Assembly: GCA_964499705.1 (NCBI GenBank)
Contig: CAZCME010000002.1
Location: 434,001 to 482,048, forward strand
Length of the DNA: 48,048 nt
Source: an uncultured bacterium
GTDB lineage: Bacteria > UBA8481
Reading direction: 5' to 3'
This document shows, piece after piece, positions 1 through 48,048 of this stretch; positions within the stretch are counted from its first letter, which is position 1; the number at the start of each line of letters is the position of its first letter. A program made the translations under genes and the position numbers. Below the pieces are notes generated by a model that saw only the letters and a program-made list of their open reading frames with translations, made no database searches and had not been told where the DNA came from.

Positions 1-103
1 AGCAGGCGATCGCGCGGAGCACCACGTATTCGCGGTGATGCTGACGGTCCGCCTTCCCTTTTCGCTCCGGCGGCGTATTGGCTCCTGCTCCTAGGTCGGT
101 CAT
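1..103 (-). CDS. 5' end of a gene running off the left edge (MTDLGAGANTPPERKGKADRQHHREYVVLRAIAC...), possibly an acyltransferase_3-type membrane protein
   Basis: ATG at 103-101, 2 nt after the stop of the primase-like gene; frame is open to the edge. VLRAIAC weakly resembles the N-terminal LR-x-I-A motif of OafA/acyltransferase_3 proteins. Confidence 0.35.
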   Translation of the reverse strand, partial: MTDLGAGANTPPERKGKADRQHHREYVVLRAIAC

Positions 104-105
104 GT

Positions 106-1503
106 TCAGCGATAATCCCCCAGAGAATAGCCGCAGAACGGCCGGAGGCAATATCCTTTCTGCTGGTGGCTGATGCAATTGTGGTCGAGGTGCTGATCCA
201 GACCCGTCCAGATCTGGCCGGCGAAGAGACGGATGTAGAAATCGGCGCGCGTCGTGGCGTCGTATTTCTGCCAGCCCCCTTCCCAACCGTAAGGACGCTC
301 GAACTTGGACCGGACCAGGCCCGCGATGTGCTTCGGGTGCCAGCCGATGCCCATCAGGGTGCGGGTGAGCGCCTGGAGATTGGTGGGCTTCAGGAGATGC
401 GGATTCGGCTGCTGCAGGGCGAAGGCCACGCAGGGAGGAATCGTGCGGAGATCGAACTTATCGTAGGTGCGGGGCCACACGTTCCAGGGATCGTGCTCGG
501 TGGAATCGAAGTAGCGGTGAAATTCGAAGAGCCTGCTCTTGCGGTATTCGTCGATGAGGTTCAGGAATCCGGCGTTGGCGCTCGGGATCTTCATCGGCCC
601 GCTCGCGGCCGCCCATTCTGATGTCAGCTGAAAGTGCCGGCGCATCTCCAGCCGGTCCTTCAGGGACAGTTCACCCGTCGGAATACAGGTCTGCACGGGA
701 ATGTTCCGGGCGATCTCATCGCCGACCTTGTGTCGCATCACCTTGTGTTTCTGATGCGTGGAAAATGCGGTGCGGACATCGCGCATGTGGATGGGATCTC
801 CGTACATGGAGAGGTCCACGGAGATCGCTTCGCGGCCCCGCTTGGAACGGCCTACGGCCACATCCGTCGTGACGATGGGAATGGAGGACTGGCTGCACGC
901 GTCGCGGATCGCGTCCTGGGAGAGGAATTCCATCAGACGCCCCATCGCGTCGAAGGACTGGCCGTGCGATCGGGAGACGGGGCGCGACCTGCGGCCCTTG
1001 GGATGAGCGTATTTTCCCGCGACCGAGTCGTTGACGCGCCCGAGAGAAATCAGCTCCGCGTCCGCTGCGGAATTGCGGACCACGCGAGTCGTGAAGTGGT
1101 ATCCTTGGCCCGTCATGATCTCCACGAAGGGGATCTCATACCGCTGGAAGGCGCTCTTCAGCGCATACCGGATCGGCTCGATGAGCTCAAAGCAGCGCCC
1201 CGGATTGAGATACGTTTCACCGCCGAAATCCATGTTGAAGTATTCGATGTCGATGATGCCAAGTGTGGATGCGCGGTCCCAGTTGGAGCGGAAGATATCG
1301 AGCCCCTTGTCGAGAATCCAGTGGAAGTCGGATTTGCTGACGGACTCGTATTCGGAAGGTTTGCCGTCCCAGACGAGCGATTCGCCGTAACCGACGAGGT
1401 ATTCCGCCGTGAATTGGTCCGGCTGGTCCGCTGTCCCGCCGCAATATTCGGCGATGCGGTTCCGGACGTCGCTGTTCTGGTAGTATTCCACCTGGTTTAA
1501 CAC
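106..1503 (-). CDS. Putative archaeo-eukaryotic primase-like protein: AEP catalytic domain fused to a PriL-like 4-Cys (Fe-S) C-terminal domain
   Basis: Likely GTG start at 1503 with AAGGA upstream; the longer ORF start at 1827 overlaps the divergent gene. Motifs: IIDIEY (motif I, DxE), MTGQGYH (motif II), VDLSMY and RDVRTAFSTHQK (motif III region), then IPPC ... HNC-x8-C-x4-C at the C-terminus. Confidence 0.65.
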   Translation of the reverse strand: MLNQVEYYQNSDVRNRIAEYCGGTADQPDQFTAEYLVGYGESLVWDGKPSEYESVSKSDFHWILDKGLDIFRSNWDRASTLGIIDIEYFNMDFGGETYLNPGRCFELIEPIRYALKSAFQRYEIPFVEIMTGQGYHFTTRVVRNSAADAELISLGRVNDSVAGKYAHPKGRRSRPVSRSHGQSFDAMGRLMEFLSQDAIRDACSQSSIPIVTTDVAVGRSKRGREAISVDLSMYGDPIHMRDVRTAFSTHQKHKVMRHKVGDEIARNIPVQTCIPTGELSLKDRLEMRRHFQLTSEWAAASGPMKIPSANAGFLNLIDEYRKSRLFEFHRYFDSTEHDPWNVWPRTYDKFDLRTIPPCVAFALQQPNPHLLKPTNLQALTRTLMGIGWHPKHIAGLVRSKFERPYGWEGGWQKYDATTRADFYIRLFAGQIWTGLDQHLDHNCISHQQKGYCLRPFCGYSLGDYR

Positions 1504-1585
1504 GTGTTCAGTTTCATCCTTGCGCCATGGAGCGTCAAGCGAATTGGAGCGAAACGGAGGGACGAATGGAATACGCTGAGAGGAA

Positions 1586-2317
1586 ATGTCCGCTGAAGTG
1601 ATGAATGTTCTCGATGATTTTTTCAAGGCGAGGCGCGACGTTCCGTGTCGCCTGGCATTTTCCGGTGGAACCGACAGCACGATGCTCGCCCTTGCCGCGG
1701 GCACTTCATGCAGATTGTTCGTCCTGGCGACCGATCGGGGCGGCCGCGATCTCGCGGGATGCAGACGCACCGCGGAACTGATGGGGCTCGCCTGTGACGC
1801 GGTTGTCGTGACGCTTCCGGACATCATCGTCCTGATCGAGTCGCATCGCGAAATCCTTTCTGGATTGCAGGATTACACGCAGAGAATCCTCGCGGTCTGC
1901 GAGCTGTTCCTCTGCCGCGAGGCGTTTCGGACTGGAAGTAAGCTGGTGGCAGGACATGGCCCGGAGGCGATCTTCGGAGGATTCCGCCGCCGCGCGGCAC
2001 CTTCGTTAGATGAGCTCGATGAAATATCGCGCGAATCGAACGTCAACGCCGCGCGATTGCGGATCGTGGCGCGGGAATCGGGCTGCGAGATCCTTCTTCC
2101 CTTCTTCGAATCGGATGTGTGGAACTCTCTGCTGGATGCGCGACGGAAGGGACTCGATCGGGTCGGCATGGTACGCGGCCGATTGCCGGATTACCAGCCG
2201 TTGCAGCAGAAAGCGGCTCTGCAGAACGGTTCGGGCATCCATTACCTCTTCGCGCGGGAAGCGCGGCGCCGGAAATTTTCCTATGTCCGCGACTTCATGG
2301 AGGAACTCATCAGGTGA
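1586..2317 (+). CDS. Asparagine-synthase-like N-type ATP pyrophosphatase (synthetase domain only, no glutaminase domain)
   Basis: PP-loop AFSGGTDS; GHGPEAIFGG resembles G-x-G-A-D-E-x-F-G-G; LLPFF; KAALQNGSGI resembles the K-x-A-x-Q-x-G-S-G of short AsnB-like proteins. GAGG lies upstream of the ATG. Confidence 0.75.
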   Translation: MSAEVMNVLDDFFKARRDVPCRLAFSGGTDSTMLALAAGTSCRLFVLATDRGGRDLAGCRRTAELMGLACDAVVVTLPDIIVLIESHREILSGLQDYTQRILAVCELFLCREAFRTGSKLVAGHGPEAIFGGFRRRAAPSLDELDEISRESNVNAARLRIVARESGCEILLPFFESDVWNSLLDARRKGLDRVGMVRGRLPDYQPLQQKAALQNGSGIHYLFAREARRRKFSYVRDFMEELIR

Positions 2318-3666
2318 GGCCGTCATCGGGCGTCACGCCCGTCACGATCTTCACGCAACCATACGCCTGCGGCGGAAACTGCCTCTTCTGTCCGACCGTT
2401 CCCGAGATCCCGAAAAGTTATCTCCCGCATTCCGACGTCCGGAAGAAAGGTCTATCGCACGATGCGGCCGGCCAGATGCGGCATTGGCTTTCCTTCATCG
2501 AATCCAGAGGCGGCATCGCGCGCAAGATCGAAGTCGTTGTGCTCGGAGGTTCGTTCACGGCTCATCCTCCGGAATACCAGCGCGAATTCCTGCGGGGAAT
2601 TTATCGGGGAGTTGACGGCGGCGAAGACGCGGGAGACCTCGAAGCATGCGTCGAGCGGCATGCCGCTGGATCGGGACGAAGAATCATCGGGATCACGGTC
2701 GAGACGAGACCGGACCTCGTGACGAGAGAGAGCATCGAGGCCTTGTTTGCGGCGGGGGTGACGAAGATCGAGCTGGGCGTCCAGAGCCTCGATGATGATG
2801 TTCTGGCGTTCAACGAGCGCGGCCACGGCGCCGCCGAGACGGCGCGAGCAACGGCGCTCATACGCGGATTCGGCCTGAAGGTCGGCTACCATGTGATGCT
2901 CGGACTGCCGGGATCGTCGACCGATACTGATCTCCGCACGATGTCGTCCGTTCTGCACGATCCGCTTCATTGTCCGGATCATCTCAAGATCTACTTCTGC
3001 GAAATGTTCCGCCGCGAGTTCATGCGGGACAGGCTTGTGATTCTCTATGATTCCGGGCAATGGTCTCCCCTCTCCTTGGAACAGAGACGAACGCTATTGC
3101 GGAACATACTGCCGAAAATCCCCGGATTCATGCGCGTCTCCCGGATCGGCCGCCAGACGAAGGAAGAGGAGATTGAAGGCATGCGGGTACGGACAGCCAA
3201 CGTGGAGGAGGAATTCGGCTGCCGTTGCATACGATGCCGGGAACCAAGGCCGACCGATCCGCTGACGGAAGGCTTTACGATCCGGGAGACGATCGTAACG
3301 GAGAATGAACTCTTCCTCGAAGCGCGGCCACGGAGCGACGACGCATCCGGATCATGGCGGGATGATGCTTGTCTTGGCGTGTTGCGTCTCCACCATGAAA
3401 ATGGAATTGCGACGGTGAGAGAGCTGCATGTCTACGGCGAGGAGTCGCCGCCCGGAAAGGCGGGACGTCACCAGCATCGAGGCGTAGGCCGCGCGCTCAT
3501 GGCGCATGTGGAATTCCGCTCCCGCGCTCATGGCATCGGGCTTATGAAAGTCTGCTGTGGAGTCGGCGTGCGTTCCTATTTTGAAAAGCTGGGATTTGCG
3601 ATCGGAAGAGGAGGATTCGCTTGCCGCAAAGTTGAACCGAAATGCACGGAAGAGCGGACGCCATGA
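2314..3666 (+). CDS. elp3: Elp3-family tRNA uridine(34) acetyltransferase/carboxymethyltransferase (radical SAM plus GNAT/KAT)
   Basis: GTG start overlaps the upstream TGA (GTGA), with GGAGGA upstream. SGVTPVTIFT..CGGNCLFCP..PKSY, GITVETRPD, ELGVQS, CRCIRCRE, VRELHVYG, QHRGVGRALM and GVGVRSYFEKLGF are all Elp3 signatures. Confidence 0.9.
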   Translation: MRPSSGVTPVTIFTQPYACGGNCLFCPTVPEIPKSYLPHSDVRKKGLSHDAAGQMRHWLSFIESRGGIARKIEVVVLGGSFTAHPPEYQREFLRGIYRGVDGGEDAGDLEACVERHAAGSGRRIIGITVETRPDLVTRESIEALFAAGVTKIELGVQSLDDDVLAFNERGHGAAETARATALIRGFGLKVGYHVMLGLPGSSTDTDLRTMSSVLHDPLHCPDHLKIYFCEMFRREFMRDRLVILYDSGQWSPLSLEQRRTLLRNILPKIPGFMRVSRIGRQTKEEEIEGMRVRTANVEEEFGCRCIRCREPRPTDPLTEGFTIRETIVTENELFLEARPRSDDASGSWRDDACLGVLRLHHENGIATVRELHVYGEESPPGKAGRHQHRGVGRALMAHVEFRSRAHGIGLMKVCCGVGVRSYFEKLGFAIGRGGFACRKVEPKCTEERTP

Positions 3667-4790
3667 AGCGACTTCTCCTTTGCGCTTTCCTCTCGCATGG
3701 AGCATTCACGCTGGTTTCCGCATCGCCGGTTGCGGCGGATACGCCCGCCGCGATCCATAGCGCGACCGAATTTCTTATCTCCAGCGCAGCTCCGGCGCAC
3801 ATGGACACAGCCACCTCCGGAGTTTATACCCGCATGCAGGCTCTCCCCGGCGTGTTGATCGGATCGGGTTATCACGAGCATATCGGTCCGAACGGACACT
3901 GGCGGCTCGGCTATCCGATGGCGATGGAGGAATGGGGAGCGCGATTCGGATCGTTGCCGGCGTGTTTCGAGTTCGAACTCGGGGAGCATCGCAGGAAGGC
4001 GTGCGAACGCGATTGGTTCTCGGCGCGGATCTTCGCGCGTCAGGGCGGCCTCCCCGTTTTCGCGTTGGTGATGAACAACATGTCCGTCCCCTTTGAGCTT
4101 CATCAATCGGGCAGCGCATGGGACCGACGCAACGGCCTTTTTCCAGTTCTCCCGGGAGGAGACGCTCACGATTCCTTCGTGCGCTATATCAGAACGCTTG
4201 CCGGGGAGTTTCGCGCGTTTGGACACCCATGCCTCTTCAGGCCGTTTCATGAGATGAACGGGACATGGTTCTGGTGGTGCGGCAATCCGGATGGTTATCG
4301 CGTTCTATGGTGGAAGATATTCGACATTTTCCGGCAGGAAGGCATCCGCAACGTGATCTGGTGCTGGAATCCCGACTGGGGGCGAACGTTGCCGGGCGGA
4401 ATCGAATCCTCGATCGATTATTATCCCGGCGACACCTATGTCGATGTTCTGGCCGCGGATATCTACTGCAACGAATCCGTATTTCCTTCATACGGCGAGG
4501 AAGTTGTTCGATTTCTCAACGGTATTGCTCCGACCAAACCGATTTTCCTCGGAGAATTCGGTCCCGTCGCGCGCGCGGATTTCTGGGGATCCTTTCCCGA
4601 CCGGATCCGGTTGCTGCCGCGGATCAGGGGCATCATGCTCTGGATGGGCCGCGGATGGGATTCCTGGGGGAGCGATCCTGAAAGAGGTTCGCTCATCGAC
4701 GAGACGACGCCCGATGATATTCGCGAGGCTTTCCGGAATTTCCTCGATGCGGATTCGAGCATCACTCTGGATGAATGGACGCATCGATGA
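3663..4790 (+). CDS. Secreted glycoside hydrolase family 26 (beta-mannanase-like)
   Basis: ATGA overlap with the elp3 stop; signal peptide MKRLLLCAFL..; FRPFHEMNGTWFWW (acid/base Glu), YYPGDTYVDVLAADIY, KPIFLGEFG (nucleophile Glu). Confidence 0.85.
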   Translation: MKRLLLCAFLSHGAFTLVSASPVAADTPAAIHSATEFLISSAAPAHMDTATSGVYTRMQALPGVLIGSGYHEHIGPNGHWRLGYPMAMEEWGARFGSLPACFEFELGEHRRKACERDWFSARIFARQGGLPVFALVMNNMSVPFELHQSGSAWDRRNGLFPVLPGGDAHDSFVRYIRTLAGEFRAFGHPCLFRPFHEMNGTWFWWCGNPDGYRVLWWKIFDIFRQEGIRNVIWCWNPDWGRTLPGGIESSIDYYPGDTYVDVLAADIYCNESVFPSYGEEVVRFLNGIAPTKPIFLGEFGPVARADFWGSFPDRIRLLPRIRGIMLWMGRGWDSWGSDPERGSLIDETTPDDIREAFRNFLDADSSITLDEWTHR

Positions 4791-6421
4791 TGCGTCATTC
4801 CCAGGCCCTGTCATTTCTCATGGCGCTCCTGCTCGGTTGCGGAGCTTCTTCATCGAGAGAGGGGAACGAGACATCAACGGTCGTTGGAGAACCGGGCCGC
4901 GTGCCGGTCGAGACACCTTTCCGAGGAGGCGACCAGGCGGACGATTCCGATCGAGCGCAGGCGCCATGGGGCGTTCCTTTCGGCATCAATAATGCCTTTG
5001 CAAGCTCGCGGGACAGCACCTATGTCTACCTGAGAGACCTGGGCATCGAGTGGATTTCGGATCACCTCGCGCGGCGCCGCATGGAAAAAGTGAAAGACGG
5101 CGAGGTGAAATATGATTTTTCCGAGGCGGACGCCAAGGTGAATGAATACACGCGCCAAGGCCGGGCGCGCGCATGGTACATCGTCAATATCGAGTCGAAA
5201 TACCGGTTTGAAGACGGCATCGAGGTCGGCGACGGTCGTAAAAGCGCCGGAAAATTCCTGCCCCATGGTCCGGTTTCCTACCGCGCCTACGGCGATTTCC
5301 TGCGCGCGCTTGTGAAGCGCGTCAATGGCGCGGTGCCGGGGCGGAAGGTCGAGCTCTGGAGTATCGATAATGAACAGGCGAGCTTGTATGTGCCGGCATT
5401 CTGCTCCTCGGGCCTGACCCGCGAACGCGGCGAGCAGGCCGCCGGAGCATACGCCGAAGTTCTGATTTATTCGGCGCGCGTCATCCATGAGGTGGACTCC
5501 CAGGCCCGCATCGTTTTCGGCGGGCCGGGCGGCGGAACTCCGGATGAAGAGTACGAATATTTCTACGGTCCCGCGTTAAGAATTCTCGCGTCCCGCATCC
5601 CGGGAGGCGGCTTTGATTTCTTCGACTTTCACAACTTCAATGTTCATCAGGACTACCGGACCAATCCCAGAGGCAAGGGGCTTGATTTCTTCCGCAAGAT
5701 ACTGGCCGACGCCGGCTTGCCGGGAAAACCGATCATCATAAAGGCCGGGGCCACCCATTCGGGACTGGATCGGAACGCTGAAAACAAACGTCTGCATATT
5801 TTCCAGACCGAGGCCCAGCAGGCGGAGCACCTCATCAAGAGATTCGTCTACCACGTTGCCGACGGAGTGCCCCTGATTCTCTGGGGGGACATTCGCGAAG
5901 ACGACGTCGAACACGGCGCCTACAGCCATAACGGGCTCGTGTACAACGGATCCCCGCGTTCCGGCCGATGCGAATCCGAGTCCGAGAACCCGTGCCCGGA
6001 TCCGGGAGACGGAGTCAGAAAACTCTCGTATTTCGCGCTCAAGCACCTGATCGAAAAACTCAAGGGATCGGTCTGGGAGAGAACCGAAGCGATCCCGGCC
6101 GGTTCCGATGACGTGAGGATCTACAAATTTCTCGACACCCGAAACCGACCGACCTGGATCGCATGGTATGACTACTGGAAAAGCGGACAGTCCTCGAGGA
6201 CCGTGATCCTCGAAGTCGGCGAGGCGGAATCCGCGCTCGTCACCGAATCTTTGCCGCGAGAAAGCGAGGGCGCGAAGATCATACCCGCGCGATACAAGGA
6301 CTCCTTCTCTCGAACAACTCTCCCCGTGGCAGATGGCAAGATCACGATTTCACTGGGCAAGTCACCGGTATTCGTTCAGCCGATTGATGGATCGTCCGAA
6401 TCCGGGATTCCGGGCAGGTAA
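4787..6421 (+). CDS. Lipoprotein with a GH-A-clan (GH39/GH5-like) TIM barrel, probably catalytically degenerate
   Basis: ATGA overlap; lipobox LLLGC; WSIDNEQ, FDFFDFHNF, TEAQQAEHLIKRFV, GVRKLSYFALK. The expected PIWITE nucleophile motif reads PIIIKA. Confidence 0.65.
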   Translation: MMRHSQALSFLMALLLGCGASSSREGNETSTVVGEPGRVPVETPFRGGDQADDSDRAQAPWGVPFGINNAFASSRDSTYVYLRDLGIEWISDHLARRRMEKVKDGEVKYDFSEADAKVNEYTRQGRARAWYIVNIESKYRFEDGIEVGDGRKSAGKFLPHGPVSYRAYGDFLRALVKRVNGAVPGRKVELWSIDNEQASLYVPAFCSSGLTRERGEQAAGAYAEVLIYSARVIHEVDSQARIVFGGPGGGTPDEEYEYFYGPALRILASRIPGGGFDFFDFHNFNVHQDYRTNPRGKGLDFFRKILADAGLPGKPIIIKAGATHSGLDRNAENKRLHIFQTEAQQAEHLIKRFVYHVADGVPLILWGDIREDDVEHGAYSHNGLVYNGSPRSGRCESESENPCPDPGDGVRKLSYFALKHLIEKLKGSVWERTEAIPAGSDDVRIYKFLDTRNRPTWIAWYDYWKSGQSSRTVILEVGEAESALVTESLPRESEGAKIIPARYKDSFSRTTLPVADGKITISLGKSPVFVQPIDGSSESGIPGR

Positions 6422-6451
6422 ACCTTCGGTTCCATGCGCGCGAGCTTGACG

Positions 6452-7648
6452 TCAGGGCCGCTCCACGCCGTGAAGGATCGGATGCCGGGCGGTGATCTTG
6501 GGAGCGACGGTATGCCGGTGCGGAGTGCGGCAATAGACGACGGCGCCGGCCACGTTCTTCACGCCGTACATCTCCTGAAATGAGCGGATTCCTCTGAGAT
6601 CGGAATCGCCGATCCGCTCCGCGAATTTCATCTCCGCCAGCCGATAGCGGCCTCCCTCATCGATGACGATGTCGACCTCGTGTCCGAGCCGATTCTGCCA
6701 GAACCAGAGCCGCGGCGTGACGCCGGCGGCAAGACCGGAGCGGAACACCTCGCCGAGGACGAACGTCTCCCACATCGCTCCGAGCAACGGCGATGCGAGG
6801 AGCTGGGAACGATTGCCGATGCCGTTGAGAAACGCGGCCAGACCCACGTCGAGAAAGTAGAGCTTGGGGGTTTTCACGAGGCGCTTGCCGAGGTTGCGAT
6901 GATAGGGCTCCAGGAGAAGAACCTGACCCGAGGCCTGCAGGACGGACGTCCACGCGCGGGCCGTGCTGACCGCGATTCCGACATCGCGCGCCATGTCCGC
7001 GTACGAAAGGAGCTGGCCGGTGCGCGCCGCGGCCGCGCGAAGGAACCGCTCGAAATCGCGAAGGTTGGCGACCTTGAGAATGTTCCGGATATCGCGCTCG
7101 AGGTAGGTCGCGAGATAACTGGAGAACCAGAGGTCGCGCGGAAGAGCATGCTGTTTCCAGAGCTCCGGAAATCCCCCGGTCACGAGAATGTCGAACTCGG
7201 ACGCCTTCCTCCGGCGGCGGATCTCGGCCGCGGACAACGACTGCAGATTCAGGATGGCGCAGCGCCCGGACAGGCTCTCGGAGACGCCCTGCATGAGCGG
7301 GAAGGTCTGCGAGCCGGTGAGGAGGAAAGTCCCCGGCTTCTTGTGGCGGTCGACGACGGGCTTGATGGCGCGAAAGAGCGAGGGCGCATACTGAACCTCG
7401 TCAATGATGACGGGAGAACCGATTCCCTCCAGAAAGAGCTCCGCGTTATCCTCCGCTTGCGCCGCCAGCGACGGGACATCCAGGGAAATGTAAGCGTGCT
7501 TCGGGTAGAAGCGTCTCAACAAGGATGTTTTCCCCGACTGCCTGGGCCCGGTCAGAAGAACGACCGGAAAATGGCGGACCGCCCTCGAGAGGATTTTGAT
7601 CGTGTCGCGATGGAACCAGTTCCCGATGATTTTAGTAGTCGTATCCAT
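6452..7648 (-). CDS. AAA+ ATPase (AAA_14/DUF4143 type) with wHTH and C-terminal PD-(D/E)xK-like domain
   Basis: Walker A GPRQSGKT, Walker B IIDEVQ, LTGS, GGFPE, YLERDIR, HTH-like YADMARDVGIAVSTARAW, PKLYFLDVGL, EVDIV...AEMK. Confidence 0.9.
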   Translation of the reverse strand: MDTTTKIIGNWFHRDTIKILSRAVRHFPVVLLTGPRQSGKTSLLRRFYPKHAYISLDVPSLAAQAEDNAELFLEGIGSPVIIDEVQYAPSLFRAIKPVVDRHKKPGTFLLTGSQTFPLMQGVSESLSGRCAILNLQSLSAAEIRRRRKASEFDILVTGGFPELWKQHALPRDLWFSSYLATYLERDIRNILKVANLRDFERFLRAAAARTGQLLSYADMARDVGIAVSTARAWTSVLQASGQVLLLEPYHRNLGKRLVKTPKLYFLDVGLAAFLNGIGNRSQLLASPLLGAMWETFVLGEVFRSGLAAGVTPRLWFWQNRLGHEVDIVIDEGGRYRLAEMKFAERIGDSDLRGIRSFQEMYGVKNVAGAVVYCRTPHRHTVAPKITARHPILHGVERP

Positions 7649-7687
7649 AGTGACTATTATACGATCCTATCGAATAATTGTCACTAT
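7647..7687 (-). promoter_or_regulatory. sigma70-type promoter of the AAA+ ATPase (GTGACA-N17-TATAAT, leaderless) inside a 41-bp palindrome (candidate operator)
   Basis: Minus strand: -35 GTGACA at 7684-7679, 17-nt spacer, -10 TATAAT at 7661-7656, ATG 7 nt downstream. Arms 7647-7665 and 7669-7687 pair at 17 of 19 positions. The segment is an AT-rich island. Confidence 0.7.
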
Positions 7688-7803
7688 CTAGTAATATAAA
7701 ATATATTCGTCCATAGTACGTATTATATGCAGGAGTTCGGGCGCACGCGCCGGCGCAGGATACCGCAGCGGCCGAGTCCCCGCTCTTCAACGCCGCGTGG
7801 AAA

Positions 7804-8499
7804 TCAGCTGTAGCTTTTCAGTTTCCTCGCCGTGTCCGCGGCCTTGGCGCGGGCTTTCTCGATGAGCTGCGTGGCCAGCTGGCCGATGAAGGTGTCGCCC
7901 CCGAGGCGGACGGTCTCCGCAAGGTGCCGTATCGCCTCGTCGATTCTCCCCTGCCGCATGCGCATCGACCCCAGGCGAAACCTCACCTTCAGCATCTCCG
8001 GACTCTCGGCGAATCGCTCCAGAAATCCCTCGAAGATCTGCGCTGATTCATCCGGGCGACCGCTGCGTTCCAGGCAGATCGCGCGGCGGAATTCGGCCTC
8101 ATCGTCGGAAATCTGCTCGTAGATCTCGATCGCGCCGCGCCAGTCATCCAATTCCTCCAGGCACAGTGCCGCGGAAAACCGCGAAAGCCGGAGGCTCGGA
8201 GAATCGGGGAATTGTTCCGCATACGACAGATACATCTTCGCGGATTCGCGGTACCGCTTCAGGCTCCGCAGGCAGAACGCGGCCAGGAGAACCGCTTCGG
8301 CGCGATGCTCCGATTCCACCTCGGCGGACCGGCGCGCGTGCACGAGAGCGTCGCCGAGCTTGCCGGAGCGGAAGAGAATGCTGGCCAGGCGCAGGCGGAG
8401 CCCAGGATCCTCGTGGCTGGCGAGAACATCTTCGAGACGCTTCGCGGCGTCCTCCAGTTTCTCCGCCGCGATCAGCTGTTCCGCGATTTCATCCGCCAT
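7804..8499 (-). CDS. Tetratricopeptide repeat protein
   Basis: ATG at 8499 overlaps the end of pth; repeated TPR-like helices (FSAALCLEELDDWRGAIEIYEQ, FRRAICLERSGRPDESAQIFE, FRLGSMRMRQGRIDEAIRHL). Confidence 0.8.
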   Translation of the reverse strand: MADEIAEQLIAAEKLEDAAKRLEDVLASHEDPGLRLRLASILFRSGKLGDALVHARRSAEVESEHRAEAVLLAAFCLRSLKRYRESAKMYLSYAEQFPDSPSLRLSRFSAALCLEELDDWRGAIEIYEQISDDEAEFRRAICLERSGRPDESAQIFEGFLERFAESPEMLKVRFRLGSMRMRQGRIDEAIRHLAETVRLGGDTFIGQLATQLIEKARAKAADTARKLKSYS

Positions 8500-9043
8500 G
8501 AAACATCTTCTGAGCCTCCGAGACTCCGTGCGTGAGCACCGCTTCCAGCGCAGCCAGGGCGGCTTCCTTGCCCTCGAAAAGGTCGGCCATCGTTTCCGGT
8601 CGGGGACGCGAGAGCACGTACTGCGTGCGGGCCTCGCCACCTGGATCCGGTCCGATGCCGATCCGGATCCTCGGGTAGGCCGTCGTGCCCAGCGCTTCCT
8701 CGATCGACTTCAGGCCGTTATGCCCGGCCGCGCCGCCTTCGCTGCGGATCCTGACGGACCCGGCCGGGATATAGAGATCGTCCACGACGACGAGCACTTG
8801 CTCCGGCGGAATCCCTTTTCGCCTCGATAACGGGCCGACGGCTTCACCGGAGCAGTTCATGTACGTGTTGGGCAGGATGAGCCAGCCCTTGTCGAAACTG
8901 GCGACGAACGCCTTGGACGTTTCCGACCAGGCGATGCCGTTTTTTTCCGCGAATCGCTCCACGACTTCCCGGCCCGCGTTATGATACGTGCCGGCGTAAG
9001 CGCGTCCCGGATTACCAAGCCCGACGACCAGCAACCCTGGCAT
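8489..9043 (-). CDS. pth: Peptidyl-tRNA hydrolase
   Basis: LVVGLGNPG..Y..T.HNAG, PNTYMN.SG, DDL, GHNGLKSI, RIRIGIG; directly follows rplY. Confidence 0.95.
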   Translation of the reverse strand: MPGLLVVGLGNPGRAYAGTYHNAGREVVERFAEKNGIAWSETSKAFVASFDKGWLILPNTYMNCSGEAVGPLSRRKGIPPEQVLVVVDDLYIPAGSVRIRSEGGAAGHNGLKSIEEALGTTAYPRIRIGIGPDPGGEARTQYVLSRPRPETMADLFEGKEAALAALEAVLTHGVSEAQKMFHGG

Positions 9044-9058
9044 GAGGCGACCGAAGAA

Positions 9059-9766
9059 TTACTTCTTCTTCTCTTTGTCCTTGCCCTGGTCCTTGCCCGC
9101 GTCCTTGGTCTCGCCTTCCTTGCCGGCTTCTTCCTTGCCCTTGCCGATGACTTCAGGCTCGGCGGCTCCGGCAACGGCCGCGGCATCCGCAACCGGCGCG
9201 ACTTCTTCGGCGGCAGGCGGCTGGACCGTCGCGATCGTGACATCTTCCTGCGTCACCAGGCGCACGCCCGAAGGTATCGCGAGAGCGGCGGCATGAATGG
9301 AATCGCCGATCTCCTTCAGGACGGAAACATCCACGGTGAGATGCGACGGCATGTCCATGGGTGAGGCTTCGATCTCCACCTCGCGAACCATCTGGATGAG
9401 AATTCCGCCGGCCTTGACGGCTTCCGACGAACCCGTGAATTCGAGATGGACGGTCGTGATGATCTTCTCGGTCAGGGAGACGCGCTGAAAATCGGCATGC
9501 GCGATCGCGCGGGATACGGGATGGCGCTGGATGTCGCGGATGATGGCTGTCTCCTCCGCGGCTCCGGATATGACGAGCGAAAGAAACACGTTGCGTCCGG
9601 CGGATGTGTGCAGCGCCTTGTCGAGCGTTTTGCTGTCGACGAGAAGAGAATGGGGCGCGCCGTGACCGTACAATACGGCCGGCACCTTGCCCTGCCTGCG
9701 ATAGCGACGGGACGATCCGGAACCGAGCGACGTGCGGGGTTCGGCCTTCAATTCAAACTTATCCAT
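9059..9766 (-). CDS. rplY: 50S ribosomal protein L25/Ctc (long form)
   Basis: RRYRRQGKVPAVLYG, IQRHPV..HADF, EPEVIGKGKEE tail; GAGG upstream. Confidence 0.95.
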   Translation of the reverse strand: MDKFELKAEPRTSLGSGSSRRYRRQGKVPAVLYGHGAPHSLLVDSKTLDKALHTSAGRNVFLSLVISGAAEETAIIRDIQRHPVSRAIAHADFQRVSLTEKIITTVHLEFTGSSEAVKAGGILIQMVREVEIEASPMDMPSHLTVDVSVLKEIGDSIHAAALAIPSGVRLVTQEDVTIATVQPPAAEEVAPVADAAAVAGAAEPEVIGKGKEEAGKEGETKDAGKDQGKDKEKKK

Positions 9767-9897
9767 TGTGACACCTCACGAGTGCGGACCGCTGCATCGA
9801 CCGAACGCGAAGATGTTGGCCGATCCGCCGAAATTTAGGCATCCAGCATATTCGACGGCATTACCGGACGCAAGAGTTATGATATCATTCCCACACC

Positions 9898-11376
9898 ATG
9901 CCCCCGCTTTCGTCCGAGGCGATTCGCGCGCTCCTGGAATCCACGTATCCGGGCATCGCCGTGCATCACGGAGGCCGGCTGGCCGAATGCAACGCCGCCT
10001 TCGCCGAACTCTTCGGGTATGCGCCGGAGGAAATCGAGGAAACACGCATCACGGACATCATCCCGGCGGAATCTGTCACGGAATCGGACACGCTGACCGC
10101 CGACGACAACGGTCCTTACGAAACGGTCGGCATCCACCGGAACGGATCATCCGTCAGCCTCGAAGCCGTCAGCGTCAATTCCCTGCACGAAGGATTGCCC
10201 GCCCGCATCACGGCCGTCCGGGACATCCGCCGCCGCCGTCGCTTCGAGAAATCGCTGCGTCACGCCCAGAAGATGGAGGCCATCGGCCAGCTCGCCGCCG
10301 GCATCGCGCACGAGATCAACAATCCGCTGACGTACATCGTGCTGCATCTCGAAACCCTGCTGGAGGACACGCGCGCCTTTGACGGGAATAACGCGCTGAC
10401 CGAGGAGATGACGGAGCGCCTGGAGGAGGCGCTGGAAGGCGCGGAGCGAGTGAGCCGCCTCGTCAAGGACATCAATGTATTCGCGCGCGTCGATGAAGAC
10501 GACGCGGGTACCGCGGACCTGGAGGCGGTTGTCGAGACGAGCCGGAAGATGGCGGCGAATGTCATGAAATCCCGCGCCCGGCTCGTCACAGAGCTCGGCG
10601 GCACGCCTCCCGTCCGCGCCTCGCAGTCGCGACTGACGCAGGTCATCCTGAATCTCTTCATCAACGCCGCGCACGCGATCGAGGAAGGACACGAGCGCGA
10701 CAACGAGATACGAGTGCGCACATGGAGCGACGGCAGGGACGTCACCATCGAGGTGAGCGACACCGGCAAGGGCGTGCCGGACAACCTCCGAACGCGCATC
10801 TTCGATCCCTTTTTCACCACAAAGCCCGCCGGTCTCGGGACCGGCATGGGCCTCTCGATCTGCCGCAGCATCATCGAAAGTTTCAGCGGCACGATCGAGC
10901 TCGGAGATAAGAGGGAGCGCGGAACCGCATTCCTCATCCGTCTTCCCGTCGCAGCCTCCCCTGTCGCGCCAAAAGCACATGAATCGCCGAGCGCGGAAGC
11001 GGCGGCGCGGAGAATGCGCATGCTCGTCATGGACGACGAATCAGGAATCGGGGACGCGATCCGCCGCGTGCTCGGGTCGGATCACGAGATCGTTTCCTTC
11101 CTGGATGCGCGGGAGGGATTGCGGCTCATCCGGAACGGCGAACGATTCGATCTGATCCTGTGCGATCTGATGATGCCGGATTTCACGGGAATGGACTTTC
11201 ACGAGGCGCTGATGAAATTCCAGCCCGAAGTCGCGGCGGGCATCGTCTTCATGACGGGCGGAGAAACGACGCCGAAGACCGCGGAGTTCCTCCGCTCCAT
11301 TCCCAACAAGCGGCTCTCCAAGCCCTTTCGTTCGCAGGTTCTACGGGACCTGGCGCGGGAGAGATCCCGTCTGTAA
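9898..11376 (+). CDS. PAS-domain hybrid sensor histidine kinase (PAS-HisKA-HATPase-REC)
   Basis: H box AAGIAHEINNPL, N box QVILNLFINAAHA, DTGKG, FDPFFTTK, GTGMGL; receiver DLILCDLMMP and KPF. Confidence 0.93.
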   Translation: MPPLSSEAIRALLESTYPGIAVHHGGRLAECNAAFAELFGYAPEEIEETRITDIIPAESVTESDTLTADDNGPYETVGIHRNGSSVSLEAVSVNSLHEGLPARITAVRDIRRRRRFEKSLRHAQKMEAIGQLAAGIAHEINNPLTYIVLHLETLLEDTRAFDGNNALTEEMTERLEEALEGAERVSRLVKDINVFARVDEDDAGTADLEAVVETSRKMAANVMKSRARLVTELGGTPPVRASQSRLTQVILNLFINAAHAIEEGHERDNEIRVRTWSDGRDVTIEVSDTGKGVPDNLRTRIFDPFFTTKPAGLGTGMGLSICRSIIESFSGTIELGDKRERGTAFLIRLPVAASPVAPKAHESPSAEAAARRMRMLVMDDESGIGDAIRRVLGSDHEIVSFLDAREGLRLIRNGERFDLILCDLMMPDFTGMDFHEALMKFQPEVAAGIVFMTGGETTPKTAEFLRSIPNKRLSKPFRSQVLRDLARERSRL

Positions 11377-11421
11377 ACGGTATTATCAAAATAGTCTTAT
11401 CTGTTCAGTCGGATTCCACAT

Positions 11422-11520
11422 TTGACTCGAAGACGCGAAGGACACCAGGAAAACCGGGATTCCGCGCATTTTCCAGTCGCTTTTCTGCATTTCTTCGAGG
11501 TCTTTGTGTCTTTGAGTTAA
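11422..11520. repeat. Imperfect inverted repeat (REP-like hairpin) between convergent genes
   Basis: TTGACTCGAAGACGCGAAG (11422-11440) against CTTTGTGTCTTTGAGTTAA (11502-11520): 19 bp with 4 mismatches, all G-T wobbles on the + strand. Confidence 0.55.
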
Positions 11521-11595
11521 AGAAACTGGATATGGCTATTCGGTTACAAACCGTCTGAATCCCGGAATCGATTTTTTTATTTTAGATTTGAATCC

Positions 11596-12276
11596 TCACC
11601 TCTTGCTTTTGTCGACTCGCGGCGTCCTTGCGATGGCAAGCGCGTCGACGCGGAGCGCTCCGGCGTTCCTCATGAGGGCGGCGCATGTCTCCACCGTGGC
11701 GCCTGTGGTGACGACATCGTCGACGAGGAGAACGCTCTGACCCGGATGCGCTTCCCGGCGGGAAAATAATTTCGGAGCGTTCCGTTTTCGCTCCGCTCGG
11801 TTGAGCGTGCCCTGCCGGATCGAGGATCGGTCGCGTAGAAGGAACTCGATCCGGCGCGCGGACTTCGCCACAGCCATGGAATCAGCGAGTTCACCGGCGA
11901 AGGAATGATCGGATGGAACGGCGATGATGGAATCGTAGGGTCCTTCCGGCGCATCCGCCGCGGCGCGACGGATCAGGCGACGGGCGGCGGCGCCGTCGTT
12001 CCCGAGCTTTGCGGCTTTCACGAGAGACTGCAGAACGCCTTCATACGATCCCAGCACGATCAGGCGATCGTACGAGGGGGAACGAGCTCGGCACGCCCTG
12101 CACGTCGGTGCTCGCGAGGGTAAGGAACATCGAACGCAGCGGGGCGGGGTATGAAATTCCAGCGCGCGTTCGCAGGCGCGGCAGAGCGCGTCCTCCCCTT
12201 CTTCCCCGTACGCCGCTCCGCAATGGACACAGTGCTCGGGGAAGAAGAGATCCTTCATCGCCTCCGCGAGGATCAC
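11596..12276 (-). CDS. comF: ComF family protein (double zinc ribbon plus phosphoribosyltransferase domain)
   Basis: DLFFPEHCVHC, CRAC, CVRC, CRAC; LLVDDVVTTGAT. The start is either GTG 12276 or ATG 12258. Confidence 0.85.
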   Translation of the reverse strand: MILAEAMKDLFFPEHCVHCGAAYGEEGEDALCRACERALEFHTPPRCVRCSLPSRAPTCRACRARSPSYDRLIVLGSYEGVLQSLVKAAKLGNDGAAARRLIRRAAADAPEGPYDSIIAVPSDHSFAGELADSMAVAKSARRIEFLLRDRSSIRQGTLNRAERKRNAPKLFSRREAHPGQSVLLVDDVVTTGATVETCAALMRNAGALRVDALAIARTPRVDKSKR

Positions 12277-12289
12277 AACGCTCCGCTCG

Positions 12290-13599
<1,310 letters not shown>

Positions 13600-13600
<1 letters not shown>

Positions 13601-14502
13601 CAGAACCTCGTGGACAAGTTATGCAGCCAAGGAGCGACCAGCATGATACCAGAATTGAAGAGTGCGTGAAGGAGGAAGGGCGCGAAGATGCGGCCGGTCC
13701 GGAGGTAGAGCATTCCCATGGCGACACCGGCGATGCCGCGCGCCCAGAAGATCTCGCCCTGCATGTGCATGAAGGAAAACAGGGCGGCCGACAGAAGCAC
13801 GGCGGCCGCACGGCCGGTCCGAGGCAGCAGGTATCCCATCAATCCGGCGCGGAACAGGACCTCCTCCAGCCACGGAATCGCCACGACAGCGAGGGCGATC
13901 TCCACCATGTCCTCCCGCCAGTGCCAACGGAGCACCGAAAGGTCGGCGGCGCGAAACATGTCGGGCTGAAAAAACATTCCACCCATCACAATCGCCGATA
14001 GAAGCCCGACGGCGATCATCACGAAGGCGAGAACGTCGCGGACATCGGAGATCCACGCCGCGCGATCCGGAGGCCAGAGTCCTTTCTCCACGGGAAACTT
14101 CCTGATGAGCATGGCAGCGGCGGCCCATTGAGGAAGCGCGGTCATCATGTACGAAAGTTGCCCGTGAAACACCACGTTCATGATCAGGAGGACGATCAGT
14201 CCCGTGATGCACGCCATGACGATCTCCCGCAGAGCCACGAGCGGAATCGTACCCGGGACAGCGCGGCGGCCTGATTTCCACAGCAGGAGCGCTCCCAGGG
14301 GCAGGAGCGCCACACCCCATCGCGCGATCTCCCCGGCTGGAATTCGTTCGCCTCCCTGCGGTGGCGCGGCGGGATGGGACGCCAGGTAAACAAGGCCGAA
14401 GGTCCACGTGACGAGGACGATTTTTCCAAGCGCGGAATCATGATCGTCGCGCGTGGGAGGATGGTTCTCCTCCTCTTCAGAATCCCGCTTTTTTTCTCGC
14501 AT
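13600..14502 (-). CDS. CPBP (CAAX/Abi-like) intramembrane metalloprotease
   Basis: Multiple TM segments; PWLEEVLFRAGL, FSFMH, HALFN motifs. Start position is uncertain. Confidence 0.85.
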
Positions 14503-14544
14503 TCCGACTGTCTCTCTTATAGTGTTCCGCCAAGGACTTCAAGG

Positions 14545-15252
14545 ATGAAACTTCTTACAACCATGGCGTTGCTTCTCGCCGTCGTCGCGACGGCGGCCGA
14601 TGCCAACGGCGACATGCCGGCCGGCTCGTCGCCGCAGGCACGCCGCTGGGCTCCGCCGCCCGGAGCATCCGGCTATCCCGGAATCGGAACCATGGCCAAC
14701 TCCCCGCAAGGCGCGTCAGCTCCCGTCCCGATGGCGCCGGGTGCCTACGCTTCCGCCGCCGCCGCGATTCCCGCCTCGCCCGATCACATCGCCGCCGCTC
14801 TCGTGACCCTGGATGATCTCCGCAAGCTCGTCTCCCATTCCGACCGGCTCCGCCAGGTCGCCTCCGATCCCCTGACCCGCCAATTTCTGAAAGAACGCGT
14901 GACGTCTCCGGAAATCTCCTCGCTTACCGGTCTCTCTCCCGACTACCTCACTTGGCTCTTCGATATGCTTCTGTCGCACGGAGACCGGATCGGCGCGGAC
15001 GTGGTCCTGCCGAATTTCCGGCTCCTGGCCCCGGATAAGGTTCCGAGCTGGCCCCAGGTCTGGGCCCGCAGTTTCGCTCCGGCCCGGCCCTCGTCCTCCT
15101 CCGGCCCGAGCGGAAGCGCGGCGGCCTACCGCGGAGCGGAATCGCTCATCGCGTGGCGTGACACGACTCGCGCCGATGGAACGGCTTCCGGACGTTATAC
15201 CCCGTTCGGATGGGTGTATCCCCGTTCCACTCAACATCTCGAATCGAGGTAA
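14545..15252 (+). CDS. Hypothetical secreted Pro/Ala-rich protein
   Basis: Signal peptide MKLLTTMALLLAVVATAADA; AAGGA upstream; stop lies 4 nt before the PFK gene. Confidence 0.6.
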   Translation: MKLLTTMALLLAVVATAADANGDMPAGSSPQARRWAPPPGASGYPGIGTMANSPQGASAPVPMAPGAYASAAAAIPASPDHIAAALVTLDDLRKLVSHSDRLRQVASDPLTRQFLKERVTSPEISSLTGLSPDYLTWLFDMLLSHGDRIGADVVLPNFRLLAPDKVPSWPQVWARSFAPARPSSSSGPSGSAAAYRGAESLIAWRDTTRADGTASGRYTPFGWVYPRSTQHLESR

Positions 15253-15256
15253 CCTC

Positions 15257-16522
15257 ATGACATCCGTTCATAGAAACACCATTGGCATCATTGTCGGCGG
15301 CGGTCCCGCCCCGGGCATCAACGGCGTCATAAGCTCCGTCACGATCGAAGCGGAAAATAACGGCTTCGATGTGCTCGGGTTCTACGACGGATTCACGCAT
15401 CTCGCGCAGGGCGTCCCGAATTATGTAAAGTTGACGATCGACCAGGTGAGCCGGATCCAGGGCAACGGCGGAAGCATCCTCAGAACAGCCCGCGTCAATC
15501 CCACCCGCGATCCCAGGCAGCTCGAAGCCGTCGTCAGGACGCTGTCGCACCTGAACGTCACGCATCTCGTGACGATCGGCGGCGACGACACCGCGTTCAG
15601 CGCGTCGAAGGTGAGTGACTTCGCGCTGGAGACGATGGGCGTCGATCTGAAAATCTGCCACGTCCCTAAGACGATCGACAACGATCTTCCCCTTCCGGAA
15701 GGCATTCCCACGTTCGGCTTTCAGACCGCGCGGGAGATCGGCACGCAGCTCATTAAAAATCTCGCGGAAGACGCCAAGACCACCAGTCGCTGGTATCTCA
15801 CCGTCATCATGGGACGCACCGCGGGCCACCTCGCGCTCGGCGTCGGCAAATCCGCCGGAGCCACGGTCACGATCATTCCGGAGGAATTCAAGGAGCCGGT
15901 CAAGATATCGGTGCTCGCCGACATTCTCGCCGGATCCATCATCAAGCGCCTCGCCTTCGATCGCCCGTACGGCGTCGCGGTCCTCGCCGAAGGCCTCGTG
16001 GAGCGCATTTCCAAGGATGACCTCGCGATCATCGAGGGCGTGGAACGGGACGAGCACGGCCATATCCGCCTCGCGGAAGTCAATTTCTCCGACATCATCA
16101 AGAAAGCCGTCAAGAACGTCCTCCGGGAGTTCGGCATCAAGACGACTCTTGTGGACAAGGAGATCGGTTACGAGCTTCGCTGCGCCCCGCCCGTCGCCTA
16201 CGACGTCGAGTACACGCGCAACCTGGGATACGCCGCGATGGAGTTCCTGATCGGCGGTGGCACGAAGGCGATGATCTCCATACAGCACGAGAAGATCGTT
16301 CCGATTCCCTTCGAGGAGATCAGGAATCCCGTGACCGGCAAGACGAATGTCCGGCTCGTGGACACGGAGTCGGTCAAATACAAGATCGCGCGCAAGTACA
16401 TGATCCGGCTGGCGCAGGAAGACCTGGACGACGGGGCAACATTGCAGAGACTCGCGGCCGTCACCAATCGGACGCCTGCGGAATTCCGCGAAAGATTCGG
16501 TTATCTGACCAGGATGAGCTGA
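15257..16522 (+). CDS. pfp: Pyrophosphate-dependent 6-phosphofructokinase
   Basis: GGGPAPGINGVI, GGDDT (Asp indicates the PPi type), PKTIDND, MGR, GYELRC; GAGG upstream of ATG 15257. Confidence 0.9.
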   Translation: MTSVHRNTIGIIVGGGPAPGINGVISSVTIEAENNGFDVLGFYDGFTHLAQGVPNYVKLTIDQVSRIQGNGGSILRTARVNPTRDPRQLEAVVRTLSHLNVTHLVTIGGDDTAFSASKVSDFALETMGVDLKICHVPKTIDNDLPLPEGIPTFGFQTAREIGTQLIKNLAEDAKTTSRWYLTVIMGRTAGHLALGVGKSAGATVTIIPEEFKEPVKISVLADILAGSIIKRLAFDRPYGVAVLAEGLVERISKDDLAIIEGVERDEHGHIRLAEVNFSDIIKKAVKNVLREFGIKTTLVDKEIGYELRCAPPVAYDVEYTRNLGYAAMEFLIGGGTKAMISIQHEKIVPIPFEEIRNPVTGKTNVRLVDTESVKYKIARKYMIRLAQEDLDDGATLQRLAAVTNRTPAEFRERFGYLTRMS

Positions 16523-16527
16523 AACGC

Positions 16528-17097
16528 GTGCGAGACGTCGTGGCGCGAGGAGGCGGAATCCGGATCCTGCTGACCCTGGCCGTGATCGCGGCGGTCGCGG
16601 CGGCAGCGGCTCTCTGGTTGAGGCAGGAATCCCCGGTCACGACGACCACCTTGCCGAAACAGCAGGATTCCGCGACTCCGGAAGTAGGGCCGCTCACGCT
16701 GACAACCGGAGCTCATCTCAAGATCATCACTCCCGAATTTTCCGCGGAACTCGACGACAGCGGAGCCGGCTCCATCATCCGCCTCGATCCGTCGAAGACA
16801 CCTCCGGAACCCTTCCCGCAGGAAACGCTTTCGCTCGACAGGCATACGATGGCGCAACTGCTCCTCGACCTCGGCCGCCTGAAGGCGTCCTGGTCGGCCC
16901 GCAAGGTCGGCGAAGCGGCTCTTTCGCCGGATCTGCGCGACCTGCCGCAGGAAGCGATCCTGGACGAATCGGATCCGGTACTCGTCATCGAGGAGGTCAT
17001 GCCGGGAAGCGCGTCGCGCACGGTGCTTCAACTCACCGCGGCTTCACCGGAATATCGGGCGACCTGGGACGCCCTGACGCCCTTGAGACTGAGGTAA
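16528..17097 (+). CDS. Hypothetical membrane-anchored protein
   Basis: One N-terminal TM helix (ILLTLAVIAAVAAAAALWL); starts 5 nt after the pfp stop. Confidence 0.6.
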   Translation: MRDVVARGGGIRILLTLAVIAAVAAAAALWLRQESPVTTTTLPKQQDSATPEVGPLTLTTGAHLKIITPEFSAELDDSGAGSIIRLDPSKTPPEPFPQETLSLDRHTMAQLLLDLGRLKASWSARKVGEAALSPDLRDLPQEAILDESDPVLVIEEVMPGSASRTVLQLTAASPEYRATWDALTPLRLR

Positions 17098-17204
17098 ATT
17101 CAGGGAGCCCTTCGAAAACCGATTACCGAAATTCGAAGAACTCCTGATATCATCATAAGTGGGATCCGCGACTCGAAGCAGGAACCGGATCAGAGGGAGA
17201 AGTC

Positions 17205-18563
17205 ATGACACAGACCCCATCCGCTTTGCCCTCGTCCGACATCCTCCCAACCTCCGAATTTCAGAGCTCAAATCCGGCAACTTCCGGGGAAACCGGCTTC
17301 ACCAATGAAAACGCCTCGGTCCCCTGCGAAAAGCTGCCGCTCGTTCTCGTCATCGAAGCTGAGCCTGGAGCGGAATCGAACCAGCTCCTCCTCGATTCGC
17401 TCGCCGGCTCCTACCGTGTCGTCTCCTCGGGCTTCGGCAGGGAGGGTCGTGATCAGGCGCTGGCCCTCAGGCCCGATCTCATTCTCGCCGATGTAAATTC
17501 CGAGCGAATCAGCGAGCTCAGGAAGTGCCGCGAACTCGATGATGTCCCGATCATACTGATGACAACCGGGGCGGATGACGACTTGCGCGACAGGCTCCTG
17601 GAGGAGGGCGCTCAGGATTTCCTGGCGAAACCCTTCTCCGCGATCGAGCTCCTTGTCCGCGTCCGCAATCTCGTCTCGATGAAACGAGCGAGGGACCTTC
17701 TTCAGAAAGAGCTGCTGACGAGGTCGTCCAGCATCGAAGCGCTCGCGAACGAAGTCGCGGTCCGGAAGCGTGAAACAGAGACGGCATTCGAGGAGGCGCG
17801 CGTGGCGCGGGACATCGCGGAACAGGCGAATCGTTTCAAGAGCAACCTGATCGGGCTCATGTCGCACGAGCTCCGTTCGCCCCTGGCCGCGCTCCGGCTT
17901 CATCTCACGCGCCTCTCCCGCGAACAGGTGCCTCCTCCCTCCCCTGCGCAGATGGACGTCGTTCGCAAGATGTCGACTTCGCTCGATCGGCTCGTCGATC
18001 TCGTCACGTCGCTTCTGGAATACGTCCAGTTCGAAGGTGGCCGGCTTTCCGCCAACATCGAGACATTCGACATCGGAAAACTGGGAGCCGGCGTGGTGGA
18101 GGAAATGCGGGCGCATGCGGACGCGAAATCGCTGACCCTGTGCCTGTCATCCGCGATCGACATGCCGGAAGCGCGCACCGACCCCAGGCTCGTCCGGCTC
18201 ATTCTCATCAATCTCATCGCGAACGCGATCAAGTTCACGAAGTCCGGACGGATCGATGTGACGATGTCGCACGGCGAGAGCGGCCACGTCATCCTGGTGC
18301 GCGATACGGGTCCCGGCATCCCCGATATTCTCCACGCGCGCATCTTCGAGCCGTTCGAGCAACTGGAGCCCATCACGTCGAAGCATGCGCACGGCGTCGG
18401 TCTTGGGCTTGCGCTTGTGCGCGAAATGGTGAAGGCTCTCGATGGAAACATCACCCTGGAATCCGTCGAAGGAGAGGGGTGCGTCTTTACGGTATGTCTG
18501 CCGGCAATGGTAGCCGCGAGTGAGACGGCATGGAAATCCGAGCGGGAGGTGAGCGCGACATGA
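17205..18563 (+). CDS. Hybrid histidine kinase with a degenerate N-terminal receiver domain (REC-HisKA-HATPase)
   Basis: PDLILAD..KPF receiver; MSHELRSPL H box; NLIANAIKFT; DTGPGI; GVGLGL. Confidence 0.88.
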   Translation: MTQTPSALPSSDILPTSEFQSSNPATSGETGFTNENASVPCEKLPLVLVIEAEPGAESNQLLLDSLAGSYRVVSSGFGREGRDQALALRPDLILADVNSERISELRKCRELDDVPIILMTTGADDDLRDRLLEEGAQDFLAKPFSAIELLVRVRNLVSMKRARDLLQKELLTRSSSIEALANEVAVRKRETETAFEEARVARDIAEQANRFKSNLIGLMSHELRSPLAALRLHLTRLSREQVPPPSPAQMDVVRKMSTSLDRLVDLVTSLLEYVQFEGGRLSANIETFDIGKLGAGVVEEMRAHADAKSLTLCLSSAIDMPEARTDPRLVRLILINLIANAIKFTKSGRIDVTMSHGESGHVILVRDTGPGIPDILHARIFEPFEQLEPITSKHAHGVGLGLALVREMVKALDGNITLESVEGEGCVFTVCLPAMVAASETAWKSEREVSAT

Positions 18564-18916
18564 GCGGAGTCTTGATTGTGGATGACGACGAGGACATCCG
18601 GGTGATGCTGGCGGATCTCCTGACGGGGGAAGGCTATCCCGTCGCGACGGCGGGTCACGGCAGGGAGGCGATCGCGTATCTGCGGAGCGGAAAGCTGCCG
18701 TGCATCATCGTCCTGGATCTCATGATGCCGGTGATGAACGGCTGGGAATTCCGAGCCGAGCAGATGAAGGATCCGGTCTTCTCGTCCGTCCCGACCGTCC
18801 TCTTCACCGGAGTGGCGGATCTCGCCGCGGAGGCGAAATCCCTTAAGGCGACAGGCTACGTCACCAAATCCGCGCACTATCACGCTGTCCTGGATATGGT
18901 GAAACGCTACTGCTGA
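18560..18916 (+). CDS. Single-domain response regulator (CheY-like)
   Basis: ATGA overlap, GGAGG upstream; VLIVDDD, VLDLMMPVMNG. Confidence 0.9.
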   Translation: MSGVLIVDDDEDIRVMLADLLTGEGYPVATAGHGREAIAYLRSGKLPCIIVLDLMMPVMNGWEFRAEQMKDPVFSSVPTVLFTGVADLAAEAKSLKATGYVTKSAHYHAVLDMVKRYC

Positions 18917-19122
18917 GCCCGACATATCAGGGTGATCATGGTCACGTTGAGGGTGTCGAGCCGGATTCAGACGGGCCGTGCGTGGAAGAGCAACGAGCGT
19001 TTCCACTATGAGAGGGCCATGCAACGTGATATCTTTACCATCTTCCCTCGCAAAGATTCGCAGTTAACTAAATCGCGCGCGACGCGCACGGAGGGAGCGG
19101 GGGCAGTGGGATGCAGGGAGCC

Positions 19123-21372
19123 ATGAGCGAGAACATCAGACATTACCTCGAGGTATTCCGCAGCCTCACATATGATGCCGCGGGCAGCGGAACGCCCCAT
19201 GAGCGGCTCTCGCGCCTCGTGAGCCGTGTCGCAACGGAGCTCCGTTGGGATGTCTGTTCCATCTATGTTCTCGACGAAGCCGGCGGATCGCTCGTCCTGA
19301 CCGCGACGCACGGCCTCGATCACCGGTCGGTGGGACGGATCCGGATTCCCATTGCCGAGGGATTGGTCGGCTGCGCGGCGAGCGAGGAGAAACCGATCTT
19401 CCTGGCGAATGCCGCGCAGGATGCTCGATTCCGCTATTTCCCCGAGACGGGCGAAGAGCGGTTCGTCTCCATGGCCGCCGTTCCCATGATGCGCGACGGC
19501 CGCGTCTCCGGCGTGCTGACGGTGCAGACCGTGGAGCCCTACGAGTTTTCGACGGCCGACCGGCACTTCCTGGAAATTCTCGCGCAGCACATCGCGCAGG
19601 TGGTGGACGTCGCCCTGACGCTCCGGTCGGTTCGTTCCTCCCGCGTGCATGCCTTCCACGGGACCGCGGTCTCCCCCGGCATCGCGGAAGCCCGCGTGCA
19701 TCTTTTCGAGAGTTCGCCCGACAGGATCACCGTCGCGGCACGCGGATTCCGCGGCCTCGATTTCGAGATGAAGCTCTTCGAGAAGGCGATGTCCGCGGCG
19801 CTGGCGGAAATTAACCAGCTCGTGCATCAGCTCAACTCGATCTCCCCTCCCGCCGCCCAGATCTTCATCGCCCACCGGATGATGATCGAGGATCCGATGT
19901 TCCAGCAGGACGTCCGGAAGCATATCTCGAAGGATTCCGAAAGCGCTCCGCGCGCGGTCGCCAAGGTGATGAACGCCTACATCGAGAAATTCGCCTCGAT
20001 CGGCAATCCCGTCCTGCAGGAGAAATCCTCCGACCTGAAGGGGCTCCGCGACACCTTGCTGCGCCTGATGATGGACGAGAAGGTCACGCGTTTCGCGCCG
20101 GAGTTCGAGGAAGAGAACATGGTCGTCGTGGCGCGGGAACTGACGCCGCAGCAGATGTTCCAGCTCGATGCCTCGAAGGTCGTCGCGGTCCTGACGGAAA
20201 AGGGCAGCGAATCGTCCCATGTGGCGATCATCGCGCGCGCCCTGAATTTCCCGGCCATCGTGGGCGTGGAGGCGATCATCGATTCGCTGCATCCCGAGGA
20301 CAGGGTGCTCGTGGACGGCGCCAGCGGCTACGTCTTCGTCAATCCTGACGAGGATCTGAAGAAGCAGTATTTCGCGCGCATGGAGGAGAATCGCCGGCGC
20401 GTCGCTTCCATCGACGCGGAGCTCACCGGCGCGGCGATTCCGCCGGACCGCGTGGAATCCGACGTGTTTCTCGACGCCAACATCGGCCTGCCGTTCGAGA
20501 TCGAGGAGGCGACGAAAAAGTCCTTCACAGCCGTCGGATTGTTCCGGACGGAGTTCTTCTACATGCAGCACAGGATGTGGCCGGACGAGAAAGTGCAGCG
20601 CGCCTTTTACGCCCGGCTCCTGAACGCCTTTCCCACCGATACCGTCGCGATCCGGCTCCTCGATATCGGCGGCGACAAATTCCTCAGCTACCTTCCCGCG
20701 GCGCGCGAGGAGAATCCGCACCTGGGCTTCCGTTCCGTCAGGCTGCTCCTGGCCAACCCCGAGATTCTCCGGAGCCAGATTCGCGCGATCCACGAAGCCG
20801 CCAAAGAGACAGGCAAGATCCCGAGGATTCTCGTGCCGATGGTGACGCACACATGGGAGCTGGTCGCGGTGAAGGAGATCCTGCTGGATGTGACGCAGGG
20901 TGTCGCCTACCCGATGGGGATCATGGTGGAGGTGCCCGGAGCCTTGTTCCAGATCGAGGAATTCGCGGCGGAAGCTGACTTCATCAGCATCGGCACGAAC
21001 GATCTCGCTCAATACCTGCTGGCCGTCGACCGGAACAACGCGCGCGTGAACCATCTCTCCCATCCCCTTCACCCGTCGCTGTTGCGCGCGCTCAGCCATC
21101 TCCGGAAGTCGCTTGCCGCCGCCGGCAAACCATATTCCGTCTGCGGTGAGATGGCCGGTGATCCGATCTCCGCCATGGCGCTTCTGATCCTCGGCTACCG
21201 CCATCTGACGATCGCGCCTCCGCGCGTCTCGGAGATCCGCTACATGCTGCGATGCCTGCCGAAGGAGCTCCTGCCGACGATGGCGGATCCCCTGTTATCG
21301 ATGGGCGAGGCGGGAATCAGCGAGAAGATATTGCGTTTGGCGCTCCGGGAGCACGCACCGCTTCTGGCGTAG
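19123..21372 (+). CDS. ptsP: GAF-domain PEP-protein phosphotransferase (Enzyme I-Ntr-like)
   Basis: N-terminal GAF (RFRYFPETGEERF), SHVAIIARAL phospho-His, GLFRTEF, ENPHLGFRSVR, SIGTNDLAQY, CGEMAGDP. Confidence 0.92.
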   Translation: MSENIRHYLEVFRSLTYDAAGSGTPHERLSRLVSRVATELRWDVCSIYVLDEAGGSLVLTATHGLDHRSVGRIRIPIAEGLVGCAASEEKPIFLANAAQDARFRYFPETGEERFVSMAAVPMMRDGRVSGVLTVQTVEPYEFSTADRHFLEILAQHIAQVVDVALTLRSVRSSRVHAFHGTAVSPGIAEARVHLFESSPDRITVAARGFRGLDFEMKLFEKAMSAALAEINQLVHQLNSISPPAAQIFIAHRMMIEDPMFQQDVRKHISKDSESAPRAVAKVMNAYIEKFASIGNPVLQEKSSDLKGLRDTLLRLMMDEKVTRFAPEFEEENMVVVARELTPQQMFQLDASKVVAVLTEKGSESSHVAIIARALNFPAIVGVEAIIDSLHPEDRVLVDGASGYVFVNPDEDLKKQYFARMEENRRRVASIDAELTGAAIPPDRVESDVFLDANIGLPFEIEEATKKSFTAVGLFRTEFFYMQHRMWPDEKVQRAFYARLLNAFPTDTVAIRLLDIGGDKFLSYLPAAREENPHLGFRSVRLLLANPEILRSQIRAIHEAAKETGKIPRILVPMVTHTWELVAVKEILLDVTQGVAYPMGIMVEVPGALFQIEEFAAEADFISIGTNDLAQYLLAVDRNNARVNHLSHPLHPSLLRALSHLRKSLAAAGKPYSVCGEMAGDPISAMALLILGYRHLTIAPPRVSEIRYMLRCLPKELLPTMADPLLSMGEAGISEKILRLALREHAPLLA

Positions 21373-21473
21373 GGGACATTCTCCAACATTCCAACATTGG
21401 CGATGCTGGACTTGTACTTCTGCGTTGCGTAACTCTTGCTCCGTCAATGTTGGAATGTTGGAGAATGTCCCCT
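21371..21473. repeat. 103-bp MITE/REPIN-like element with perfect 29-bp terminal inverted repeats
   Basis: AGGGGACATTCTCCAACATTCCAACATTG (21371-21399) is the exact reverse complement of 21445-21473, with a 45-bp spacer. Confidence 0.85.
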
Positions 21474-22631
21474 GAACGCAAATGCTGCCAGGAGAGCAAG
21501 TTCGGGTCTCACGGGAATGAAATACCTGGGAATCGGATAAAGCGGCGCGTGGAAGAGGACGAAGTACGCGATGACGGCGGCGGCGATCCGGCCTTCCGGC
21601 GTACGGAGCGCGCCGGGAAGACCCGCCAGAGCGAGAAGCAGAATCACGAGATTCGCGCCGCGCAATCCCCATTTCACCGCCGGCATCCGGTCGAGGCTCT
21701 TCATCGCCCCTGGCACTTCCACCCAGGACCAGAACGTGCCTTTCACGGCGCGCATCGCGCAGGCGAGCGGTTCCGCCAGAATTCTCGCGAGCCCCTTCCG
21801 CATGTAGAGCGCATGGATCTCGTTCGGCGGATAATGCTTCGCCACGGTTTTCTCCTGCCTGAAGATGTAATCGCCGCGATCGTCGTAGGGTGAGAGGAGC
21901 CAGGGAAAGTCATAGTTCATGCTGGCCCACAGGAGGAATCCGAATCCGCCCGCCCGGACCGCGGTGCCTTCTCCGAAGACGGCGCGGTTGCGAACGGTCC
22001 AGAGCCCCATGGGGATGAGAAAGATGAAAAGCGACAGGAGGCAGAGTTTCCACGAGCGAGGTTTCGTCAGATATCGCAGACCCACCGAGATGGGATGGAG
22101 AATCAGGGTGATCATCGTCTGGTAAACGAGTCCGCCTCCGATGAGCCCGGTCATGAAGAAGGCGCATCCCCTGCCGAAGCGCATGGAACGGCTCCACGCG
22201 GCCACCCACAGCAGAAGCAGCGCGGCGCCGATAGTCTCCGTCAGGATGTAGGCGGATGGCGGAATGCTGATCGGATCGAGCGCCAGGATGATGCCTCCGA
22301 GGAACGCGCGAACGATTCCCACGTGCGGCAGGAGAATCTCGAAGACGACCAGGGGCACGAGCGAAGCGATGAGCGCCTGGATGATCTGGATGCCGGTCAG
22401 GCTGCCGCCGGTCAGCTTCAGCATGCCCGCGAGGAACACGGGATACGTCGGAGATCGGAACGCGGTCAGAACTCCGGCTTCATCCACCATTCCCACGCCG
22501 TCGACGATGCCGCGGCCCATGGAGAGATACGTAGCGGTATCGGAGGCGATCGGGTTGAACCCGAGCGCGGGAAGAATGAGGCGTGCGGAGAAGGCGATCA
22601 GGAAAAGCGCGAGACGGTAACGCCTAACCAT
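21444..22631 (-). CDS. Polytopic membrane glycosyltransferase (GT-C fold, ArnT/PMT-like)
   Basis: SDTATY in the first loop, TAFRSPTYPVFLAG, ILTET, WTVRN, PRYFIP; many TM helices. Confidence 0.75.
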   Translation of the reverse strand: MVRRYRLALFLIAFSARLILPALGFNPIASDTATYLSMGRGIVDGVGMVDEAGVLTAFRSPTYPVFLAGMLKLTGGSLTGIQIIQALIASLVPLVVFEILLPHVGIVRAFLGGIILALDPISIPPSAYILTETIGAALLLLWVAAWSRSMRFGRGCAFFMTGLIGGGLVYQTMITLILHPISVGLRYLTKPRSWKLCLLSLFIFLIPMGLWTVRNRAVFGEGTAVRAGGFGFLLWASMNYDFPWLLSPYDDRGDYIFRQEKTVAKHYPPNEIHALYMRKGLARILAEPLACAMRAVKGTFWSWVEVPGAMKSLDRMPAVKWGLRGANLVILLLALAGLPGALRTPEGRIAAAVIAYFVLFHAPLYPIPRYFIPVRPELALLAAFAFRGHSPTFQH

Positions 22632-24228
22632 CTATCCTCGTGTATACCTTGTAATCGATCTCCGGAAAAATATTATCTCGCGATTCGACGACCGACAGCC
22701 ATTCGTTGTCGATCTCCCCGCGCGAAATATCCTCGTCGATCTTCAGGAACCGGGTCACATGGTCGCGCGTCCTGCGGACCGCATACTCCACCATGGTGCC
22801 CGTCTTCATGATGAACGCCCAGTCGCTCGACTGCGCCAGCAGCAGCTCGCGCGCCATCTGGTTCAGGGCGCGCCGCAGGTCGCCTCCGGCGTGCGGGTTC
22901 GCCGTCGCGAGCTCGACCATCCGGTCGGCGCACTCGTGGAGGTGCCGGTAGATCCAGTCGTTGCATCCGTCCAGCCAGACGCCGGCATAGCCCGCGTCTC
23001 CCCACGACGAGAATGTCGGCTCCACCGCCTGGTGCTCCGGAAACATCTCCAGGTATTCCGCGGGCGTCGTCAGCTTCAGGACGCTGGAGTCCGCGGCCTT
23101 CCTCAGGAACGCATGGAGAAAGTCGGGCCCTTCGTACCACCAGTGGCCGTACAGCTCCGCGTCGTAGGGAGAGAGAATGATCGGCGGGCGCTTGATCTTT
23201 TCGTGCAGATACTCCACCTGCTTTTCGCGATTGAAGAGAAAGTTCCCCGCATGCTCCTCGGCTTTTCTCGCGGCCGCCTCGGGGTAATACGGCTGCTTCT
23301 CATCCAGGGCGATTCCCTTGGACGTGACGCGGTGATACTTGATCCCGGTCGAAGTCCGGAAACCCATCGGATGGATATAGGGCTTGATGTAATCGTATTC
23401 CGCGTCGAATCCGAGATCGCGGTAGAACTCGCGGTAGTTGAAGTCGCCCGGATATCCTTCTTCCGCCGACCACACGGACTTCGACGACTCGATGTCGCGG
23501 CCGAAGAAGGCCACGCCGTTTCTGGAGATGACGGGCGCGAAGACGCCGTAGCGAGGGCGGGGCGTGCCGTAGAGAATGCCGTGCGCGTCTACGAAGGTGA
23601 ACCCGATGCCGGCCTCCTTCAGGTATCTGTCATGCCCCGACCAGTAGCCGCATTCCGCGAGCCAGATTCCGCGAGGCCGGCGTCCGAAATGCTTCAGGTG
23701 CGAATTCGACGCGACCTGGACCTGGGCCCGCACCGCGGTCTGGTTGACGTCCATGAGCGGAAGGAATCCGTGCGTCGCTCCGCACGTCACGATCTCCAGG
23801 TGCCCCGCGTCCTGCACGGCCTTGAACGCCGTCAGGATGTTCCTGTGATACCGGTCGACGAAGGTCTCGTGTGCCTGCCGGAATTTCCGCAGGTACATTT
23901 CCGCGGCGGGCGCGAACTCAGGCGTGCTGCGCGTCCGGACAGTTTCCTTCTCGGCGAGCTCGATGAGGCGTTCGAGATGATGCTGGTAGCGCACCTGCAG
24001 GAGCGAATCCGCCAGCATGTTCGCCAGGGGCGGCGTGATGGACATGGTAATCTTGAAATCGACGCCGTCGAGCATGAGCGCCTCGAAGGCATGGATGAGC
24101 GGAATATACGTCTCCGTGATCGCCTCGTACAGCCAGTCCTCTTCCAGGAATTCCTCGTGCTCCGGATGACGAACGAACGGGAGATGCGCATGCAAAACGA
24201 TCGCGACGCAGCCGCGCGGCTTCCTCAT
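22624..24228 (-). CDS. GH57 1,4-alpha-glucan branching enzyme (DUF1957-containing)
   Basis: VLHAHLPFVRH, EAITETYIP, GIWLAECG (nucleophile), PYDAELYGHWWYEG, RELLLAQSSDWAF. Confidence 0.93.
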   Translation of the reverse strand: MRKPRGCVAIVLHAHLPFVRHPEHEEFLEEDWLYEAITETYIPLIHAFEALMLDGVDFKITMSITPPLANMLADSLLQVRYQHHLERLIELAEKETVRTRSTPEFAPAAEMYLRKFRQAHETFVDRYHRNILTAFKAVQDAGHLEIVTCGATHGFLPLMDVNQTAVRAQVQVASNSHLKHFGRRPRGIWLAECGYWSGHDRYLKEAGIGFTFVDAHGILYGTPRPRYGVFAPVISRNGVAFFGRDIESSKSVWSAEEGYPGDFNYREFYRDLGFDAEYDYIKPYIHPMGFRTSTGIKYHRVTSKGIALDEKQPYYPEAAARKAEEHAGNFLFNREKQVEYLHEKIKRPPIILSPYDAELYGHWWYEGPDFLHAFLRKAADSSVLKLTTPAEYLEMFPEHQAVEPTFSSWGDAGYAGVWLDGCNDWIYRHLHECADRMVELATANPHAGGDLRRALNQMARELLLAQSSDWAFIMKTGTMVEYAVRRTRDHVTRFLKIDEDISRGEIDNEWLSVVESRDNIFPEIDYKVYTRIDG

Positions 24229-24233
24229 GGGAT

Positions 24234-25589
24234 TCAGTACGTCGTGTTGCGCTTGACGACTGGACGAGCCTTCCGCTTCTGCTTCCCGTCCGCTCTCACG
24301 GCGACACAAGGCATGTCGACCGTGCCGTCCGGCAGGGCGTAGCGGAGCGTGAACGTGCCGTCGGGGCGGAGCTGAACCTTCTTGCCCTGGACCGTGACGG
24401 TCGCGTCCGGCTGCGTGCCTCCGTAGAGGATCAGCTCGGTATTCACCCAGAAGAAGAAGTCATCGACTTTCTTCTGGCCGATGCCCATCGGAGACGACGG
24501 CATGCGCGACGAAAGCGAACCCGACGTGGGAAGATTGAATTCGTATTCCCATTCCGGCGGAGCCTCCTCGAATTCGGGCCGCTTCTTTTTCCGGCCCGCG
24601 GCGGAGCCTCCGAAACCCTGGAGCCCCTTGGCGACCTGGTCGCCGCCGGAAAGCTTGAAGATCTCCTGGAAATCAGTATCGAGCTCGCGAAATTCGTCCG
24701 CGATAACCGGAGAAACGCTCTTGCGCGGCGTCGCCACGGTGTTGGATCGGAATATCCGGTAGAAGCGCCCGGACCTTCCGATGTAACCGAGCTCCACGCG
24801 CCAGGCGCGGCCTTCCGTGGGGAGATGGATGTACCACGACTTCGCGCCGGGATGGATCTGGACGTCGAAGGATGTGTTCGCATCGCTCGATTCCATGCCC
24901 GTGCAGTCGTACACGCGAAGCACGCGCACCGCACCCTGGATGTCCGTGCCCGCGGTCCTGTGGACATCTTCCTCCGCGGTCGGCGTGATTTCCCAGTAGG
25001 CGAAGAGCCAGCGGGGATCGCGTGTCAGGAGGACGAACTTGTCCTTGCCGTATTGCTTGGGCAGCTCCTGGCCGGAAAGGCGATCTTCCGTGATGGGAGC
25101 GCGCTTAGCGGCCGGGCGCTTGACGAGCATGGTGGAGGAGCGCGATGTGTCGTCGAGATCGACCGCTTGATCGAGATGCTCGCCGCCGGGGGGCATCTTA
25201 TTGCGGGAGGCTCGCGAGGGGCTCGCGGCCTTGGCGGGTTGAGACTTCGACTTCGTCTCCACGGCCGTTTCCACATCCGCCTGTTCGAGGTCCAGTTCCA
25301 TTTCGCCGTTCTCGACCTCGTTTTCCGCTTCCATTGCCTGGCCTTTCCTGGCGCGCGCTTCGAGCGAGCGGCGCGCGGAGGTTGCGGTGGGCTTGGATTC
25401 GTGGTGGGCGGTCGCGGAGACTTTCCGCGTCCGGCGAGTCCGGGCCGCGCTGGTGGCGCGCGTCAACGCCTTCGCGATTTCTCCGGCCAGTTCTTCCTTC
25501 GTCATCTGCGAACGACCCGGAAGTTCCAGTTCGCGCGCGCGTTCGATCAGTTCCGCCTTGCTTTCCGTCAGCAATTCTTTCTTGTTCAT
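24234..25589 (-). CDS. DUF4912 domain protein with an N-terminal Rho-N-like domain
   Basis: ELIERARELELPGRSQMTKEEL; LPKQYGKDKFVLLTRDPRWLFAYWEI; FFFWVNTELILYGGTQPDA; GGAGG upstream of ATG 25589; typical neighbour of GH57. Confidence 0.85.
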   Translation of the reverse strand: MNKKELLTESKAELIERARELELPGRSQMTKEELAGEIAKALTRATSAARTRRTRKVSATAHHESKPTATSARRSLEARARKGQAMEAENEVENGEMELDLEQADVETAVETKSKSQPAKAASPSRASRNKMPPGGEHLDQAVDLDDTSRSSTMLVKRPAAKRAPITEDRLSGQELPKQYGKDKFVLLTRDPRWLFAYWEITPTAEEDVHRTAGTDIQGAVRVLRVYDCTGMESSDANTSFDVQIHPGAKSWYIHLPTEGRAWRVELGYIGRSGRFYRIFRSNTVATPRKSVSPVIADEFRELDTDFQEIFKLSGGDQVAKGLQGFGGSAAGRKKKRPEFEEAPPEWEYEFNLPTSGSLSSRMPSSPMGIGQKKVDDFFFWVNTELILYGGTQPDATVTVQGKKVQLRPDGTFTLRYALPDGTVDMPCVAVRADGKQKRKARPVVKRNTTY

Positions 25590-25762
25590 ATGAAACCTCC
25601 TGCTATCCCCCGAGGGATCATGATCTGACCTGGATTTCCGAGATAAAATATTATGAATCAGGCGCAAGATCATGGCTGTTGGAAGCCGGGGGGTCAATGA
25701 TTTTTGAGCCCAAAAACGAATTGCGATATGAGATTGGGGATATCCTTGTATACTCGCGCTCT

Positions 25763-26731
25763 ATGTCCGTCATTTCCAGAGAAGAAGCCGTCCGTCTGCT
25801 GAGCAGTGACGCGCCCCACACTCTGGCACTTCTGGAGCAGGCGCGCGTTCTGAGGGAGGAGCATTTCGGGCAAACGGTCGTTCTGCACGTTCTCTCCAAT
25901 GCCAAGTCGGGGAGGTGTTCGGAGGATTGCGGATTCTGCTCGCAGTCGGCCCGGTTCGAAACGGGCATTGCGGAGTATCCCCTCCTTTCCGACGACGAGC
26001 TGTACGAACAGGCACGCATCGCCAACGAGGCGCGGGCCGAGAAATTCTGCATTGTGACGGCGACGCGCGGGCCGACCGGCGCGTTGCTGGATCGGCTCTG
26101 TCCTTCCGTAACGAGGATCAAGGACGCGTTTCCCCGGTTGAAGATCTGCACATCGCTCGGCCTTCTCAACCAGGAGTCGGCATCGCGACTTCGGGACTCC
26201 GGCGTCGACCGCTACAACCACAACCTGGAATCATCTCGCGCGTTTTTTCCCAATATCGTTTCCACGCACCGTTGGGAGGAACGCGTCGAAACCGTCCAGC
26301 TCGCGAAGGATCACGGGATGGAAGCCTGCTGCGGAGGCATCGTCGGGCTGGGGGAATCCGACGCGGATATCATCGACCTCTTCTTCTCGCTCCGTGACCT
26401 GGACGTCGATTCAATCCCTGTTAATCTCTTCAACCCCCGACCCGGAACGCCTTTCGGCAACGTGGCGCCCTTGAGTCCCATGAAGGGATTGCGGGTTCTC
26501 GCGCTGGCACGGCTTATCAATCCCGCGAAAGACATCCGGGCCGCGGGCGGCCGGGAAGCCGTTCTCGGCCACCTCCAGTCGCTGGCCCTCTTCGCCGTGA
26601 ACTCCCTCTTCACGAACGGCTACCTGACGACGACCGGACAATCCTTTTCGCAGGACGAGGAGATGATCCGGGAGGTGGGATACGAGATCGTGCGCGAGGG
26701 AGAAGAGACAAGGATGAAGTATGAAGGATGA
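25763..26731 (+). CDS. bioB: Biotin synthase
   Basis: NAKSGRCSEDCGFCSQS, FCIV, CTSLG, YNHNLE, CCGGIVGLGE, SIPVN, RAAGGRE, YLTTTG. Confidence 0.95.
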   Translation: MSVISREEAVRLLSSDAPHTLALLEQARVLREEHFGQTVVLHVLSNAKSGRCSEDCGFCSQSARFETGIAEYPLLSDDELYEQARIANEARAEKFCIVTATRGPTGALLDRLCPSVTRIKDAFPRLKICTSLGLLNQESASRLRDSGVDRYNHNLESSRAFFPNIVSTHRWEERVETVQLAKDHGMEACCGGIVGLGESDADIIDLFFSLRDLDVDSIPVNLFNPRPGTPFGNVAPLSPMKGLRVLALARLINPAKDIRAAGGREAVLGHLQSLALFAVNSLFTNGYLTTTGQSFSQDEEMIREVGYEIVREGEETRMKYEG

Positions 26732-26732
26732 A
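26712..26732 (+). repeat. 7-bp tandem repeat GGATGAA GTATGAA GGATGAA at the bioB/ABC junction
   Basis: Read directly from the sequence; same unit as the tract at 37731-37790. Confidence 0.6.
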
Positions 26733-27707
26733 GTGACTTTTTCGATGCCCGCTCAACAAGGAAGGTATTTTTCATTTTTCATTCTTCTCCTCCTCCTCGG
26801 ATGCGGCGGGTCCGAAGCGCCCTCGGAGAAACCCCGCCCCGTCCGGATCGGATACCCGCCGCTCGTGGCGAATGCTCCGTTGTATGTCGCGATGGAGAGC
26901 GACCTCTTCGGCGCGGAGGGCCTGATGGTGGAAGCGGTCAAGGTTCCGTCTTCCAACGACTCCATCGAGGCGCTTCTGCGGGGCGATATCGACATCGCGG
27001 TCGCGCCGCCCTTCAATCTCATCTTCGCCGCGGAACTGCGCGCGCCGGGACGGCTGAGAGTCCTCACGGTGAACGACGAAACGGACACGGCCTTCTACTT
27101 CGAATCGCTCATCGTTCCGACGGCGTCTCCCATCAAGGAACTCGCCGACCTGCGCGGAAAGCGCGTGGGATGCTTTCCAGGCTCCTTCGCGGCGGGCATG
27201 CTCCGCGCGATCATGGCATCCATCGGCATCGGCGGCGACGCCTTCACTCCAGCGCCGATGGATGTTTCGCTCCATATCCCGTCGCTGGAAGCGGGTCAGA
27301 TCGACGCGCTCCTGGCCTACGAACCCACCGCGACGATCGCGCTTCGTTCCGGCAAGTTCCGCCTCCTGGAAGCCGCGCCGTTTCCCCGCAGGATCATGGA
27401 TCCATTCCCCAATTCCGCGATCACGATGAGCCGGGAATTCGCGCGGAACAGGCCGGAGGATGCCGCGAAAGCGGAGCGTGCCTTGCTGGCGGCGGTGGAT
27501 GCGATCACGCGCAATCCCGAGTCGTGCGAGGAGGCGATCGCGAAGTGGACGAGCGTGGACAGATCGATCATCCACGGGATTCCTCAGCAGCGCTTTCGCC
27601 GGGCAACTCCCGATCTTGTGGAACCTCTCCAGGAAATCGCCAAGCTTTACTGCGTCTGGGGAGTCCTCGACAGTCCGCCGGACATCTACGCGCTCATCAA
27701 ACCTTGA
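26721..27707 (+). CDS. ABC transporter substrate-binding lipoprotein (SsuA/TauA/NMT1-like)
   Basis: Lipobox LLLGC; VRIGY, ALLRGDIDIA, DLRGKRVG, GQIDALLAYEP. Confidence 0.85.
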   Translation: MKDEVTFSMPAQQGRYFSFFILLLLLGCGGSEAPSEKPRPVRIGYPPLVANAPLYVAMESDLFGAEGLMVEAVKVPSSNDSIEALLRGDIDIAVAPPFNLIFAAELRAPGRLRVLTVNDETDTAFYFESLIVPTASPIKELADLRGKRVGCFPGSFAAGMLRAIMASIGIGGDAFTPAPMDVSLHIPSLEAGQIDALLAYEPTATIALRSGKFRLLEAAPFPRRIMDPFPNSAITMSREFARNRPEDAAKAERALLAAVDAITRNPESCEEAIAKWTSVDRSIIHGIPQQRFRRATPDLVEPLQEIAKLYCVWGVLDSPPDIYALIKP

Positions 27708-28450
27708 TCGCCTGCCTCGATCAGGTCTCCTTTGCCTACCAGGAGCGCGAGATCGTTTCAGGCATCTCGTTCGCCATTCAACCCGGCGAAGTCGTCGCGC
27801 TCTTCGGTCCCAACGGTTGCGGCAAATCGACAATCCTCCGGATCATGGCAGGCCGGCTCGCTCCTGCCTCCGGCCGGGCCGTCATCCCGCCGCCCGGCGA
27901 TTCGGGCTTCGTCTTCCAGAATTACAGGGATTCCCTTTTTCCGTGGCGGTCCGCTCTCGGCAATGTCTCCTTCCCGCTCGAATGCCGCGGCGAGAATTCC
28001 GCATCCGCCCGCGTCCGCGCGGCGCGAGTCCTGAAGACCGTCGGCGCGGATCAGCATGCCGGGAGCTATCCTTATCGCCTGTCGGGCGGCCAGGCGCAGG
28101 CCGTCGCGATCGCGCGCGCCATCGTATCGGAGCCTAAGCTCGTCCTGCTGGACGAACCTTCGAGCGCGCTCGATATCGTGGCGCAGCGCGAGCTCTGGAT
28201 GGCTCTGATGAAGGTAACATCCGATTCGCCCGCGGGCTTTCTTCTCGTGACCCACGATCTCGACGAAGCCATCATCCTGGCCGATCGCATCCTCGTTCTC
28301 TCCCCGAGACCCGGCCGGATACTCGATGAAATATCCGTCCCGCTGCCTCGGCCGCGCGCACCCGTGATCCTCTCGGATCCCCGCTTTCTCGCACTGCGAG
28401 CGCGCCTGGCGTCGTCCTTCGAGGCCGCGCTGAGTGGAACTCGATCATGA
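27704..28450 (+). CDS. ABC transporter ATP-binding protein (SsuB/TauB-like)
   Basis: TTG start overlapping the upstream TGA; GPNGCGKST, LSGGQ, LLDEP, VTHDLDEAIILADRI. Confidence 0.9.
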   Translation: MIACLDQVSFAYQEREIVSGISFAIQPGEVVALFGPNGCGKSTILRIMAGRLAPASGRAVIPPPGDSGFVFQNYRDSLFPWRSALGNVSFPLECRGENSASARVRAARVLKTVGADQHAGSYPYRLSGGQAQAVAIARAIVSEPKLVLLDEPSSALDIVAQRELWMALMKVTSDSPAGFLLVTHDLDEAIILADRILVLSPRPGRILDEISVPLPRPRAPVILSDPRFLALRARLASSFEAALSGTRS

Positions 28451-29193
28451 CGTTCGCGCGCCGAATCGCGGGCGCCCTCATTCTCCTCGTCGTCTGGCAG
28501 GCGCTCTCCGGTTTCGGCCTTCTCAACGCCGCTCTCTTCCCCGCCCCTTCGGAAGTGATCGTCTCCCTCGCGCAGCTCTGCGGACCCCGCTCCATCGGCG
28601 CCGATCTCCTGGCGACCATCAACCGGCTCGTTCTGTCCATGCTCTGGGCCGCCTGCATCGCCATTCCCGCGGGCCTCGTGATGGGCGCCGTCGAACGCAT
28701 CGAGGAATACTGCGGCGGCATCGTGGACTTTTTCCGTTCTCTTCCCGCGACCGCGATGTTCCCGGTCTTTATGCTCTTCTTCGGCCTCGGCGAGACCGCG
28801 AAGATCGGCGTGACGGCTTTTTCCGCGGGCCTCGTGCTTCTCGTCGGCACCGCCCACGGCGTCCGCCAGATCCGGCCGCTCCGGCGGGAAGCCGCGGAAG
28901 CCTGCGGAGCCCGCAACGGGCGCCTCTTCTTCCACGTGATCCTTCCGGCGGCCGCCCCGGAAATCTCCATCGCGCTCCGCACCGCGGTCTCCATCGCGCT
29001 CATCATCGTCATCGTCACGGAAATGTTCGCGGGGACGTCCTCGGGACTGGGCTGGAGAATTTACGCGGCGCGCGAATCGTTCCGCGTGCCGGAACTGTAC
29101 GCGCTTCTCGTCATCACCGGATCCATCGGAGCCGCGATCTCGGGAATCCTGAAGCATCTGGAATCGCGTTTCATCCACTGGTCGGGGCAGTAA
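28447..29193 (+). CDS. ABC transporter permease (SsuC/TauC-like)
   Basis: FPAPSEV, FFRSLPATA, EAAEACGA (EAA motif), VILPAAAP, VTEMF. Confidence 0.9.
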   Translation: MTFARRIAGALILLVVWQALSGFGLLNAALFPAPSEVIVSLAQLCGPRSIGADLLATINRLVLSMLWAACIAIPAGLVMGAVERIEEYCGGIVDFFRSLPATAMFPVFMLFFGLGETAKIGVTAFSAGLVLLVGTAHGVRQIRPLRREAAEACGARNGRLFFHVILPAAAPEISIALRTAVSIALIIVIVTEMFAGTSSGLGWRIYAARESFRVPELYALLVITGSIGAAISGILKHLESRFIHWSGQ

Positions 29194-29228
29194 CAGGATC
29201 GACAGCAGGGCCCGTCAGAGGGTGAAGA

Positions 29229-31073
29229 TCAGAGAAGAATTTCCTTCACGATCTGCTTCACGGCGGCGGCCCCGATCGGCTTGCCGCAGCGGCGGTTGCT
29301 GACGCTTTTAAGGAACTTCTCGGCCAGGGGCGTCGTCAATCCTCCCGACAGGAAGACCATGCGCCTGGCCATATCCGGAGCCTCCGCTTCGAGCGCGGCG
29401 AAGACTTCCATCCCCGACATCTCCGGCATCATCAGGTCGCAGAAGATGATGTCGACGGCCGGCCGCCGCCGGAAATGCTTCATGGCGTCGCGGCCGTTGG
29501 AGAAGTAGAGAATCTCGTTCTCCTGCCCCAGGATGCTCCGGATCGTCGATCCGATCTCCGGATCGTCGTCCACGACGACGACATAGGCCTTGGTCCGCGG
29601 AGGAGCCGCCGCGGAAAGCTTCCGCGCCTGCTCCCCGGCCTTCAGATCCTCGGCGGGAAGCGAGACCACGAAGAGCGTGCCCTGCCCTTCCTCGCTCCTG
29701 ACCTCGATGACCCCGCCCAGGGAGACGATGATGTTCTGGCAGACGGACAGGCCCAGGCCGGAGCTTTTCCCGTGGCGGGACGCGGTGAAGAAAGGATCGA
29801 ACATGATCTCCCGTTCATGATCGGGAATCTCCGGCCCGTTGTCCGAAATGGCGACCTTGACCCACGATCCTTCGTGCCAGCTTTCGATCGAAATCCTGTT
29901 TCGATCCACGTTCTTCTTCTCGAAGGAATGGGCGGCATTGAGGAGCAACTGTTCGAAGACATGATCGAGTTCATCCTCCCTCGCCTGTACCGGCGGGAGC
30001 CCGCCGAGGCTGGTCACGACACGCGCGCAGTTGCGGATCTCCGCGCCGCAGCGCACGAGGACCCTGTCGATGACCGAGTTCACCTCCACGGGAAGCCGCG
30101 GCGCGCTCGTGTCGGAACCGAACGACTTCAATCCTTCGATGATCGACTTCATTTTTTCCGTCGCCGTCTCGATGGACGAAACGGTGGTCTTCATGTCCAC
30201 GCCGGCCGCCGGACCTTCGGCGGCGGAAGGCACGCGGGACATCTTCGCATCGAGCATCTTCAAGTCCGCGAGAATCGACCGCACCGGCGCCTCGACCTCC
30301 TGCAGTATTCCGGCCGCCATCCGCTTCAGGACATCCTGCTTGGCGGCCCTGCGGAGCTTTTCCTCCAGCTCGATCTCCTCCGTGATGTCGCGCGACACGA
30401 CGGCGGCGTGCGTGACCTTCCCGTTCTCGTCAAGATGCGGATAATAGGTCACTGTGAGATAGCGTCGGCCGAGGCCTGGAAATTCGATCCAGAGCTGGTA
30501 GCTGGTCTGCTGCCCGGCGAAGCATTTCTCCAGGTGCCCCTTGATGATCGTCCGGAAGACCTGCTCGCCCCAGACCTGCGAGACATTCTTCCCGATGAGC
30601 GCTTCCCGCCGCAATTTGTGCGCGGCGCAGTAGGATTCGTTGGCGGCTTCGTATTCATACCGGGCATTGATGAGCGTCATGAAATCGCGCGCGCTGTTGG
30701 CGATCAGCTCGAATCGGCGGCCGCCTTCCTCTTCCTGGGCCCGATGCGTCGCGTCCGCGATGTGCATGCGCACCCGCTCGCGATCGGGCACGATGTGAAT
30801 CCGCATATCGTGCACGCGCCCCAGGTTCCGGCTGATTTTCTCCAGCGGTTTCGACGGGTCCCTGCGGAGGCTTTCGAGAAGCTGCGGCCAATCAGCGAGA
30901 AGAAAATGCGCCTTCCCCTTGACCTGCAGATCCGGGAATTGCGCGCGCGCGGCGGGATTCATATAGGTGACGTCGCCCGCCACGCTCACCTCGATGATGG
31001 GATTCGGGTCCCGCTCGGAGATCTCAGCCAGCTGCCTGAGCGCCCCTTCCTGCCGTTCCCTCAATCCCGACAT
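29229..31073 (-). CDS. Two-PAS hybrid sensor kinase-like protein with a degenerate H box
   Basis: PAS domains; H box reads AAGILQEVEAP (His replaced); LLLNAAH, DNGPEI, FDPFFT, SSGLGL; receiver CDLMMPEMSG. GGAGG upstream of ATG 31073. Confidence 0.85.
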   Translation of the reverse strand: MSGLRERQEGALRQLAEISERDPNPIIEVSVAGDVTYMNPAARAQFPDLQVKGKAHFLLADWPQLLESLRRDPSKPLEKISRNLGRVHDMRIHIVPDRERVRMHIADATHRAQEEEGGRRFELIANSARDFMTLINARYEYEAANESYCAAHKLRREALIGKNVSQVWGEQVFRTIIKGHLEKCFAGQQTSYQLWIEFPGLGRRYLTVTYYPHLDENGKVTHAAVVSRDITEEIELEEKLRRAAKQDVLKRMAAGILQEVEAPVRSILADLKMLDAKMSRVPSAAEGPAAGVDMKTTVSSIETATEKMKSIIEGLKSFGSDTSAPRLPVEVNSVIDRVLVRCGAEIRNCARVVTSLGGLPPVQAREDELDHVFEQLLLNAAHSFEKKNVDRNRISIESWHEGSWVKVAISDNGPEIPDHEREIMFDPFFTASRHGKSSGLGLSVCQNIIVSLGGVIEVRSEEGQGTLFVVSLPAEDLKAGEQARKLSAAAPPRTKAYVVVVDDDPEIGSTIRSILGQENEILYFSNGRDAMKHFRRRPAVDIIFCDLMMPEMSGMEVFAALEAEAPDMARRMVFLSGGLTTPLAEKFLKSVSNRRCGKPIGAAAVKQIVKEILL

Positions 31074-31167
31074 GCGTGTCCCTCCGCATGACATGATAGG
31101 CGATTAATTCCCGCAGGGAAAGGCGCGCGATATGGTTTTCCCGGGCGACACCGTATAGGGTATCAGG

Positions 31168-33111
31168 ATGTTCCGATGCGCGCTTGCCGTCTCCGTCACT
31201 GGACTCCTGCATATCTCCTTCTTCGCTTATCACGGCCTCGCGCCCTCCTCTTTTCTCCTGCTGATCCTGGTTCAATTCGCGTTCTTCATTCTTCCCTTCT
31301 GGCCCCTGGCGAAATGGCTCGCGGGAGATTCACGGCCGGCCTTTTTCATCGTCCTCCCGATCGGCATCGTCGTCGGCACATGGCTCTTCTGGCTCGCCGC
31401 CTGGGTCCATGCGGAAATAATCCTCGACGCGATCCTCCTCGTTTCCTGTCTGCCGTCGCTCCTTCGAATTCCCGCGACATTTCGATCCGCTTCCATAACT
31501 CTCGCTGAAACGATCGCAATCTGCCTTCTCTCTTCCCTCCTTCTTCTTTCCTCCGTTCTTCCCACGATCGGTGACACCGTTCCTGCCCCGGACGGCGGCA
31601 TTCCGCTCCACACCGTCGATTCCATGCAATTTCTCGGTATCGTCAAGATGTGCCTCGACTCGCCGCGCCCCCCCATGCCCAACTTTTCCCGCGCTCCGAT
31701 CTCCTATCACTTCTTCATGCATTATCATCATGCCGTACTGGCGCGCATCACTGCGCTTCCGCCTGAAATACTATTCGGATACTGGCATCGCTATATCGCC
31801 GCTCTCAGCCTGTTGCTGGCTGTCCTCGGGCTCGCCTCGCGCTGGCTCGCTTCGCGCGCGCTCCATGCGGCGGCCGTCATCGCCGTCTTCGGCCCGCACG
31901 GGCTCCATACGGCCTGGTACTGGCTCCTGGAGTTCCTGGCGGGCCGTTTCTCCGTCGACTACTACTTCTATCCGATCTGGGGTATCCGCCAGTTTCTCAT
32001 CCCGTTTTCCTACGGTCAGGCGCTGCACACTTCCGTGATCGTCGTCTTCATGATTCTGCTCGGCGGTTCATCGAGCCGCTGGAAGAATATCGCGACCGGC
32101 CTTTTCCTGGCCCTCTCTTCCCTCTTCCACTTCGCCTCCATGCCGACCCTCCTCATCGCTCTCGCGGCACTTACCTTCATGCTCCGGCGGTCTCCTCAGT
32201 GCGGAAGGATCGCGACAATCGCTCTGGCCGCCGCTCTGCCTCTCGCGCTCATTCTCGGCAGCGGTCTTCTATCGAGCACGACCGGCAGGAGAATTGTGCC
32301 GCCGACCTGGGATTCCATGTCCGTACAGGCGAAATCGCTCGGCGTCATGGCCCGCTGGTTCGGAATCGAATTGATCGCATGGCTTGCTCTATTACGATGG
32401 AAAAAAAGCTGCGCGGAGGGCGATGCCGGCTGGTTGCTGACCTCCATTCTCCTGGCGCTCTGTCCGCTGATGGCGCTCACTTTCAACATCGAGAAGAGCG
32501 CGGAGGATTTTCTCGGCTTCATCGCGTTCGGCCAGTATCTCATGTCCCTTCCCTCACTCCTGATCCCTCTTGTCACACTCAGACTTCTGGCTGACGCATG
32601 GTCCCGGGGCTCGATCGGTCGCGGAGCGGTCCGACTTGCCGCGATCGTCTGGATGATTCAGCTTGCGGGCGGCATGCTGAACATGGCGGGAATGATCCGT
32701 GCGCGGCCGTATGCGGAATGCGTGCCGGAGGATATCGCGGAACCGCTGCGCATGCTGGAGCGCGAACGGGGATCGGGCGGAGTCGTCATGACCAATGCCA
32801 TCCTGTCGAGCCAGGAAACCGTGGCAGTCCGACTGCTCGTGCCGGCGGTGAGCGGAAAACCGATTCTCCTGGGAGCACCCAAGTTCTTCAACCTGGATTC
32901 CAGGCCAGGGTACAGGGAACTCCTCGATCTTCACAGGAAGGTTTTTTCAAGTCCTGATGCAGAGGACGTGATTTCGATCTGCCGGAACGAGGGCGCCGGG
33001 TATATCGTGGAGTTCTCCTCCGGACCCACGCTTCATGACAGCGTCTCCGCCGCTCTCGACCCGCCGCTCGCGGCGACGCCTCTCATCCGCATCTTTCGCC
33101 TGCCTCGCTGA
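31168..33111 (+). CDS. Large polytopic membrane protein, possibly a GT-C glycosyltransferase
   Basis: More than 12 hydrophobic segments; the loop PPMPNFSRAPISYHFFMH and the C-terminal soluble domain are typical of GT-C-like proteins. Confidence 0.55.
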   Translation: MFRCALAVSVTGLLHISFFAYHGLAPSSFLLLILVQFAFFILPFWPLAKWLAGDSRPAFFIVLPIGIVVGTWLFWLAAWVHAEIILDAILLVSCLPSLLRIPATFRSASITLAETIAICLLSSLLLLSSVLPTIGDTVPAPDGGIPLHTVDSMQFLGIVKMCLDSPRPPMPNFSRAPISYHFFMHYHHAVLARITALPPEILFGYWHRYIAALSLLLAVLGLASRWLASRALHAAAVIAVFGPHGLHTAWYWLLEFLAGRFSVDYYFYPIWGIRQFLIPFSYGQALHTSVIVVFMILLGGSSSRWKNIATGLFLALSSLFHFASMPTLLIALAALTFMLRRSPQCGRIATIALAAALPLALILGSGLLSSTTGRRIVPPTWDSMSVQAKSLGVMARWFGIELIAWLALLRWKKSCAEGDAGWLLTSILLALCPLMALTFNIEKSAEDFLGFIAFGQYLMSLPSLLIPLVTLRLLADAWSRGSIGRGAVRLAAIVWMIQLAGGMLNMAGMIRARPYAECVPEDIAEPLRMLERERGSGGVVMTNAILSSQETVAVRLLVPAVSGKPILLGAPKFFNLDSRPGYRELLDLHRKVFSSPDAEDVISICRNEGAGYIVEFSSGPTLHDSVSAALDPPLAATPLIRIFRLPR

Positions 33112-33165
33112 AATGGCCGCTCCCGGTCGTTGGCGGAAGCAGGAACATCAGGGTATCATCGCAAC

Positions 33166-34122
33166 ATGAAGATCACGATTTTCGCCGGGGGCGTGGGCGG
33201 ATCCAAGCTCGTGGAAGGATTCTCGCACGCGGTGAAACCGGACGACATCACCGTCATCGGCAACATGGGCGATGACGTGGATCTGCACGGCCTTCGCATC
33301 TGTCCCGATCTCGATATCGTGACCTATACGCTTGCCGGAATCGTCAATCCGGGAACGGGCTGGGGTATGGACGGGGACACATTTCACGTTCTCGATGCTC
33401 TGGAACGGCTGGGCCAGGATTCCTGGTTCCGGCTGGGCGACCGCGATCTCGCCACGCACATTTTCCGAACCAGCCTCATTCGGAACGGCGCGCGCCCCAC
33501 GGATGTCACTCGCCGGATCGCGGACATGCTCGGCGTTCACGCCCGCATCATTCCCCCCACGGACTCGAGCGTCCGCACCGAAATTCGCACGCCCGGCGGA
33601 TGGAAGTCCTTCCAGGAATATTTCGTGCGCGACAGATGCCGCGACGACGTTCTGGACGTGGAGTACAACGGGGCTTCTTCCGCGCGCGCGACACCCGAGG
33701 CCGAAGAAGCTATCCGGGATGCCGACCTCATCGTATTCGCGCCTTCCAATCCGATCGCCAGCATCGGCCCCATACTTTCGATTGCGGGAATCCGGGATAA
33801 GCTGAAAAAGACCCGGGCTTACAAGGTCGCCGTCTCCCCCCTCGTCGGCGGCCGATCCCTGAAAGGGCCTTCCGACCGCATGATGAAGGCGCTCGGCTTT
33901 CCCGCGACCGCGATCGGCGTCGCTCAGTATTACGTGGGAATCATCGACGTCCTCGTGATCGACGAGGAGGACGAGACACTTGCGGGAGCCATCCGTGAAA
34001 CGGGCTGCGATGCTCATGTTCTCCCTACCATCATGGCCTCCCGCGACGATAAAATCCGGCTGGCGGAGGAGATCCTGAAACTTTATGATGTTCCGCTCGA
34101 ACGTGGAGAACCAGTCCCATAA
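33166..34122 (+). CDS. cofD: 2-phospho-L-lactate/PEP transferase (F420 biosynthesis)
   Basis: GGVGGSK, NMGDD..HGLRICPDLD..YTLAG, WFRLGDRDLATH, FQEYFV, PSNPIASIGPIL, VSPLVGG..LKGPSDRMM. Confidence 0.95.
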   Translation: MKITIFAGGVGGSKLVEGFSHAVKPDDITVIGNMGDDVDLHGLRICPDLDIVTYTLAGIVNPGTGWGMDGDTFHVLDALERLGQDSWFRLGDRDLATHIFRTSLIRNGARPTDVTRRIADMLGVHARIIPPTDSSVRTEIRTPGGWKSFQEYFVRDRCRDDVLDVEYNGASSARATPEAEEAIRDADLIVFAPSNPIASIGPILSIAGIRDKLKKTRAYKVAVSPLVGGRSLKGPSDRMMKALGFPATAIGVAQYYVGIIDVLVIDEEDETLAGAIRETGCDAHVLPTIMASRDDKIRLAEEILKLYDVPLERGEPVP

Positions 34123-34816
34123 CGCAGGATCGCCGCCCGTGTCGCCGGAAGCCCGTTCCCCCCGCACGTGCATCGTCATTCCCTTCAAGGATCCGTCGCT
34201 CGCCAAGGAGCGCCTCTCCGAATTCCTCACATCCGAGCAGCGCCGGGAACTCGCGCTCACGCTCTTCGATTCCACGCTCGCATCCCTCTCCCCGTTTATC
34301 GGCCGCGCGGATCTCCTCGTGGTCACGAACTCTCCGATGATCGGTTTGCGCGCGGAGACGGCGGGCGCGCATGCGCTTGTGGAATCGAAATCCCGCGGCG
34401 AGACAGCCGCCATCGAGGAAGCGACGCGATGGTCGATCGCGCGAGGCTACGAGCGGCAGGTCGTCATCCCCGGAGACATGGCGCGCCTCGATCCTGCGGA
34501 TATCTCCGCACTCCTCGATTTCCGACTGGCTCCCCCTTCGGTCGTTCTTTCTCCCGCCGTCGGCGATGACGGCACCAACGCGATCATGACGTCGCCGCCG
34601 GACGCTCTGCCCTTCCGTTTCGGCAAGGCATCCTTTCCGGAATATCTGCTGCGCGCGGCGGAACTCGGTGTCCAGGCGCGCGTGCTGCGCCTGAAGAGCC
34701 TCGTCCTCGACATTGACACTCCGGAGGATCTGCGGCATTTCATGAAGGATCAGCTGGGCTCGCCTGCCCAGCGACTTTTGATGTCGTGGGGCATCGAGGA
34801 ACTCGTGACGGCATGA
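34085..34816 (+). CDS. cofC: 2-phospho-L-lactate/PEP guanylyltransferase (F420 biosynthesis)
   Basis: IPFK..AKERLS, PGDMARL, GTNA, FRFGKASF, LDIDTPEDL. Confidence 0.9.
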   Translation: MMFRSNVENQSHNAGSPPVSPEARSPRTCIVIPFKDPSLAKERLSEFLTSEQRRELALTLFDSTLASLSPFIGRADLLVVTNSPMIGLRAETAGAHALVESKSRGETAAIEEATRWSIARGYERQVVIPGDMARLDPADISALLDFRLAPPSVVLSPAVGDDGTNAIMTSPPDALPFRFGKASFPEYLLRAAELGVQARVLRLKSLVLDIDTPEDLRHFMKDQLGSPAQRLLMSWGIEELVTA

Positions 34817-35601
34817 GCGTCACCATGGCTTCGCGCGCGCTGTCGATCGACCCGATCGCGGGCCTGCCTGAATTTTCCGCCGGGATGAGCGTTCCGGCGA
34901 TCCTGGCGCGGCGCGTGCGGGAATCGGGCGGAACGATCGGGCAGGGCGACATCGTCGTCATCGCGCAGAAGATCGTGTCGAAGAGCGAAGGCAGGGTCGT
35001 TGTGCTTGCGGATGTCCTTCCGTCGGAGCGGGCGCTCGAGCTCGCCGCGCGGCTCGGAAAAAATCCCGCGAAGGTGGAGCTGATCCTGCGGGAATCCCGG
35101 AGGATTCTCGTCGCGGAATGGCCGGAGGGAAAACCGGAAGGCGTGCTGATCTGCGAGCATCGATGCGGATTCATCTGCGCGAACGCCGGAGTGGATGAAT
35201 CCAACGCGGGCGGAGAAGGCCTGGCCGTGCTGCTGCCGGAGAATCCCGATGGGAGCGCCGAGCGGATCCGCCGCGGCCTTGAGGAAGAATTCGAGCCGGG
35301 CATCGGCGTCATCATCGCGGACACGTTCGGCCGCCCCTGGAGGCTGGGGCTCGTGAACGTCGCGATCGGCGTTTCGGGAATGCCCGCCGCCGTGGATCTG
35401 CGCGGCTCGCGCGACGCGGACGGTCGGCTCCTGACTGGATCTGTGATCGCGCTGGCCGACGAAGTGGCCGCGGCTGCCGGACTGGCGATGGGAAAATCGG
35501 ACTCCCTGCCGGCCGTCATCGTCCGGGGAGTGCAGTGGACAGGCGCGACGGGCTGCGCACGAGAACTCATACGCCCGGAGAAAGAGGATTTATTCAGATG
35601 A
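34813..35601 (+). CDS. cofE: Coenzyme F420-0:L-glutamate ligase (short form, no nitroreductase domain)
   Basis: GDIVVIAQKIVSKSEGR, ANAGVDESN, LPENPDGSA, DTFGRPWRLG, ADEVAAAAGLAMGK, EDLFR. Confidence 0.95.
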   Translation: MSVTMASRALSIDPIAGLPEFSAGMSVPAILARRVRESGGTIGQGDIVVIAQKIVSKSEGRVVVLADVLPSERALELAARLGKNPAKVELILRESRRILVAEWPEGKPEGVLICEHRCGFICANAGVDESNAGGEGLAVLLPENPDGSAERIRRGLEEEFEPGIGVIIADTFGRPWRLGLVNVAIGVSGMPAAVDLRGSRDADGRLLTGSVIALADEVAAAAGLAMGKSDSLPAVIVRGVQWTGATGCARELIRPEKEDLFR

Positions 35602-36263
35602 AGATGGCCATCATCGGGGGCACAGGCCCCCAGGGCAAGGGTTTGGCGTTGCGATGGGCGAAGGCGGGAATCGAAGTGATCATGGGCTCCCGTCAGCTGG
35701 AAAAGGCCCAGGCCATTGCGGACGAATTGAACGCGCGGCTGGATGCGGCGTCACCGCGCATCGTCGGACTCGCCAACGCGGATGCCGCCGCCGCGGCCGA
35801 TGAATTCATCGTCCTGACCGTTCCCTTTTCCGGACACAAGGCGACGGTCACGAGCCTGAAGGACGCGCTGATGGGAAAGATCCTTGTCGACGTGGTCGTT
35901 CCCCTGGATGAAACGGATCCCAAGAAAATGGCGATGCCCGCGGAAGGATCCGCCGTGGAAGAGGCCCAGGCGATCCTGGGAAGCGGTGCAGCCGTCATCG
36001 GCGCGCTGCATAATGTATCCGCGCACATCCTCGATCACCTCGACATGCCCATCAACTGCGACGTCCTGGTCGTGGGTAATCCTCTGGAAGCGAGGGAGAA
36101 AGTGATGGCGCTTGTGGAGCGGCTGGGATGCCGGGCCTACAATGCGGGAGGTCCCGACAGTTCAAGAACCGTGGAGGGAATCACCGCGCTCTTGATCCGG
36201 TTGAACTCGTCGAAGAAGACCCCGTTCAAGCACGCTGGAGTGAGGATCTGGCCCGAGACATGA
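35598..36263 (+). CDS. npdG: NADPH-dependent F420 reductase (F420H2:NADP+ oxidoreductase)
   Basis: AIIGGTGPQGKGLALRW, GSR, GSAVEEAQ, ALHNVSA, CDVLVVG, VEGITALLI; last gene of the cof operon. Confidence 0.9.
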   Translation: MKMAIIGGTGPQGKGLALRWAKAGIEVIMGSRQLEKAQAIADELNARLDAASPRIVGLANADAAAAADEFIVLTVPFSGHKATVTSLKDALMGKILVDVVVPLDETDPKKMAMPAEGSAVEEAQAILGSGAAVIGALHNVSAHILDHLDMPINCDVLVVGNPLEAREKVMALVERLGCRAYNAGGPDSSRTVEGITALLIRLNSSKKTPFKHAGVRIWPET

Positions 36264-36303
36264 TCTGATCGGTAACAATATTTTCCACTATCGGAAAGAC
36301 ACT

Positions 36304-36347
36304 GATATAGTGCTTATCGCTGCAAATCAATCGTCATAAGGGAGATT
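36304..36347 (+). promoter_or_regulatory. Probable metK -10 element (TATAGT) and ribosome-binding site
   Basis: TATAGT preceded by TGA in the AT-rich spacer; AAGGGAGA just before ATG 36352. No S-box riboswitch-sized leader. Confidence 0.45.
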
Positions 36348-36351
36348 CACA

Positions 36352-37515
<1,164 letters not shown>

Positions 37516-37517
37516 CC

Positions 37518-37736
37518 ATGGCGAGCGCCCGCTTGAAGGCGCTCATCGCGGGACTCAAGGACGTGCTGGGAGAAGAGGAAACTCTGCATATGCTCTCGAA
37601 TGCCTTGCAGGCGGAGGAAGTGTCGGCCGCCTCGAGGAAGCACTCGCTGGAGGAAATCCGCGCCGCGCTTGAGGATGCCCGGGCGGCCGGCGCCGCGCGC
37701 TGGGCATGGGTGGCGAAGAGACTTTCCGGGGGATGA
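37518..37736 (+). CDS. Small helical hypothetical protein (72 aa), possibly DnaD-like
   Basis: ATG 2 nt after the metK stop; LEEIRAALEDARAAGAARWAWVAKRL weakly resembles the DnaD/DnaB_2 helix motif. Confidence 0.5.
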   Translation: MASARLKALIAGLKDVLGEEETLHMLSNALQAEEVSAASRKHSLEEIRAALEDARAAGAARWAWVAKRLSGG

Positions 37737-37790
37737 ATTGTGAAGCCTGAAGTACTTCATCCTTCATAATTCATCCTTCATCCTTCATAA
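37731..37790. repeat. 7-bp-period palindromic repeat: GGATGAA-like x3, GTAC, then TTCATCC/TTCATAA x5
   Basis: GGATGAA TTGTGAA GCCTGAA GTAC TTCATCC TTCATAA TTCATCC TTCATCC TTCATAA, read directly. Confidence 0.8.
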
Positions 37791-37797
37791 TCTTCGC

Positions 37798-38595
37798 ATG
37801 CGTCCCAAACCTCCCATCGAGAGTTTCCCTCAGCACATTGCTCCCGCAATCGAGCGGGTGATGAATCGCCCGCCTACAGACGAAGCCGGAGAACCGATTC
37901 TCTACTGCGGCAAGTGCCAGTACGGTTGGATCATCGAGGACGGCCGTGCGCGGCGCTGCCCCTGCAACGCGCGCCGCTCCGTGGGTATGCGGCAGGACAG
38001 AATCGAAGGGCTCCTCGCCCGCCACCGCGCGGGGCTCACGAAAAAGTTGTCGCGCGTGACGGCTCTTACTTTTCTTGTCCGGCCCGGCCACGAGCACATC
38101 AAGCGCGCCCTGGACGAGTACATCCGGGATCTCGAGCAGGGACGCCGTTATGGTTTTTTCATCTTCGGCAAGACCGGCGTCGGAAAATCGTATGCCGCCG
38201 CCTACGTCATCAACACGGTGAAATTCAAGCGCGTCATGACGGCGGCCATGATCAATTTCTCGCGAGTCCTCGGCGCCCTGCGCTCGACGTTCAAGGACGA
38301 GGATGAGCATAACGCGCTCCTGTCGGTTCTCTATGACACTCCCCTTCTCGCGATCGACGACCTGGGCATGGAACAGCGCGTCAGCGAGACGCCCGATCTC
38401 TCCTGGGCGGTCTCCAAGTTCTACGAAGTGATCGACTACCGCCGCGATAACGATCTGCCGACGATCATCACGTCCAACCGGACTCCCGATGAACTTGCCG
38501 AAAGACTCGGCGAGCCCATCATGACGCGCATCAAGAACCTGACGCTCCGCCTCGACATGAAACCGATCTCCGAAGAATCCGATTCCTGGAAGTAA
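37798..38595 (+). CDS. DnaC/DnaI/IstB-family AAA+ ATPase (helicase-loader-like) with N-terminal Zn motif
   Basis: CGKC..CPC, GKTGVGKS, LAIDDLG, YEVIDYR, PTIITSN, LGEPIMTRI. Confidence 0.85.
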   Translation: MRPKPPIESFPQHIAPAIERVMNRPPTDEAGEPILYCGKCQYGWIIEDGRARRCPCNARRSVGMRQDRIEGLLARHRAGLTKKLSRVTALTFLVRPGHEHIKRALDEYIRDLEQGRRYGFFIFGKTGVGKSYAAAYVINTVKFKRVMTAAMINFSRVLGALRSTFKDEDEHNALLSVLYDTPLLAIDDLGMEQRVSETPDLSWAVSKFYEVIDYRRDNDLPTIITSNRTPDELAERLGEPIMTRIKNLTLRLDMKPISEESDSWK

Positions 38596-38598
38596 CGC

Positions 38599-39006
38599 GT
38601 GAGCTTCGGAGTATCCCCGGGGAAGGAAGCGGAGCTCCAGGCCCTGTTCGCAAGGCTCGGCATCCGCGAGCAGGATCTCGAGGAGTCCTTTGTCCGGTCC
38701 GGCGGGAGCGGCGGTCAGAACGTCAACAAGGTCTCGACGTGCGTGGTCCTGAAGCACGTTCCCAGCGGGATCATGGTGAAAGTTCAGCAGGAACGCTCCC
38801 AGGCGATCAATCGCTTCCTCGCGCGAAGGCTCCTGGCGCGAAAGCTCGACGAGAAAACCCGGGGAGCATTGTCCGAAGAGCGGCAGAGGATCGAAAAGAT
38901 CAGGCGTCAGAAGCGGAAGAGATCGAAGCGGTCGAAAGAGAAGATGCTGAGGGACAAGAAGATCCAGGGAGAGAAGAAGAAATTACGGAGCCGTGTCGAA
39001 TCCTGA
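38599..39006 (+). CDS. Minimal GGQ peptide-release/ribosome-rescue factor (ArfB/mtRF-R-like)
   Basis: EESFVRSGGSGGQNVNKVSTCVVLKH..QQERSQAINR followed by a long Lys/Arg-rich tail; no codon-recognition domains. Confidence 0.88.
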   Translation: MSFGVSPGKEAELQALFARLGIREQDLEESFVRSGGSGGQNVNKVSTCVVLKHVPSGIMVKVQQERSQAINRFLARRLLARKLDEKTRGALSEERQRIEKIRRQKRKRSKRSKEKMLRDKKIQGEKKKLRSRVES

Positions 39007-39018
39007 AGGAGAGGCGGC

Positions 39019-39723
39019 TTACCGGAACCGATCGAGCAGAATGGCTCCGCCTGCGACCACGCCCAGCGAATCCACGGGAGATTTACGGATCGGGATGCCG
39101 ATCGAGCGCGCTTCCGGCCACGACGAAAGCGGCCCATGAGCCTCCCCGCCCAGCACAAGCGCCAATCTGCCGTTCCCTTCGTCGCGGTCCGTATCGCCGC
39201 CCGGAACCGCCAGAAGAATCCGGAAGCCTTCGCGCTGCAGGAGCTTGCGCAGTTCCTGCGCGGGCGCCACGGCGACGGGAATGAAGCCGATGGCGCCCGC
39301 GGAGGCGCGCACGACCTTTTCACCGAAGAACAACGCGCTTCCCGGCGTCGCGACGCAGGCGTCCCAGCCCAGCAGCCACGCGGTCCGGACCAGCGTGCCC
39401 ACGTTTCCCGGATCGGAGACGCCATCGAGGACGAGGATCCGGCGGGCATCCTTCGCCAGGAGCGCGATGTCGGGCGCGGGCGGTTTTTCGACGAGCGCGG
39501 CGATACCCTGGGGAGTTTTGGTGGAGACATACTTGCGGGCGTTTCGCTCATCCACGTGCCGGATCTCCACGCCGCGGCGGCGAGCCAGTTCTTCCAGCCG
39601 GGAGAGGCCTTTTGCATCGGAGTCTCGAAATCGGATGAGCGCCCGGATCGAAAGCGTCGATTCGAGAATCGATCCCACGGCCCGGATACCTTCCACTACA
39701 AAGCAATCTTCATCCTTCTTCAC
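39019..39723 (-). CDS. TrmH/SpoU-family RNA methyltransferase
   Basis: VVEG, TPQGI, LDGVSDPGNVGTLVRTA, VRASAGA, LGGEAHG, VDSLGV. Confidence 0.88.
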   Translation of the reverse strand: MKKDEDCFVVEGIRAVGSILESTLSIRALIRFRDSDAKGLSRLEELARRRGVEIRHVDERNARKYVSTKTPQGIAALVEKPPAPDIALLAKDARRILVLDGVSDPGNVGTLVRTAWLLGWDACVATPGSALFFGEKVVRASAGAIGFIPVAVAPAQELRKLLQREGFRILLAVPGGDTDRDEGNGRLALVLGGEAHGPLSSWPEARSIGIPIRKSPVDSLGVVAGGAILLDRFR

Positions 39724-39923
39724 TAAGCGTCAGGACGCTCCGCGCTCTTCTTCTCTTCCGCCAGCTTCTCCACGCAATCCTTCGAAAGAATCTTGTAAAG
39801 CCCGGTTCCGCACTCCGCGCATTTCCCCTTAGCGGCGTTGCGACCGTTTTTCATGCTGACAAGCTCCGGGTTGACGATCTCGCGCGCGGTCTTGCATCGG
39901 ACGCACCAGGCTTCGATCTTCAT
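39723..39923 (-). CDS. DUF5679-like small Zn-ribbon protein
   Basis: AWCVRCK...MKNGRNAAKGKCAECGTGLYKI. Confidence 0.8.
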   Translation of the reverse strand: MKIEAWCVRCKTAREIVNPELVSMKNGRNAAKGKCAECGTGLYKILSKDCVEKLAEEKKSAERPDA

Positions 39924-40123
39924 GGTGTGCTTTCCACGGGAAGCATGATCCTGATGAGCCGGTATTCGCCGCGATCCTCCCGAGCGGGAGGATCCTGCGA
40001 CACCGCGTATGCGAACGCGAGAGCGACAAGGAGGAGAATTCCGATGGATTCATGGAGGGTCAACGGAATCGCGATCTGAAACTCGGGGAAAAGCTCGGAC
40101 TCTTTTCCGTTCCCCGATGTCAT
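39920..40123 (-). CDS. Small hypothetical membrane protein
   Basis: 4-nt overlaps with both neighbours; one TM helix (IGILLLVALAFAYAV). Confidence 0.5.
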   Translation of the reverse strand: MTSGNGKESELFPEFQIAIPLTLHESIGILLLVALAFAYAVSQDPPAREDRGEYRLIRIMLPVESTP

Positions 40124-41433
40124 CGTCCCGGGATCGCTGCGGCGACGGCGCCGGCCAGCGTGGTTGTTCCGCCGATGAGATCGTCCTGCATGATGACGGC
40201 CTCCCGGAACGCTCCGACCATGCCCGTTGCGGTGTCGATGACCTTGACCCCGATCCAGATCTGTTCCGCGGACAGAACGGAATATCGGCCTTCCAGAACA
40301 TACGCCGCATCGCGGCGCTCCGTGACCGTGATCCCCTGCTGATGCGCGAGGCGCGATGCGAAGATCTCGCGGAAGCCTTCCGCCAGCCAGTCGTATTCCG
40401 TATTGGGCGAAAGGTTGATGAAGGGCATGAGCCCGAGCGAGACCTTGTTCCGGCCGGGACGGCCGGCACCGGCGAAGAATGATGACGTGTCGCGGATTGT
40501 CTCCCGAGGCTGGCCTCCGAGATAACTGTACGAAAAGCGATGATTGACTCCGGTGGGCCCCAGTGACTCGTAGGCGTAATCGAACGATCCGACCTTGGAC
40601 TGGAAGGCCATGCCGAGCTTCAAGGCGCGCATGAACGTGGCGTCGTATCCGACGTCAAATCCGCCGCGCAGGACGAAATTCTCGACGACCCGGTATTCGG
40701 CGCCGACGTTGGCGCGAGGCTGGGCCTCCCGGTCGACGGAAAAATCTCCGGTGAGCACGTATTTCCCATGCAGCGGCTGCCATGCCACGCCGACACGCGC
40801 CGAAAGGGGCTGCGGGGAGCTGGCGGAGATGTATTCCAGGCCGGAGCCGAAGTTCTGGATGGCCGCGCCGACCGTTATTCCGGGCCAGCCGAAGGGCGTG
40901 TACTTCACGCCGAGATCGATGCCGACGGCCGTCGCCTTGTAACCGGCGAGCTCGCTGGAAATCACCCGACCGGTTCCTCCGACGGCAATCTCCGGAGCCA
41001 GCTGGTAGGACGCGGACAAGCCGACGGCGAGGTCGGAATTGGAGAAACGGCCCACGACATCGCCGATGGCATTCCGCTGCACATCGTCGGAACCGAAGTA
41101 GGTGATATGCGCGGCGGCCACGGTGGCGGGATTCAATCGCTTCGCGACGGCGGCATAGCTGTAATTGACATCGAGGGCATAGACGATCTGGGAGAGTCCC
41201 ACATCCCACTTATCGACGTTGGATATACCGGCTGGATTGAAGGCGAGAGCCTCGATGCCTTCCGCGAGCCCGGTGTAGGCATTTCCCATGGCGGCGGGCC
41301 TGGCCATCGGCCGGATTCTCAGGAAGGTCGCTCCCGATGTGCCCGCTCCACCGGCGTGAACCGGCGAGCACGGAAGGCACGAGACAAGAACGAAGTACGC
41401 GGCGCAGGCGCGGACGGATATCCTAGCGAACAA
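40120..41433 (-). CDS. PorV/PorQ-family outer-membrane beta-barrel fused to a C-terminal TolB-N/FlgO-like alpha/beta domain
   Basis: Signal peptide; GATFLRIRPMARPAAMGNAY..ALAFNPAG; FDYAY..LG..HRFS; tail LGLMPFINLSPNTEYDWLAEGFREIF..VLEGRY. Confidence 0.75.
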   Translation of the reverse strand: MFARISVRACAAYFVLVSCLPCSPVHAGGAGTSGATFLRIRPMARPAAMGNAYTGLAEGIEALAFNPAGISNVDKWDVGLSQIVYALDVNYSYAAVAKRLNPATVAAAHITYFGSDDVQRNAIGDVVGRFSNSDLAVGLSASYQLAPEIAVGGTGRVISSELAGYKATAVGIDLGVKYTPFGWPGITVGAAIQNFGSGLEYISASSPQPLSARVGVAWQPLHGKYVLTGDFSVDREAQPRANVGAEYRVVENFVLRGGFDVGYDATFMRALKLGMAFQSKVGSFDYAYESLGPTGVNHRFSYSYLGGQPRETIRDTSSFFAGAGRPGRNKVSLGLMPFINLSPNTEYDWLAEGFREIFASRLAHQQGITVTERRDAAYVLEGRYSVLSAEQIWIGVKVIDTATGMVGAFREAVIMQDDLIGGTTTLAGAVAAAIPGR

Positions 41434-42847
41434 GGGTCAGCATCCCCCTTGCCGTTCCCGACGATTGCGTTTCGATCTCCACGTAATACATCCCGCTGCC
41501 CATGAGATCCCCGCGGGTATTCCGGCCGTTCCACGTCACGGTCTTCGCGGCGGATCCGGGGATCGTCGTGACGATCCGGCCATCCGGCGAGAAGATCTTG
41601 ACGGATGCGATCGTCGCCTTCGGACGCGATTCGATCGTGATGGAACCGCTCGTATGGGCGTTGAACGGATTCGGATACGAAAGCGCCACGAGAGCACCCG
41701 CAGACGGCTCGGTGGCGGCCGTGCTGGTCGTCGAAGCGGACGACGCGGATCCGAAGCTCGACGATTCCTTCCAGTCGGAAGCGGTGACGCCTCCGATGGT
41801 CGTGTTCGCGATTCTCGCCAGTTCCGCCATGTACGCCTTCGCGATCGCCGCGTCCTGGATATAAACGGAATTCTCGTCGTTATCCGCGTTGCCGGCGACC
41901 GTGAAATTCATGGAGCCCGTGAAGACTTTCGCTCCGTCGATCACCATGTATTTGTGATGCATGACATCCGAATTATCGTCCTTTCGGACGTCATAGCCCG
42001 CCGTGGAGAGATCGCTGAAGAAGGAGGCCGCGGACGCGGAATTTTCTGTAAAGCTCTTGTCGAACCATCCGAAGTTATTGGCGCCGATCGCCGATTTTTT
42101 GGCGATCATGGCGGACAGGAGCGAGCCGTTGCCGGAGGCGAATATGGCGAAGTAGAGCGACTGAGACAGAGAATTGACGGCGTCGACCATCCTGTTGACG
42201 GGTTGATCGCGCGGAGCAAACCGTATTTCGACGGGGATGCCGCTCACGGTGAAAACCGTCGTCGTCGACGGCGTCGTCTTGTTCGTGTGAAAGAGCGCGT
42301 TCGTGAACATGTAGTCGAACTCGGCGCCGTAGGTCGCGGCGACTTCCTTGCTCCGGAGGATCACCGCGTTGTTGTTCATCGTCGTCATATTGGGGCGGTT
42401 GAAATTGGCCGATCCCGTCCAGACCGCCGCGTCCGATTCTCCCCTGTCGATGATCACGAACTTGTGATGCATCTCCAGGTCGGGCCTGTCGTCGAACTTG
42501 GTGACGACGGACGAGGAGAGCGAAACGCTTCCGTCCGTCGTCTTCACGGCTCCGTTGTTGTCATCCACGACCACCTTGATGGTCACAACGCCGGCCGTCT
42601 GGATCGTATTGAGCGCCTCGATGATCTCCCGGTCGCTGAACGAGAAGACGGCGATCTCGATCGATTTCTTCGCGGACTTCATGAAGTCGATGAGCGCCGT
42701 CTTGAACGAGGAGTTCGCTCCGCCGGTATGGGAGGCTCCGGGAGTGAACAGGACGGATATCTGAGCGGACGCCGGCAGGTGGGAGAGCAGGATGGTCAGC
42801 ATGACGGCCGCCGCCCCCGCTCGATATGTCCTGAATTCATCTCTCAT
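41423..42847 (-). CDS. Secreted phospholipase D-family nuclease/phospholipase with a C-terminal T9SS/FlgD-Ig-like sorting domain
   Basis: Signal peptide; two HKD motifs (MHHKFVIID..WTGSANF..NNN and MHHKYMVID..TGSMNF..NDEN); Ser/Thr linker; YPNPFN...IFSPDGRIV..WNGRN..G.Y. Confidence 0.85.
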   Translation of the reverse strand: MRDEFRTYRAGAAAVMLTILLSHLPASAQISVLFTPGASHTGGANSSFKTALIDFMKSAKKSIEIAVFSFSDREIIEALNTIQTAGVVTIKVVVDDNNGAVKTTDGSVSLSSSVVTKFDDRPDLEMHHKFVIIDRGESDAAVWTGSANFNRPNMTTMNNNAVILRSKEVAATYGAEFDYMFTNALFHTNKTTPSTTTVFTVSGIPVEIRFAPRDQPVNRMVDAVNSLSQSLYFAIFASGNGSLLSAMIAKKSAIGANNFGWFDKSFTENSASAASFFSDLSTAGYDVRKDDNSDVMHHKYMVIDGAKVFTGSMNFTVAGNADNDENSVYIQDAAIAKAYMAELARIANTTIGGVTASDWKESSSFGSASSASTTSTAATEPSAGALVALSYPNPFNAHTSGSITIESRPKATIASVKIFSPDGRIVTTIPGSAAKTVTWNGRNTRGDLMGSGMYYVEIETQSSGTARGMLTLVR

Positions 42848-42864
42848 CTCTCATCACGTCTCAC
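42837..42864 (-). repeat. 7-bp-period tract (minus strand GTGAGAC GTGATGA GAGATGA GAGATGA) at the PorV/PLD junction
   Basis: TCATCTC TCATCTC TCATCAC GTCTCAC on the + strand. Confidence 0.45.
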
Positions 42865-44309
42865 TGCATCCATGCTCCGGCACGCGCCGTGATTCCCTGG
42901 CCGATCGATTTTCCGATGGCGAAGATATCGGTCTCCGCCGCTTCCGCCTCGACGTAATCGAGCGTGCGGCCGGTGCGGCCCTCGATGATGCGCGCCGTCA
43001 GGACCATGCCCGACGGACTGCGGACGAAGAGTCCGCGGACCACGAGCCTCGCCTGCATCTGCTGCGCCAGCGTCATGATTTCGGGACCGGCGAGGCTGGA
43101 GGTACCCGCGAGCTGCGTGCGGGGAACGACCGCAAAACCCGCGCTTGCGAGTTCCTTCGCCACGATGTCGGCGAGGCCGATTTCCAGCCATGCCAGAGCG
43201 GGATCGCCGGTCGCATTGGCGAAATCGAGGACGGCGACCGTCCGCGATGCCGTCTGCTGCATTGCTCTGCTCGCGGCGGCTTCCGGCGCCGGAGCCGTCT
43301 CCTCGGGCTTGGAGCCCATCTGATCCCAGGGCGAAAAGTCGTATGTCAGCGAAAAGTGATGCGTCGCGCCCAGGCCGGCATTTTCGAACGCGTAGGCGTA
43401 GTCGAGCCGGACGTCGCCGTATCCGCCGGTGAGGCCGAACGCGGGCAGGACCCGCTTGGAACCGGTCAATTGCTTCTCCATGCCGGCGCGCACGGCGAGG
43501 GAGACGGGATAACGGATCAGGTCCGGTTTTCCGAAGATGGAATCCTGCTTCCTGTCGGCGGAAAGCATGTAGGCCGGACGCATGATCCAGTATTCCGTGC
43601 CTCCGCGGAAGCGGGAGAAGGCGTCACCCGAGAGTCCGGACCATTCCGTGGACGCGGTCCAACGATCCGAGATGCGGTACGCCGCTCCGATCCGCCACGA
43701 CACCGGAATGTCCTCCGAAGTTCCCGTGCCGTAGTTAACGCTGGAATAGAGATTGCGGATATAGCCGCCGATGGACCAGCGGGGTGTGACCTGGTAGCGC
43801 GAGCCGATATCGAAACCGAAACCGGTTCCGGTTCCCTCGCTGAAGTCGGACGTGAGATCCATGTATTTGAGGGAGAGGCCGACGGCCCAGGGGCCGATGG
43901 CCTTGGCGTAGGAATATTGCAGCGTGCTCTCGTTCAACGTCTGGGGGAAAGGATTGAATTCCACCTGGAGCCCCTGGTAGGAGACGCCGTGGACGCCCCA
44001 CGGCGTCGGAAATACTCCGCCGAAGTAAGACTGCTTCAGAAGACCGAGACCGAAGAGATTGGAATAATCGAAAGTAACGCTGATGCGATCCATGAGCGCG
44101 AGACCCGCGGGATTGGCGGTCATCGCATAGGCATCGTCGGCGACGGCTACAAAGGCGCCGCCCATGCCGATGTTTCGGGCTCCGAGCGGCGATTCAGAAA
44201 AATTGCCGGAGACATTTTCAGCGCGGGATCCGGAAACGAAACACGCGGCCGTTACGAGTACGGCCGACGCGAGATACACAAACCGTCGCGGGCTGGAAAA
44301 TGGGATCAT
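42861..44309 (-). CDS. Second PorV/PorQ-family beta-barrel fused to a C-terminal TolB-N/FlgO/CsgG-like domain
   Basis: Signal peptide; LGARNIGMGGAFVAVADDA..ANPAGL; GFGFDIG; LDYAY..GLGATHHFSLTY; tail VAVLDFANATGDPALAWLEIGLADIVAKEL..VVRG. Confidence 0.75.
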   Translation of the reverse strand: MIPFSSPRRFVYLASAVLVTAACFVSGSRAENVSGNFSESPLGARNIGMGGAFVAVADDAYAMTANPAGLALMDRISVTFDYSNLFGLGLLKQSYFGGVFPTPWGVHGVSYQGLQVEFNPFPQTLNESTLQYSYAKAIGPWAVGLSLKYMDLTSDFSEGTGTGFGFDIGSRYQVTPRWSIGGYIRNLYSSVNYGTGTSEDIPVSWRIGAAYRISDRWTASTEWSGLSGDAFSRFRGGTEYWIMRPAYMLSADRKQDSIFGKPDLIRYPVSLAVRAGMEKQLTGSKRVLPAFGLTGGYGDVRLDYAYAFENAGLGATHHFSLTYDFSPWDQMGSKPEETAPAPEAAASRAMQQTASRTVAVLDFANATGDPALAWLEIGLADIVAKELASAGFAVVPRTQLAGTSSLAGPEIMTLAQQMQARLVVRGLFVRSPSGMVLTARIIEGRTGRTLDYVEAEAAETDIFAIGKSIGQGITARAGAWMQ

Positions 44310-44335
44310 GCGGTCACTTTAAAGCGGAGTCCGGC

Positions 44336-47300
44336 TTACTTCAAAAGAAATATGGTGCGAGACTCTTCGACGGTCCTGCCATCGCTGAGGGGCACCTTGA
44401 ATTTTATGATGTAGACGCCGTTACGGAGTGTCTGGCCCGCGTCGTTTGCCGCGTTCCAGTCGATCGTGGATACCCCTGCAGGGAGAGTTATGAGCCTCAA
44501 TCGGTCGCCCGCGATGTTATAGAACTCCATGGTGCCACCCGTCACGGTGGTCGGGAAACTGAAGGTGAAATTAGGATTGGCGGGGGTGTAGCGGAAGAGC
44601 GGGCTGTTGCCCTCGAAGCCGATGTTGCCGGTGATGGCGGAGGCGCTGTTGACGGTGAACGTGAGGGAGCTGTCGCGGTTGCCGACCTTGTCTATGAGCG
44701 TGACGCGGACGGTGTTGGCTCCGGAGAAGATCGGAATTGTCCGTGAGACATCGACGCTCGAAGAAGTCAACGCGCTGAAGGTGGTGTCGTATGTGTCGCC
44801 CAGCGTGGAACTGGAGATGGTGAAGGCCAGGGCGAAAGAATCGCGCTCGGACTTGGACGTGGCGCGCTGGACGGAATTCTCGACAATCTCGGAAACGCGG
44901 ATGGTGACGGACAGCGTCGTTCCGCTCGTCGTGGACGCGGGCGTCGTGGCGAGCGTGGGTGTGAGCGCCTTGATGTCGGCGACGAGGAGAGTCGCTTCGG
45001 ACGACGAGCTATTGGTGACAGTATCGGTAATCGTGATCTTGTACTCGTCCGTGGTCCAGCCGGTCGTATCGGAGGAGGCGAAGACGAAAGTCGTGTCCTT
45101 GCCGTATCGAAGCACGTTATAGAAGGTATCGTTGTTGGTCACGCGGTTCAGGACGAGGCGGAAGCCGCGCGTATCGGCGAAGGAGATGGAGTAGCCGGCG
45201 GTATCGAAGAAGCCGTCCCCGTTGGGGCTGAAGGGATTGGGGCTGATGGATGTGGTGAGCCCGCCCGCGGGAATGGTGATCTTCGTGGAACCCGCGACGC
45301 CCGGACCTCCGGGCGAATCACCGGTTGTGACGACATTGCCGGCGGGAATGGAGACCGTGAACTTGTTGGATTGGGAGAGCGAGATGACGCTGGGTCGGAT
45401 CGTGACCCAGAAGTCCGCTCCGGAATCATTGCCGGCATCGCTGTTGGGAATGTCGGAATTAGCTCCGGAGAGTGTGAGTTTGACCTTGGTGGAGGACAGG
45501 AACGACGTCACGGAAGTGACCTCCGAGTCGGTCGAAAGATCGAAGGATCCGATATTGCTCGGGCCCGAATCCCGGTAAACCGCATAGGCGAGGATGGCCG
45601 GATTCAACGTATCTCCCGCCGCCACGGTGAAATCGAGCGTAATGGAAGTGAGCGCCGCAAGTCCGTCCGAACTGCGCGTGGAATCGCTGACGTTGACGCC
45701 CAGGATCTCCGTCATGTTGGCGCCGATGAGGATGGAGTCGTGAGCGGCTGTCCGATCCACGAAGGTTCTGGGAATGCGCGTCAGGATCGGCGACGTGCGG
45801 ACATTTGTCGTCAGGTTGCTGCGCGTCGACGAAGCGGAAGCGAATTCGAAGGCGGTATTGGCGTCCATGACCACCACGAAGCTGTCTCGGTAAAATCTGC
45901 CCCCTCCTCCGTACACAACGAGGAAATAATCGAACCCTTGCGTCGTGGCACTCGTATCATCCGCCGGCACCGGCAACGGGGACTGGGGCACGATCCGGAT
46001 CGTATCGCCGCTGACGAAGGAGTTGTTCCTCTGCGGCGGATTTATGGGCACCAGAGCGTCGGTCGTATCCCAGGAACCCTTCGTTCCGCCCGTCGTATTA
46101 TCGCGATAAAGGAGGAGACCGGCTGTATCGGGATAAGTGCCCGTCACGGGCACATCCGTGATGTTCTGGCCGTAGGCAAAACCGCCCGAGTCGAAAATTT
46201 TCACCGTGAGAGCCGTCACAAATTCATTAGGCAGATCCTGAGTAAGATTGAATCCGAATACGGCCGTCGATTCTCCCTTGCCTAGCCAGAGCTTGGAAGC
46301 GTCCGTCAGGAGATCCTGAACGATGGCCTGGTTTGTGCCCACGGATAGCTGGATAGTGCCAAGAGTTCTGGTATCCGACCAGTTGCCGTACGTATCTCTC
46401 AGATTGGCGATGAGCGTGTTGTTTCCGCCCTGGAGATTCACGGAGACGTTGGATGCGACGAAGTTGGATAGCGTCCCCGTTGCGAGGAGCGTCGCGACAT
46501 TGCCGTCCTGGCGATAGATGAAATACGTCGCGACGGATTCGCCTGCCGTCAGCGCGAACTTGTCGAGAGAGGAACGATCCGTATCCGCAGAAATGGAAAC
46601 CGCAACCGTGTTGCCGGTTGTGATGACGGTCGGCAAAGTGGAGACGAGAATGGGAGCGGTGCAGAAAAGGTCCACGACGAGCGTATCGCTGAAGTCGAAA
46701 GTCTTTGATGTTCCCGACCGATCGTAGCTGAAGCTGAGAGCAAATGCGCCGCCGCCGACGAATGCGGATGGCCAGGCAAAGGTGACAGGGTTGCCCGCTG
46801 CCGCAGCCTTGGCGATGATGATGGTGGAATCGAACGCGCCGTTGCCGAGAGTAGAGCTCTGTCCCGAAGTCTTCTTCGTCGCCGTCAGCGTCCATCTCGA
46901 ATCCGTATTACCCGCGATGATCGACAATGTAACCGCGACGGTGTCAGTGATCCCATCCGCGTTGGGCGAGAACGTATTCGGAGTGAAGACTCCGGAGACG
47001 CCGGCGGGAGCGATCGTCAATGCATTCGGAGTGATATTAAGTCCTGGATCTGTCGGCGCCGTGAACTTGACCCATGGTTCAGCGGGCGAAGAAACGGCTT
47101 GGATCGTGACCTGCACCTGATGATCGAGACCGAAGGACGAAGCGCGTAGAACAAGGAAAAATACTGCGGCCGTATCGCTGCGAAAGCCATAAGGATCCGT
47201 ATCGAATACCGGTCCGTTTGCATTAACCAGATCGATATCAAGAACATTGGCGCTCTGGTACGTATAGGAAGCGACCGGGATGGGCGTATCGAGCAGGACG

Positions 47301-48048
47301 CTGGAATCGAATAAGCGATTCCCGTTTCCATCGATCCAAATCGAGATCCCGCTCGTGGAATCGCTGACCAATGGGTTGAGAATGAGAGTCGGAAAGCCGC
47401 CCGGAGCAGTTGGATCATCCAGCCGAATTCGCAGCTTATCGAATAAGGCGGAGTCTCCGCCCGTGAAAGTCGTATCCGCTGCCATAAAGCCTAACACCGC
47501 GATGGGCGTACCATCCGTGGGGAGAACGCCGGAATCCGGGAGATTGATCAATTTCACCGGCATTCCGGCCGTCAACAATCCCGTGGTTGCCGGCGGGGGT
47601 TGGCTCACGATCCCCGGGGGTGCGAATGTGAACGCGTCCGCCGGAACCCGGAAGGCAAAATCATCCTTATAAATGAGCGAATCTCCGATGGTCGTTACCA
47701 CGAAAAGATCATTTCCCGCGAGCGTGCCCACGTCTGAGTCTGACATATCGAAGGCGGGCGAAAATGTGAACTTGAATCGCGTCGTCGCTCCAAAGGCCGA
47801 GTCGATCGAAACCACTCCAGATACAACGCTGTCCTTGGAATCGAAAATCCCCGTGGAATCGCCGTTATCCTGGAAGACGGCCAATCCAGCCCCCTTCGCC
47901 ATGAGCGATGAAGGGAAGCGCGCCAAGTCCGCCCTCGTGTCGAAGTCTCCAAGAACCACGCCGGAATCGATGGCGTCCACAAGGAGAGAGACGATCGAGA
48001 TGCCGCCGCCCGTATCGATAGCATTGATGCCGAAGAGGGCGATTTCAT
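44336..48048 (-). CDS. Giant Ser/Thr/Asp-rich repetitive surface/secreted protein with a C-terminal T9SS-like sorting domain (5' end lies beyond the window)
   Basis: The frame stays open past 47980 to the edge (..EIALFGINAIDTGGG..). Repeated modules; two PNxFSPNxDGxxDT motifs; C-terminal FYNIAGDRL..WNAANDAGQTLRNGVYI. Confidence 0.8.
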   Translation of the reverse strand, partial: EIALFGINAIDTGGGISIVSLLVDAIDSGVVLGDFDTRADLARFPSSLMAKGAGLAVFQDNGDSTGIFDSKDSVVSGVVSIDSAFGATTRFKFTFSPAFDMSDSDVGTLAGNDLFVVTTIGDSLIYKDDFAFRVPADAFTFAPPGIVSQPPPATTGLLTAGMPVKLINLPDSGVLPTDGTPIAVLGFMAADTTFTGGDSALFDKLRIRLDDPTAPGGFPTLILNPLVSDSTSGISIWIDGNGNRLFDSSVLLDTPIPVASYTYQSANVLDIDLVNANGPVFDTDPYGFRSDTAAVFFLVLRASSFGLDHQVQVTIQAVSSPAEPWVKFTAPTDPGLNITPNALTIAPAGVSGVFTPNTFSPNADGITDTVAVTLSIIAGNTDSRWTLTATKKTSGQSSTLGNGAFDSTIIIAKAAAAGNPVTFAWPSAFVGGGAFALSFSYDRSGTSKTFDFSDTLVVDLFCTAPILVSTLPTVITTGNTVAVSISADTDRSSLDKFALTAGESVATYFIYRQDGNVATLLATGTLSNFVASNVSVNLQGGNNTLIANLRDTYGNWSDTRTLGTIQLSVGTNQAIVQDLLTDASKLWLGKGESTAVFGFNLTQDLPNEFVTALTVKIFDSGGFAYGQNITDVPVTGTYPDTAGLLLYRDNTTGGTKGSWDTTDALVPINPPQRNNSFVSGDTIRIVPQSPLPVPADDTSATTQGFDYFLVVYGGGGRFYRDSFVVVMDANTAFEFASASSTRSNLTTNVRTSPILTRIPRTFVDRTAAHDSILIGANMTEILGVNVSDSTRSSDGLAALTSITLDFTVAAGDTLNPAILAYAVYRDSGPSNIGSFDLSTDSEVTSVTSFLSSTKVKLTLSGANSDIPNSDAGNDSGADFWVTIRPSVISLSQSNKFTVSIPAGNVVTTGDSPGGPGVAGSTKITIPAGGLTTSISPNPFSPNGDGFFDTAGYSISFADTRGFRLVLNRVTNNDTFYNVLRYGKDTTFVFASSDTTGWTTDEYKITITDTVTNSSSSEATLLVADIKALTPTLATTPASTTSGTTLSVTIRVSEIVENSVQRATSKSERDSFALAFTISSSTLGDTYDTTFSALTSSSVDVSRTIPIFSGANTVRVTLIDKVGNRDSSLTFTVNSASAITGNIGFEGNSPLFRYTPANPNFTFSFPTTVTGGTMEFYNIAGDRLRLITLPAGVSTIDWNAANDAGQTLRNGVYIIKFKVPLSDGRTVEESRTIFLLK

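What the first reader, a model, noticed from the sequence alone, without database searches (positions are those of the whole stretch)
1586..3666. Glutaminase-less AsnB-like amidase coupled to Elp3: candidate cm5U to ncm5U tRNA amidation system
Seen: the PP-loop gene ends in GTGA, which is also the Elp3 start, with a GGAGGA RBS inside the upstream gene. The protein has only the synthetase (adenylation) domain. Established: Elp3 puts a carboxymethyl group on wobble U34 (cm5U), and Asn-synthetase domains adenylate a carboxylate and amidate it with NH3. To my knowledge the enzyme that makes the amide ncm5U has not been clearly assigned. Inference: this pair could be a two-step U34 pathway (U to cm5U to ncm5U), supplying exactly that chemistry.
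Basis: partly seen in the sequence, partly recalled or inferred. Interest (0 to 1): 0.8.

Follow-up and report, generated by a model that had tools for sequence, protein, structure and literature searches.

The report
Elp3-coupled amidoligase, candidate ncm5U maker
A small ATP-using enzyme of the asparagine-synthetase type is welded to the tRNA-modifying enzyme Elp3 in a little-known bacterial phylum, sitting where other Elp3-bearing bacteria keep a methyltransferase, which makes it a testable candidate for the long-missing enzyme that turns the tRNA base cm5U into its amide ncm5U.

Summary
Window 1586-2317 (+) encodes a 243-aa protein ("A") that is only the synthetase half of an AsnB-type enzyme. 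Its stop overlaps the GTG start of a 450-aa bacterial Elp3 (2314-3666).

What supports a working pair:
- The two genes lie next to each other with an RTGA stop/start overlap in 5 of 5 genomes of this small phylum. Nothing else in the five neighbourhoods is shared.
- These genomes gave no MnmG or MnmE match over the family cut-offs but have MnmA, so Elp3 is probably their only route to C5-modified wobble uridine.
- In 8 of 8 other Elp3-bearing bacteria found among 396 sampled, Elp3 lies beside, or in one case about 0.8 kb from, a Trm9-like methyltransferase. That enzyme type works on the cm5U carboxylate.
- None of those 8 has A, and none of the 5 has that methyltransferase.
- A keeps the adenylation residues but only 1 of the 4 acidic residues with which asparagine synthetase holds aspartate's amino group.

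Best reading (about 0.5): A adenylates the cm5U34 carboxylate and amidates it with free ammonia. No experiment exists, and all five genomes are kin. The family was not found outside this phylum. I found no paper making this link.

The parts
1586..2317 (+). Gene A: stand-alone AsnB-type synthetase (PP-loop) domain protein, 243 aa, no glutaminase domain
   Evidence: ORF. Pfam PF00733 35.3 bits. AF2 model pLDDT 96. Foldseek best match 1ct9 AsnB, E 7.4e-10, TMq 0.68-0.70. Orthologues at 36-46% identity in the other four genomes of the phylum.
1661..1678 (+). PP-loop SGGTDS (residues 26-31), the ATP pyrophosphatase signature
   Evidence: Read from the sequence. S26, G28 and S31 are invariant and G27 and D30 nearly invariant across 39 family and second-tier sequences.
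1949..1969 (+). T122-G-H124-G-P-E127-A128, aligned to the S-G-E-G-S-D-E segment of AsnB/ASNS; His replaces the catalytic Glu
   Evidence: Alignment of the A2 profile to 1ct9 and human ASNS chains. G123, H124, G125, P126 and E127 are invariant in the 12-sequence family alignment. [quoted passage not shown]
2210..2212 (+). K209, aligned to the catalytic lysine of AsnB/ASNS (E. coli chain position 449, human Lys-466)
   Evidence: Invariant in all 39 sequences. Aligned to the final K of 'RQK' at chain position 449 of 1ct9. Lys-466 is described as essential in PMC6748925 (passage).
2298..2303 (+). GGAGGA Shine-Dalgarno-like site inside gene A, 10 nt before the Elp3 start
   Evidence: Sequence. A purine-rich site is visible in 3 of the 5 genomes at this spot (G000, G001, G004) and not in G002 or G003.
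2314..2317 (+). GTGA stop/start overlap coupling gene A to Elp3
   Evidence: Sequence. RTGA overlap in 5 of 5 genomes.
2314..3666 (+). Elp3: radical SAM + GNAT tRNA U34 carboxymethyl-forming enzyme, short bacterial type, 450 aa
   Evidence: Pfam Radical_SAM and GNAT hits. TIGR01211 252 bits, below the 350 cut-off. PDB 5l7j E 4.5e-71 over residues 2-439. The only strong Elp3 match in the genome.
2368..2391 (+). Radical SAM cysteine motif C19-x3-C23-x2-C26 of Elp3
   Evidence: Sequence. C19, C23 and C26 are invariant in 40 Elp3 sequences.
3472..3489 (+). Q387-H-R-G390-V-G392 of the GNAT domain (acetyl-CoA site; the motif name is recalled)
   Evidence: Q387 and G392 invariant, H388 and G390 nearly invariant. 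Aligned to QHRGLGR of 5l7j.

Best explanation
Gene A and Elp3 form a two-gene, translationally coupled operon for a two-step modification of the wobble uridine (U34) of tRNA.

Step 1 (established for Elp3 in general, inferred here by homology): Elp3 uses SAM and acetyl-CoA to put a carboxymethyl group on C5 of U34, giving cm5U.

Step 2 (inferred): A binds ATP at its PP-loop and adenylates the cm5 carboxylate. Free ammonia then displaces AMP, because A has no glutaminase domain. The product is the neutral amide ncm5U. On tRNAs that MnmA also thiolates, it would be ncm5s2U.

In this phylum A does the job that a Trm9-type methyltransferase does beside Elp3 elsewhere. Both remove the negative charge of the cm5U carboxylate, one by amidation and the other by methyl esterification.
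For: 1. Genetic coupling. A and Elp3 are adjacent and co-directional with an RTGA stop/start overlap in 5 of 5 genomes of the phylum. In G003 the pair is split by a contig break, and A's C-terminal 69 profile positions lie directly upstream of Elp3. The proteins have diverged to 36-46% (A) and 47-56% (Elp3) identity. No other ORF is shared between the five neighbourhoods.

2. Elp3 looks functional. The radical SAM cysteines, the three-cysteine cluster (C303, C305, C308) and the GNAT motif are conserved, and it aligns full length to a solved Elp3.

3. Elp3 is probably the only C5 route here. MnmG is over its cut-off in 0 of 5 genomes and MnmE in 0 of 5 (for MnmE only GTPase-domain hits appear). 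MnmA is over its cut-off in 5 of 5.

4. Complementary partners. Of 396 other bacterial genomes, 8 have Elp3. All 8 have a class I methyltransferase of about 240-260 aa placed head to head with Elp3. It is adjacent in 7, and about 0.8 kb away with one ORF between in G317. This methyltransferase aligns nearly full length with the solved chain 5cm2_Z, 'tRNA methyltransferase' (E 1.2e-12 and 1.5e-16), which I recall to be Trm9. None of the 8 has an A orthologue; the best hit is 24.6 bits and lies elsewhere. None of the 5 has a full-length match to the methyltransferase profile: at most 65.5 bits, mostly the SAM-binding part, against 165-317 bits in the five Elp3-bearing genomes searched with that profile.

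5. Chemistry.
- A keeps the adenylation core: the PP-loop, D55, T98/R100, E127 and K209.
[quoted passage not shown] The four positions read H124, E127, A128 and N154.
- G000 also has six full-length AsnB-type genes, so A is not needed for asparagine synthesis.

6. The enzyme that makes ncm5U is described as unknown in passages of PMC6367351 and PMC7694415.
Against: - There is no biochemical or tRNA-modification data for these organisms.
- All five genomes belong to one small phylum and are kin, so 5 of 5 is not five independent observations.
- The A family was not found in 396 other bacterial genomes (best 34.3 bits). Linkage therefore cannot be tested in a second lineage.
- Elp3 works without A in every other lineage examined.
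- A is not consistently basic. The median pI of 20 family members is 7.75, range 5.1-9.9, which is not what one expects of a protein that binds tRNA on its own.
- The Glu that is essential in ASNS (E364A and E364Q are inactive) is His in A. The chemistry may therefore differ from simple ammonia-dependent amidation.
- The 'Trm9-like' label of the methyltransferase rests on a moderate PDB match among many generic methyltransferase hits.
Confidence: 0.5

Rival explanations
1. A acts on the Elp3 product but does not stop at the primary amide. It may adenylate twice and dehydrate the amide to the nitrile 5-cyanomethyluridine (cnm5U), as QueC does for preQ0. Or it may couple the cm5 carboxylate to an amine other than ammonia.
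For: The genetic evidence is the same as for the main reading. cnm5U and cnm5s2U exist at U34 in archaea, and their origin is described as unknown (PMC11323500 passages; PMC7694415 passages). His124 in place of the ASNS catalytic Glu suggests altered chemistry. That QueC goes carboxylate to amide to nitrile with ATP and NH3 is recalled knowledge.
Against: A gave no QueC hit in NCBIfam at E <= 0.01 and its fold is AsnB-type. cnm5U is assigned to archaea only in the review passages I read. No candidate amine donor gene is conserved nearby.
Confidence: 0.15
2. A is a PP-loop enzyme with a different substrate that merely shares an operon with Elp3. The substrate could be another tRNA position, a translation factor or a small-molecule carboxylate.
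For: AsnB-family synthetase domains act on varied carboxylates; the best sequence match in the PDB to the narrow family profile is beta-lactam synthetase. Second-tier relatives are fused to the diphthamide synthase domain in 8 of 10 long forms tested, so relatives may serve other translation-linked amidations. A is not consistently basic.
Against: A stop/start overlap kept in 5 of 5 genomes with shuffled flanks argues for fixed stoichiometry with Elp3. The mutually exclusive Trm9-like partner at Elp3 in other bacteria points at the cm5U carboxylate. No other pathway genes are conserved nearby.
Confidence: 0.2
3. A is a catalytically inert or accessory subunit that helps the short Elp3 fold or bind tRNA.
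For: The Elp3 of this clade is short (434-489 aa among its 22 closest clusters) and sits behind a long branch in a quick tree. The ASNS catalytic Glu is replaced.
Against: The PP-loop residues, D55, E127, R157 and K209 are invariant or nearly so across the family, which is hard to explain for an inert protein.
Confidence: 0.07
4. A is an ammonia-dependent asparagine synthetase (Asp to Asn), and its place beside Elp3 has no functional meaning.
For: The only family hits are Pfam Asn_synthase and TIGR01536, the latter far below its cut-off.
Against: A scores 27.8 bits against a cut-off of 267.1 on TIGR01536. It keeps 1 of the 4 acidic residues of the Asp amino-group pocket. The genome has six full-length AsnB-type genes. 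The coupling to Elp3 is conserved.
Confidence: 0.03

Closest known systems
Elp3 plus Trm9(/Trm112): cm5U to mcm5U
   Same: Both are two-step U34 pathways in which a second enzyme caps the carboxylate made by Elp3. Clustering of Elp3 and Trm9 genes is reported for Sulfolobus solfataricus (PMC6144793 passage). Here it is seen in 8 of 8 other Elp3-bearing bacteria.
   Different: The partner here is an ATP-dependent PP-loop amidoligase, not a SAM methyltransferase. It is co-directional and overlaps Elp3, rather than lying head to head. The expected product is an amide, not a methyl ester.
Asparagine synthetase B / human ASNS, synthetase domain
   Same: Fold, PP-loop, Mg/ATP residues and catalytic lysine. 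The mechanism is acyl-adenylate formation followed by attack of ammonia.
   Different: A has no glutaminase domain. It scores 27.8 bits against 267.1 on TIGR01536. It keeps 1 of the 4 acidic residues that bind aspartate's amino group, and the catalytic Glu is His.
Beta-lactam synthetase and carbapenam synthetase
   Same: AsnB homologues that adenylate a carboxylate other than aspartate. Beta-lactam synthetase is the best sequence match in the PDB to the narrow family profile (1jgt, E 1.7e-6), and both are high fold matches.
   Different: Those enzymes keep a dead N-terminal domain (about 500 aa) and close a ring within the molecule. A is 243 aa and has no biosynthetic cluster around it.
QueC (7-cyano-7-deazaguanine synthase)
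   Same: A small stand-alone PP-loop enzyme that uses ATP and free ammonia to turn a carboxylate on a modified base precursor into an amide and then a nitrile (recalled knowledge).
   Different: A gave no QueC family hit. QueC works on a free base, whereas A would work on tRNA.
NH3-dependent NAD synthetase (NadE) and diphthine-ammonia ligase (Dph6)
   Same: Glutaminase-less PP-loop enzymes that amidate a carboxylate with free ammonia. NadE chains are weak sequence and fold matches. Second-tier relatives of A are fused to the Dph6 domain.
   Different: They belong to different subfamilies and have different substrates (nicotinate adenine dinucleotide; diphthine on EF2).

Membership tests
AsnB-type asparagine synthase (Pfam PF00733 / TIGR01536) | Score over the Pfam gathering cut-off for the synthetase domain | tested here: met
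   35.3 bits against 21, residues 15-161.
AsnB-type asparagine synthase (Pfam PF00733 / TIGR01536) | PP-loop SGGxDS and the catalytic lysine | tested here: met
   SGGTDS at residues 26-31. K209 aligns to chain position 449 of 1ct9 and is invariant.
AsnB-type asparagine synthase (Pfam PF00733 / TIGR01536) | Fold of the C-terminal synthetase domain | tested here: met
   Foldseek: 1ct9 E 7.4e-10, TMq 0.68-0.70. Beta-lactam synthetase, carbapenam synthetase and human ASNS follow.
AsnB-type asparagine synthase (Pfam PF00733 / TIGR01536) | N-terminal class II glutaminase domain | tested here: not met
   243 aa and no GATase hit. All 20 close representatives are 183-309 aa long.
AsnB-type asparagine synthase (Pfam PF00733 / TIGR01536) | Equivalog score for a true glutamine-hydrolysing asparagine synthase | tested here: not met
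   TIGR01536: 27.8 bits against a cut-off of 267.1.
AsnB-type asparagine synthase (Pfam PF00733 / TIGR01536) | Acidic pocket for the alpha-amino group of aspartate (human Glu-364, Asp-367, Glu-368, Asp-400) | tested here: not met
   The aligned residues are H124, E127, A128 and N154, so 1 of 4 is acidic. The pocket is defined in PMC6748925 passages.
Elp3 (TIGR01211) | Radical SAM CxxxCxxC motif plus a GNAT domain in one chain | tested here: met
   C19, C23 and C26 are invariant. Pfam gives Radical_SAM at 53.9 bits and Acetyltransf_1 at 22.5 bits.
Elp3 (TIGR01211) | Full-length similarity to a solved Elp3 | tested here: met
   5l7j E 4.5e-71, residues 2-439 against 6-457.
Elp3 (TIGR01211) | Three-cysteine zinc motif of bacterial and archaeal Elp3 | tested here: met
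   C303, C305 and C308 are nearly invariant. The motif is described in a PMC6367351 passage.
Elp3 (TIGR01211) | NCBIfam curated cut-off | tested here: not met
   252 bits against 350. The match starts at model position 61, so the N-terminal extension is missing.
Elp3 (TIGR01211) | cm5U-forming activity on tRNA | not testable with these tools
   Inferred from homology and from MnmG and MnmE giving no match over their cut-offs in 5 of 5 genomes.
QueC nitrile synthase (TIGR00364) | Family profile match | tested here: not met
   No hit for A at E <= 0.01.

The most novel reading that the evidence does not exclude
Stand-alone AsnB-type synthetase proteins of about 250-340 aa are the missing enzymes that work on the cm5U carboxylate. 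That group includes this bacterial family and possibly the large, uncharacterised archaeal clusters that resemble it. On this reading they would make ncm5U, and in euryarchaea perhaps carry on to the nitrile cnm5U, which would fill a gap in the Elp3 pathway.

Leads, not evidence:
- The nearest Atlas clusters are archaeal Asn_synthase-only proteins, commonest in Thermoplasmatota, Bathyarchaeota, Nitrososphaerota and Methanobacteriota.
- ncm5U is reported in Thermoplasma acidophilum tRNALeu(UAG) (PMC6144793 passage).
- Haloferax volcanii lacking trm9 has no cm5U, read by the authors as rapid conversion to something else (PMC6144793 passages).
Probability: 0.2. Interest if true: 0.9.

Novelty: new variant of a known kind. 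Interest (0 to 1): 0.72.

Why it matters
ncm5U and its derivatives sit at the wobble position of many eukaryotic tRNAs and some archaeal ones. The enzyme that forms the amide is described as unknown in the papers I read.

This two-gene cassette is small and clonable, which makes the question testable by experiment. Express Elp3 with and without A, then read the tRNA nucleosides by mass spectrometry.

The work also suggests a pattern in bacteria. Elp3 seems to come with a gene for an enzyme that would cap the cm5U carboxylate, either a methyltransferase or this amidoligase. Elp3-bearing lineages also mostly lack MnmG: it was over its cut-off in 2 of 13 such genomes.

If A works as proposed, it would be the first PP-loop amidoligase known to act on an Elp3 product. 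It would also guide searches for the archaeal and eukaryotic counterparts.

Tried and rejected
- **Complex prediction, Elp3 with A.** No verdict, score 0.00. It says nothing either way.
- **Sequencing runs.** No RNA holder is listed, so co-transcription could not be checked. No reads were laid.
- **Single-sequence phmmer of A against the PDB.** No match. Profiles were needed.
- **A third conserved gene.** The upstream divergent ORF, the downstream GH26 gene and the 548-aa ORF have no counterparts in the relatives' loci, so they are not part of the system.
- **tRNA-binding domains fused to relatives.** Of 20 longer second-tier proteins scanned, 11 carry only glutaminase remnants or no extra domain (10 of 10, 2 of 10... 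that is, P0094 and P0095), and 8 of 10 carry a Dph6 domain. None has THUMP, PUA or a similar domain.
- **Fusion of A with Elp3.** None among 1.84 billion representatives. All 20 strong hits are 183-309 aa long.
- **pI as a sign of tRNA binding.** Inconclusive.
- **DUF7411 (PF24167) in the control genomes as a proxy for archaeal distribution.** It rings in 10 of 14 and is not informative.
- **Collection scans with the A profile.** They returned only 2 loci from genome contigs and 2 from metagenome contigs. L012, L013 and L025 have the same match statistics as loci of G004, G003 and G001, so I did not count them as extra cases. L026 is a 38-residue match with no Elp3.
- **Archaeal gene neighbourhoods.** Not examined.
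- **Tree of Elp3.** Only the quick tree finished. The group of 22 was picked by bit score, so its being one clade is partly built in.
Full report
**What is there**

Window 1586-2317 (+) is an ORF of 243 aa, called A here.
- Its only Pfam hit is Asn_synthase: PF00733, 35.3 bits against a cut-off of 21, residues 15-161.
- In NCBIfam it reaches 27.8 bits on TIGR01536, whose cut-off is 267.1.
- It carries a PP-loop, SGGTDS, encoded at 1661-1678, and has no glutaminase domain.

Its TGA stop (2315-2317) overlaps a GTG at 2314. That GTG opens a 450-aa protein ending at 3666, with Radical_SAM and GNAT hits and 252 bits on the Elp3 model TIGR01211 (cut-off 350). This protein aligns over residues 2-439 with the solved 'ELP3 family' chain 5l7j at E 4.5e-71. 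GGAGGA lies at 2298-2303, 10 nt before the GTG.

**The pair is conserved as a unit**

The window lies in genome G000 (contig C2, 434001-482048). Its GTDB phylum holds only five species genomes, and all five have this Elp3. A public MAG contig that carries the same pair is titled Candidatus Hydrogenedentota (L012).
- In G000, G001, G002 and G004, A lies directly upstream of Elp3 on the same strand.
- In G003, A runs off the end of one contig. Its last 69 profile positions lie at the end of another contig, directly upstream of Elp3.
- All five junctions are four-base stop/start overlaps: GTGA three times and ATGA twice.
- The Shine-Dalgarno-like stretch is visible in three of the five, so the conserved feature is the overlap.
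- An all-against-all comparison of ORFs of at least 100 aa in the five neighbourhoods found only A and Elp3 in common, plus antisense shadows of these two.
- Identity to the window's proteins is 36-46% for A and 47-56% for Elp3. The adjacency has therefore survived long divergence and rearranged flanks.

The five genomes are kin, so this is strong conservation within one lineage, not five independent trials.

**How wide the A family is**

- A word-indexed search of 5.8 billion proteins found 12 proteins.
- An exhaustive profile search of 1.84 billion representatives found 20 at E <= 1e-30 (236-369 bits, lengths 183-309 aa). Scores then fall sharply to 109 bits.
- The family has its own invariant motifs: DYTQRILAVCE, TGHGPE, NxxRL and KxxLQNGSGxHY.
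- In 396 bacterial genomes outside the phylum, the best profile hit was 34.3 bits.
- The second tier (68-109 bits among the listed hits) consists mostly of other short Asn_synthase-only proteins. Two of the ten looked up bear DPANN archaeal names, Micrarchaeota and Woesearchaeota. These score far better than A on the canonical AsnB model: 104-142 bits for the eight short ones that match, against 27.8.

**Elp3 as the U34 route in this phylum**

- The Elp3 keeps the radical SAM cysteines C19, C23 and C26, the cysteines C303, C305 and C308, and the QHRGxG stretch of the GNAT domain.
- MnmG is over its cut-off in 0 of 5 genomes. Only partial hits of 29-42 bits appear in four of them, and none in G000.
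- MnmE is over its cut-off in 0 of 5. Hits cover only the GTPase portion, up to 117 bits against 252.6.
- MnmA is over its cut-off in 5 of 5.
- G000 has 54 predicted tRNAs, including U34 species for Arg, Gln, Glu, Gly, Leu, Lys, Pro, Ser, Thr and Val.

So the usual bacterial xm5U pathway was not found, 2-thiolation is present, and Elp3 is the only candidate I found for modifying C5.

**The comparison that bears most on function**

Among the 396 other bacterial genomes, 8 have an Elp3 at E <= 1e-30. They fall in five families, and their Elp3 ORFs are 529-584 aa long.
- In six of them (G326, G236, G235, G173, G263, G105) the gene head to head with Elp3 encodes a class I SAM methyltransferase of about 237-263 aa (Methyltransf_11/23/25). 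The six align with invariant HHIP, R, W and D...R..H positions.
- A profile of these six found full-length orthologues in the other two. In G164 it scores 165 bits and is adjacent to Elp3. In G317 it scores 170 bits and lies about 0.8 kb upstream, with one ORF of unknown family between.
- That makes 8 of 8.
- The methyltransferase aligns nearly end to end with the solved chain 5cm2_Z, 'tRNA methyltransferase' (E 1.2e-12 for one sequence, 1.5e-16 for the profile). I recall this entry to be Trm9-Trm112. It ranks fifth and third among many generic methyltransferase hits, so 'Trm9-like' is a reasoned label and not a proven membership.
- Clustering of Elp3 and Trm9 genes is reported for Sulfolobus solfataricus (PMC6144793, Introduction passage).

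The two partner types exclude each other.
- None of the 8 has an A orthologue. The best hit is 24.6 bits and is not near Elp3.
- None of the five genomes of this phylum has a full-length match to the methyltransferase profile. The best is 65.5 bits, and the hits mostly cover the SAM-binding part; one of 53.7 bits reaches profile position 214 of 240.

Trm9 methylates the cm5U carboxylate. An AsnB-type synthetase domain adenylates a carboxylate and passes it to ammonia. Two different carboxylate-capping enzymes next to Elp3 in different lineages is what one would expect if A works on cm5U.

MnmG is over its cut-off in only 2 of these 8 genomes. Elp3-bearing bacteria thus mostly lack it: 11 of 13 including this phylum.

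**The active site of A**

The AlphaFold2 model is confident (pLDDT 96, pTM 0.92). Its best PDB matches are E. coli AsnB (E 7.4e-10, TMq 0.68-0.70), beta-lactam synthetase, carbapenam synthetase and human ASNS, followed by LarE and NadE.

A profile of A plus second-tier sequences aligns to 1ct9 at E 5.2e-29. That alignment gives this residue map:

| A residue | Aligned to in AsnB / ASNS |
|---|---|
| SGGTDS | the PP-loop |
| D55 | the conserved Asp after the second strand |
| T98 / R100 | the TTIR stretch |
| T122-G-H124-G-P-E127-A128 | S-G-E-G-S-D-E |
| N154...R157 | D...R |
| K209 | the Lys at chain position 449 of 1ct9 |

Passages of Zhu et al. 2019 (PMC6748925) state four things about human ASNS:
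- Lys-466 is essential.
[quoted passage not shown] - The variants E364A, E364Q and D367A are inactive.

A has H, E, A and N at these four positions, so one acidic residue of four remains, while the adenylation residues are invariant. This fits a carboxylate substrate without an alpha-amino group.

It also means the chemistry may not be a plain copy of ASNS, because the Glu that ASNS needs is a His here. I did not see the supplementary alignment of that paper. The numbering map between human ASNS and E. coli AsnB rests.

G000 also has six full-length AsnB-type genes, in open frames of 585-675 aa. A is therefore not needed to make asparagine.

**Mechanism proposed**

- Shown: gene order, coupling, domain content, conservation, partner exclusivity and the residue pattern.
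- Inferred from established knowledge: Elp3 makes cm5U34 (PMC6367351 and PMC13315578 passages).
- Inferred: A binds ATP, forms cm5U-adenylate on the tRNA, and free ammonia gives ncm5U. MnmA adds the 2-thio group on its own substrates.
- Open: whether A binds tRNA alone or relies on Elp3. The family's pI values are mixed (median 7.75, range 5.1-9.9), while the 22 closest Elp3 clusters have a median pI of 9.1.

**Rivals**

- A further step to the nitrile cnm5U, or use of another amine (0.15).
- Another substrate altogether (0.2).
- An accessory, non-catalytic role (0.07).
- Plain ammonia-dependent asparagine synthesis (0.03).

**Literature**

Formation of ncm5U is called 'a yet unknown mechanism' (PMC6367351, Introduction passage). 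It is attributed to 'an unknown enzyme' (PMC7694415, section 7.7 passage) and called a pathway that 'remains obscure' (PMC6144793). cnm5U arises 'through unknown mechanisms', and it occurs with cnm5s2U at U34 in Thermococcus kodakarensis and Methanocaldococcus jannaschii (PMC11323500 passages).

Four full-text searches looked for a link to an AsnB-type enzyme.

| Search terms | Result |
|---|---|
| Elp3 + asparagine synthetase + ncm5U | 0 papers |
| ncm5U + cm5U + amidation | 4 papers, none on such an enzyme by title or abstract start |
| ncm5U / amidotransferase / asparagine synthase / PP-loop / carbamoylmethyluridine, any two terms | 142 papers, 20 listed, none making the link by title or abstract start |
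| Elp3 + asparagine synthase | 1 paper, on cancer translation |

The library does not hold most subscription-journal papers, so this is not proof that the idea is unpublished.

**The wider, bolder reading**

The protein Atlas lists short Asn_synthase-only clusters as A's nearest neighbours by features and by predicted structure. They are commonest in Thermoplasmatota, Bathyarchaeota, Nitrososphaerota and Methanobacteriota (one cluster of 1330 members), with some in phages. These are leads only.

ncm5U is reported in Thermoplasma acidophilum, and H. volcanii lacking trm9 has no cm5U. This raises the possibility that the archaeal proteins do the same job. I could not inspect archaeal gene neighbourhoods.

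Eight of ten long second-tier proteins are fused to the diphthamide synthase (Dph6) domain. That ties this group loosely to amidation of translation components, but it can also be read as a glutamine-dependent Dph6.

**Verdict**

The finding is real. It is a new variant of a known kind of system: Elp3 plus an enzyme that caps the cm5U carboxylate. It turns a long-standing open question into a simple experiment.

Noticed in passing
L032-L039 (genomes G326, G236, G235, G173, G317, G263, G164, G105): In 8 of 8 other Elp3-bearing bacterial genomes, a Trm9-like class I methyltransferase lies head to head with Elp3. It is adjacent in 7 and about 0.8 kb away in G317. MnmG is over its cut-off in only 2 of these 8.
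   Followed up: yes
window 3663-3666 and 3642-4790 (+): The GH26 glycoside hydrolase gene downstream has an ATG at 3663, followed by a signal-peptide-like MKRLLLCAFLS. That ATG overlaps the Elp3 stop as ATGA (3663-3666), so in G000 a third, unrelated gene may also be translationally coupled. It is not found next to the pair in the other four genomes.
   Followed up: partly
window 106-1827 (-): The divergent upstream ORF has no Pfam or NCBIfam hit. Its longest form (573 aa) would overlap the start of gene A. Atlas leads point to a 462-476 aa hypothetical family of Acidobacteriota and Verrucomicrobiota, so a later start near 1500 is likely, with weaker feature likeness to archaeal primase small-subunit/PriX clusters. 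It is not conserved beside the pair in relatives.
   Followed up: partly
G000 contigs C13, C2, C9, C30 (loci L014-L019): The genome has six full-length AsnB-type genes, in open frames of 585-675 aa, two of them about 4 kb apart on C30. I did not look at their contexts.
   Followed up: no
proteins P0101, P0104, P0108, P0118, P0126, P0134, P0136, P0140 (second-tier relatives, not in the window): Short AsnB-like synthetase domains are fused to a diphthamide synthase (Diphthami_syn_2, Dph6) domain, some with an N-terminal glutaminase domain as well. This is two PP-loop amidating modules in one chain.
   Followed up: partly
G000 whole genome (ARAGORN): One predicted tRNA of unassigned identity has a four-base anticodon call (tgtc). 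It may be a prediction artefact or an odd anticodon loop.
   Followed up: no
window 2314-3666 and Elp3 homologues P0152-P0173: The 22 closest Elp3 clusters are short (434-489 aa) and mostly lack the precomputed Radical_SAM_C (PF16199) hit that nearly all more distant Elp3s carry. In a quick tree they sit behind a long branch (length 0.84, SH-aLRT 99). Several share their longest-contig length with A-family proteins (4946, 8472, 20095, 488802).
   Followed up: partly
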